Both the position numbers and the translations under genes were made by a program. Positions 1-64,000 of a stretch of DNA of 64,000 nucleotides are shown in pieces. Numbering within the stretch: position 1 is the first letter of the stretch; the number at the start of each line of letters is the position of its first letter. The notes beneath the pieces are model-generated. The model had not been told where the DNA came from and ran no database searches. It was given only the letters and a program-made list of their open reading frames with translations. The DNA lies in the NCBI RefSeq assembly GCF_000142905.1, contig NW_013657635.1, positions 121,853-185,852 on the forward strand, written 5' to 3'. The DNA comes from Thecamonas trahens ATCC 50062. Taxonomy: Eukaryota; Protista; Apusomonadida.

Positions 1-2
1 CC

Positions 3-812
3 ATGCTCGAACTCGGGCCAAAGTGCGGTGGCGACATCCACACTGCGTGCATCGACTGCGGCGGCGCGAAAGTCTCGCTCGTCGAGCTGGCCTTTGCCTT
101 GTTCCAGGCAAACCTCGCCTCAGTCCTCACCCAGTACGTCGTGGCGCCGCCGCTCTACACAGAGGAGCAGAGCAGCTCGCTCGCGACAACTGTCTTTACC
201 ACGCGGTGGGCGATCCAGCTCCGGATCTCGATCGCGGCTCTCCGGATCCCGGTTTCAAAACTCCTTGCCAAGATCCAAGTCCTGCCCGATTGGCAGACCG
301 CGCTTGCCGATTGCGTGGCCCAGCACTACGAGCTCCTCTCTACCCTGCTCACCTCGGTCGAGTCGTCGCCGGCCGAGTTCCAGCCGCAGCCTGTGGCGCT
401 CGCAGAAAGCGAATACGCGGTGGATCTGTTTGTCCTCGCCTTTAAGCTCACCGCCGCCCTCGCCTTTCCACATGCACAGCTCGGGCGGGCAGACCTGTTC
501 TCGTCAGTGGTCTCTGCAGGCGAGGTGACGGCCGCTGAGGCCGTGGCCGTCGTCATGGCTGGGCTCGGGATTGCTGTTGAGACCATGACTGAGCTGCCGA
601 ACGGAGCGAACATGTCGATTGTGTCGCGGGCCGTCATCTCTGGCTCGCCCGACATGGTCAAGTACATCTTGGAGCTGCCTGGCGTGGATCTGTCGATGAC
701 AGATGCGTTTGGCTCGCCAGCTGCGTTTGCCAAGGGTGTGTCGATGGAAGCCGAGGTCAAGGACGCCATGTTGGCGGAGCTGAGCGCTGCGAGCGCTTCC
801 GCCAGCACGTAG
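3..812 (+). CDS. Ankyrin-repeat-containing protein (probably the C-terminal part; true start may lie before the window)
   Basis: 269-aa ORF with GC3-rich codon usage. C-terminal SIVSRAVISGSPDMVKYILELPGVDLSMTDAFGSP resembles one ankyrin repeat. Confidence 0.55.
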   Translation: MLELGPKCGGDIHTACIDCGGAKVSLVELAFALFQANLASVLTQYVVAPPLYTEEQSSSLATTVFTTRWAIQLRISIAALRIPVSKLLAKIQVLPDWQTALADCVAQHYELLSTLLTSVESSPAEFQPQPVALAESEYAVDLFVLAFKLTAALAFPHAQLGRADLFSSVVSAGEVTAAEAVAVVMAGLGIAVETMTELPNGANMSIVSRAVISGSPDMVKYILELPGVDLSMTDAFGSPAAFAKGVSMEAEVKDAMLAELSAASASAST

Positions 813-881
813 AAGCCAGAAGCCGTTTACTCTGGCTGGTTGGTTGAGAAAACAAACATAGCACGGCCCGTGGCAAGAGAG

Positions 882-1775
882 TCACAGTATGGTGCACGAG
901 CCCTCGTCGACGGCCGGCACCTCGAGCGACTCGTCATACAGCCGCTCGTCAAGGATGACGCGAGAGAACGGCGTGGCTTCCAGGGCCTCACCGGACAGGT
1001 TCTTGCGCGGGATAACTTGGAGGAGGCGCGAGCGGAGCTTGGCAAGCTGGGCGTTGAACGCCATGTAGTCTGCACCGTCGGCATGCCACCGTTCCTCAAA
1101 GTAGACAAAGAGCGAGCAGAAGAACTCGCCGAGGTCGTCAAGCGAGGAGATCCACGAGGCGAGCTCGTCATAGATCGGAGTGCGGATGGCATAGCTGATG
1201 CCGATGCGAAGCTGAAGCACGTCGGCAACGAGGGCGGCGATGTTGAGGCCGGCGGCGGCGACAGGGTAGTGGATGTCATCGCGGGGGCGATGGGTATTGA
1301 CCAGGTCGAGAAAGGCGTCGTGGTAGTTGGTAGCAAACCAATCAAGGAGCCAGAGGCCCAGAAGTCCCGACGCACGCAGATCCGACACGGGGTACTGCCG
1401 CTGGAAGCCCATCTCCTTCCACTTGCGGGTCACCAGGTCCGACGGCAGCCGATCGTCCGGGAACACGGCCGCAAAGAGCGAGCCGGCCAGCGCCACGTGC
1501 TCGGCATTGTCCAGGTCAAACGAGGCCGTGAGCAAGTCGCTCGCCGCCTGCATCGTCGCCGCAAACTCCTCCCGCACCTGCGCCCGGTACCCACTCCCGC
1601 CCGCCGTCGCTGTCGCTCCGTCCATCGTCGTCCCCGTGCCTCCCCCCGCCGTCCCCGTCACCTCCTCGTCGCCCAGCAGACGCCGCCTTCCACGCTCAGA
1701 GAGCTCAAAGTCGCGAGCCATCGACGCCTGCGCCCCGCCGGTCGCCACCCGTCCGCCCAATCCGCAGCAGTCCAT
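882..1775 (-). CDS. ELMO/CED-12 domain protein (ELMOD-type Arf/Arl GAP)
   Basis: KWKEMGFQRQYPVSDLRASGLLGL matches the ELMO WxxxGFQxxxPxTDFRxxG motif. YPVAAAGLNI and W...ADYMAFN also match. Confidence 0.9.
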   Translation of the reverse strand: MDCCGLGGRVATGGAQASMARDFELSERGRRRLLGDEEVTGTAGGGTGTTMDGATATAGGSGYRAQVREEFAATMQAASDLLTASFDLDNAEHVALAGSLFAAVFPDDRLPSDLVTRKWKEMGFQRQYPVSDLRASGLLGLWLLDWFATNYHDAFLDLVNTHRPRDDIHYPVAAAGLNIAALVADVLQLRIGISYAIRTPIYDELASWISSLDDLGEFFCSLFVYFEERWHADGADYMAFNAQLAKLRSRLLQVIPRKNLSGEALEATPFSRVILDERLYDESLEVPAVDEGSCTIL

Positions 1776-1934
1776 GTGTGTTGGGTGAAGTACAGGCGTG
1801 GGTGCGACAAGTGGTCTCTAGTGGTGGGGGTGGTGGGGGGGGGGGGGGGGGGGGGGGAAGGGGAGGGGAGGGGAGGGGGGCATTCGTCGTCGTCACACTG
1901 GCATGTGCGCCAAGGCCGCCACGCAGCCGATATT

Positions 1935-1975
1935 GATGGGATCCGAGCCGATGGGATCCGATCCGATGGGATCCG
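1935..1975. repeat. Short tandem repeat, about 15-bp unit gatgggatccgagcc, 3 copies
   Basis: Directly visible in the divergent intergenic region. Confidence 0.8.
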
Positions 1976-2517
1976 CACTTGGTATGAATGAGCTTGTCTA
2001 GCAGCATTCATGGGTATTGTAAAGCGGTTGAGATGGTGGTTGTGGTGCTATGAATGGTGCGCAGAGTGGGAGGAGGGGACGTCGGTATGGCTGTCTTGGT
2101 CGTGGTGCGATGATGATGGATGGGAGTCGCTGCCATCCCACCATCCCTCCTCAATTCGCCGTTACGCACCCCGATTGATCTGATGGATGCTACAGGTGGT
2201 GACGTGCTACAGACACCGCCGTCACCCCAACTACATCCGCTTCATCTACAGACCGCGCTCCCTGAGCGGAAACACAGAGGAAACCTGTGATCACTTATTT
2301 CCCAACGACTGCTGGCCATCCAGCCATGCTCATTCCCTCTACCCCCGCACCACGGACAGACGCACAATCGACACTCGACACTCTCTGCATTGTAAAACGC
2401 AACGAAAACGGACCATCCTCCTCAAAACCCACACATCGATCACAATATCAAATGCGTCGGCAACCAAAGCCAGCGCCAAGGCTGAAACAGCCCATCTGCA
2501 GCAGCGCAGCGACAACC

Positions 2518-2691
2518 GGCGGCGACTGGCAGCAAATGGCGGCGACTGGCAGCAAATGGCGGCGACTGGCAGCAAATGGCGGCGACTGGCAGCAAATGGC
2601 GGCGACTGGCAGCAAATGGCGGCGACTGGCAGCAAATGGCGGCGACTGGCAGCAAATGGCGGCGACTGGCAGCAAAATGGCGGCGACTGGC
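2518..2691. repeat. Minisatellite, 20-bp unit ggcggcgactggcagcaaat, about 8.5 near-perfect copies
   Basis: Directly visible. Head-to-tail copies with no spacers. Confidence 0.97.
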
Positions 2692-2780
2692 CGGCCTCCC
2701 CCCCCCCCCTCCCCCCCTCCCTCCCTCCCTCCCTCTCCACCACCACCTCACTCTCCCCCTCCCCACTCTCCCTGCGCAGC

Positions 2781-5272
2781 ATGGACTGGGACGCAGAGGA
2801 CACACTTTCAGGCTCGAGCACGTCGGGCGAGTACGGGTCCGCCACGGGCGGCGCGGGTGGCTCTGGCGGCTCTTTGGCGGCGGCGGGTGGCGGCTACTCG
2901 GTCGGCCTCGGCCTCCCGCTCTACGCCACGGCCGTACTTGCTCCACGTGGCTCGGCATCCGCCCTGGAGGAGGCTGCTGCTGCGCTGCCGCACGCCCATG
3001 CCCATGCCCATGCCCATGGTCATGGTCATGGTCAAGCTCATGGTCATGGTCAAGCTCATGCCCATGCCCACTCGGCCCGCCCAAGCCTGCCCCCACACCC
3101 ACGCCCGCCGCCTCGTCGCAGCCGCCGCCCTCGCCGCGCACGCTGCCCTCGCTGCATCGTACCTCGTCGACCGCCCGCGAGATGCAGGCTGCGGCGGCGC
3201 GGGCGGCGGCTGCGGCGGCTGCGGCGGCTGCAGCTGCGGCGCTCCCGCCGGAGGAGATGTTCTTGTCGGACGGCGGCAACGGCATCGATGACGCCGGCGC
3301 GACGGGCAAGGTCCGGCTGTCGACGGTGCCGAAAGCGCCGGTGCAACTGGCAGCGACGCACGCGGCGGCGGCAGCGGAGATGGCCAAGGCGGTCGAGAGT
3401 GGAGCGGCGCCTCGTGGTGCGCCGCACGTCCGCAGAGCGGTCGACGTCTCCAACAAGCCACTGGAGATGGTGCTGGCGGCCAAGAACGCGGCGGCTCGCG
3501 ACCGGCCGGTCCGGTCGTGCATGCCCGGGGCCGCGGCGCAGTACGATGCGGTTGAGCTGGCGGGCTTTGAGGCGGGGCGGCTGGAGACGTTCCGCAGGGC
3601 GCGCAAGCGGCGGCGGACGTTGCACTCGTGGAAGGCGGTCCGTGACGGGCTTGCCTGGCGTTGGGCCTGGCTCCAGCTGCAGATCGAAGAGCTGAAGCGG
3701 ACCCGCGAGTCGTACTCGCGCGGCCTGGACGAGTACCAGCAGGAGAAGCCCAAGGTGAGCCAGGTCCGCGACGCTGAAGCCGAGGCGCTCGGAGAAGTCG
3801 CAGCACGCTGCTGCCCCATCCAGCTCCCAGTCCCGCGGCGGAACATGTGCAAGCGCAACATGGCGCGAGTCCGCAAGAAGCTTGCCGCTGAGGACCCGCT
3901 CCTCGCCCTTGTCACGGCCAAGAAGCAGGCCGAGCGCGAGCGCCGCGCCTCACACCGCAAGCTGGCCCGCTCCGATCCGCACCCGCTCTTCCCGGACGCT
4001 GCCGCTCTGCAGCTGGCTGTGGTAGGCGAGCGAGCAGCGGCGGCGATGCCTGCGGGCGCTGGAGCAAGTGGAGGGAGTGTGCAGCCGCAAGCCGGGGTGG
4101 CGAGCGGCGGAGGTGCTACCGCGCCTTCTGCGCCGCGTCCGCCGATGCCGAAAACGCTCAAGCGCAAGCGCAACATCAGCATCCAGCTGCCGACGAGCGG
4201 CAACCGACTGCGGCGGCCGGCTGCCGGCTCGCCCGCCGCCATGTACTACTCGATGCCCAAGCTGCTCCAATCGCCGCGGGTTCCTGCTGCCATCACCCAG
4301 CGGCTTGGCGTCGCCCGCGCCGCGTCGGGTAAGACCACCGGCAAGGGCTCGTCATCGGGCAAGGGGAAGGGCAAGGGTACCAAGTCGCGGACCAACAAGC
4401 GCCGGACCGAGGACTTTAACATCGACAACATCGTTGTCCCGTTCACCACGCCCACCGCTCCGCCGGCGGTCTCCAAGCTCGCCGTCAAGGAGATTGTGCT
4501 CCCGGTCGTCGAGGTAGTCGGCGAGGACTCGGATGCCGAAGCCGAGGGCGAGGCCGAAGCCAATGGTGGCGAGTCATCGGACGATGAGGCCGTCGACGAC
4601 GCTACCTTTTACCGCCGGCACGCCGAGTATGAGTACAAGGAGCGGGCGCGATACATGGGCCTGCCGCCGGCGACGAACTGGCGGGCCGAGTCGGTTGTCC
4701 TCCCGTCGTCGTTTGTCGAGTACGGCCGCGACGCCGACTCGATGAAGGAGGGCGCACGGCAGTATCTGCTCGAGCTGGAGGCGGCCAAGGCCGGTGACCT
4801 CGTCGACTCGCTCTCGTCGGATGACGAGTTTGACTCGGACGACTCGGACGAGTTCTTTAACAAGGCGCTCTCTGACGACGACAATGAGCTTCTTGGCCTG
4901 GGCTCGCCGCGCAAGCGCCGCCGGACACGGGCGGCCAAGGCGCATCTGCTCAACGCGCGGCAGCGGCGCCGCTGGGAGCGGCTCAAGTTTGAGTTTCTCG
5001 AGTACGCCCGGATGCAGCCCAAGCAGGTTGAGTCGCTGTTTGGCCTCTGGGCCGCGGTGCCCGAGCGGACGTCGCTCGTCTCGCGGCCGTCGTACAACTA
5101 CGTTCTCCGCAACAGCAACGTTGTGCCTCGGCACCCGCCTGTGCCGGGCGTCACCGACGGCGGCTCCGAAAGCCCCGCCGGTCCCCGCGCCCCGGTCGTC
5201 GCCGCGTACTCGACCCCCGAGCCGGCCACATCGCTGCTTCTCCGCAGGCTCCCGGTTCTTCCCGAGCCGTAG
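2781..5272 (+). CDS. KANSL1: KANSL1/NSL1-like subunit of the MOF histone acetyltransferase complex, with PEHE domain; apparent frameshift at about 3078
   Basis: WRWAWLQLQIEEL (cf. KANSL1 RWNWLQAHVSDLE), AARCCPI (cf. AARTRP), and PEHE-type EDFNIDNIVVPF...KLAVKEIVLP...DDATFYRRHAEYEYKERARY. The N-terminal MDWDAED/His-rich part joins the main ORF if one C is added at 3076-3078. Confidence 0.75.
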
Positions 5273-5288
5273 CTCGTCTTGGCGCACA

Positions 5289-6488
5289 CTAAATCTCGCG
5301 AGGGTCAAAGAACGCGTTGCGGGCCATGCTTGCGAGCGGCTGGCCGCCGCGCAGCGGCTTGTGCATGAGGTATGGCGAGCGGGTGTTTCCGCCGCCGACC
5401 ACAGCGTGCAGCACGTCGTCGGGCGTCATGTTGCAGATGACAAGGGCGAATCCGCGGGCGTGGGCACGGACACGGCCGACCTTGACCAGCGCGGCTAACA
5501 GCTCTTGCCCACGCGGGCCAGATGCCACAGGCGCAATGAACCGCGCCCGCCAGTGACCGGCCTGTAGACGCGAGAGGACAAAGTAGCCGGCATAGAGAGC
5601 GGCAGCGTCGGCTAGGATAGCGGCGGCGCCGACCAGCCGCCACAGACTCCCGCTCGCCCAGAACCAGTTGATAGCACTAGCCACAATCCAAAGGTGGAGA
5701 AGGGCGAGGAGGATTTGCATCGCGTTGTGGCGCCACAGCCACATCGGCAGCAGCAGACGCTCGATGGAGAGCGAGGTGAGCCCGTTGCCGTTGAACAGCG
5801 CAAGCGCCGCAAACGAGTCGCTGGTCTCATCAGTGAGGGTGTACCCCTCGAGAAAGTACGGCGAGTTCAGGAGGGGCTCGGGATCGACTAGCGCAAAGTC
5901 GGCACCAACCTCGGCGCCGTAGTAGGCGTCGTACACCTTGCGGAAGCCGCGGCCGTCAACGACGACGAGGCTCGGCGGCGGGCGCGGGGCGCGGATCGAC
6001 TCCGGCAGAAGCAGGAGCACACTCAGCGCGCGCTGCGAGAGGATCGAGTAGCTGCGACGGGCGTAGAGGGCACGAGCGGCGTGGTTGTTGGAATTGACGG
6101 TAAGATAGACGACGTCGATGCCGCGGGCGGCCAGACCATCTTCGATGGCGTCCATGAGTGCGGTGGCCAGGCCGCGGCGGGTGTGGGCGGGCTCGACGCG
6201 GAGATCAAAGACGTAACCAGCCAGGACAGGTGTGCCGGAGAGATATACGCGCTTGATGGCGGCCGAGACAACGCCGACGGCATCCCCGCCGTTATCTGGC
6301 GCAGCGACCACGATGACGGCGTCCTCAAACTGGCGGGCCTTGGCCGCAAAGTGCGAAGCGTGGACAAAGGCGACGCGGACGGCGGCCGAGCCCTGCGTCG
6401 CCCGCTCCTCCAGCCGCCGGCATGGCCCGTCATCACATGCCTCGTCGTACGCCCGCAGCACGTAGCTTCCGTGGCGGCGAGGAAGCAT
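5289..6488 (-). CDS. GNAT N-acetyltransferase, HOOKLESS1 (HLS1)-like
   Basis: GYVFDLRVEPAHTRRGLATALM is the acetyl-CoA motif A. YLTVNSNNHAARALY and N-terminal LRAYDEACD...LEERATQG parallel plant HLS1. Confidence 0.8.
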   Translation of the reverse strand: MLPRRHGSYVLRAYDEACDDGPCRRLEERATQGSAAVRVAFVHASHFAAKARQFEDAVIVVAAPDNGGDAVGVVSAAIKRVYLSGTPVLAGYVFDLRVEPAHTRRGLATALMDAIEDGLAARGIDVVYLTVNSNNHAARALYARRSYSILSQRALSVLLLLPESIRAPRPPPSLVVVDGRGFRKVYDAYYGAEVGADFALVDPEPLLNSPYFLEGYTLTDETSDSFAALALFNGNGLTSLSIERLLLPMWLWRHNAMQILLALLHLWIVASAINWFWASGSLWRLVGAAAILADAAALYAGYFVLSRLQAGHWRARFIAPVASGPRGQELLAALVKVGRVRAHARGFALVICNMTPDDVLHAVVGGGNTRSPYLMHKPLRGGQPLASMARNAFFDPREI

Positions 6489-6666
6489 GTGGGGGGTTGG
6501 GAGGCGAATCAGGTGTCAGACGGGTTGGGGCTGGAGCTGAGGCTGGGGCTGGGGCTGGCGGGCTGCTGGCGGGCGTGGACAGGTGCGACGGAACGAATGA
6601 TCATCGGATCGGATTCACGTCTGTGGTGTGTATGTGTGTGGGTGCAAAGGTACGGGCATGGCATGG

Positions 6667-8601
6667 CTAGGGGTCAACGTCATCAACAAAGTAGCCCTCG
6701 GCGAGAGAGGCGATGTCGGACGAAGAGGCGGTGGCGATCGAGTGGTGTGACGAACGGTGCGATGAGTGGTGCGATGAGTGGTGCGACGAGTGTCGTATGT
6801 GAGTCGGGTGATGGACTTGCTTGGGAATGGCAAGTTGAATGTCGTGCGGTGACGAGGAGGGGCGGGCGTGGAGGTGAGCGCCAGTCGGGAGACGGGCACC
6901 GGTCGAGACTGCGCCCGAGGCTGCCGACGAGCCCGTGGTCGATGCGTGGGTCGATGACGACGATGCCGACGATGTCCATGAGACGGCCTCGGGATCGCGG
7001 CCGCGAACAAGAGCAAGCTTGCGCGACTGCGGACCAGGAAGGGCATGTGGGCCAAAGCCAAGAGCAGAGACATTGAGCAGCGAGAGCTGGGTCGACTGCT
7101 GGCGGGCGCGCGAGCGGAGACGGGCCTTGCGGTCGCGGGTGGATGCCGACGAGGCGGCGGCGGCTTCGCGCGATTGGACAGAGAGCACGTTGCCAAGGGC
7201 GTCACTGAGGGCGGCACCGGCGGCGGCATCGGTGGCAAGGTAGATAAGCGTCTGCTGCAGCTGCGGCGAAGCCGAGGCGAGGGCCGAGTCGGAGGCGAGG
7301 ACACAAAGGCCCCGGCGCATGATGCGGAGGAGAATCGAGTTGACCTCGGGATGCTGGAGGAGCTTCACCACGATGCCCATCAGCTGGGCAGACTCGGGGG
7401 TGAGGGCTGTCTCGCCAGGCGTGGCGGCCGAGGCTGATGGTGTCGGCGCAGGGCCTTGGCTCGAGATAATGGCGAGGAGCTCGGGGACTTTGGCCAGGTC
7501 GGAGGCCAGATCGGCGACCTGAGCCATGCCCTCGGACGAGAGCGAGCCGTCGCGCAGGCGGTCGTTGAGCGAGAGCCGCGGGCGGGAGCCAAAGCTCGAC
7601 TCGCCGTCGATGGAAAGAGATTGCCGAAGCTCGCGACGCGAGATGGATCGCTCTGAGAGAGCGTCATCGCGGCGCATCTGTGTGGGAGCGCCGCGGGCCT
7701 GGCGATGGAGCTTGCGCTCGTGGAGGCCGAGGACATCGAGGACGCCGGCGAGGCCTGCGGCGGGCGAAGAGTCAGAGACAGAGCGGGTCAGCCACTCGCC
7801 ATTCTGGCGGTACCTGTAGAGGCGATACATGGAGTAAAGGACAGCGCATCCAAGAATGGCGCGGACAACGGTGATGAGCGAGGTGAGGAGAGTGGAGAGG
7901 CGAATGTGGTTAAAGACGCAGCGGAAGAGCATGGCGTGGCGCTCCATCATCTGCCACACAAAGTTGCGGTCGCCACCGCACTGGAAAAAGTAAAAGGTGC
8001 CACCGTCGACGCCGCGCTGGTTGCCGATGATGGCGATGAACGAGTAGCGGAGCGAGATGGCGGCCATGTAGCAGAAGATGATGGCAACCTTAAAGTAGAG
8101 GAAGCGGTTGATCTGGACAATGAGGCCGGCGTTGGCCTTGAGGATGACGTCGTCGTCGACATCGTCGTCCATCTCCACAATGTCGTCTGCCCGGACACGA
8201 ATCTGGTTGATGTACGAGGACGAGATGGACATGAAGATGCCAGTGAGGAGGACGTTGAGGGCGGTGAAGATGGTCATGCTCAGGGTGTACTGCTTGATCT
8301 CGTTCTCGCAGTTGATGTTGACAAAGTCCTTGTTGAGGACAAAGTCCGAGAGCGCCCAGTTGACCTTCCCCAGACCGCCCACCGTCTCCAGCGAGACGTT
8401 TGCCGGTGGATACTTCCACAGCTCCTTGTCCGCCGCCGCGCTCCATGGCGAGCACTCGACGCCGTCGAGGACCAGCAGGCTGCCAAAGAGCAGTTCGAGG
8501 AGGGCGAGGAAGAGGAAGAGGAACCAGAGTCCGAGTTCAGAGTACGAGTGATGTCGCGTGGGCGTGAACAGCGCAGAGACGGTCGTCAGCAGCTGCGACA
8601 T
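6667..8601 (-). CDS. Four-TM membrane protein with pannexin/innexin/LRRC8-like cysteine pattern and long low-complexity C-tail
   Basis: 644-aa ORF with four hydrophobic segments. C50 and C98 lie in loop 1, C208 and C228 in loop 2. Confidence 0.6.
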   Translation of the reverse strand: MSQLLTTVSALFTPTRHHSYSELGLWFLFLFLALLELLFGSLLVLDGVECSPWSAAADKELWKYPPANVSLETVGGLGKVNWALSDFVLNKDFVNINCENEIKQYTLSMTIFTALNVLLTGIFMSISSSYINQIRVRADDIVEMDDDVDDDVILKANAGLIVQINRFLYFKVAIIFCYMAAISLRYSFIAIIGNQRGVDGGTFYFFQCGGDRNFVWQMMERHAMLFRCVFNHIRLSTLLTSLITVVRAILGCAVLYSMYRLYRYRQNGEWLTRSVSDSSPAAGLAGVLDVLGLHERKLHRQARGAPTQMRRDDALSERSISRRELRQSLSIDGESSFGSRPRLSLNDRLRDGSLSSEGMAQVADLASDLAKVPELLAIISSQGPAPTPSASAATPGETALTPESAQLMGIVVKLLQHPEVNSILLRIMRRGLCVLASDSALASASPQLQQTLIYLATDAAAGAALSDALGNVLSVQSREAAAASSASTRDRKARLRSRARQQSTQLSLLNVSALGFGPHALPGPQSRKLALVRGRDPEAVSWTSSASSSSTHASTTGSSAASGAVSTGARLPTGAHLHARPSSSPHDIQLAIPKQVHHPTHIRHSSHHSSHHSSHRSSHHSIATASSSDIASLAEGYFVDDVDP

Positions 8602-8865
8602 GTCCGTCTCTCCCCACCCGCAAGTCGAGTCTGCGGCTCGCGCAAGCGCTCACCGCTCGCGTTAGTTAGCGCTCAGCGCTCACTGCCGCCTGCCGCGCCC
8701 GCCCGCTTGCCGCCCGCCTGCCGCCGGCCTTCCTCCCGCCGGCCTTAGATTGGGCGCACGCGCGTGCGGGGGGGGGGTATGCTATACCTCTACATGTGCA
8801 TATGATGTGCATGTGCGTGTGTGCATCGCGTGCTGCTCATGGCGTGCTGTGCTCATCGCCTGCGT

Positions 8866-9621
8866 TTACGAGGCCTTGGCCTTGGCAGCCTTGCCAGCGA
8901 GATACTTGTTGCGGAAGAAGGAGACAAAGAGGATGACGAGAGCAACGACGTAGACGTTGTTGGCGACAATGGCCCAGTAGTGCAGGCCGACGTTGCAGGG
9001 GAGGCCGATAAAGTACGGGATGGATGAGGCGAGGCCGATGATGAACTGGGCAATCTGCATCGAGGTGAGGAGGACCGACCACTTGGGCCGGTAGCCAAAG
9101 CAAGTGAGAAAGTAGTAAAAGTACATGATGGTGTGGATGGTCGAGTTGAGGACAATAAAGATATAGATTGAGTCCGCCCGGGCTGCCGTGAGCACCCACG
9201 TGATCCACACCGCACCGACGTGGTGGAAGGTCTGCAGAAAGATCGGCTGCTTGCCCTTGAGAATGACGATCCACGTGTCGATAAACTCGTATGCCTTGGA
9301 CCAGAAAAAGTACGTCGCCAGCATTTCCAGCGGTGAGCCGTGGACGTCCATCAGGTCATGGCACGAGCCGTAGACGATGAACGACTTGTCCGGGTAGCCA
9401 GCGAGGAAGGTCACAGTCTTGACCAGCATGATGGCCGAGAAAATAGACATGCCAGCATTGTGCACGATGGAGAAGACCTTGAGTGGGCCGCGCGGCGCAG
9501 TCCAGCCCTTGAGCCCGGCATTCACCCCCAGATACACCACGGTGAGCAAAATGGGGAGGACCACAGGGAGCGAGGCCGACGGTTGGGTGAGCATCATCTT
9601 GGCCAGTTGCGAGAGCGACAT
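8866..9621 (-). CDS. ELO-family fatty acid elongase with Delta9-elongase-type QxxHH box
   Basis: Motifs SKAYEFIDT, LQTFHHVG, NSTIHTIMYFYY and TSMQIAQF. C-terminal KAAKAKAS resembles a dilysine ER signal. First ATG at 9621. Confidence 0.92.
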   Translation of the reverse strand: MSLSQLAKMMLTQPSASLPVVLPILLTVVYLGVNAGLKGWTAPRGPLKVFSIVHNAGMSIFSAIMLVKTVTFLAGYPDKSFIVYGSCHDLMDVHGSPLEMLATYFFWSKAYEFIDTWIVILKGKQPIFLQTFHHVGAVWITWVLTAARADSIYIFIVLNSTIHTIMYFYYFLTCFGYRPKWSVLLTSMQIAQFIIGLASSIPYFIGLPCNVGLHYWAIVANNVYVVALVILFVSFFRNKYLAGKAAKAKAS

Positions 9622-10625
9622 GGATGCGAGGCGGAGTGGGCGGGAGAGAGACGGGCGCTTGGCAGTCAATGCAACCTCTACCGACTATCAATGTCGTCTA
9701 GAGCAGTGTCTCCTTCTCTTCCTCCCCTCCTCAAGCCCGCTCTCTTGCCGTCCCTTGCCACGTCGTCAACTCTGTTGTGGGATGGGATCCCGGCAACGGC
9801 CGATTCTTTTTTCGTCCGTTTGCAGGAGTCCAGGCGGAGACCGCCATCGCTGCTCTCTGCGCGCTCTCTTGGACGGGGAAATGGCTAGTAAGGACATGAG
9901 GGGCAGGGTTAGAAGTTGAGCAGTGTAGTGGAATGGGTGGATGTGGTGGGGAGAACTTGATGGCATAGCGCGGGAGCGGAAATGGCAGTGTAGTCAGGCG
10001 TCTGGCTGGGGCAATCACGTGATTGTCGTTCTCAGCCACCTCGTCATCTTTACTCCGCGTCCAAGTTTCCACAGCCTCGCTGCTTTGCATCATTGGCCAA
10101 CCGTTCCAGGCTGAGCATGAGGACCAATCTATCCGCCTCGGCGCTGCTTTTATCCGCCTCGAACCTCGGTCTTTGCTGCTGCACTTGGCGGTCAGAATCA
10201 CGGGCGCAGAGCAGATCGGCGTAGCTGGACGCACAGCGACAGCACTACACATACAGCTCGATCAGTCTCACCAGAATTGAAAGACGCCGATATCGGAGCA
10301 AGAGTTGTAGACCTGGAGCCAGCCAGCCTGGAGCTCCATGATTGGAGCACTAGCGTGAGCAGGAGACGGATTGACGGCTTCCGACCATACCATGGCCATC
10401 TTTCTCTTCCCTTGGCAGCCTCTTGAATGTCCTCTTCTCCCTTGTGGCGCCTTCTTTCATCAAATCGCACTCGATGGCACTCGCGCGGCGTCTGCCGCCG
10501 CCAACCGCGGCCGTCGCTGGGCGGCCGTCCGTTGAACGGCGGCCGGTGGCAGCTGGCGACGACGACGGACAGAGCGACGGTCAAGCGGACGACGGCACCT
10601 CACCCAGCACCGACTTGTGGACGGC

Positions 10626-12197
10626 ATGTCGCGAGACGGGGTCGAGGCGGAGCAGAAGTTTGGGCTGGCGCATGGGCAGGCTGGCTTGAGGGCGAGCGGG
10701 AGCGAAGGAGCTGGGCTGTCTGGAGCGGTCTCTGTGAGCTGCGGCGGAGGGACGTACACGGGAGAGATGGTGGACGGGGCATTCCATGGCACGGGAACCT
10801 TTGTCTCCTCAGCCTTTACCTACACCGGCGGATGGGTTGCGGATGCCATGCATGGCCACGGCGATCTGGTCCTGGCTGATGGCTCGTCCTATGTTGGCTC
10901 CTTTGCCCACAACATGTACCACGGATCGGGCAAGCTGGTCCTCGCCGATGGTGAGTCGTATGACGGAGACTGGGTCCATCACGTCCGCTGTGGCCGCGGC
11001 ACGCTGGTCTTGCCAAACGGCGCTGGCTGGTACGCGGGATGCTGGCTCGATGGCAGCATGCACGGGCGCGGCGAGGCCCTGCTCGCCGATGGCTCGCGCT
11101 ACACCGGCGACTGGTACGCAGGCGTCATGCACGGCTCGGGCACAATTGTCGCTGCCGATGGCACCGCGTACGTGGGCAGCTTTGATAATGGTGTCCGTGC
11201 TGGCTCGGGCACCCTCACCGCCACGGGTCGGGTGTACTCGGGGGAGTGGGCGGCTGGCGCGCCCCATGGCACCGGCACGCTCATCTTTGACGACGGCCGC
11301 TCGTACGACGGCGAGTGGGACGCCGGCCGCCCGCACGGCAAAGGCGTTTTTCGCTTTGCCGATGGCGCGTCGTACTCGGGCCACTGGGAGCACGGCGTGC
11401 TCCTCGACGACGGCGCTGTCTTTGTCTCGGCCTCGGGCGAGCAGTATGCGCATGCCTGGGCACATCTCGCTGCAGGCTCTGCTGGGCCGCCACGCCCACC
11501 GCCGCCGCCAGAGACACATACATGGCTGCCGCAGGCGGCATCAGCTGGTAGTCTTGGCGGGCGTGCTCACCTCGCCGCTCCCGCCTCCGGACCCAAGCAG
11601 GGCGCTGTGCCCGCGTGTGCCGAGGCAGGCCAGCCGGCTGCTAGCCCTGGCCCAGCGCCTGACCCGGTCCCCGGTCACCATCGCGGACTCAACAGAGATG
11701 TTATGGACCTCGAAGAGGCCTCGCGCGGCCTCCCAGCGCCGTACACCTGGTACGATCCGGTTGTGCACTCGCTCTCGTGCAAGCTTATGGACCGCCGCGC
11801 CGCGCTGGCGGCCACACTTCGTGAGTACGACGTGTCGCGGACCCGCCACGGCTTCCTTCCGCTGGCGCGAGTCCGGCAGGCTCTGCGAAACATTGGCATT
11901 CGTCTCGATGCCGACGAGTACGACTTTGTGCTCGCCATGTTTGGTCCAAACTCGCAGTGGATCAACACAGACGACCTCGTCCGCTTTGTCACCACCGCCG
12001 AGCGCGAGTGGCACCGCCGCCACCCCCACCATGGACCGTCGCTCCATCAGCCACGCCGTCTTTCGCGCGCCGCTCGCCAAGCCCGCGCCGATGCCGCCGC
12101 ATTCACCGAGCTCGACGACGATGACTGCGCCAGCGACGACAGCGACTGCCTCGCAGACGTCGACGCCGAGTCTGGCCTCATGTTTGTCGAATTGTGA
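10626..12197 (+). CDS. MORN-repeat protein with C-terminal EF-hand-like region
   Basis: About 9-10 YxGxWxxxxxHGxG repeats. C-terminal YDVSRTRHGFLPLARVRQAL...INTDDLVRF is a degenerate EF-hand pair. Confidence 0.88.
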   Translation: MSRDGVEAEQKFGLAHGQAGLRASGSEGAGLSGAVSVSCGGGTYTGEMVDGAFHGTGTFVSSAFTYTGGWVADAMHGHGDLVLADGSSYVGSFAHNMYHGSGKLVLADGESYDGDWVHHVRCGRGTLVLPNGAGWYAGCWLDGSMHGRGEALLADGSRYTGDWYAGVMHGSGTIVAADGTAYVGSFDNGVRAGSGTLTATGRVYSGEWAAGAPHGTGTLIFDDGRSYDGEWDAGRPHGKGVFRFADGASYSGHWEHGVLLDDGAVFVSASGEQYAHAWAHLAAGSAGPPRPPPPPETHTWLPQAASAGSLGGRAHLAAPASGPKQGAVPACAEAGQPAASPGPAPDPVPGHHRGLNRDVMDLEEASRGLPAPYTWYDPVVHSLSCKLMDRRAALAATLREYDVSRTRHGFLPLARVRQALRNIGIRLDADEYDFVLAMFGPNSQWINTDDLVRFVTTAEREWHRRHPHHGPSLHQPRRLSRAARQARADAAAFTELDDDDCASDDSDCLADVDAESGLMFVEL

Positions 12198-12564
12198 CCG
12201 ATCATGGCGTGTTCAGCACACCGTTATCCGGCAAGCACAATCTGTCTAGCGAGCTGAAGGCATGTCACCCGGCCCCGTTATACGCAACGAGATTCCGTCG
12301 AGAGGCTGCTTCCACCGCACCATACACAATGTGCGATGGGGTTGGACACGGCAATCATCGGACAGCGCACCCTCTATTGATACCCAAGCGTGTGTTGCAT
12401 GATCATTAACGCATTCCAATCTCCCAAGCTCGACCATGTTCACCACCATGCCCACCTTGTCACGCTGATTGCCGATTGGCAGGCAGCAGCAGCACCCGCC
12501 GCCGCCACCGCACCGTTCTCGTCCACTGCTAGCCCACACGTGTCGCGACAAGCACCACACACAC

Positions 12565-15011
12565 ATGGACGGCTTCCTCGACGGACAGGTCGACTGTGGT
12601 CCCGGGGGCAATGCCCTGTCACAGATGATGGACGCCGTGACCGGGGGGCAGGCAAGGACATTGTATGTGTGCATCTTCCGTGTGGACGGTGTGTGTGGTG
12701 GGGGGGGGGGGGGGAGGGGGGGCAGGAGTGGGGGAGGGTGGGGAGGGTGGACAGGTCGCACACACTCAGTGGGATGGTGGGGATGGTGGGGGGCGGGGAC
12801 GTGGGGTCGGGGGGACAGGGTATGGGAGGGGGGGGGCAGGATGGGGAGGTGGGGAGGGTGGACAGGTCGCACACACTCATGGGATGTGGGGATGTGGGGG
12901 CGGGGGACGTGGGGTCGGGGGGACAGGGTATGGAGGGAGGACATGCGCAGGCTGCGGCACAGGCACAGGCGCAGGCGCAGGCGCAGGCTGTGGCACTGGC
13001 TGAGGCGCATGCACGGGCGGCTGGTGGTGGCGGTGGAGGCGGTAGTGGTGGTGGTGGTGGTGGTGGCCTCGCCGGCCCGCCGCTGCCGGCTGGAGCGATG
13101 GGCGCAGTGGGTGCGGGGGCTGGCTTTGATGCCGGCGAGTTCTACTCGCAGCAGCAGATGGAGGCGCTGTGGCGGATGCAGGCAGCGGCAGCGGCTCAGG
13201 CGCAGGCTCAGGAGAGTGCGCAGGGCGCGGTAGCGCAGGGCGGGGGACGAGCCAAGCCCGCGCCCGGGCTGGGCATGGGCCCGATGGCCGGGATGATGGG
13301 CATGGGCCCGATGGCTGGGATGATGGGCATGGGCCCGATGGCGGGGATGATGGGCATGGGCCCGATGGCAGGGATGGCGGGTGTGGGCCCACAACAGATG
13401 CTGATGGGTGGTGGCGCTGCTGCTGCGGCGCCGCAGTCGCACATTGCGTCGCTCTTTCAGCCGTCGGCAGCGCCACAGCGCCCGGCACCGCAGCCGGTAG
13501 ATGAGGCCCTCGCCGAGGAAAGCGGCGAAATGGCAAGTGAGGCGCCGCAGGACTCGTGGACCCGGCAGTTTATCAATGAGCGCAACCAGACGCGGCTTGC
13601 CGAGCACGACATCTCGACCGACGAGCTGCAGCAGCTGTCGCGGGCGGTTGTGGACGGAATTGAAGACCCGCGAGTGAAGAACTCGGACCTCATCAAATTC
13701 CTCAACAAGGTCGCTGACGGCTCTGTCCGCTTTGAAGGCGGCGAGATGGTGACCGGCGAGGCGACTGGCGCGGCGGCGGCGAGCACGGCGGCGACGCCTG
13801 CCCTGGGCGCGGCGGCGACGCCGAAGTCGGCAGCGGCACTTGTCGACAACCTGCTTGCCAGACATGCTCCGGAGAGCTCTGTGAACGCAGCTTCGGAAGC
13901 AGGCGCGGTCGAGGCGGAGGCTGCGGCTGCGGCTGCAGATGCGACAACGCCGGCCGAGGCAGCGGAGGCAGAGGCATCAGCGTGGGGCGCAGCGGCGGCG
14001 GCGGCCAAGGGCTACCACTTTCAAAAGACCAACCCGTACCTCGCGTCGCAGGCCGAGACGCCGGCCGAGATGAGCGCGCTGGAGCGCGGGATGGAGCTGC
14101 TGAAGACCGGCAACATCGCTGAAGCCATTCTTGCGTTTGAGGCTGCGGTGGTGGAGGACGAGTCGTCGCTGGCGTGGCAGATGCTTGGCCTCTCGCACGC
14201 AGAGAACGACAAGGACTACTACGCGGTGCTGGCGCTGGAGCGGGCGGTGGCGCTCGACGCGCACAACAACGAGGCGCTGATGCACCTTGCGGTGGCGTAC
14301 ACCAACGAGTCGAACCGGGCCAAGGCGCTCGAGGTGCTCGAGCAGTGGATCCGGCAACACCCCGAGTACCGCCACATCGACTTTGACTCTGTGTCGTCGG
14401 CCGACCCGTTTGGGGCATCCGAGGCCGACACGGCGGGCATGCCGGATCTCTCGGACCCTGCCGAGGTTGCGTTCTACCAGCACTTTACGGCGTACTGGAA
14501 GTCGTCGCTCGAGTCGCACGCGAGGGTCACCAACATGTTCCTGGAGGCTGTGCGGTCTAACGCGTCGTCCGGAGCCGGGCTCGACGCCGATGTCCAGGTC
14601 GGCCTCGGCATCCTGCTTAATCTCTCGCACGAGTTTGACAAAGCTGCCGAGTGCTTTGCCGCTGCGCTGCAGTCTCGACCGGACGACTACATGCTGTGGA
14701 ACAAGCTCGGGGCGACGCTCGCCAACTCGTCACGGTGCGAAGAGGCGCTCGACGCCTACCATAACTCGCTGCTGATCAACCCGTCGTATGTGCGGGCCAA
14801 GGTCAACATGGGCATTTCCTGCTCGAACCTCAAGGACTTTGCCGCGGCCGCCGTCCACTACCTCGGCGCGCTGACCATGGAGCCGCGGTCGCAGGCCGAG
14901 CACATCTGGCACCTGCTGCGGATGTCGCTCGCGCTCATGGACCGCGAGGACCTGGTCAAGCTCAGCTACGAGGGCAACCTCGACGCGTTCCGGGCCCACT
15001 TTCACTTTTAG
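12565..15011 (+). CDS. PEX5: Peroxisomal PTS1 receptor PEX5, spliced (exon 1 from 12565 to 12651 or 12662; exon 2 from about 12927)
   Basis: Exon 1 MDGFLDGQVDCGPGGNALSQM carries the conserved N-terminal Cys. Also WxxxF (WTRQF), a PEX7-binding-like NSDLIKFLNKVADGSV segment, YHFQKTNPY, and TPRs with LWNKLGATLANS and YVRAKVNMGISCSNL. Confidence 0.95.
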
Positions 15012-16891
15012 CTGCTCGCGGTTGCTGGCCCGCGGTCGAGTGGGAGCCAGTCGTCGGCCCAGAGCTCGCCGTCGTATCGGCCCAGCAGATGCGGGGCGAC
15101 CGAGGGCACGCTCGGCTCGTCGGCGGCACCGGGCTGGTGCGCCAGCAGCTCGGCGAGCTGAGCGGTGGCACGCTCGCCGCGGGCGGCAGGCGTGTCTGAG
15201 AGCTCGCCACGACGGACTGCATCCATAACCTCGGCCATGGTCATGCGTGCCTCTGCGGTGCTTTCCATGCCGTCGTCGAAGAGCTCGGTGTACGAGCGCG
15301 GGTAGCGGAGGGCGGCGCGACCGCCGGCGGCGGCCGTTGCTGCAGCTGCAACCTCGTAGAAGGTATGTGCGCCGGTTGGGACGAGGAAGGCGAGCGAGGC
15401 GGCGCGGATAAGAGCGGGCGCGACCCGCGGTGCTATGAGGCCGCCAAAGGTCATGTACCGAAGCGTGCAGCCGGAGACGCCGGTGACGAGCGGGATGCCG
15501 AGGTTGGCCAGAACGCGGACGGTCTTGTTTGCGGCGATGAGGGTGCACAGCCGCGCAGCGTCGATCCAGGGCACAGCGAGTGGGCCGTGCGGCGACTCCA
15601 GTTGCTCCTCCCAGGCGGTGAGCGAGCCGCCGACTGCGGCAAAGGCTGCGCGGGAGGCATGTGACCATGCATCGCGCTCGCTGACGCCTGTGGCAGCGCG
15701 CATGGCGTTCTGGGCGCGGGTGAGCCTGTGGCGGGTCATCCGGGCCAGCTCCTCGCCGGACGGATAGTCTGCGCTGTGGAGCTTGGCCAGCAGCTCGAGG
15801 TCCCAGCCGCAGCGCGTCGCAATGTCGTTGAGCGCGGCATGCTCGAGGGAGACGAGGTCGGGCGCGAGGATGCGGGTGATAAAGCAGTGAAAGTGGGTGA
15901 GGAGTGTGCGGACGGTGTCGGCGTCGGGCACCACGCGGGTATCGCCCTCCCACACGGCGCGGAGGCGGGCTGGATCTGCGCCGACCCGGCCGGAGAACGG
16001 CAGGTCGAGCGGGGTGGCGGTGAGGGCGAGGAGCTCGTCGAGCGGTGGGCCGATCTCGGCTCGCTCCTTCATGTAAAGATAAGCGGCGTCGCGGATGGCG
16101 ACACACGCGTCGCGGACCATCGAGTGGGCTGTCAGCGCGTTGCAGACTCGCTGCTCATAGCTTCGGCGGAGCTCGCACAGCGTCGACGCAGCGGCCCCGG
16201 CGGCAGCGCGGGAAGCCTCAACGTCTTCCATCTCGGCGGCGGCGTCCCCGATGGGCGGGACGGTGGCTTGATGAGCGTCGGGTGAGGTGGCGTCGACGAC
16301 CGGCAGCCGCTGCACGCCGACAACCTCGTGCAGGTACAGCCCGTCGAGGACGACCTGGGCGTTGACGCCATGCGGCGGCGGCAGCGTGTCGATGAATATG
16401 GCCTCCCACGAGCGCTCGATGTCGCAGTGCGGAACGTCTGGATCGGCGGCATCAAGCGGGCGGCCGTCGGGCGAGACCGGAAAGCCGTAGAGAACGCTCT
16501 GATCCCAGGCAGCAAAGTCGGAGACGAGCAGGCGATCGGGCGGGATGCGGGCGTGGATGACGACGCTGGGCTCTGTGGCGGGATAAGTAGGCGGAGAGAG
16601 CCAAGCCCAGAGCGGATAGTTGAGCGATGCAGCGGGAATGCGGCGAGCCATGGCGGCGATCATCCACTCGTAGCCGGCGGCAAACGAGTCAAAGCCGTCT
16701 TGGCTTGGAATGGCCTCGGCGGCATCGCCAAAGACCACGCCACGATTGCGAAGCAGCTCCCACACAGCGTCAACCTGCTGGGTGTAGACATCGACTAGCG
16801 GCGGCTCTGGTGGCCCTTCTCCTCCTTGAGACGGGCTGTACGAGGTGTTTGACGCCATGGGGAGTGGTACGGGCTCTCCCTTGCTAGCCAT
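15008..16891 (-). CDS. DUF3841-like N-terminal domain fused to an S-HxxxE (LnaB-like AMPylase/toxin-type) C-terminal domain
   Basis: N-terminal VYTQQ..VWELL, AGYEWMIAAMARRI, YPLWAW, LLVSDFAAWD, IERSWEAIF. C-terminal IPLVTGVSGCT...LAFLVPTGAHTFYEV. Confidence 0.65.
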   Translation of the reverse strand: MASKGEPVPLPMASNTSYSPSQGGEGPPEPPLVDVYTQQVDAVWELLRNRGVVFGDAAEAIPSQDGFDSFAAGYEWMIAAMARRIPAASLNYPLWAWLSPPTYPATEPSVVIHARIPPDRLLVSDFAAWDQSVLYGFPVSPDGRPLDAADPDVPHCDIERSWEAIFIDTLPPPHGVNAQVVLDGLYLHEVVGVQRLPVVDATSPDAHQATVPPIGDAAAEMEDVEASRAAAGAAASTLCELRRSYEQRVCNALTAHSMVRDACVAIRDAAYLYMKERAEIGPPLDELLALTATPLDLPFSGRVGADPARLRAVWEGDTRVVPDADTVRTLLTHFHCFITRILAPDLVSLEHAALNDIATRCGWDLELLAKLHSADYPSGEELARMTRHRLTRAQNAMRAATGVSERDAWSHASRAAFAAVGGSLTAWEEQLESPHGPLAVPWIDAARLCTLIAANKTVRVLANLGIPLVTGVSGCTLRYMTFGGLIAPRVAPALIRAASLAFLVPTGAHTFYEVAAAATAAAGGRAALRYPRSYTELFDDGMESTAEARMTMAEVMDAVRRGELSDTPAARGERATAQLAELLAHQPGAADEPSVPSVAPHLLGRYDGELWADDWLPLDRGPATASS

Positions 16892-16950
16892 GAGTCCATC
16901 GATCGAGTTGGGTGTGGGTGGGTGTGGGCAAGGGGAGGGGGGTGGGTGGG

Positions 16951-17078
16951 GGGGTATGGTGGGGTATGGTGGGGTATGATGGGGTATGATGGGGTATGAT
17001 GGGGTATGATGGGGTATGATGGGGTATGATGGGGTATGATGGGGTATGATGGGGTATGATGGGGTATGATGGGGTATG
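16951..17078. repeat. 10-bp tandem repeat (ggggtatgat), about 13 copies, in a divergent promoter region
   Basis: Directly visible. Confidence 0.97.
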
Positions 17079-17174
17079 GCCCCTTTGGCCAGTCCCCAGA
17101 CCCCCAGCCGTGCTCGTCAGCCACCACCCCGTCCCCCCCCCCCCCTCCCCCCCCCCCTCTCCCACACATCCCAC

Positions 17175-17885
17175 ATGGGCGCAAGTGCATCCCGCCTGAC
17201 AAAGGCTGCCGGAGAGGTCGCTGCTGTGGCCGAGAGCCGGGCTGGAGAGGCCCGCGCCGCCGCCCGCGCCGCCGAGTCAGCCGCCCGTGCCGCCAAAGAC
17301 GCCGCCGCCATTGCCGCCCAGAACGCTGCTGGTGCGTCGGACAGAGCTAGAGCCGATCCCGGGAGAGGAGCGAGCGTAGGCAAGGACGCCGAGGACGATC
17401 TGGATCGCCCGAGCAGAGAGGCGACCGATGATGCCGCGCTGCTGGCCAACATGGCAGCGTTGGAGGTGGAGGCTTACGTGGACACAAGCGTCAACGCCCA
17501 TCGCCATACGCCCGAGGCCGTGGCCAAGCGCCAGGCGGAGGCTGCAAAGGGCGGACGCCCGCTGCCGCAGTCGCGCCAGGCCTCGCCATCGCCTGGCGAG
17601 CTGTGGGGCGGAGTCCGTGGCAACGCCGTCACCCCGGGCTTCCTCAACGAGAACCAGCTCCGTGCCCTCCTCTCCGAGGACCTCGCCGCCGCCGACATCG
17701 ATGCCCTTGCCACAAGCTACCGCCTCAACGCAGACTCGCTCGCCGCGGTCATCAAGCACCACGCCCTCTACGAGCCCATCCCCGACGAGGACGGCACCCT
17801 CCGCGGCTACTGGGTCGTCCCGCCGCTCTCCCCCAAGCAGCAGCTACTCCTCGACGAGGTGCGCAGCTTGAATGAGCAAAGATAG
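17175..17885 (+). CDS. NDUFAF4: NDUFAF4-like complex I assembly factor
   Basis: N-terminal MGASASR (myristoylation-type), RPLPQSR, and PGFLNENQLRALL...IDALATSYRLNADSLAAVIKH follow the NDUFAF4/UPF0240 pattern. Confidence 0.65.
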   Translation: MGASASRLTKAAGEVAAVAESRAGEARAAARAAESAARAAKDAAAIAAQNAAGASDRARADPGRGASVGKDAEDDLDRPSREATDDAALLANMAALEVEAYVDTSVNAHRHTPEAVAKRQAEAAKGGRPLPQSRQASPSPGELWGGVRGNAVTPGFLNENQLRALLSEDLAAADIDALATSYRLNADSLAAVIKHHALYEPIPDEDGTLRGYWVVPPLSPKQQLLLDEVRSLNEQR

Positions 17886-18143
17886 GCCGCCCAATGCCGC
17901 CACGACTGCCCCCCATGACTACCACCACCATGACCACCACCATGACTACCACCCCATCGATCCTTCTCTCCATGTGCGGCCCTCAGCGCCCTCCTCCCCC
18001 CCTCCCTCCCCCCCCCCCACTCCCAGTCTCCTTCCCTTTCCCCAACCCCAATCTGCCATCAACACATCGCCGCTCGATCGCGGCTGCCGAGCGAGCGACG
18101 GCCAACTCGCGCCGTCCACCCCCCGCCCCCCCCTCCCCCCCCC

Positions 18144-18243
18144 NNNNNNNNNNNNNNNNNNNNNNNNNNNNNNNNNNNNNNNNNNNNNNNNNNNNNNNNN
18201 NNNNNNNNNNNNNNNNNNNNNNNNNNNNNNNNNNNNNNNNNNN
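18144..18243. other. Assembly gap (100 N)
   Basis: N run flanked by poly-C tracts. Confidence 0.99.
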
Positions 18244-18284
18244 CGCCACCCCACCCCACCCCACCACCCCACCCCCGCATACAC

Positions 18285-21200
18285 ATGGCAGTCTCCTATG
18301 ACGACGAGGATGCACTGACCAACATCATGGCTCCACAGGCGAGGGCCGTTGACGACGGCGACGTGGTCATGGTCGTCCGGACTGCTGGCGGAGTCGGCCG
18401 GGCGGTGCGGAGCTCCCAGGTTCTAACATCGTCGTCGCTGGCGCATGATTCGGGCGATGCGGCTGCTGCCCAGCGAAAGGAGGCGGCGCGGAACGAGGAA
18501 AATGGCGACGTGATGCTTGATGATGCGGTTGTCACCGGTCCGGCCCTCCCCAAGCCCAGATCGACGCTCGGGAGGCACGTGACCGAGTCGCTGATGACCC
18601 TCACTATCGAGGTTTTCGATCGCCATCCCGTCACCGGAGTCGAGGCGCTCTTCATCTCGCGCAAGCTGCAAGAGGTCGACCCCTTGTGGACCGTCAATCA
18701 GCTGGCAGATGTCATCAACGAGTCCATCCTCCACTCGGACCCTACCAAGACGCCCGAACAGGGATGGGCTGTCTTTCGCCCTGGGACGCCGAGGACGACG
18801 GCCTCGGCCGTGCAGAGAATGTTGCCAAGCACCTCGACATCGACTTTGTCGCAAAGTACCTACAGGGCCCGCGGACACTCAAGTTTTACTCCATCAAGAC
18901 CCGCTCACGCTTGCACTACAAGATGCGCCGCCGTGCTGTCAAGTTCCACATCTTTGGCTCCTTACGCACCGTCCTCATCGATGAGTCGTGGCGCGTCTAC
19001 CGCATCGTCAAGGAAATCGGCTCCGTCCTCGGCCTCCGCGCCCCTGACGAGTACTCGCTCAAGGTCGAGGACGACCCGCACCACCCCGAAAAGCACTGGC
19101 TTCGCGGCGCGCAGACCCTGCCGGAGCAGCGCATTCCGCTCGATGTCACCTGGGACTCGGCCGGCGAAGAGGTGCCGCCGCCAGTCCTCCACTTTAAGAA
19201 GAAGCTCTTCTTCAAGCACACGCCCAACTTTGATCCAACCAACCCCGAGGCCATGTTCATCTACTACCAGCAGTGTACAGCCATGGTCCTCTCGTGCGAG
19301 CTCTACACCTCGCGAACCGAGGCTGTCCTCTTTGCTGCCCTCCAGCTCCTCATCCGCGACTCGGGCTACAACCCGCAGTTGCACGACCTCCCGGGCTTTG
19401 TCAAGCGCTGGTCTGACTGCTGCCCCGCCCACGTCATCCCATCCAAGGCCAAGGCCAAGAGCCGGCTAGAAGACGCGGTCCGCTCTACCATGCACCGATT
19501 CAAGGCCTACTCGCGCGAGCAACTCATCGTCAAGTACGTTAAGCTCTGCCGCGCATCCAAGTTCTTCGGCTGGGCCAACTGGCCCATCAAAGAGCAGGTC
19601 CGCTCCGGCCGCAAGTATCGCTTTGTTGCCCGTGTCCTCTCCATCTCGGGCAAGGGCGTGCGCTTGCTTGATCCGGCCAAGCACAACGACGTCGTCGTCA
19701 GTCATCCATGGACAGAGGTCGTCGCTGTCGGCGGCATCACCATCAACCGCGGCTTTGGCCTCATGTTTGACTTTTCCCGCGGCAACGCTCTCCGCATCCA
19801 GGTCCAGATGGAGGACCAGACCGCGCTCACCGAGGCCTCGCAGTATGTTGCAGACTACATGCGCATGATGGTCCTCCTCGAGCGCAACAAGAAGAAGCGC
19901 CTGGCTCAGGCCCGTGACGATGTTTGGGGCCCGCTTGCGGTCGGCTTCCAGATGCCTCCAGCTCACCAGCGCTCCGGCCGCATCCCGGCCTGCTCTGCGG
20001 GCGCAAAGTCGGTCGTCGCCTCGATGCAGCTCGCCATGCTCGACGACGAGGCGCCGGCCTCCGCTGGCGGTGCCATTGTCCCTGACATTCCTAAGCAAAA
20101 CGTGCCCATCGTCGACCACGAGACCGATGAGACTGCCGCCGTCGGCGCCGTCTCTACCGTTGCCTCGACTCTCAACAAGTCGGCCGCCGCAAGCAGGGAT
20201 CTCCACACTACCGTCATTATGGACGACGACGACATCGCAACCAAGACGACCCATGACAAGTCGTGGGATGTCATTGCCCTCGACTCGGACGACGACAACG
20301 AGATATCCAAGCTCCTTGCTCAGGCCGATGCCCAAGACAACGTTGCCGTCCTCTCGGCCTCGCTCGCCGTCTCGACCAACGAGCTCCTCCATGCGTCGGC
20401 GCTCGACGACCCGCTTATGATCGACCCGTCTGCCCTACTCGCCGCAGCCCAAGGCCTGGCCGACATGCTCGCCTCGCTGACCGAGGCCACTGCCACAGCA
20501 GCCGGTGTTGCCGCCTCCCCCGAGACCGCGCACGCCCTCGCTGAGGCCCACAAGTCGGTCCAGTCCTCAACCGCAGGCCTGGTTGCGGCCGCCACTGATG
20601 TTGCGGCTGCCGCCGTGGACCACCACGCCAAACTCGCCACCTGCAAGTCGGATGATCCCAAGGAAGATCTCATGGCCCTGTACGAGATCACCGACTCGGA
20701 CTCAGGCTCGGACTCAGACTCGAACGACTCGGAGGATGGTACTCAGGAGGGGAACGCGACTGCCGCAGGCGCGAGCGACGGTCTCCGCTCTCGCGAAGCC
20801 AAGCTCAAGGCTGCCACCGCCATCGACATCTCCAGCCTCATGGCCGCCGCATCCCAGGTCGGCAGCTCGGTCTCGGGCCTGCTGGCCACCTCGGGCGTCG
20901 CTACCTCGACCGAGCGCCAAGTTGAACGCCTCGGTCGCATGGCAGAAGCCGTCACCGAGGCTGCGCTCGACCTCACCGACGCCTGCATCAACTTTTTCCC
21001 GGATGAGCTGCCGCTCACCGAGGCCGCCATTCTCGAGCGCCGCCTCTGCTCGCTCGGCCGTTTGGTCGCCAGTACGAGTCGATGGTCCGCGCCTCGGCGC
21101 CTAACATCAAGGTGCCGGACGTCCACAACTCGCTGCTGGTCAAGGGTGCCCAGTTGCTGGAAATGATGCGCATTGCAACTGGAGCCATCCCGGCTCACTA

Positions 21201-24200
21201 TGCTGCCAAGTTTGAGCTCGGCCTCACCGCCTATGAGGCCATGGCCACCCTCTACACCACCCTCGAGCACATCAACGACCGACCTGACTTCCACGATGAC
21301 TACGCGCGCGTTTTGCAAGAGCTCCGCTACCACCTCAATTTGCTCAAGGATCGTACTGTTGCCCAAGACGCCACCCGCCTTGACATGTACGTCACCTACA
21401 TTGGCGAGCTCGCTACCGAGCTCGGTACCATCATCGAGACTGAGGCCGAGGCCTGTGACGTTAATGGCTCATGGGCCGCCCTCGAGGCCGAGGCTGGCGA
21501 CTTTGCTCGTGCCGTCCTCGCCCTTCAGGACATCGCTGCGAGCGTGGGCGAGAACCCCGACACCTCCGGCATTGCACGCCTCAAGACCGAGACCTGTGAT
21601 GTGCTCGACGCGCTCGACTCGATCCACGTCTCACGGGCGCACTTGTTTGTGATTGAGGACGTTCTCGACGCATCTGCACTGGTCCTCGGCCACATGCGTA
21701 GTGTTCTTGACGCCGCCACCGATCTGCCGCTTCTCGCCTCTGATGATGGCGAGCGGATGCTGTTCGAGGCCAACCGTGCCATCGACCGCCTCTCGACCAC
21801 CATGCGCATTTACTCGGTCAATCCGAGCAATGTCAGGCACCAGGACATAGCCATGCAGGCTGCGCGCAAGGCCGTCCGCAAATTTGGTGCACTCCTCGAT
21901 GGCATCCTCGTTCCGCTCGGCGCCGCCATCGCCGAGGGCTCCAAGCTCTCAGCATCCGACGACGGAGCGCTTCTTGCTGCCGAAGTTGCCCACGGCTCAC
22001 TCGCCCAGCTCAAAGAGGCGCTCTCCGTCGCCGCCATCGACTGCTGGCCGCTTGATGTCAACTCTGCTATCCAGGTCATCCACAACGAGATCCAGGCCAT
22101 CAACGCCGCGCTAGACAAGGTCGCCGATCCGAGCGTCGGGCTCAACCCTGCCCCCGGTGACCATCATTCGGAGTTTGAGTGGCAGGCCGAGCTGCTCCGC
22201 TCGGTCCGCTCCATCCCCAAGGAGGTTACCGACATTCGCGACACCGCCATGACGCTGACTCCGGCCGAGTTTGCGCTCGACTGCAAAGACGTCGCCGCCG
22301 AGGTCACCATCCTCGCTGAGGCCTCCATCGGCATGGCCTCGTATTCGACCACCCGTCAGGCACAGTACTCGCTACTCACCGCCGCCCGTGCCTTTTGCAC
22401 CGACGCCATCGAGCTCATCGAGTGCGCCCAGACCGTTGTCCGCGAAGGCAATGACCCGTACGGGTCCGAAACTGCAGTGGCTGCTGCGCTCGCCCTTGTC
22501 CTTTCCGCCCTCGACGAGCTCATGCTCTGCATTCCAGGCATTGGCGACACTCGCCGCCTCGTCCGCAAGCTGGAGGGCGAGGCAACTGAAGTCTCTTCCC
22601 AGATCCGCCTGGCGTCGCAGCCCAAGGTGGCCCAGTTTGGCGACCTCGCTTCGGCGGCGTCGGACCTCGCCTCGGCACTCGCCGCGCTGGCGGACATTCC
22701 GGCAGCAGCTCCGTCACCGCTCACCGGCCTTCAGGCGAGCACGTCCTCGTCGGGCCGCCGCGGATCAATCATGGCCACATCGGGACTGGCTGCACTGGCG
22801 GGCGAGTCGAGCACGTCTGTCCAAAAGGCCGACACCTCGCCGCTGGCCATGATGGAGCAGGAAGTGTCTGCCGCTGGCCGAACACTCGCGGCGTTGGTCT
22901 CATCGCTCGACCGCGCGGCGCTGGCCTCACCGTCGGCGCTGGCCCACGCTGTCTCCCGAGTCAGTGCCATGGCCGACGTTATCTACCGCGCCGCCGCGGC
23001 ATCGGTCGCCACTCCTGAGCTCGCCGACAGCGCTCAGTCCATCAATGCTCCACTGCTCTCGCTGCTGCAGTCGACGCTCGTCGCGCTTCGCGACGCTGCT
23101 GACATTGCTGTCGATCCGACCGACGATGAAGCTCGCGCTCGCTTCCGGCAGAACGACGTTGCTGGCTCCATCGCCACCCTTCACATGACGTACAAGGAGC
23201 TAGCGGCACCGAATCCAGAGGCGCAGTCGAAGGAGCTCGACAAGGCGCGGACCATGATTGACGGCGCCTTGGCAAAGCTGGCTTCCTACAAGGACGATTG
23301 TTCTGGCGGCAACGAGCTAGCTTCTGTCGACGACAGCGAACAGGACGTTCCTGTGGCCCAGGCCGCGCTGGAGCTGCAGGATCGAGTGCTGGCTTCGACT
23401 GCCGAGCTTCAAACGGCGTCACAGGCTCTGGCCAATGTGGCCGAGGTCTCGCCTGATGACTACGCCTCGGCCGTCTCGCGTGTCGGCCTCCTCACCACCA
23501 AGACCATCAACTGTGTGCTGGCCACGGCGCAGCATCTCAAAAGCAGCGTGGCAGCCAAGGCGGCAGCCAGCGCGGCAAAGCATGCTGTCATCTTTGGTGC
23601 CAAAGTGGTGGAGAAGGACGTGGCGCTGGTGGCCCAGGCGTTGTCTGGGCTCTCGGGCGTCGACCCGCACAAGGGCGCGCTACTCACCCGCGAGACCCAG
23701 CACCTGACCGCGGCGACACATGATTTGCTCATCCACAACAAGCGCGTCTTACGCAAGCTCCCTCTTCAGGACAAAGCCAAGCGACAGCGGGTCCAGCGAT
23801 GGGGAGCTTCGCTCAAGGCCGCCGAGCGTGCAGTGCGGCGGGCGTCCAAGGTGCTGCGGCTCTCTCCAGACTCGGACCGGGCCAACGAGGCGCTCAACGT
23901 GCGGGTCGCCGAGTTTTCGGCCGCGCTCGCCGACTATGTCGAGTACATGGGTGTTCTCGAGCTGGCCGAGTACGACCACGCTGCGGCGGTGGTCGCCAAC
24001 ATCAAAGATGCGCTCATCGACGAGACCATCGAGGTCGCGAACCTGCAGACCTCGCTGCTGGTCACGTCGCAGCTGGTAGTGGCCAACCCGACCCACGCAG
24101 CCGCGCACCGCAACATGACTGCAGCGCTCGGTGAGTCGGTGCGGGCGCTTCAATCGCTGCACGAGACGGCCGCGCTTGTCTCGCCGGGCCAGAAGGAGTG

Positions 24201-26967
24201 CGTCTTTGCGATCGATCACGTCGAAAAGTGCGCCCAGCACATGCAGCGGTTCCTGGCGCAGTTTGCCCGCGACGCGCTCCCACCGTCAACGACCTCGAAC
24301 TATGGCAAGTGCCTCGACCGCCTGCTGGCCCACCTCAACGTGCTCGAGGCCGCGGCATCCGAGCTGGCCACACAGGCGACGAGCTCGGCAGAGGGTCTCG
24401 GTGCCGCGGCGCTGCACTTTGCCGAGCTCGCGGATCCGCTGCGGGTCCTGTCCCTCGACGCTGCAGTAACGTGCGGCTCGGCCGAGCTCGGCCTTCGGAT
24501 TTTGCGCGAAGCGCGCGACATCCCACTGCAGGCGGTGCCGTTTGTCAAGGCCTGCCAGACATGCCGTGGAGGCGCGGTGCCGGCTGACGTGGCCGACGAA
24601 GCCACACCAGCGGCACTGCTTCACCTGTTCCAGGTCGAAATTCATGAGCTGCGGGAGGTGCTGGAAGCCGATCGCGCCGAGCGGCACTCGCTGGCCACAC
24701 TGCGGGCGTTGGTGGAAGCGTCGAATGCCAAGCTGGCAGCCGCTGCTACCACCAGGCATGATGGCGAGCGGCCACGTGGACCGCGACTGACATACGGCAA
24801 GTACGTGGCCCGGATCAAGGCCGCCTTTGCAGACTTTCTTGTGGTCATCAAGAAACTGGTGACCATGGCAAACGCGCACGCCAAGCGCGATGCGGTGCTC
24901 GAGGACGAGGAGTTGGCTGTGTTTGGAGTCCACGCAGCGGCCCTGGGCAAGGTCTTCCCACCCATTGTGGATGAGGTCGCGGGTTGCATTGCCGTGACCA
25001 GCGACAAGAAGCTCCAGGACGTGTTGGCTCAGGCCGGCGCAGATGTTGGCACCCAGCTCCTCGCCTTTGTTGATGAACTGATGGCGCTGCAGGCCCGCGA
25101 CGTCGAGGCAAGTGCAGTTGTGAGCGCCTCTTCGGGAGTTTCAATTGCACTGGCACGCTTGCTCCAAACCGTTGGCCGCGGTGAGACCCCGAAGCGGGTG
25201 TTTGAGTCAGCCTGTTCCGAGATGGCGGCGGCGACGAGCTCGCTGCGAACAGCAACCTACATCCTCAACGCGGTCGATCAAGACGAAGTCGGTGAGGCCG
25301 AGAGCCTCGAGAGCGGAGACCGCGGCGGTGCCGACGAGCAGCCGGCAACGTTTGGTGAGTGCATGGTCGAGGTGGCTGCGCGACTCCGCGAGTCGCGAGG
25401 CCAGGTGGCGACAGCGCTTGCAGCCAACAAGATCGACGACGAGAGCGCGGCTGTGGTGGCGCGCGAGGTTGCACGCCGCCACGAGGCGACCATGGCCACG
25501 CTCAGCTTTTCGCTATTGCTCCTTACCTCGGTCGCTGAGCGCAATCGGGTGGCCGAGGTGGGAACTGACGCGGCGAAGGCGCTTGAAATGGCGCTGCAGC
25601 TATTGGGGAGCAAGAACCACGCTGCGGGCGCGAGCAAGGCGCTGGCGGCGGTCGACAAGGCATTGGGAGCAGTGGAAAAGGCGGCGGACGAGTGCGGACA
25701 CGCCGAGGCTCAGGCCCGCGACGAAGTGGTGGCGATGGCAGCCGAAGTGGCCGCAATCCGAAGCGATGCCGTCAAGCTGGCAAGCGGGTACGCGAGTGGC
25801 AGCTCTCAGGTCTATCTTGTGCAGGTGGTCGACGCGCTCAAGTTTGGGCGGCATCTGGTGCAGAAGCTGCTGTACGAGTCGGAAGCGCTTGTCTGCAAGC
25901 CACTCAAGCTTGTGGGCGAGGTCCGCAGAGTCGTTCGCAACTACGCCGAGACGGTGACCACGCTTGGCGAGGCGCAGTGCTGGCTAGCGTCTGACGAGCA
26001 CGCGACGGCTGTTGCTGATGCCTTGACTGTGCTGGGTGGGGCGGTGGAGGGAGTAGTCGGCAAGGTGTTTGACGGTGACGAGGTGCGGTCGCGGATGGCG
26101 ACAGCGCATGCGACATCGGCAACGCTGGCGATGCGGGCGCTGACGACCACCCAGTATGGACCAGTGCGGCTTGCGGCCGACGAGGCGATCGCAGCCGCCG
26201 CCGCAGTTTCCAAGCGAGCCAGCATGGCTGGCGGCGAGAGCGGTCTCGCCGGCGGAGACTCGGACGCAGTCTTTGCGGCTGAGTTACAGGCGCTCGTCGA
26301 TGAGATGGAAAAGGGCAAAGTGGTCCTTGCCAAGATCCACCTTGCTGGTGACGGCGGGACTGAGGTTGATGTGGAGCGGGAGAACTTCAAGTCGATTGCG
26401 CTGCGGTGCTGTGGTGAGATGGCCGATGCATGTGTGACGCTCGCGCGGGTGGTGGTTATTGCGTTGGAGGAGACGATGCCGTCCGACGAAGAGCGCGAGG
26501 AGCTACTCATTGCGCTTTATGCGGTGAGCGCGGCAGTGACCCAAATGACCACAGCCATGGTGCTGTTTAGCGAGGGCGCACCGGCCAAGGCGCTCAGCAG
26601 GGCGGTTTCGGTTGTGTCCGAGGCGGTGATGTCGTTGGTGGCCGACGCGCTCCGTGAGCGGACCCAGTCTGCAGCCGCAGGCTCGGTCCGCAAGGCGGCA
26701 TCAATGGTGGGCTCGGCGTGTGCCACGCTCTTGCAGGCAGTCGAGGTCTACACCACGCCGGCGAGCAAGATGGTGCGGGAGGATGTCAGCAACGCAAGCG
26801 GAGGCGCCAGCGGCGGTCTCGCACTCGCCGGCGCCACCTCGGCCGAGGCCGCAAACGTCTCGGAGATGATCCGCCGCAAGGCCGAAATCGAGCGGCTCCA
26901 GCGTGATATCCAGACGCTGAAAGAGAACAAGGTGCGGCGGCGGGCTGCCGCAGCCGGAGCGCGATGA
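18285..26967 (+). CDS. TLN: Talin-like protein (FERM head plus helical rod, about 2,890 aa); apparent frameshifts at about 18780 and 21062
   Basis: FERM F0-F3 motifs: LRTVLIDESWRV..IGSVLGLRAPDEYSL, WLRGAQTLPEQRI, LHFKKKLFF, YVKLCRASKFFG. Rod motif SPGQKECVFAID (cf. talin APGQKEC). C-terminal dimerisation-like helix EMIRRKAEIERLQRDI. Three consecutive ORFs join by single-base additions in homopolymers. Confidence 0.85.
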
Positions 26968-27049
26968 GAAGGCGAGTAAATGGCGAGCTACCGCGAAGAA
27001 GGCGGCCACAGCGTGCACCACGTGTCTTGCCCGTGGCCGCCAGGACAGA

Positions 27050-28927
27050 ATGGGGCGATCGCGGCGTGGGCGGAGCGGGGTCAAACCCAAACGAGCGAGA
27101 TGGTCAGTGTGGCGGTACATGGCTGTGATCCGGAGTCTACTTGCGGTTGTACTGGCATACACGGCGTGGCGCGGACTGCAGCGTGCCGGATGGACGTGGG
27201 GCGTGTCGTCCTTTCACCCGCGAACGGTGGGCTCCTGCGACGGATGTCCGGGTGGAAGCGGAGCCGGGAGCGAGAAGCGGGCAGGCGAGGCGTGCGGCGG
27301 CATGCTATGCGCGGTGGTGAACATGCTGACATGGCGCATGAGCTCGTGTCCTTCTCGGTTGGCCCTCTCGCCGAGCACCATGGCCTCGGTGGTGGCCGGC
27401 GAGATGCTGATGCTGCTGGCGGCGGCGGCGACGGCCGGGTGGGCGGCGGTGCGGGGAAGCCAGGAGGCGCTGATGGGCAAGGTCGAGCGGTGGTCCTGGG
27501 GCCTGGCTGGCCTGGCCATGGCCTGGCTGTTGGTCCAGGACGTGGCCATGTACAACAACCATGAGTACCTGTACGCACTCCTCGCCGTTGTCTTTGCCCT
27601 TGGCGGCGACAGCGAGATGGCGGCCGAGGCCGAGGCTCTCGCCATCGCTGCCCTCTGCGCCACTGTTTACGGCTGGGCCGGCCTGATCAAGGCCACCACG
27701 CCTGAGTGGCGGGAGGAGGTCCTGGCCGCCCAGCTGATCATGAGCCCGGACGTACTGGTGCCGCTGCGGACGGTGCTGGTGCCGTCGGTGGCTGTGACGG
27801 CCGGCGTCGCCTGGGGAGGCCTCCTACTGGATCTGGTGTGGGCGCCGGGCCTCGCGGTGCTGTTTATGGCCTCGCGATGGAGCGAGCCTGCCGCAAAGGT
27901 GCTGAGTTGCGGGCGATGGGCGGGCTGGACGGTGGCGTCGCTGCCGATCGTCGGCTTCCACGTGGTGAACAAGCTGACGCTGCCGATCGGCGAGTTTCCG
28001 CTGACGATGGTCATCCTGCACGCGGTGCAGCTTGCGCCACGACCGCCACGACCGCTGCAGCTGGGCGAGCGCCTGCGCGGACGGGCAGCTGTGCTGGTGG
28101 CGCTGTTGGTGGTCGTCAACGTGGTGGCGGGCATACAGCAGTCTCGGGCGGACTTTTGGCGGCGGGAGGAGACTCGGTTCGGGTGGATGATGATGATGCG
28201 CGCGACGTCGCGGCCGTACTTGGAGCTGGGATGGGAGGACGTTGAGACGGGCCAGCGATGGCGACACGACCCGGTTGCGAGGGAGTGGACGACGTTGCGA
28301 CAAGCTCGCAAAATGGCGTTTGACCCGGCGATACTGCGAGCGTATGCGGTTTACGCTGAGGCCGAGATGGCGGCGCGAAGCGGGCGGCGCGTGCGGCTGG
28401 TGGTCCTCGAGTCGTGGGCGGGCGTCAACGGCTCCCCGCTGCAGCGCTTCTACTCACACAGGGGCCGACCAGTGCTCAAAGTGCCGAGAGACGACTTTGT
28501 GTCGCAAGCGATTAGTGCGTACGACAACAGTGAGAGCCGGGGCATGATGCTGGGAGCGTTGCGCGCGGCTATGCTGCGCCAAGCCGGCAAGCCGGTCTTT
28601 GTGGCGCTGGAGGCCGGCGACGGGCCGCGAGTGGTGAGGTTTTCAGTTGACTGGGCCGGCGAGGACTGGTCGAGTGGGGCGGATGTGCTGCAGGCCTGCG
28701 GTCGGGATGGCGTGGCCTGGATAGGCGGCGCGCGGGTGGGCAGCGGCGAGTGTGTTGCGCTGGCAATGGAGTTGCCGCTGGAGTTGTGGGCGGAGAGCAA
28801 GTCGGCGTTGGTCGAGTTTGGGTGCGGCACGACGTGGCTCAACTTTGAGCCTGTGGTGATCGACAGCACGACTGGGTTTGAGCTCGATGCGAACGATGCC
28901 GAGCTACTCGCCGCCGTAAAGGATTGA
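27050..28927 (+). CDS. HTTM-domain / vitamin K-dependent gamma-glutamyl carboxylase-like membrane protein
   Basis: YNNHEYLYALL (GGCX WNNHSYLYGLL), VYGWAGLIK, FHVVNKLTLPIGEFP, RFGWMMMMR and WAGVNGSPLQRF occur in GGCX/HTTM order. Confidence 0.85.
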   Translation: MGRSRRGRSGVKPKRARWSVWRYMAVIRSLLAVVLAYTAWRGLQRAGWTWGVSSFHPRTVGSCDGCPGGSGAGSEKRAGEACGGMLCAVVNMLTWRMSSCPSRLALSPSTMASVVAGEMLMLLAAAATAGWAAVRGSQEALMGKVERWSWGLAGLAMAWLLVQDVAMYNNHEYLYALLAVVFALGGDSEMAAEAEALAIAALCATVYGWAGLIKATTPEWREEVLAAQLIMSPDVLVPLRTVLVPSVAVTAGVAWGGLLLDLVWAPGLAVLFMASRWSEPAAKVLSCGRWAGWTVASLPIVGFHVVNKLTLPIGEFPLTMVILHAVQLAPRPPRPLQLGERLRGRAAVLVALLVVVNVVAGIQQSRADFWRREETRFGWMMMMRATSRPYLELGWEDVETGQRWRHDPVAREWTTLRQARKMAFDPAILRAYAVYAEAEMAARSGRRVRLVVLESWAGVNGSPLQRFYSHRGRPVLKVPRDDFVSQAISAYDNSESRGMMLGALRAAMLRQAGKPVFVALEAGDGPRVVRFSVDWAGEDWSSGADVLQACGRDGVAWIGGARVGSGECVALAMELPLELWAESKSALVEFGCGTTWLNFEPVVIDSTTGFELDANDAELLAAVKD

Positions 28928-29827
28928 GCGTGAGGAGAGGCGATGCGAGAGTGGGTCGGCGCGGGTGAGGGCGGCAGCCGCGGACGAGGCTGCCGACGCT
29001 GCCGCAGCGCGCTGGCGAGCCTTGAGCGGCGAGACCGGCGGCTGGCGGAGGAGCCACGTGGTGCGGGCGCGGTTGAGGTCGTCAGCGACCACCGAGGTGC
29101 GGACCGGGAGCGACGGCGCCGAGCCGGAGAGCAGCCGATGGCTGAGGGTGGCATGAGAGGTCAGCGTGCGGCGCGGCTTGTCCGAGACAATCGACGCGGC
29201 CAGCGAGGTAGCGCGGGCAGCGTCCCTCAGCGATTTCCCACCTTGCCGCCGCTCACGAGCCTCTAGCGTCACCTGGGCCTCCTCCAGCGGGGTTAGGCGG
29301 GCATGGACGACCTGGAGCGAGGCCGGTAGCGATCTGCGCGCCGGCGGCGACGAGAGAGCAACGCGGGTAGCAGGCGATGGGCGGCGGGGCAGCTGCTTGC
29401 CCTGCGACAGCGGCCCACTAGATGAGGCCGGAGCCGACGCATAGGCGGCGGAGTGGTGGTTTGCGACGAGACTCGGGGCGACGACCGACGGCAGATCGGC
29501 CAGTGGAGTGTGGGCGAGGGCAGCCGCGGCGGCGGCCGCGGAAGCCTTGGCCTTGTCGGCATGGAGCGAGTGCGAGACAGCAGCAGTGAGCGATCCAAAT
29601 GGCGGAGGACAACGATGTGCCGGAATGACGAGCGGGGCAGTGAGCGGGCGCAGCGGGCGCGGCGGGAGCGATGACGGCGGCGGGCGGCGGGCTGCGGCGG
29701 TGGACGGGAGGGCGGACGGAGCACGGGTGGCGGCACTGGCACTGCGACCGAGGCCAGACGGTGGGTGGAGGGTGAGTGCTGATGGAGGTCGCCGGTGCCC
29801 GAGTGGGCGGGTGGCGGAGATGTGCAT
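28904..29827 (-). CDS. Hypothetical low-complexity Ser/Pro/Ala/Arg-rich protein
   Basis: 307-aa ATG-initiated ORF filling the space between the HTTM and kinase genes. No recognisable domain. Confidence 0.4.
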   Translation of the reverse strand: MHISATRPLGHRRPPSALTLHPPSGLGRSASAATRAPSALPSTAAARRPPPSSLPPRPLRPLTAPLVIPAHRCPPPFGSLTAAVSHSLHADKAKASAAAAAAALAHTPLADLPSVVAPSLVANHHSAAYASAPASSSGPLSQGKQLPRRPSPATRVALSSPPARRSLPASLQVVHARLTPLEEAQVTLEARERRQGGKSLRDAARATSLAASIVSDKPRRTLTSHATLSHRLLSGSAPSLPVRTSVVADDLNRARTTWLLRQPPVSPLKARQRAAAASAASSAAAALTRADPLSHRLSSRSILYGGE

Positions 29828-29971
29828 GGTGATGGGGGTGGGGTGTGGCTATGGGGGGAGGCGTGGCGGTGGCGGTGGCGGTGGCGGTGGCGGTGGCGGT
29901 GGCGCCAACGGCGAATTGCCTGCGCGGACGGACAGGCCGGCGGGCGGCGGAGGAGGGGAGGGTTCCGGTTT

Positions 29972-32900
29972 TTAAAGGCGCATGCGGGCAAGGAGAATCT
30001 GGATTTGGGCCTTGTAGATCCACGGCTGGCCCTCGCCGCGGGTAAACTTGATGCCGAGGAGCGACATGCGGCGGAGGCGGCAGATCTCGATGGTAAAGCT
30101 GAGGTCGTCTTGGTCGGCGAGGGCTAGCTTGCAGTCGTAGACATAGTTGGAGAGGGTAAAGTCGACGGCGCAGTCCTCAAGGGCATCGGCAATGCATGCA
30201 CAGGTGTCCTTGAGCGAGCGGGTTGTCGTTGTCTCGACCGAGAACGGCCCGCGGACGGCACGGAGCTCGGGCATGTTGGGCGAGGTCGGGGTGCCCTCGC
30301 CCAAGGCGGCCGCCTGTTCGGCAGCGCGGCGCTCGGCCATTGCTTCCCATCGCCCGGGCGCAGTGAGCATTCCTTTGGGCGCGCCAGTCGAGCGCGCGTA
30401 TTCGAGAACGCGTGGCGAGAGCGAGAGCTGGAGCTGGGCGTCGACGGCGGTGTCGACCGGAGGTGTGGGTGTGGCCGACGTTGGCCGGCTCGTCTTGCCG
30501 CCAGACGGTTGGTCGCCGGACGGCGGCGGCGAGGCCGCTACCACAGAATCAGCCGGTGGCGACTGGGCCTCGGCCGCTTTCGGCATGTACCGCACCGTGT
30601 TGGAAGGTCGCCCTCGGAGTCTTCAGACTTGTTGAGCGGCGCGAAGCGGACAGCGGACCAGTCGATGGACGAGACCGAGTTCTCGAATGAGGAGGCCGAG
30701 ATGGCGCGGGCGCGGGTACGAGTACCTGCGGCGCGGATGTTCGCAACGGCGATGCTGGGCGGAGGATGGGGAGCGACGGCCTCCGAGATCGGCGTCAGGC
30801 TCGATACCGGGCTCATGGTTTTGGGTGAGCGCGAGCGCGACGACGAGACCGACAAGGTCGACGGCGGCGGGTTGTGCGGGAACGCCGTGCTGGCTGGCGT
30901 GGGGCGTCGGGCAGCGCGGGCCTGGGCGCGGACCTGCTTGCGGACCCGAATGCGGGTCCGGCGCTTGACATGCTTTTTGTGCTTGCCGGTCTTGCCCGGT
31001 GTCGCGACCGGTGAGTCGAGCTCGCGGCCGCACGACGGCGAGCCCGACGACGACGACTTGGTCCGTGAGCGCGATGCAGCGGCCGGCCGGGTCTTGTCGA
31101 GGTCAAGACGCGGAAGTGCTGGAAGGGTGGGCGTCGTCGCGCTCACCGCCGACGCAGTGGCGGCTGACGCGTCTTTGGCTACCGAGTCCGAGTCGGAGGC
31201 GTTGGAGCCGGCCGACGCAACCGAAGTGACGGATGCCACCGAGCCGAGCGTGGTCGACGACGAGAATCTCGAGTGCGAGCGGGTGGCCGAGACAGAGCGT
31301 CGGCGCGAGCCCGAACCCGAGCCGGAGGTTGAAAAGGTGCGGACGCGAACGTGCGACGATGACGAGCCGTACGATGAGTACGAGTTGCACGAGGCCGTGC
31401 TAGGACCAGAGCCAGAGCCAGAGCCATAGCCATGAAGCGAGCCGAGCTCCGCGTCGCGAGCAGCGGCGGCCGCGTTGGCGGCAGCGCGGCGCTCGCAAGC
31501 GAGATGATAGACGGCGGCGTGGAGGCACGGCTCGTTGTGGAGAAGGGCATGAGTGACCTCGAGGGTGGAAAAGCCGTAGCCGGCAAGCTCGACGAGGATT
31601 GAGTGCTCGGGGGCGACGACAGGCTCGCGGTGCGGAAGATGGGTGTCCGGCGGACCGGAGTAGCCCTCGAGAATCCACGGGTGGTTGGCGATTTCGTCGA
31701 GCGAGAAGCGCTGGGTCGGGTCGACAGTGAGCATGCCGGCGATGAGGGCGTTGACCCCGTCCGAGAGCTGCGGCGGCTGGTAGAACTCGCCCTTGCGGAT
31801 GAGCGAGTAGAGGGTGGCCACGTCTGGGTGGTCAAAGGGAAGTGAGCCGGTGACCATAGCGTAGAGGGTGACGCCCATGGCCCAAATGTCGACGTGCGGG
31901 CCAAGGTAGGGCTGGGCAGAGAGGAGCTCCGGGGCGGCATATGCCGGCGTCCCGCACGCGGTCTCCAGGACCTCATGCGGGCGGAACTCGTTGACAAAGC
32001 CAAAGTCGACGAGCTTGACGTTGACCTCGTCGTCGAGCAGAAGGTTCTCGAGCTTAATGTCGCGATGGGTGAGATAGTTGCCGTGGCAGTAGGCGACAGC
32101 CGAGACGAGCTGGCGGAAGAGGCGGCGGGCCTCGGCCTCGCGAATGCGGCCGCGGGTGACGATGTAGTCAAAGAGCTCGCCACCAGAGACGTACTCCATC
32201 ACCATGTACACGTGATCGACGGTGACTTGGACTTCGCGGAGCGAGGCAATGTGCGGGTGTGAGAGTAGGTTGAGCACCTTGGTCTCACGCGAGATGCGAA
32301 CCGTCTCGGACTGGACCTGCGGGGTGAGGACCTTGACCGCCACCAGCTCGCCGGTTGTCGCCATCTTGGCGAGCTTGACGAGCGAGTACGAGCCGCGGCC
32401 GAGGGTGCGCAGAAACTGGTACTTGCGCGAGAGGATCCGCGGGGTGACGAGCCGCCGCGGCGAGGGCAGGTCCAGCGAGCGCGGCGAATGCATCGACGCC
32501 AGTTGCTGCGTCCGCGACCCAACGGTGTAGCCCGATGAGTCCGAGACAAAGGAGGAGAGCGACTCAAACGAGGCCTTGGCCCCGTCCGGCCGCGAGGCAC
32601 TCCCGTCGCTGCCCCGGCCGCCGCCCTGCCCACTGTGCGCAGCCTGGATGCGGGCGAGATTCGCTGCGGTGAGCGCAAGGCGCGGAACCGGTGTCCGCTG
32701 ACGAGCTGCCGGCGAGCGGATGCCAGTAGCAGTAGCAGCAGCAGAAGGAGGTTGTACGCCATGGGCATAGCAGGGCGACTGGCCATGGCCAACAGCGAGG
32801 CCGTGACCGTTTTGAGAAAGAGCGTAACCAGCCGGCGAGCCTTGCAGACGGGAGGCAGGCAAGAGCGAGGCGGAAGCATGTGCCGCGACCATATGAGGCT

Positions 32901-33297
32901 CCGCAGAGGCACCTGAGTGGTCCGAGGCCAAGGTAGCGACCGAAGGCGAGGCCGAGGACGAGCCGTGAGAAACCGCTGTTCCAGAGCCTGACGAGGCGAC
33001 GAGGGCGTCGTCCGAGGCACCAATGGTGGAGGGAGCAGGGCTTGTGACCTCGTCTGTGGAGAAGGTCTCCCTTGTAGGCGACCATGTCATACCTTGTGTA
33101 CTTCCAAAGCCCGAGCCACTTCCACCATCCCCTCCTCCTCCACTCCCTCCCCCAGCCGAGCTCACCGAGACCGACCGCAGCCTTCCCAAACTCTCACTTG
33201 CCGCGGCCGCATGAGCCTCACCACCACCACCACCACCACCACCACCACCACCACCACCACCTGCCCAACCTGCGGCTTCTGTCTCTATAGATGCCAT
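29972..33297 (-). CDS. MARK/PAR-1/Kin1-family (AMPK-related) Ser/Thr kinase with UBA and C-terminal KA1 domain; apparent frameshift at about 30604
   Basis: GRGSYSLV, VAVK, HRDIKLEN, DFG and LETACGTPAYAAPE, followed by a UBA-like segment. ORF 29972-30595 encodes KA1 (LRAVRGPFSVETTT...FTIEICRL...GIKFTRGEGQPWIYK). Confidence 0.9.
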
Positions 33298-33723
33298 TGT
33301 ATCCCCCCTCACAAACACGCAAGGAAGAGACTCTAGCCTTTCCCCCAACTGTCCAACCTCGTCTCCTCCCCGTGGAGTTGACGCGGTGGCGTGTTGCACC
33401 CTCTCTGTCTTGTCCCTCCCCCCTCCGTCCCCCCCCCTCCTCCCCCCCCCTCCCTACCCGTTCACCGAACGAACGAATGACATGTCATTTCCTCGTGCGA
33501 ACTGCTGGCACATACATCACCATACGAACAAACGTTGATGCAGTACCTTTGTGGTGATGGTCATGATGATGGTGGTGGTTGTGATCATGGTTGTTTGTAT
33601 CTGGGTGGGTGGGGATATGGGGGAGGGGGGGGGGTGGGGTGGGAGGGGAGGGGGGGGAGGGGAGGGGAGGGGAGGGGAGGTACTCGTCTTCTGCTGGGTG
33701 TTGCTTGGGTAGAAGAGTTCACC

Positions 33724-33735
33724 ATGGTATGTACC

Positions 33736-33795
<60 letters not shown>

Positions 33796-34297
33796 TGTGT
33801 GTATATGTGGCTGGGTATGGTGGAAGGTTCTGGTGGCGGGGAACGGCGGCGGCATGGGCCACGGGGTACAGGCAAAGCGACGGGGACGGGCTGGGGGCTA
33901 GGGACTGGGGACTGGGGACTGGGGACTGGGGACTGGAGCAAGGGCAGGGTGTAGGGGGCGGGGGTATGTACTGGACTTATGGTGGAGATGGGGCTGTGAT
34001 GGGGCTGCGCTGCGCGGCGTGTGCTGCTGGCGTGGGCAGAGCATGTACATTCGGGTCAAGCACAAGAACGAGACCATGTTTGTGGAGACCGAGCCGACGC
34101 AGACGGTGGCGGATGTCAAGGCTCAGATCGAGATCATTACGGAGCAGCCGGCCGAGGATCAGCGGATCATCTTCAATGACGAGCCGGTGGAGGATGCCAA
34201 GACGCTCTCGGACGCCAACATCGAGAACGATGCCGTCGTCTACGTTGTGTACCGGCTGACCGGCTCGGACGACTTTGAGGAGGTCCAGCTCGAGTAA
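33724..34297 (+). CDS. ELOB: Elongin B (ubiquitin-like); join(33724-33726, 34040-34297)
   Basis: MYIRVKHKNETMFVETEPTQTV..DQRIIFNDEPVEDAKTL..DDFEEVQLE matches the elongin B pattern. ATG|GTATGT donor at 33727 and GCAG| acceptor at 34039. Translation could alternatively start at ATG 34043. Confidence 0.8.
33738..33803. repeat. (GT)n microsatellite in the ELOB intron; a (ggggact)n repeat follows at about 33890-33935
   Basis: Directly visible. Confidence 0.95.
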
Positions 34298-34305
34298 ACC
34301 ACGGG

Positions 34306-35820
34306 CTACAAGCCAACTCGCTTGCGGACGCGGACTCGCTTGGTGCGCGGCGAGCCCGAGAGACCGGCCGAGGCCGGGACGCCCGATGCAGTGGTGGAGG
34401 CCGCGGCCGCGCCCGTGGCGGAGCCCGGCACAAGATCGCCCGAGGCGTTTGACGTGGCCGGCGAGAGCGAGGTCGACGAGCCCGACTTGCCGACACCGTA
34501 CAGACCGCGCAGCGCCTCCAATGGCTTGGCAAGCTCGGGCGGGACCGAGTACGGCTCGTCGGCTGCCGCCAGTGACGCCTCAAACTGCATAAACATACGT
34601 GCCGCCCGTGCCGTGTCGCCAAAGCGGTGACAGGTGATGGCGTAGTTGAGCGGAATGCGCAGAACATCGGCCTTGGTCTGCGCGTTCTGCTCAATCTTCC
34701 CCGCGAGTCCCATCGCCTTGTCGTAGGCGGTGCAGGCGTTGGCAAAGTCACCAAGCTTGGAGAGGGTAACGCCGAGGTACATAAAGCCGGCAGCCAGGTC
34801 CGGGTTGAGCCGGACAGCGGCGTTGAGAAAGTGGAACGCCGACGCCGGCTGTGCCTGTGCGAGGTGGACGATGCCGAGGTTGTAGTTGACAAGCCACTCA
34901 AACGGGGCTAGAAACAGCGCTCGCTTGAGGCATGAGATGGCTGCAACAGCCTTGCCCTTGCCGTAAAAGCACATGCCGATGTTGTTCCACAGCTGCGGCG
35001 CGTTGGGTGCGAGCTGCGCCACCGCCCGCAGCTTGGCCAGCGCCCCGTCGTAGTCGGCGTTGCACTGCATGACCGACGCCACCGCCAGGAGCGTGCCCAC
35101 ATCGCGCGGGTTGTGCGAGAGCGACTTGCCGAGCTGATTAAACGCCTGCATCTCGTCGTTGGCCGCCATGTGCAGCTCGCCGAGGCCCGTCAGCAGCTCC
35201 GGGTTCTCCGGCGAGAACTCGAGCGCCTCGGCCAGCAGCCGTCGCGCGCCCTCGGCATCGCCGCGGAGCTCGGCGAGCTTGGACAGCATCAGGTACGTGA
35301 CGTCGTGGCGCTGAATGGCATTGGCCCGCTCAAACCCGTCTGCCGCCGCCTCAAGATCGCCAAGATACATATGGCAGAGACCCTTGTTGTGCCAGATCTC
35401 CCAATCGCCGCGCTCCTGCAGAGCCCTCGCCGCGCGCGAGACGCGGGCCCCAGGCGCCTTGCCCGCGGCCGCGCGCCGCTTCTCATCAGCCACATGCAGC
35501 TCGTGTGCCAGATCGTAGACCTCCAGTGCGGCAGCGTGTCTCCCGAGCAGGAACAGAGTACGGGCCTTCTGCTTGGCGTTGTCGGCCGAGGCCGGATTGA
35601 GTCTGCAAGCGGCATCAAACTGTGCCAGAGCGTCTGTCACCTTGCCCTGCGACCTCTGAATGAGGCCCTTGATGTAGTGGGCATACTCGGATGCTCCGCC
35701 TGTCGTCGCCAGCTGTTGGTCCACCAGAGCCACCGCCTCGTCGTGCTTGCCCTTGGTGTACAGGTCGTGGAGGAGCCAGTTGTACAGCACGCGGTGCTGA
35801 TACTCATTGCCGGTGGCCAT
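34306..35820 (-). CDS. BBS4: BBSome subunit BBS4 (TPR protein)
   Basis: NWLLHDLY...EYAHYIKGLIQRSQGKV, DWEIWHNKGLC, and LWNNIGMCFYGKGKAVAAISCLKRALFLAPFEW are typical of BBS4. Confidence 0.95.
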   Translation of the reverse strand: MATGNEYQHRVLYNWLLHDLYTKGKHDEAVALVDQQLATTGGASEYAHYIKGLIQRSQGKVTDALAQFDAACRLNPASADNAKQKARTLFLLGRHAAALEVYDLAHELHVADEKRRAAAGKAPGARVSRAARALQERGDWEIWHNKGLCHMYLGDLEAAADGFERANAIQRHDVTYLMLSKLAELRGDAEGARRLLAEALEFSPENPELLTGLGELHMAANDEMQAFNQLGKSLSHNPRDVGTLLAVASVMQCNADYDGALAKLRAVAQLAPNAPQLWNNIGMCFYGKGKAVAAISCLKRALFLAPFEWLVNYNLGIVHLAQAQPASAFHFLNAAVRLNPDLAAGFMYLGVTLSKLGDFANACTAYDKAMGLAGKIEQNAQTKADVLRIPLNYAITCHRFGDTARAARMFMQFEASLAAADEPYSVPPELAKPLEALRGLYGVGKSGSSTSLSPATSNASGDLVPGSATGAAAASTTASGVPASAGLSGSPRTKRVRVRKRVGL

Positions 35821-36307
35821 GGTCGCACCTCACGAGCAGTGCGTGTCGTGTCGTCGTCGTGGTGGTGGTGGTGGTGGTGGTGGTGGTGGTGGCGAGTGGT
35901 GGTGGCGAGTGGTGGTGGTGGTGGTGGTGGTGATGCTGCTGCTCCTGCTGCTCCCTGGCTGTTCGGTCGGTTGGCTGCTCATCACTCGCCAACTCGGCAG
36001 AGATACAGAGATGCAGAGTCTGGACCGATCACTCCTGCAACTCAGATCTCAGATCACACCGTTCTACATGGGTATGGAGGTGGTCCATGACAAATTCTAC
36101 ATTGTCCGTGCTGCGCGTTTTGCGCTGCCCCCCCCCTTCCCTCTGGTCCGCCGCCATTCCCCCATCCGCAGAGTCTTCGACGAGTCTGGCTCGTGGTCGG
36201 ACCACAAGCGGACTGATCGACGACACCACCACCACGAGCATCACTCCCGCGGACAGCCATCGCTTTGCACATCTCTCTCACCATTGCACGTCTTACTGTT
36301 AGAAAGG

Positions 36308-37693
36308 ATGTCGCGGATGACGGGCAAGGTGTGGAAGCAAGCCAAGGGGAAGCGCAAGTCTTGGTACATCGAGGATGATCACATGGCCGCCGAGCGACAG
36401 CAGCTTTGGCTGCAGGCACTCCACGAGGTCGAGGCAGCCGACAATGCCGCCATCGTCGACGCCATCTGGGCATGGTACAAGAAATCGTACCGTCGCAGGC
36501 GATCATGGGATGTTGCCATCACTACAGAGGGTCTGATCCGGTGCTATGTCGAGCGGCACGGCCCGGGCTTTGCGCGCTTCTTTGCCAGGCACGATGCGCT
36601 CGATCCCAACGCCTTTGGCCCGCAGTCGTCGTCCCAGAATGGCGTTCGGTTTGTGGAGCGCGGATCGCGCGAGTGGTTTGTCCGCCAGGCTGCGACAGGC
36701 GCGGCCAGGAGTGACATTGTCGCATCGGCCCTCCCAGTACTCACCATCAGCCTCAAATACGATCCGCACCAGATGGAGCTTCTTCTCCTCCTCGCTGCGT
36801 TGTATCGGCTGCGCATCGATGTTGTCAGCACCACCGTCCGGTCCTGGCTCCAGCCCTCGCACCACTCTCCCGGCTGCGAAGACTGCATCAACGTTGGCGG
36901 CGTGCCCCATGATCGCCGCACCACAACTCGCGCCGCCGTCCGCCTTCTCTTTACGCCGAGCACCTCGCTCCCGTCCGGCCCGCCAGCCTGCGCAAGCCTT
37001 GCCGCAGCCAAAACCGGCCGCATCTCCAAGCTCATGTTCCTCTCAGACTGCACCAACGCGATGCCGCACTGTTTGCGGCGTTCGCGCCGCAAGAAGAACC
37101 GACGCTTACAAGCCGTGGCAGCCCAACTGAGTGCCTCACCGCCCGCGCCGTGGACCACCTTGCCCAACGAGCTGTGGTCCATCATCATGCATAAGCTCGC
37201 CGCTGACGCGGTTGCGGACATTGTTGCGCTTTCGGCCACCTGCACCCGGCTGCTCAGCCTTGCTCGCGACCCGCTTCTCTGGCGCAGCATCGCTCGCCGT
37301 GTCGCAGACGCGTCACCGGCGGTCATGGCCGCCCTGGCCGAGGCAAGCGAGCCGGGCTGCGACTGGTACGCCTACTTTCAGGCCGCTATCCTTCCCGAGC
37401 TCCGCAGCTGCCTCTGCCCGGCTGCGACGACTGTGCCGCTGCTGCCCGGCCATGGCCACGGCTACATCTCGGTCCACACCCTTCAGAGTGAGCGAAGGAC
37501 CCAGCACACCGGGTTTGCCAGGGTACAGCTCCGCGTCAAGCGCACGCTCCTGCGCCGGATGACCGACTCGGGCGTACTTGACCTGTCGTCTGACAATCGC
37601 TCCCGACCGACCGCTGCCTGGTCCGACGATCGTTGGATGTGGACGCCCGAGCTGCTGGGCGGCTCATTCGACAGGCCCAGCGCGATGCAGTGA
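36308..37693 (+). CDS. F-box protein with an internal F-box
   Basis: WTTLPNELWSIIMHKL...VALSATCTRLLSLARDPLLWRSI. Start taken at MSRMTGK. Confidence 0.7.
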   Translation: MSRMTGKVWKQAKGKRKSWYIEDDHMAAERQQLWLQALHEVEAADNAAIVDAIWAWYKKSYRRRRSWDVAITTEGLIRCYVERHGPGFARFFARHDALDPNAFGPQSSSQNGVRFVERGSREWFVRQAATGAARSDIVASALPVLTISLKYDPHQMELLLLLAALYRLRIDVVSTTVRSWLQPSHHSPGCEDCINVGGVPHDRRTTTRAAVRLLFTPSTSLPSGPPACASLAAAKTGRISKLMFLSDCTNAMPHCLRRSRRKKNRRLQAVAAQLSASPPAPWTTLPNELWSIIMHKLAADAVADIVALSATCTRLLSLARDPLLWRSIARRVADASPAVMAALAEASEPGCDWYAYFQAAILPELRSCLCPAATTVPLLPGHGHGYISVHTLQSERRTQHTGFARVQLRVKRTLLRRMTDSGVLDLSSDNRSRPTAAWSDDRWMWTPELLGGSFDRPSAMQ

Positions 37694-37707
37694 CAAGCGC
37701 GCGCACC

Positions 37708-40700
37708 TCACATGCCCAGCAAGCCCGAGCCATGCAGCGAGGCGCCATACGGCGTGTTCGAGAGCCCGCGCCACTGCAGCGAAAAGTCTTTGACAGCGCG
37801 ACGGAACCGGCCTCGGACCCGCGCCGCCATCAGCGCCTTGAGGAACTTGTCCTGACTCGGGGCTGGCGTGCGGCGACGGGTAGTCGGCGGCAGAGCCAAA
37901 CAGCTGCTGGAGCAGGGAGTTGACCTCGTACGGGAAGCGGAACGAGATGGCAAAGAGAAAGTCGGCGACCTTGGTGTCGAGCGACCGTGGCAGGCCGCCC
38001 GCAAAGGCCTCTATGGCAAACCGGACCAGCGGCTCGCCGTAGCTGGCAAACGCGTCTTGCATGGCCGCATTGGCGACGGCTGCGGTTGCGCCGCCCACTT
38101 CTTGCGAGAAGAACATGTCAAAGAAGCGGAGAACCGACGAGATCGCTGTTTTCTCCTGCGACGACAGCGCACGCATGCCAGTGAGAAACAGGTGGTTGAG
38201 AGAGTCCGATGCCACCACCGCCGCAGGCTCGTGCCGCAGCACTGCGGTGAGGAGCGAGAAGAAGCCGTAGACCAGGTCGGGCGCTGCGCTGATGGCAGAG
38301 TCTGAAGCCGAAAAGTGCGCCAGCGTCTGGGTCACAACCCCGTCGATCGTGCCCGGCAGGACGGCTCGCAGCGCGTCTGTCGACTTGTGGATGGCGACTG
38401 CGGTCTCGATGACATTGAGCAGCGGCGCCGCAGGCTGCACGATGTACGTCGACGTCATCAGCGAGAGCATGACGTCGAGATGCGGCGCAAAGGCCTTGGA
38501 CGAGGCGCGGAGCACGTTGCCGCAAAACTGGGTAAGCGCCACTACCAGCTCCTCGTCGCGATGAGCTACCGTGGCTACGGCCTCGATGGCCGGCCATGCT
38601 CGCTCGACCACGCAAAGCAGCGGCGTCGACCGCCCGGGCACCGCGCTCCGGATATCCACAAATCGGCACGCTGCCGTCAGCAGCGACAGCGTAGCCGTGA
38701 GCGAGGTGAGGACATGCGCGGCCTCGACATTACCGTGCTCCAGCTCGGCCTCGAGCGCTTCGATCAGCGGCAGCGCGAGGACCTCCAGTGCACCCAGTGC
38801 CTCGCCAGGCTCGGCCTTGGCAATGACGTAGCCGAGAGCCTCTAGCGCAAGCAGCTGCGGCCGCAGCGGAAGCTTGTCCATGGCCCTCGTCAGTGACGAC
38901 ACCATGTTGCCCAGAATAGGCACTAGGTTGTCAGCCGACGACGAGCAGAGCTCGCGGAGGCATGACGCCGTCGTCGTACAGAGGCCCGGCTCGTCAAAGC
39001 CCGGCAAGATGAGCGCCATCGCGGTCGGCGCGAGGCCGCCAAACCGCCCAGCAAACGCACCCACAAGCTTGATGGCTGACTTGGCGACTCGGACGTGTGA
39101 CGGGAGCGCCCCAAACTCGTTCAACACCGCCGCAAGGTAGCTGGGCGCCGAAAAGCCGCCCGTCGCCCCGGGCCCGGACGGCAAGAGCCCGGGCTCTGAC
39201 GCCGACCGCCCTCGCGAGAACGCCGAGTTCTCTAGTGCCATCTTGGCGGCCTCGGCCTGCGACGCCAGCGAGAGCCGCCGCAGACTGCCCGAAGTCGCCG
39301 TCCGCGTCACGTCCTCGTACTCGTCCTCGCCCGGATCGACCGGAAGGTAGTCGGACGCCACTCGAATGGCAAACAGGGCGGTTTCGACCTCGCGCCAGGT
39401 CGTATTAGTGGTGTCGTGTTGAGCGTCGGCGATCCGCGCCCGCAGGTACGCCAGCGCCCCGGTAAAGTACTCGACAGGACCCAGCAGCTCGGCGCATGAC
39501 TCAAAGAGCTCGGCGCAATCACGACGCACAAGCTGCCAGTAGTGTGTGTCAAATGAGTCGAGCCGCTCCCAGTCAAGCGAGAGCCGCGCCCGCGAAAAGG
39601 CATGCTCCAGAAGCTGGGCAAAGACCGGCACAAAGGCTTGGAGAGCCGCCGGCGCCGCCGACGACAGCCGCCGACCTGGATCGCTCTCCAGCTTGACTAG
39701 CTCGTGCGCAAGATCTGACCACGCCTGGATGGAGAGCTCCAGCGCTGACCGCTTTGGCGTCGCCACGCACACCATGAGGATGTCATACAGCACGCCCGCC
39801 GTCTTCAGCTCGCACTCGAGGAGCCACGGGAGCTCGCTGTCACAGAGAGCGGCCGCCAGCCGGCCCACGCCCTTGACATGCTCCCACTCGCCGCTCTGGT
39901 GGGCGGCCAGAACCTGATCGCGGAGATTCGCCACCGCCGAGGCCATGCCTGACAGCTCGGCGCGAAAGGCCTTGGCTAGCGGCAGTGAGAGCACAAGCTC
40001 AACAACGTCGACGGCCACGGCAAACAGCTCCGGCATGGTCAGCGCTGCAAATGCGTGCTGCAGCATCGCCGAGTGCAGAACGAGCTCGTGTGGAAGGTCG
40101 TACTCGATCCAGGCGTGGAGGCAGTAGAGGACTTTGCGCTGAAAAGCCGGGGCGCGCCGTCAGCAAGCAGCAGCGCCTCGAGGCAGTCGAGAACCTGCGG
40201 TGCTGCCGAGAGTAGCTCGTGACGGAGCTTGCTCCGCACCGCCTTTCGCACATTGGCTCGCTGGAACTCCTCCGGCAGAATTGTGAGGATCTGGACGAGC
40301 GACGTCGGAGTGTCGTCCAGCTCGCCTATCAGATACACCACCACACCCTCGAATCCGTCGAGCTCGCGGAGTAGGAGCCCGGCAAAGGCGATACAGAGCC
40401 GAGTGAGGACGTTGAGCGGACCAGCGTCAAACTTGCGAATGAGCTGGAACAGCATGCCCTGCAGCTGCGCTCGCGCATCCGGCTCCAGACCTAGCCACTC
40501 GTTGACGATCTTGGAGGCGAGCATCTTGGCGCCGAGAAAGCCCCACACCTCGTCGCCCAGCTGAAGCAGCTCCACTGCCAGCGACCATCCATCGGCCGAA
40601 GCCTGACACGCCAGCATATACTCTTGTGCCGCCTGTTGCTCCTCGGCCACCTCGGACGTGGAGAGCACCTCTAGCGCTCGCATGTAGTTCTGCATCAGCT

Positions 40701-40782
40701 CTCCATCACTTCCTGTCCCACTGCCGGGCAACACACCACCACCAGCACCAGCGCCATCACCACCGTTGCCTACACCTGACAT
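37708..40782 (-). CDS. IPO13: Importin-13 / transportin-SR family karyopherin; apparent frameshifts at about 40150 and 37860
   Basis: IBN-N region (QQAAQEYMLACQASADGWSLA..FLGAKMLASKI), LTRLCIA, LTILPEEFQ and WREVETALFAIR. C-terminal KDFSLQWRGLSNTPY resembles IPO13 KEFTLLCRGLHGTDY. Confidence 0.82.
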
Positions 40783-40837
40783 CGATACACCTGCTGCTGC
40801 CTGCCGTCACCAACCAACGCGCGACCTTTGAGCGCAG

Positions 40838-40985
40838 AGTGAGAGCGTGAGCGCGAGCGTGAGCGCGTGAGCGTGAGCGTGAGCGCGAGCGAGAGCGAGA
40901 GCGTGAGCGTGAGCGAGAGTGAGAGTGAGAGCGAGAGCAAGAGCCTGAACGAGAGCAAGAGCAAGAGCCAGTGCAAGTGCAGGAG
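40838..40985. repeat. Degenerate hexamer repeat (gagcgt/gagagc/gagcaa)n
   Basis: Directly visible upstream of IPO13. Confidence 0.85.
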
Positions 40986-41334
40986 CAACTACGACCTTTG
41001 TTGGCTCGGTCGGCCTCTGAGCTCTGTTGCGGGGGGGGGAGCGACAGAGCAGAGAGATAGATAGAGAGGGATGGAGAGGGGGAGAGGGAGGGAGAGGGAG
41101 AGGACTGTAGTATGTATATATGTGTGTGGTGGAGGAGTGGTGGAGGGGGAGGAGTGGTGGTGGTGATGGGTGGTGGTGGGGGTAGGGAGGTGGGGTGGGT
41201 GGTGGTGGTGGTGGTGATGGGGGGAGGGTCAGTCACTCTCTCAGCTCAGACAGAGAGGTTTGGCACGACATGGTGTGTTTAAGGGCAACCGGCTCAGGGC
41301 GAGTGAACGAGATCGGGATCGATATATCGCGTGT

Positions 41335-41418
41335 GATGGTGATGGGCATGGGCATGGGAATGGGCATGGGTATGGGCATGGGCATGGGTATGGGTATGGG
41401 TATGGGCATGGGCATGGG
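41335..41418. repeat. (atgggY)n hexamer repeat
   Basis: Directly visible upstream of EMG1. Confidence 0.9.
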
Positions 41419-41568
41419 GGCAGCGAGGTTGGACGATGGGGCGAGTGGCCAAGGAGTGACGGACGACCGATTGATGATGACTGAAGTGACGGCGGGCGAC
41501 GGCACAACGGCCACGAGTTGCCGTCGCAGTCGCAGTCTGCTACACTCGACTGCAGAAAAAGGCCAGGA

Positions 41569-42486
41569 ATGTCTGCGACACGTGAGGAGGCTACCGAGTA
41601 TGTGAAGATCCCCTCGGGCGATGGCGAGCGGGAGAACTGGAAGCGGCTGATTGTTGTCATTGAGGATGCCAATCTGCAGACCATCAAGGTCGGTGGCTCA
41701 AAGGGGGCCTCCTTTGCCCTCATGAACTCGGACGACCATCGTGCTTGGCTCTCGCGCAACAACATCGACGTCAATCTTGCACGCCCAGACATCACACACC
41801 AGGTATGTACACTCTCTTGCTCACCTCACCGCCCACTTTCTTTGCCTTTCTCGTCCACGCCTCGGTGGGGCGAGGCCCCAGACTGAGGCGAGTTGGCCCA
41901 TCCTGTGGGATCGCCGCCATCCTTTGGGGCCATCCTGCCCGGGGGCGGGAGGGTGGCGACGGAGGGGGCAGGTATGGGGAAAGGACGGGAGACTCACAGG
42001 TGGAAATGGTGACAGTGTCTGCTTATGCTCCTGGACTCGCCGCTGAACAAGGCGGGGATGCTGCAGATCTTCATCCGGACCAACAAGAATGTGCTCATCG
42101 AGGTCAACCCGCACACCCGCATCCCGCGGACCTTCAAGCGCTTCTCCGGACTCATGGTCCAGCTGCTGCACAAGCTCTCCATCCGGGCTGCCAACGGACC
42201 GACCAAGCTGCTCAAGGTGATCAAGAACCCGGTGACCAAGTACTTTCCCACCGGCTGCCGCCGCATCGGCACCTCGACAGAGGGCAAGATGGTCAAGCTC
42301 GGCGAGTACGTCGCCTCGCTGCCCGAGGACGAGCCCGTCGTCTTTGTCGTCGGCGGCATTGCCCGTGGCCAGGTCAACCCGGACTACGTCACCGAGACCA
42401 TTGCTATCTCCGAGTTCCCGCTCTCCGCCGCTGGCGTTTGCTCCAAGATCTGCACCGCCTTTGAGGCCAAGTGGGACGTGCTGTAA
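41569..42486 (+). CDS. EMG1: 18S rRNA pseudouridine N1-methyltransferase EMG1/NEP1; join(41569-41802, 42016-42486)
   Basis: RLIVVIEDANL, RPDITHQ|CLLMLLDSPLNKAG, RIPRTFKRFSGLMVQLLHKLSI and FPLSAA. GTATGT...GACTCAC...GACAG intron in phase 0. Confidence 0.97.
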
Positions 42487-42505
42487 GGTACTTTCGCTGC
42501 CACTG

Positions 42506-44502
42506 CTACGCCTTGCCTAGCCGCTGCTCCAGCGCTGCCAGTCGGGCTGCCCGCATTTCCTCCACGGTTGGTGGCTGGACCGCTGCTGGAGCCGGCGCCG
42601 CGGCGGGTACCGCGCCTGCGTCGCTGGCCTGAGCGGGAGCTGCACCGCTTGATCCGGCGCCCGTCTCGCCGAGCCGGTAGCCGTGGCCGGCAAAGGCGTC
42701 ATCGCTGACACTGCTGCTGCCGCTACCGCTGCTGCTGCTACTGTCGTTGCCGCTATCGTTGTCGACGTGAGCTGTGGCGCCAATAACACGGACAGGCTCG
42801 TGCGAGGCGGGTGGGAGCGGGGCTGGGTCGGGCGCTTGGAGCGCAGCGGCACCGAGGTCGACGTCAAAGCCCGAGTCGGCGACGAGGTCGACTTCGACGT
42901 CGGTGTCGATGATGCACACACCCTCGTAGTGGGTCTTGTCGTTGGGCAAGACGGCAACAACCAAGAGATGGAACTCGAGACCTCCGAGCTCGAGGCGGAT
43001 CGAGTCGCCGACGGTGAGAGTGGCAAAGCCGCGGAAGAGCGTCTCCAGCTTGGTCTTTTGGTCGTAGAGTTTGAGAAAGAGCGGATTGTCAACCTTGATC
43101 TTGACGTACTCAGCCCGCGGCAGAGCGACGCGACGGATGCTGACTATGTCATCCTCGTCCAGCCCCAGCTGGTCCATCCGCCACCGCGGCGCGTACATGA
43201 TGTCGGGCTCTTCGGTAAACTCGAGGACTGAGCAGTGTGTGTAGCGCCCGTCGGAGTCGTTGGTGAGCCGGAAGATCCACGGCATGTGGTCGGGCTCGTT
43301 CTCGCCCTCCAGCACGTGCAGTACATCTTCTGGAAGCAAGACCTTGCCACCGGACTCGAGCTCCGGACGCGCCCGTAGGGCTACTGACCGAATGCGGAGC
43401 GTGCTTTCGTACTTGCGCGCAGCGCGGTGCCGCGCCATAGCATCTGCCAGCGCCTGCGCCATTGACGCCTCCACCGCATCGCGGTTGAGCGGCGTGTCGT
43501 CGTACGGCGCTGCCGGAGGCGGAATGTACCGCGCCGGCATCGTTGGGTGAAAGTCGGGAAACGGATCGGCGAGTCGCGGCAGACCTGCAGGAGTCAGCAG
43601 CGACGACGGCGGCGGTGGTCTGGGCTCATCGTCGTCCATCATCGACATGGCCAACGCTTGAGCCAAGTCTCGGTCAACCTCAGGATCGGAGACTGCGGCC
43701 GGCGGCGGCGGCGAGTGCGACAGAGCGGTAGGCTCGGAGGGAGTGTCAGCCATTGAGAGCGAGGTGGCCATGGCAAGCTGCAGCTGCTCGTCTTCAGAGA
43801 GTCCCGGGATGCCGATGGTAGTACCCGAAGCGACCAGTGCCTCGGCCTCGGCGGCGGAGGCGTGCAAGGCCAGCCGCAGCTGCTCTTCCTCGTCGAGCGT
43901 ATCTGGCGCTGGTACGGTGACCAGCGGGCTGACGCCTCGACGTTGGACTGACGACGATGGAGGCGAAACCTTTGCCAACGACTCTGCTAGCGCCATCTCG
44001 AGGGCGACGTCCTCGGACACGCCGGACAAGACCAGGGCATCAGCGGCGGCAGCCTCGGCGCGGGCGTGCTTCTCGGCCACGCGACGGACCCGATCCTCGG
44101 CGGCAGCAACCGCCCGAGCTCGCGCACTCTGCCCTGAGCTCGGCGAAGGCTGAGGCCGGCGACGAGAGCCTCCACTGATGTTGGTGGAGGTGGGAGGAGC
44201 AAAGCGGTGCTCAAGACGCTTGACAGCGGCGGCGCGGGCGCGGGCCTTCATGGCCTCGTTTCGGCGCTTAGAGTCATCGTACTCGAGAGAACGCGCAGTA
44301 AAGAAGGAGCCCCGCCCTGGAGTTGTGGTAAAGTAGGCGATGCCGTCGACCGATCCGTTGTTCTTGCCCAGCCCGGCGCCATCGAGCTCGACGCCCACCA
44401 TCACGCCCTCAGTAAAGTGTGTTCTTCCCACAAACCTGACCACGCCACGCCGGTTGTCTACACGGACCCGTACACGATCCCCCGACGAAAGACAGACTCC
44501 AT
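42506..44502 (-). CDS. CAP-Gly + VIM + UIM repeats + UFD1 domain + SHP/VBM protein (putative p97/Cdc48 adaptor); apparent frameshift at about 44480
   Basis: CAP-Gly: VRFVGRTHF..GVELD..GKNNGSVDGIAYF. UFD1: LESGGKVLLP..THCSVLEF..LRRVALPRAEYVK..FATLTVGD..CIIDTDVEVD. SHP: FAGHGYRLG. Confidence 0.85.
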
Positions 44503-44742
44503 GACACGGCGCACGGGCTCAAACGACGACAGAGAGACAGGGTGGTTGGTGATGGGACGAGGTAAGCGACAGGCGACAGGTGTGCCTGCTTGCCGTGTGC
44601 TGCCTGTTGACGGACCGGTGCCGAGTGGGCGGAGGCAGAGCGAGTGCCGGGTCGCATTGTTTGAGTTGGGCGGGCGAGCGGGGCGGGGGGGCAGAGAATG
44701 GAGAAGAGGAGGAGGAAGGGGGGGGGGTGTGGGTTACATGCT

Positions 44743-45741
44743 TTACAGGTCGTTCTGGACGACAAAGACTTGGCCGTCCGAGATGGTGACACCGTAGGCG
44801 ACATCGTCAAAGGTGATGGTCACCTTCCGCAGCTTGTCCTCGGCGTTGGTGCCGGACATCAGGAGCGCGGCGTTGTTGAGCAGAGCCACAACGGCCTTGG
44901 CCACCTCGGTGTTGTCTTCCAGGCTGCCTTTGGACTGTGCGTTCCACCGCCGCCACAATCGCACATTGTTGCATCGCAGCGCTGTGAGTCTCTTCTGCCA
45001 CACACACTTCCACCCCCGCCACTCCCGCCACCCCCATCCTCCCTCTCTGCACCACGACACTGCGAAAGGGGCCCAGCCAGACTATGGCCAGGCCAAATTC
45101 TGAAGTCCAGATCACTACCACCACACACACCACAAGGCGACCCCCACGCGATGGTTCGAGATGGACGAGATGGACGAGATGGACGAGATGGACGAGATGG
45201 ACAACATGGGTAGGCCTGAAACGGGAGAGATAGAGACCACATCCACTCACCGCCGTAATGATGGATACAGGCCAATGCAGCTCTTTCAACCTGATCCCAT
45301 CGAGCAGATCGCATGCGAGCAGACTGTCTCTCTGTCCATGTCCATGTCCATGTCCATGTCTACGTCCATTCTTTCGCCACGTGACGTAGGTCATCCCAGG
45401 ACAGAGGGGATGGGTGGAAGAGGGGTACCGCGGTAAGGGGGATAGCCAAGGACACTACAGCCAAAACCATTGGGTATACCCAAGCCCAACCATCCCGACC
45501 ACCACCCCTGTCTTGTTCTCAATATACTATGTGTGTACATACCGCCACAATGCTCCCGTTGGCCTCGCACACCAGCGCACCCGCCGCCTGCACAGCGTCC
45601 ACAAACTCGGCCTACACAGGGCAGGCAACAAGCAGAAGGGGGGGGGGGGGGGAGTGAGTGAGGGAAAGGGAGGAGGGAGGGGATGGATGGATGGATGGTG
45701 GTGGTGGTGGTGGTGGTGGTGGTGGTGGTGGGGCGTACCAT
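44743..45741 (-). CDS. LAMTOR4: Ragulator subunit LAMTOR4; join(45741-45739, 45611-45543, 44934-44743), 87 aa
   Basis: Spliced product MAEFVDAVQAAGALVCEANGSIVASKGSLEDNTEVAKAV...LRKVTITFDDVAYGVTISDGQVFVVQ parallels LAMTOR4 (ASSGDLENDE..FKRLSVVF..VTVSGQRVFVVK). Both introns are GT..AG in phase 0. Confidence 0.85.
45160..45202. repeat. 9-bp repeat (gatggacga)n inside LAMTOR4 intron 2
   Basis: Directly visible. Confidence 0.9.
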
Positions 45742-45851
45742 TGATCTCTGTGTGGTGAGGTGGTGGGCCTTTGTCTTGGGGGTGACGGACCTGTGAGCTG
45801 TAGCGGCGAGGGGAGGCGACCGAGTAGGGAGGCCATGGCATGGCTGCCGAG

Positions 45852-64000: not shown

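What the first reader, a model, noticed from the sequence alone, without database searches (positions are those of the whole stretch)
7790..8601. Pannexin/innexin/LRRC8-like large-pore channel candidate in a unicellular protist
Seen: short N-terminus, TM1, then GVEC50SP...DFVNINC98ENE, TM2, an acidic cytoplasmic loop, TM3, then FFQC208...LFRC228VF, and TM4 ending VLYSMYRLYR. An N-glycosylation sequon (NVS) lies in loop 1. Established: two Cys in each extracellular loop, in CxP...F/YVD/NxxC and FxC...F/YxC contexts, characterise pannexins, innexins and LRRC8, which are regarded as essentially animal families. Inference: this may be a pre-metazoan member (ATP-release or volume-regulated hemichannel) with an unrelated tail instead of LRRs. 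The TM2 proline motif (YFPY) is missing, so it is divergent.
Basis: partly seen in the sequence, partly recalled or inferred. Interest (0 to 1): 0.8.

Follow-up and report, generated by a model that had tools for sequence, protein, structure and literature searches.

The report
Pannexin/LRRC8-like channel candidate in Thecamonas
A gene of the free-living protist Thecamonas trahens encodes a four-helix membrane protein predicted to have the shape and paired-cysteine loops of the animal pannexin/innexin/LRRC8 large-pore channels, so this channel design may be older than animals.

Summary
Window 6667-8601 (-) is Thecamonas trahens AMSG_09137. It has four hydrophobic helices, Cys50/Cys98 in loop 1, Cys208/Cys228 in loop 2, an NVS sequon in loop 1, no proline in TM2, and a 370-residue tail with no known domain.

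It belongs to a very small family. A profile search of 1.84 billion protein representatives gave 8 hits: three T. trahens paralogues and a few genes from environmental eukaryotes. The groups share only 17-30% identity, yet all four loop cysteines and a loop-1 sequon are kept.

Sequence methods do not link it to animal channels: the Pfam scans (Innexin and Pannexin_like among all families) and PDB sequence searches found nothing. Evidence at fold level does:
- Language-model features of two paralogues 17% identical both point to Innexin/Pannexin/LRRC8 clusters.
- All 51 significant Foldseek hits of the AlphaFold2 model (pLDDT 70) are LRRC8 pore domains, best E 2e-5.
- The ESM Atlas shape search returns LRRC8 and pannexin-2 (TM 0.58-0.59).
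- The four cysteines lie on the same four structural elements as the disulfide-bonded cysteines of pannexin 2.

Most likely it is a glycosylated, non-junctional large-pore channel subunit. Homology versus convergence, assembly into a ring, and channel activity are all untested. Another unchecked first-reader note (s1-746489) proposes the same idea elsewhere in this genome.

The parts
6667..8601 (-). Whole coding region, 644 aa as a continuous ORF. It is T. trahens AMSG_09137; the NCBI model is 604 aa.
8566..8598 (-). Short N-terminal helix (residues 2-12), followed by a family-conserved P...Y-x-E motif. It is a candidate pore-lining N-terminal helix.
   Evidence: AF2 gives H2-12 at low pLDDT; family alignment. 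The role is inferred.
8467..8535 (-). TM1 (residues 23-45), with an acidic residue (E36) conserved in all family members.
8290..8466 (-). Extracellular loop 1 (residues 46-104). It holds a beta-strand at 48-52 carrying C50 in E-C-S-P, a variable low-confidence insert with sequon N68-V-S, and a helix from residue 91 carrying C98 in D-F-V-N-x-x-C-x-x-E-I-K.
8221..8289 (-). TM2 (residues 105-127), with invariant T113 and no proline.
8107..8220 (-). Short acidic cytoplasmic loop (residues 128-165). It is modelled as helical extensions of TM2 and TM3. The paralogue AMSG_00190 carries an insert of about 100 aa here.
8026..8106 (-). TM3 (residues 166-192), preceded by the R-F-x-x-F-K motif with invariant K171.
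7900..8025 (-). Extracellular loop 2 (residues 193-234). Two beta-strands, 205-209 and 225-230, carry C208 and C228, which lie 20 residues apart.
7828..7899 (-). TM4 (residues 235-258), with near-invariant R247. It is followed by Y-S-x-x-x-L-x-x-Y-R...W270.
6667..7827 (-). Cytoplasmic tail of about 385 residues, rich in Ser/Arg/Ala, with no Pfam domain. Several blocks are conserved with the 50%-identical environmental orthologue. It includes a His/Ser repeat at 6700-6819 that the NCBI model removes as an in-frame GT-AG intron.

Best explanation
AMSG_09137 is one of three T. trahens paralogues of a small, very divergent family. Its protomer is predicted to adopt the pannexin/innexin/LRRC8 large-pore-channel fold. 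The parts are a short N-terminal helix, four TM helices, and a compact extracellular cap. In that cap one strand from loop 1 joins two strands from loop 2, and a loop-1 helix leads into TM2. By analogy with pannexin 2, the cap would be locked by disulfides C50-C228 and C98-C208. Inferred mechanism: subunits assemble side by side into a ring of six to eight, with TM1 (conserved acidic residue), TM2 and the N-terminal helix lining a wide pore. The conserved loop-1 N-glycan would keep the channel non-junctional, as in vertebrate pannexins. It would then act as a plasma-membrane conduit for ions and small metabolites (ATP or osmolytes). The long Ser/Arg-rich cytoplasmic tail would gate or regulate it. 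Shown here: the sequence features, the family conservation and the predicted fold match. Inferred: disulfide pairing, orientation in the membrane, oligomer, pore and function.
For: The sequence shows four TM segments and a 2+2 cysteine pattern. These cysteines and the loop-1 sequon are kept across five subgroups at 17-30% identity. ESM Atlas features: 25 of 30 nearest clusters are Innexin PF00876, with LRRC8 Pannexin_like also present. The score is 0.93 with 202/256 shared features for the target, and 0.93 with 205/256 for the paralogue 17% identical to it. The AF2 model built on 15 sequences has pLDDT 69.9 and pTM 0.64, with strands at 48-52, 205-209 and 225-230 and a helix from residue 91, each carrying one loop cysteine. 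Foldseek against the PDB gave 51 hits at E<=1e-3, all LRRC8A/C/D pore domains, best 2.2e-5. The viral library served as a negative control and gave no hit at E<=1e-3. The Atlas shape search gave LRRC8B/C/D/E at TM 0.58 (220 residues aligned) and pannexin-2 at 0.59. VIA-align gave its longest alignments among natural membrane proteins to LRRC8C/A and Panx1: 212-223 residues, Z 8.4-11.0, 10-15% identity. In pannexin 2 the disulfides join the E1-beta strand (C81) to E2-beta2 (C279) and the EH1 helix (C99) to E2-beta1 (C259); its C3-C4 spacing is 20, and TM1/TM2 line the pore (PMC9984531). That is the same placement of cysteines on structural elements as here.
Against: No sequence-level link exists. 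Pfam gave nothing for the target, even at E<=10, or for nine members. Neither PF00876 nor PF12534 matched anywhere in the genome. PDB sequence and profile searches were blank. The exhaustive profile search reached no animal protein. The conserved TM2 proline of pannexins, innexins and LRRC8 is absent. The C1-C2 spacing is 48 residues, against 18 in pannexin 2. The cytoplasmic loop is far shorter than in LRRC8 or pannexin. The model has only medium confidence, and loop 1 residues 55-88 are below pLDDT 50. VIA Z-scores (about 9.5-11) do not rise above generic helical bundles (Z 13), and connexins score as well as LRRC8. AF2 and ESM learned from the same known proteins, so they are not fully independent witnesses.
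Confidence: 0.6

Rival explanations
1. It is an unrelated four-TM membrane protein with disulfide-stabilised loops, acting as a scaffold, adhesion or trafficking protein in the manner of tetraspanins, claudins, MARVEL or CD20. On this reading the predicted likeness to LRRC8/pannexin only reflects the generic pattern of 4 TM helices plus cysteine-bearing loops, which AF2 and ESM map onto the best-known examples.
For: There is no sequence homology to any channel family. VIA-align also lists the tetraspanin PRPH2 (Z 10.3), sarcospan-like chains (9.3-9.8), synaptogyrin (8.7) and CD20 (8.3), and designed bundles top the list. The model has only medium confidence.
Against: None of those families reaches Foldseek significance; all 51 significant hits are LRRC8. 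Alignments to them cover 144-164 residues, against 212-223 for LRRC8/pannexin. There is no tetraspanin CCG motif and no claudin W-GLW-C-C motif in the loops, and no Pfam hit to these families at E<=10. The placement of cysteines on strands and helix matches pannexin 2.
Confidence: 0.2
2. It truly has the large-pore-channel fold but does not form a large pore. It could be a small-conductance ion channel, an auxiliary subunit for one of its paralogues, or a receptor-like protein whose long tail does the signalling.
For: The cytoplasmic loop is minimal and the TM2 proline is missing. Three divergent paralogues in one genome could form heteromers, as LRRC8 subunits do. The tail makes up more than half of the protein and has blocks conserved with the orthologue.
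Against: Nothing speaks directly against it. A conserved acidic residue in TM1 and a conserved N-terminal helix are features expected of pore-lining elements.
Confidence: 0.12
3. It is closer to connexins than to pannexin/innexin/LRRC8. An alternative version is that it descends from a common ancestor of both groups.
For: Connexin 32/26/46/50 chains give VIA Z 10.5-11.7, equal to or slightly above LRRC8. The short cytoplasmic loop and compact protomer resemble connexins. The Atlas shape search lists connexin clusters at TM 0.48-0.56.
Against: Connexins carry three cysteines per loop, and this family has two. No connexin reaches Foldseek E<=1e-3. The language-model neighbours are Innexin, Pannexin and LRRC8, not Connexin. 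Connexin alignments are shorter, at 166-185 residues.
Confidence: 0.08

Closest known systems
LRRC8 / volume-regulated anion channel pore domain (Pfam Pannexin_like PF12534)
   Same: It is the best Foldseek match, and the only family at E<=1e-3. The Atlas shape search gives TM 0.58 over 220 residues. Shared features are four TM helices, an N-terminal helix and an extracellular strand/helix cap with cysteines.
   Different: There is no HMM match. There are no leucine-rich repeats, only a low-complexity tail. The intracellular loop is very short, and TM2 has no proline. LRRC8 is known only from chordates.
Pannexins / innexins (Pfam Innexin PF00876)
   Same: These are the nearest language-model neighbours for two paralogues. 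Both have two cysteines per loop on E1-beta, EH1, E2-beta1 and E2-beta2, with a C3-C4 spacing of 20 as in pannexin 2. Extracellular N-glycosylation is predicted, as in the non-junctional vertebrate pannexins (PMC9816575). VIA gives Z 8.4-9.5 over 209-223 residues.
   Different: There is no HMM match. The C1-C2 spacing is 48 against 18. The TM2 proline and the innexin YYQW motif are absent. There is no helical cytoplasmic domain of the pannexin type within residues 1-280. Innexins and pannexins are regarded as a metazoan synapomorphy (PMC9816575).
Unnexins of trypanosomatids (Unx1, PMC10400985)
   Same: They are a proposed large-pore channel of unicellular eukaryotes, with 4-TM topology and no detectable sequence homology to animal families.
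   Different: Unx1 has no extracellular cysteines, and only a YYQWV-like motif links it to innexins. No trypanosomatid protein was reached by the family profile. The Thecamonas family keeps the full 2+2 cysteine signature and belongs to a different eukaryotic supergroup.
Connexins (PF00029)
   Same: The overall protomer is similar, with VIA Z up to 11.7. The cytoplasmic loop is short.
   Different: Connexins have three cysteines per loop and this family has two. No connexin hit reaches Foldseek significance. Connexins are restricted to chordates.

Membership tests
Pannexin/Innexin (PF00876) | Match to the family profile above the gathering score | tested here: not met
   hmmscan at E<=10 gave no hit for the target or for 9 family members. 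PF00876 found nothing in the whole genome.
Pannexin/Innexin (PF00876) | Four TM helices with two conserved cysteines in each extracellular loop | tested here: met
   Hydropathy and cysteine positions. C50, C98, C208 and C228 are invariant in the family. The sequon conserved in loop 1 argues that this side is extracellular or lumenal.
Pannexin/Innexin (PF00876) | Cysteines placed on E1-beta, helix EH1, E2-beta1 and E2-beta2, forming C1-C4 and C2-C3 disulfides | tested here: inconclusive
   The placement on structural elements in the AF2 model matches pannexin 2. The bonds themselves need experiment.
Pannexin/Innexin (PF00876) | Conserved proline in TM2 (and the YYQW-type motif in innexins) | tested here: not met
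   Residues 105-127 contain no proline and no YYQW motif. The family has an invariant T113 instead.
Pannexin/Innexin/LRRC8 | Assembly of 6-8 subunits around a wide central pore | tested here: inconclusive
   The three-copy prediction returned 'no answer'. Larger assemblies cannot be tested with these tools.
LRRC8 (PF12534 + LRR) | Match to the Pannexin_like profile | tested here: not met
LRRC8 (PF12534 + LRR) | C-terminal leucine-rich repeat domain | tested here: not met
   No LRR or any other Pfam family matches the 644-aa protein.
LRRC8 (PF12534 + LRR) | Pore-domain fold | tested here: met
   Foldseek gave 51 of 51 significant hits to LRRC8, best E 2.2e-5. Atlas TM 0.58. VIA Z 10.6-11.3 over 182-219 residues. 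All of this rests on a predicted model of medium confidence.
Connexin (PF00029) | Three conserved cysteines in each extracellular loop | tested here: not met
   There are two cysteines per loop and no Pfam hit.
Unnexin (trypanosomatid Unx1) | Sequence relatedness to Unx1; no extracellular cysteines | tested here: not met
   The family profile found no trypanosomatid protein among 1.84 billion representatives. Unx1 lacks the extracellular cysteines (PMC10400985).
Tetraspanin / claudin | CCG motif in the large loop (tetraspanin), or W-GLW-C-C in loop 1 (claudin) | tested here: not met
   Neither motif is in the sequence. There is no Pfam hit at E<=10 and neither family is among the significant Foldseek hits.

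The most novel reading that the evidence does not exclude
The family is a true, extremely diverged homologue of the pannexin/innexin/LRRC8 superfamily. If so, the animal gap-junction and large-pore channel fold already existed in the common ancestor of apusomonads and opisthokonts as a glycosylated, non-junctional channel of single cells. It would later have been lost, or diverged beyond recognition, in fungi, choanoflagellates and other unicellular relatives of animals.
Probability: 0.45. Interest if true: 0.85.

Novelty: new variant of a known kind. Interest (0 to 1): 0.72.

Why it matters
Innexins and pannexins are described as absent from unicellular and colonial eukaryotes, and therefore as an animal innovation (PMC9816575). 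The only protist candidates so far, the trypanosomatid unnexins, lack the extracellular cysteines and any real sequence link (PMC10400985). Apusomonads are the sister group of opisthokonts. A family there with the full 2+2 cysteine signature and a predicted LRRC8/pannexin fold makes the origin of animal large-pore and gap-junction channels directly testable. The protein is a compact 270-residue core that could be expressed, recorded from and imaged. It would also show what such channels do in a free-living single cell, for example volume regulation or purinergic-type release.

Tried and rejected
- **Pfam.** Scanning the target, its first 270 residues and nine family members found only noise. 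The hits were Calcyon (E 0.39), APCDDC (0.016) and similar.
- **PDB sequence searches.** phmmer and a profile search were both blank at E<=10.
- **Pfam Innexin and Pannexin_like against the whole genome.** Nothing was found. Searches were rejected for an out-of-range E-value and were resent.
- **Word-based search with the full-length alignment A5.** This search was wasted.
- **First AF2 model, from 3 sequences.** It was too poor to use (pLDDT 56.8). Its Foldseek hits were all non-significant, although LRRC8 chains already recurred among them.
- **Homo-oligomer prediction (three copies of residues 1-275).** The verdict was 'no answer', score 0.00. It is evidence neither for nor against assembly.
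- **Foldseek against viral structures.** No hit reached E<=1e-3. I use this only as a negative control.
- **VIA-align Z-scores.** They do not separate channel families from generic helical bundles, so I do not count them as specific evidence.
- **Taxonomy of the environmental homologues.** Their neighbouring genes are only about 40% identical to T. trahens genes. They are eukaryotic, but I cannot say that they are apusomonads.
- **Profile-profile comparison with Innexin, Pannexin_like and Connexin.** No tool gave me sequences of those families, and I did not type any from memory, so this could not be run.
- **P0006 and P0007.** They look like two exons of one environmental gene. I kept them as separate rows and did not join them.

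Full report
**What is there.** The window is GC-rich eukaryotic DNA. The ORF at 6667-8601 on the minus strand encodes 644 aa. Its first 280 residues are 100% identical to the uncharacterised protein AMSG_09137 of Thecamonas trahens ATCC 50062, an apusomonad. The NCBI model is 604 aa. It removes 120 in-frame bases (6700-6819) with GT...AG ends inside a His/Ser repeat near the C-terminus. This does not touch the region in question. I used the continuous ORF by reference.

**Checking the observation.** A hydropathy scan gives four hydrophobic segments, at about 24-45, 105-127, 166-192 and 235-258.
- Cysteines are at 50 and 98 in the first loop and at 208 and 228 in the second, with further cysteines at 177 and 252 inside TM3 and TM4.
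- An NVS sequon is at N68, and TM2 has no proline.

**The family.**
- Pfam finds nothing in the protein, even at E<=10.
- PDB sequences give nothing.
- The word search found only the protein itself and one environmental orthologue: P0002, 50% identical over the core, from a marine metagenome contig with eukaryotic neighbour genes.
- A search of the window's own genome found a distant paralogue on contig C8, whose ORF was read out. It has 17% identity over the core in alignment A6.
- I built a profile from these three and ran it against 1.84 billion protein representatives. It returned only eight proteins:
  - the target and P0002;
  - P0003 (E 1e-44) and P0004 (7e-21);
  - P0005 (1.7e-4), which is a third T. 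trahens paralogue, AMSG_00190;
  - P0006 and P0007, which look like two exons of one environmental gene and were kept apart, not joined;
  - P0008.
- A family-profile search of the genome confirms exactly three paralogues, on contigs C45, C8 and C1.

The five subgroups share only 17-30% identity. The only invariant core positions among seven non-redundant full-length members are C50, C98, C208, C228, T113, K171, L261 and W270. An always-acidic residue sits in mid-TM1 (E36).

All seven members have an N-x-S/T sequon between C1 and C2. The C3-C4 distance is 19-20 residues in six of the seven. Conserved paired cysteines together with a conserved glycosylation site argue that both loops face the outside or the lumen. 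This gives the classic topology with N- and C-termini inside the cell.

**Is it pannexin/innexin/LRRC8-like?** By sequence alone, no.
- No member hits Innexin or Pannexin_like.
- Those two profiles find nothing anywhere in the genome.
- The family profile finds no PDB chain and no animal protein.

Three other lines of evidence point the other way.
1. **Language-model features.** Of the 30 nearest ESM Atlas clusters, 25 carry Innexin PF00876, and LRRC8 Pannexin_like clusters are also among the 30. The best score is 0.93 with 202 of 256 features shared. The C8 paralogue, only 17% identical, gives the same answer: 0.93, 205 features, 25 of 30.
2. **Predicted structure.**
   - AlphaFold2 with a 3-sequence alignment gave a poor model (pLDDT 56.8).
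   - With 15 family sequences it gave pLDDT 69.9 and pTM 0.64. The elements are helix 2-12, TM1 23-45, strand 48-52 (C50), a low-confidence insert at 55-88, one long helix 91-143 (C98 plus TM2), helix 150-195 (TM3), strands 205-209 (C208) and 225-230 (C228), and helix 233-267 (TM4).
   - Foldseek against the PDB gives 51 hits at E<=1e-3. Every one is an LRRC8A, C or D pore domain, and the best is 2.2e-5.
   - Even the poor first model already listed LRRC8 chains among its non-significant hits.
   - The viral library, used as a negative control, gives nothing at E<=1e-3.
3. **Atlas shape search.** It returns LRRC8B/E/D/C at TM 0.58 over 220 residues and pannexin-2 at 0.59, followed by connexins at 0.48-0.56.

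VIA-align is less discriminating. Designed four-helix bundles top the list at Z 13. Connexins score 10.5-11.7, LRRC8 9.5-11.3 and pannexins 8.4-9.5. However, the LRRC8 and pannexin alignments are the longest among natural membrane proteins, at 209-223 residues with 10-15% identity. Tetraspanin-like, CD20 and synaptogyrin chains align over only 144-164 residues, and none reaches Foldseek significance.

**Cysteine geometry.** In human pannexin 2, loop 1 contributes a strand (E1-beta, C81) and a helix (EH1, C99). Loop 2 contributes two strands (C259 and C279). The disulfides are C81-C279 and C99-C259, and TM1 and TM2 line the pore (PMC9984531). In the Thecamonas model the four conserved cysteines sit on exactly these four elements, in the same order, with the same C3-C4 spacing of 20. 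By analogy the bonds would be C50-C228 and C98-C208. I could not read the model coordinates, so this pairing is inferred.

**Differences from the animal families.**
- The C1-C2 spacing is 48 residues rather than 18, owing to a variable glycosylated insert.
- There is no TM2 proline.
- The cytoplasmic loop is very short and acidic.
- There is no LRR domain.
- The long low-complexity tail has a few blocks conserved with the orthologue.

**Mechanism proposed.** I propose a homo- or hetero-oligomeric ring of six to eight subunits that forms a non-junctional large-pore channel in the plasma membrane. The grounds, all inferred from the fold match, are:
- **Pore lining:** the conserved N-terminal helix, the acidic residue in TM1, and TM2 would line the pore.
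- **No docking:** the conserved loop-1 glycan would prevent two channels from docking, as reported for vertebrate pannexins (PMC9816575).
- **Regulation:** the Ser/Arg-rich tail is the obvious regulatory element.

A three-copy complex prediction gave 'no answer' and counts neither way.

**Comparison and novelty.** The literature search found no paper that mentions both Thecamonas and pannexin, and no report of such a family outside animals apart from the unnexins. Unnexins are trypanosomatid proteins without extracellular cysteines and without real sequence similarity to innexins (PMC10400985). They were not reached by this family's profile. Reviews state that innexins and pannexins are absent from unicellular eukaryotes (PMC9816575).

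The Thecamonas family fails the sequence-membership tests for PF00876 and PF12534, so I do not file it as a member. I file it as a new, sequence-distinct variant of the large-pore-channel kind. Whether it is a true homologue or convergent remains open. I put homology at about 45-50%.

**Other notes from the scan.** Another first-reader note (s1-746489) proposes the same idea for another piece of this genome. It may be one of the two paralogues, but I could not confirm which.

**Verdict.** Homology, assembly and function still need to be shown.

Noticed in passing
G000:C8:286204-287217 (+) = L003:1453-2856; G000:C1:426656-428359 (-) = L004: There are two distant paralogues of the target in the same genome. 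The C8 copy is 17% identical over the core. The C1 copy is AMSG_00190 (P0005); it carries an insert of about 100 aa in the cytoplasmic loop and has one TAG inside the genomic match, probably an intron. Both keep the four loop cysteines and the loop-1 sequon.
   Followed up: partly
window 6700-6819 (-): This is a 120-base in-frame stretch encoding a His/Ser repeat. The NCBI model removes it as a GT...AG intron, but it reads through without a stop. Either form may be real.
   Followed up: partly
window 8866-9669 (-): The neighbouring gene encodes a fatty-acid elongase of the ELO (GNS1/SUR4) family (Pfam ELO, E 7.8e-47).
   Followed up: no
window 10617-12197 (+): This gene encodes a protein with nine MORN repeats (Pfam MORN, E 8e-46) and a proline-rich, acidic C-terminal half.
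   Followed up: no
P0006/P0010/P0011 and P0007/P0012 (environmental contigs of 2.6 kb): The N-terminal and C-terminal halves of a close relative of the target are called as two separate proteins on the same small contigs. This suggests an intron between TM3 and the C3 strand in that organism. They were not joined.
   Followed up: no
L007 (17-kb metagenome scaffold) and L001 (8-kb marine contig): Family members P0004 and P0002 lie among ordinary eukaryotic genes (Hus1, PA28, Avl9, DAAF9). These neighbours are only about 40% identical to T. trahens genes, so the family may extend to apusomonads or other protists that are not yet sequenced.
   Followed up: partly

Follow-up and report, generated by a model that had tools for sequence, protein, structure and literature searches.

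In the Legionella proteins LnaB and SidL/Ceg14, the serine, histidine and glutamate of the S-HxxxE motif are needed for AMP transfer and for ATP cleavage, respectively, and the LnaB paper posed the use of this motif by eukaryotes as an open question. Two further SHE proteins, LegK4 and Lpg0209, did not adenylate proteins. Outside bacteria, SHE domains have already been published as three fungal NM1S-1 rows and mimivirus L389. Table S1 of PMC13431035 lists many fusions of SHE with Tox-ART domains. In Mcf1 (PDB entries 8P50-8P52; PMC10716152), the N-terminal effector (aa 1-912) is indivisible and includes a part resembling ADP-ribosyltransferases (ARTs) that shows neither ART activity nor NAD+ binding.

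We analyzed the gene AMSG_09141 of Thecamonas trahens, a flagellate that feeds on bacteria. In this gene a DUF3841 domain and an MCF1-SHE domain, both of mainly bacterial distribution, are joined in one open reading frame. The frame itself, the assignment of both domains, the conservation of the triad, the eukaryotic neighbours and the second copy of the fusion are direct observations.

Reading frame and genomic setting

The open reading frame occupies 15008..16891 (minus strand) of the window, the 64,000-nt stretch of T. trahens DNA that was analyzed, and runs uninterrupted through 627 codons, with an alternative start ATG at 16858. All sequence motifs quoted in the preliminary description (PLVTGVSGCT, GAHTFYE and the N-terminal strings) were found in this 627-aa frame. 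The NCBI model of AMSG_09141 has 524 aa; it begins at the second ATG and is recreated when a 43-nt GT-AG stretch at 15251..15293 (minus strand) is removed as an intron. This stretch is probably not a real intron. Splicing would delete Y534. Of the 44 other rows of our alignment A1, 29 have Y at this position and 3 have F, so the unspliced reading is favoured. Alignment A1 has 45 rows, the query counted, and uses 44 of the 63 non-self matches, most long proteins being left out. Sequencing runs X6-X8 resemble DNA (27-29 of 30 bins covered, splice joints absent) and are therefore uninformative on the intron. One marine metatranscriptome contains three 151-nt contigs that match the gene, a weak signal that does not demonstrate transcription. 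A shadow ORF of 458 aa (14730-16106) lies in a different frame from AMSG_09141, and a tandem repeat with a 10-nt unit (12.8 copies, 99% matches) is found immediately upstream of the gene at 16951..17078.

Ordinary eukaryotic genes surround AMSG_09141 in the window. Its GC3 is 0.79, compared with 0.75-0.81 in six adjacent genes, and contigs from two other runs span the gene together with the adjoining TPR gene. AMSG_09141 is likely to be a chromosomal Thecamonas gene acquired horizontally from bacteria; a quick tree of the SHE domains points to no donor lineage. The earlier view that the gene is eukaryotic, has relatives in bacteria and probably lacks introns is supported. It is highly improbable that the gene is a non-functional relic of the transfer or an assembly contaminant. 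One copy was found, the RNA signal is weak and the branches in the quick SHE tree are long; against this reading, the frame and the triad are intact, GC3 is host-like, another protein (P0004) carries the same fusion, and the contigs of the two other runs join the gene to its TPR neighbour.

Hydropathy calculated in a 19-residue window peaked at 1.55 across the protein and at 0.42 close to the N-terminus, giving no signal peptide, hydrophobic leader or membrane segment in AMSG_09141, and a Pfam search gave no delivery domain. The label "effector" finds no support, as the protein has no hydrophobic leader. These results also make it very unlikely that the protein is a secreted or prey-directed toxin acting on engulfed bacteria or competitors, even though SHE relatives occur at the C-terminal ends of long proteins from Myxococcota and eCIS_core is present in 3 of 64 matches.

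The S-HxxxE domain

Homologue searches, alignment and profile matches place an MCF1-SHE domain with an N-terminal helical extension at about aa 235-545 (15257..16189, minus strand). An S-HxxxE triad had been proposed in the C-terminal half, and the alignment bears it out: on the minus strand, H509 (15365..15367) and E513 (15353..15355) are each conserved in 45/45 rows of A1, and S473 (15473..15475), within GVSG, is conserved in 44/45. S473 and H509 are 36 residues apart, and G471, E428 and W442 are likewise near-invariant (44/45 each). The loose pattern S.{25,60}HxxxE arises in 56% of 5000 shuffles of AMSG_09141 and has little weight alone, whereas the strict pattern G[IVL]SG...H[ST]xxE arises in 0.02%. 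The triad was accepted as real because it is conserved across the family, not on the occurrence of the motif alone. On sequence grounds, the C-terminal domain is a member of the MCF1-SHE superfamily. During these searches P0012, a protein with fibronectin repeats, was recognized as a false match and dropped from the homologue set.

The SHE family profile was compared by hhalign with a P. syringae protein encoded on pDC3000A, which we take to be HopT1-1, and matched it at 97.1% (E 7.5e-11, 262 columns). The profile also matches the Mcf1 chains 8p50/8p51/8p52 over S...HSFFE with the triad aligned (E 0.0021); in Mcf1 this match covers 777-859, within the N-terminal effector of aa 1-912. Among named proteins, the closest relatives are SHE domains from Myxococcota and proteobacteria, either standalone or part of polymorphic toxins. 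The six PDB matches of the profile at E<=10 included neither LnaB nor SidL, and this search lends no support to a description of the domain as "LnaB-type" and actin-activated. A single-sequence AlphaFold model of the full protein is helical with a pLDDT of 36, and helices after the triad appear only in this low-confidence model. In the ESM Atlas the C-terminal part had no credible match, and AMSG_09141 had no match in NCBIfam; phmmer matches in the PDB to AFX/FOXO4 and YEATS were tag-related or due to chance and were rejected.

The chemistry of the domain could differ from nucleotide transfer. It might be a PAP2-like phosphatase or phosphotransferase acting on a metabolite or lipid, or a serine peptidase: MCF1-SHE has been unified with PAP2 phosphatases and haloperoxidases in one superfamily, a role as a serine peptidase was proposed in 2012, and the subfamily of AMSG_09141 is too far from LnaB/SidL for a profile match. 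We regard such chemistry as quite unlikely, since in the literature covered all SHE proteins with measured activity use ATP, including self-AMPylating members from outside Legionella.

The DUF3841 domain and the distribution of the fusion

The N-terminal DUF3841 domain (aa 33-197; 16301..16795, minus strand) was delimited by Pfam, alignment, modelling and structure searches. Pfam DUF3841 (PF12952) matches residues 35-136 with 47.3 bits (E 2.5e-12; gathering cut-off 27), which confirms the identity first suggested for this region. The match covers profile positions 2-106 of 178, the remainder is alignable up to Q179, and the ESM Atlas also assigns DUF3841 to the N-terminus.

The AlphaFold model of the domain has a pLDDT of 85 and six predicted strands. 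In a VIA structure search, the best 50 rows were all ART-fold chains, as judged by title or recall. DarT came first (Z 6.8, rmsd 3.9, 129 aligned), short of the threshold of 8 that the tool sets, and CC0527 came second (Z 6.7, rmsd 3.1, 92 aligned); TreX, PltA, Tpt1 and scabin were also among the top rows, with Z 5-6.8 and identity of 2-15%. Foldseek placed the same kinds of ART fold first, every one at E>0.1, and gave no PDB match at E<=0.001. The domain is thus predicted to have an ART fold; the prediction rests on the consistency of the matches, and the Z scores are middling. The ART-like resemblance noticed in the preliminary description therefore finds support in both the model and the searches. 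In the literature searched we found no published ART-fold assignment of DUF3841.

T37, W95 and Q179 lie on strands 1, 2 and 5, which bear H/R, Y/S and E in ARTs, a placement inferred from strand order and not from superposition of residues. In 19 DUF3841 rows, the T37 position is T in 16 and S in 3, and Y74, W95, W97, F126, W129, W162 and Q179 are invariant (W95 and Q179, 19/19). Judging from these alignments, the invariant Q179 and aromatic residues may be signs of a working active site. The two fused copies differ from 19 standalone proteins in having a loop of 24 aa instead of 30-37 aa, and both lack the PxxR arginine and the His after DF that are present in 16/19 and 18/19 of the standalone proteins, respectively.

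These features bear on whether the protein holds two active enzymes, the DUF3841 domain using NAD+ as an atypical transferase or NADase through a T-W-Q site and working in tandem with SHE, as in bacterial SHE+ART toxins. The predicted fold, the invariance of Q179 and the aromatic cluster, the action of the closest folds DarT and Tpt1 on nucleic acids, the frequent SHE+Tox-ART fusions of Table S1 and the presence on pDC3000A of an ART gene immediately upstream of its SHE gene speak for this arrangement. Some active ARTs, such as Tpt1, have no catalytic Glu. Against it, the H-Y-E or R-S-E set is absent from the expected strands of the model, as judged by strand order, the PxxR loop and the conserved His are gone from both fused copies, the literature searched held no described activity for any DUF3841 protein, and the ART-like part of Mcf1 neither binds NAD+ nor ADP-ribosylates. 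We consider the arrangement unlikely, and the earlier "two-enzyme" wording finds no support, given the T, W and Q that strand order puts at the triad positions and the losses in the fused copies.

One other protein with the DUF3841-SHE fusion, P0004, was found; over 546 columns it shares 34% identity with AMSG_09141. The two fused proteins do not form a sister pair in the quick SHE tree, where the standalone P0009 groups with P0004 (support 82). AMSG_09141 branches with P0004, P0008, P0009, P0041, P0049 and P0057 (support 92), and this branch might represent a broader clade of eukaryotic proteins. Scans of viral sequences gave no DUF3841-SHE fusion, nor did a metagenome scan, whose three loci were one SHE gene and two chance matches. 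None of the eight SHE loci from a genome scan had DUF3841 nearby, DUF3841 was present in 0/5 SHE-bearing genomes, and none of 26 loci scanned for DUF3841 matched. One of 401 Bacteroidota scored above the DUF3841 cut-off, and an SHE gene was present at 0/37 DUF3841-profile loci, many of them near-duplicates. Two in-frame tblastn searches with AMSG_09141 gave nothing below E 1; of the word-index protein searches, which are nearly blind, one returned only AMSG_09141 and another two proteins. The claim that the fusion is undescribed stands for DUF3841-SHE, which was not found in print, but not for the pairing of ART with MCF1-SHE, which is common in bacterial toxins.

Interpretation and comparison with known systems

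The explanation we prefer, which we judge to have about an even chance of being correct, is that AMSG_09141 came by horizontal transfer and encodes a cytosolic AMP/phosphoryl transferase whose accessory domain has the ART fold. The SHE domain, with its intact Ser473-His509-Glu513, would use ATP in the cytosol of Thecamonas itself, releasing pyrophosphate and passing AMP to a phosphate or hydroxyl acceptor or to water, as suggested by the family biochemistry of LnaB and SidL/Ceg14. The DUF3841 domain would be a nucleotide- or substrate-binding module and not a classical transferase, a role suggested by its strand order and lost residues. Speculatively, the protein may protect the cell from intracellular bacteria or viruses or, alternatively, take part in the turnover of phosphoribosyl or ADP-ribosyl adducts. 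A bolder and doubtful extension is that protists domesticated an S-HxxxE adenylyltransferase whose fused DUF3841 senses or makes ADP-ribose or phosphoribose adducts, forming a single-protein NAD/ATP nucleotide-transfer switch for cell-autonomous defence.

An intact, host-ameliorated S-HxxxE copy in a free-living protist bears on the question about eukaryotes raised in the LnaB paper, and because T. trahens is culturable, eukaryotic use of the motif is directly testable. If the enzyme were actin-dependent, it would be permanently active in its own cytosol, so another control would be needed, and the fused ART-fold domain readily suggests itself for that role. The analysis also provides a predicted fold for DUF3841, a family that occurs in bacteria, on plasmids and in viral contigs and that the literature searched does not mention. 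An ART fold is paired with SHE in Mcf1, in HopO1/HopT1 and in toxins of actinobacteria; the pairing appears to have emerged anew with a different ART-like family, and this recurrence suggests that the two folds may be functionally connected.

Compared with known systems, AMSG_09141 has a triad identical to that of LnaB and SidL/Ceg14 (clade NM1S-2), whereas its S-to-H spacing is 36 instead of 44. The fungal NM1S-1 proteins and mimivirus L389 belong to another clade or a virus and are listed without DUF3841 or ART domains. Y74, PxWxW, DFxxW, W162 and Q179 of DUF3841 are retained in AMSG_09141, but the bacterial and phage members sampled are standalone proteins of 170-210 aa. With DarT, Tpt1, CC0527 and TreX/TreTu, the DUF3841 model shares strand order and global superposition but not the canonical catalytic triad.

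The SHE domain may belong to the classical clade or to NM1S-5. As in classical-type MCF1-SHE proteins (HopT1-1, Mcf1 and myxobacterial polymorphic toxins; PMC3482391, PMC13431035), it has S and HxxxE in a helical context, and it agrees with most SHE relatives in GxSG...H[ST]xxE with a spacing of 34-38; it differs from the classical type in lying on a protist chromosome, fused to DUF3841, without secretion or repeat domains. The N-terminal effector of Mcf1 (8P50-8P52; PMC10716152) is a 105-kDa unit carried by a large toxin, unlike AMSG_09141, and its ART-like part resembles RhsP2/Rhs1. Nevertheless, it combines an ART-like subregion and an SHE motif in one unit, as AMSG_09141 does, and this is the parallel on which the preferred reading of a transferase with an accessory ART-fold domain draws.

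Gene model and genomic setting

The fusion gene occupies 15008-16891(-) as a single uninterrupted frame of 627 aa, and it is real, intact and two-domain. The Thecamonas trahens database entry AMSG_09141 is a shorter version of 524 aa, and this NCBI model is regenerated by excising 43 nt at 15251-15293. The excision would drop Y534, where 32 of 44 relatives have Y or F, and the alignment with P0004, a second protein with the same fusion, extends to residue 546, so the unspliced long form is, on sequence grounds, more likely than the NCBI model. Contigs from two other runs, both of one sample and with reads that look like DNA, cover 14700-15847 and 14700-15687 and join the fusion gene to the neighboring TPR gene, which we take to be PEX5-like. 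These low-depth contigs differ from the window at four positions, read by hand as three synonymous changes and V420L. The neighbors are eukaryotic (the TPR gene, FERM and talin-rod frames, a kinase, a vitamin-K carboxylase domain, importin, UFD1 and F-box), and the GC3 of the fusion gene is 0.79 versus 0.75-0.81 in six of them; contamination is an unlikely source of the gene.

The stop codon of the fusion gene shares four bases (15008-15011) with the end of the convergent TPR frame. On the other side, a near-perfect tandem repeat (10-nt unit, 12.8 copies, 16951-17078) lies in the short gap before a divergent frame that begins near 17175 and has no Pfam match. A talin-like gene at 18686-26967(+) consists of two overlapping frames, with FERM_M in 18686-21166 and the talin rod in 21082-26967, and an HTTM plus vitamin K-dependent gamma-carboxylase lumenal domain is found in this apusomonad at 27050-28927(+). 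A single frame at 42506-44443(-) matches CAP-Gly and both UFD1 N-terminal subdomains and could represent either two genes or an uncommon fusion. The glycoside hydrolase family 28 gene at 46366-47982(+) (E 6.8e-25) is a possible further horizontal acquisition.

The C-terminal MCF1-SHE domain

A phmmer search with aa 215-590 against 1.84 billion representatives (E≤0.001) returned 65 matches: the query itself, one false repeat match and 63 others. All rows of A1, the 45-row alignment of SHE domains, have H509 and E513, and 44 have S473; E428, W442, G471 and L503 are likewise each found in 44. A relic is the least probable of the explanations weighed for this gene. The loose S-HxxxE motif occurs in 56% of shuffled versions (strict motif, 0.02%), which is why the family, and not the motif, carries the case. 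A1 matched a 'hypothetical' gene of pDC3000A downstream of an ADP-ribosyltransferase (97.1%, E 7.5e-11, triad aligned), which we take to be hopT1-1. It also matched Mcf1 (8p50-52; E 0.0021) across GISG...HSFFE, and LnaB was absent from its six PDB matches at E≤10. HopT1-1 and Mcf1 are both listed as MCF1-SHE members (PMC3482391). A weak A1 match in the window at 61465-61827(+) (E 0.011) lies opposite a 1202-aa frame and is probably due to chance.

The SHE domain was found in 26 of 401 genomes from the phylum of a Myxococcota genome, often close to the end of long frames, and named near relatives include proteins of Pseudomonas putida, Luteibacter, Stenotrophomonas, Crinalium and Streptomyces. 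In a quick tree built from 86 domains, P0004, P0008 and P0009 share a branch with the query (support 86), and P0057, P0049 and P0041 join it next (support 92). The SHE proteins near the query (P0041, P0049, P0057 and P0043/P0075) may be protist transcripts; three lie on contigs barely exceeding the gene, and P0041, P0049 and P0043 have long unannotated C-terminal regions, with a weak LRR in P0043. At the myxobacterial locus L006 (4703-5818 and 5845-6891), a SHE gene is followed by a row of helical-repeat-like genes, which could be immunity genes.

The DUF3841 domain and its fusion

The N-terminal domain matches Pfam DUF3841 (E 2.5e-12); with the family conservation of the triad and the HopT1-1/Mcf1 profile matches, both domain calls of the preliminary description were right. 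The AlphaFold model, built with 18 relatives from the search matches, has six main strands (pLDDT 85, pTM 0.80). VIA-align against 48,161 chains placed DarT first (Z 6.8, rmsd 3.9, 129 aligned), followed by CC0527 (Z 6.7), M. tuberculosis DarT (6.5), TreX (6.4), PltA (6.1), then Tpt1 and scabin; 15 chains had Z of at least 5 and none reached 8. The best 50 rows are ADP-ribosyltransferase (ART)-fold proteins, some of them by title. Foldseek was led by CC0527, DarT and Tpt1 (E 0.14-0.4), and a viral structure library gave one match (E 9e-6). These scores agree but are middling, so the predicted ART fold is graded as consistent without being high-scoring.

Going by strand order, T37, W95 and Q179 take the places where ARTs usually have H/R, Y/S and E, and all 19 DUF3841 rows share W95 and Q179. 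In both fused copies a loop is 24 aa (30-37 aa in 19 standalone proteins), and the PxxR arginine and the His after DFxxW, found in 16 and 18 of those 19, are missing. Two live enzymes, with the DUF3841 and SHE domains both active, are an unlikely reading. DUF3841 is also carried as a standalone gene by viral contigs (L049-L067, L094-L108) and plasmids (L047, L048), which fits a role in biological conflict.

P0004 (552 aa, 10.7-kb contig) aligns with the query across both domains at 34%, and its N-terminus matches A6, a DUF3841 profile that includes the query, at E 3.5e-8 and Pfam DUF3841 at E 0.021. A quick tree joins the DUF3841 domains of the two fusion proteins (support 93), on long branches. 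The domain is absent from all other SHE matches, leaving two fusion proteins so far. No locus is common to the 40 SHE loci and the 37 DUF3841 loci; within this limited sample there is hence no sign of a precursor operon in bacteria.

Proposed mechanism and known systems

In LnaB, the transfer of AMP to phosphoribosyl-ubiquitin depends on actin as well as on S, H and E (PMC11142304), and SidL/Ceg14 converts ATP to AMP and pyrophosphate, with adenylation of 3-phosphoglycerate (PMC12092593, PMC13431035). No protein adenylation was detected for LegK4 and Lpg0209. A SHE domain with other chemistry is here a rather improbable alternative. The fusion protein has no hydrophobic leader, and a secreted toxin is very improbable. 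The best explanation, held with middling confidence, is that the Thecamonas SHE domain would transfer AMP within the protist's own cytosol. There, an actin-switched enzyme would be constitutive, and control would therefore have to come from a source other than actin; the likeliest candidate for sensing or for holding the substrate would be the degenerate ART-fold domain. The earlier reading as a LnaB-type, actin-activated, two-enzyme effector exceeds the evidence. A role in defense or adduct turnover is speculation.

The literature searched, with most subscription journals outside its scope, held no mention of DUF3841, or of PF12952 together with an ADP-ribosyltransferase. Neither name, DUF3841 or PF12952, turned up in two supplementary files from a survey of ARTs, and nine supplement files of PMC13431035, with a table covering a sample of 925 domains, mention neither Thecamonas nor DUF3841; an earlier ART assignment of DUF3841 may exist. 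The MCF1-SHE domain and its clades are already described, and SHE outside bacteria is on record in mimivirus L389 (PMC3482391) and three fungal NM1S-1 proteins. SHE and ART fusions are likewise known in bacterial toxins (PMC3482391, PMC13431035). The Mcf1 N-terminal effector (aa 1-912) is indivisible, and its ART-like region neither acts as an ART nor has affinity for NAD+ (PMC10716152); as A1 matches it at 777-859, it offers a precedent for an inactive ART-like region and a SHE match in one effector.
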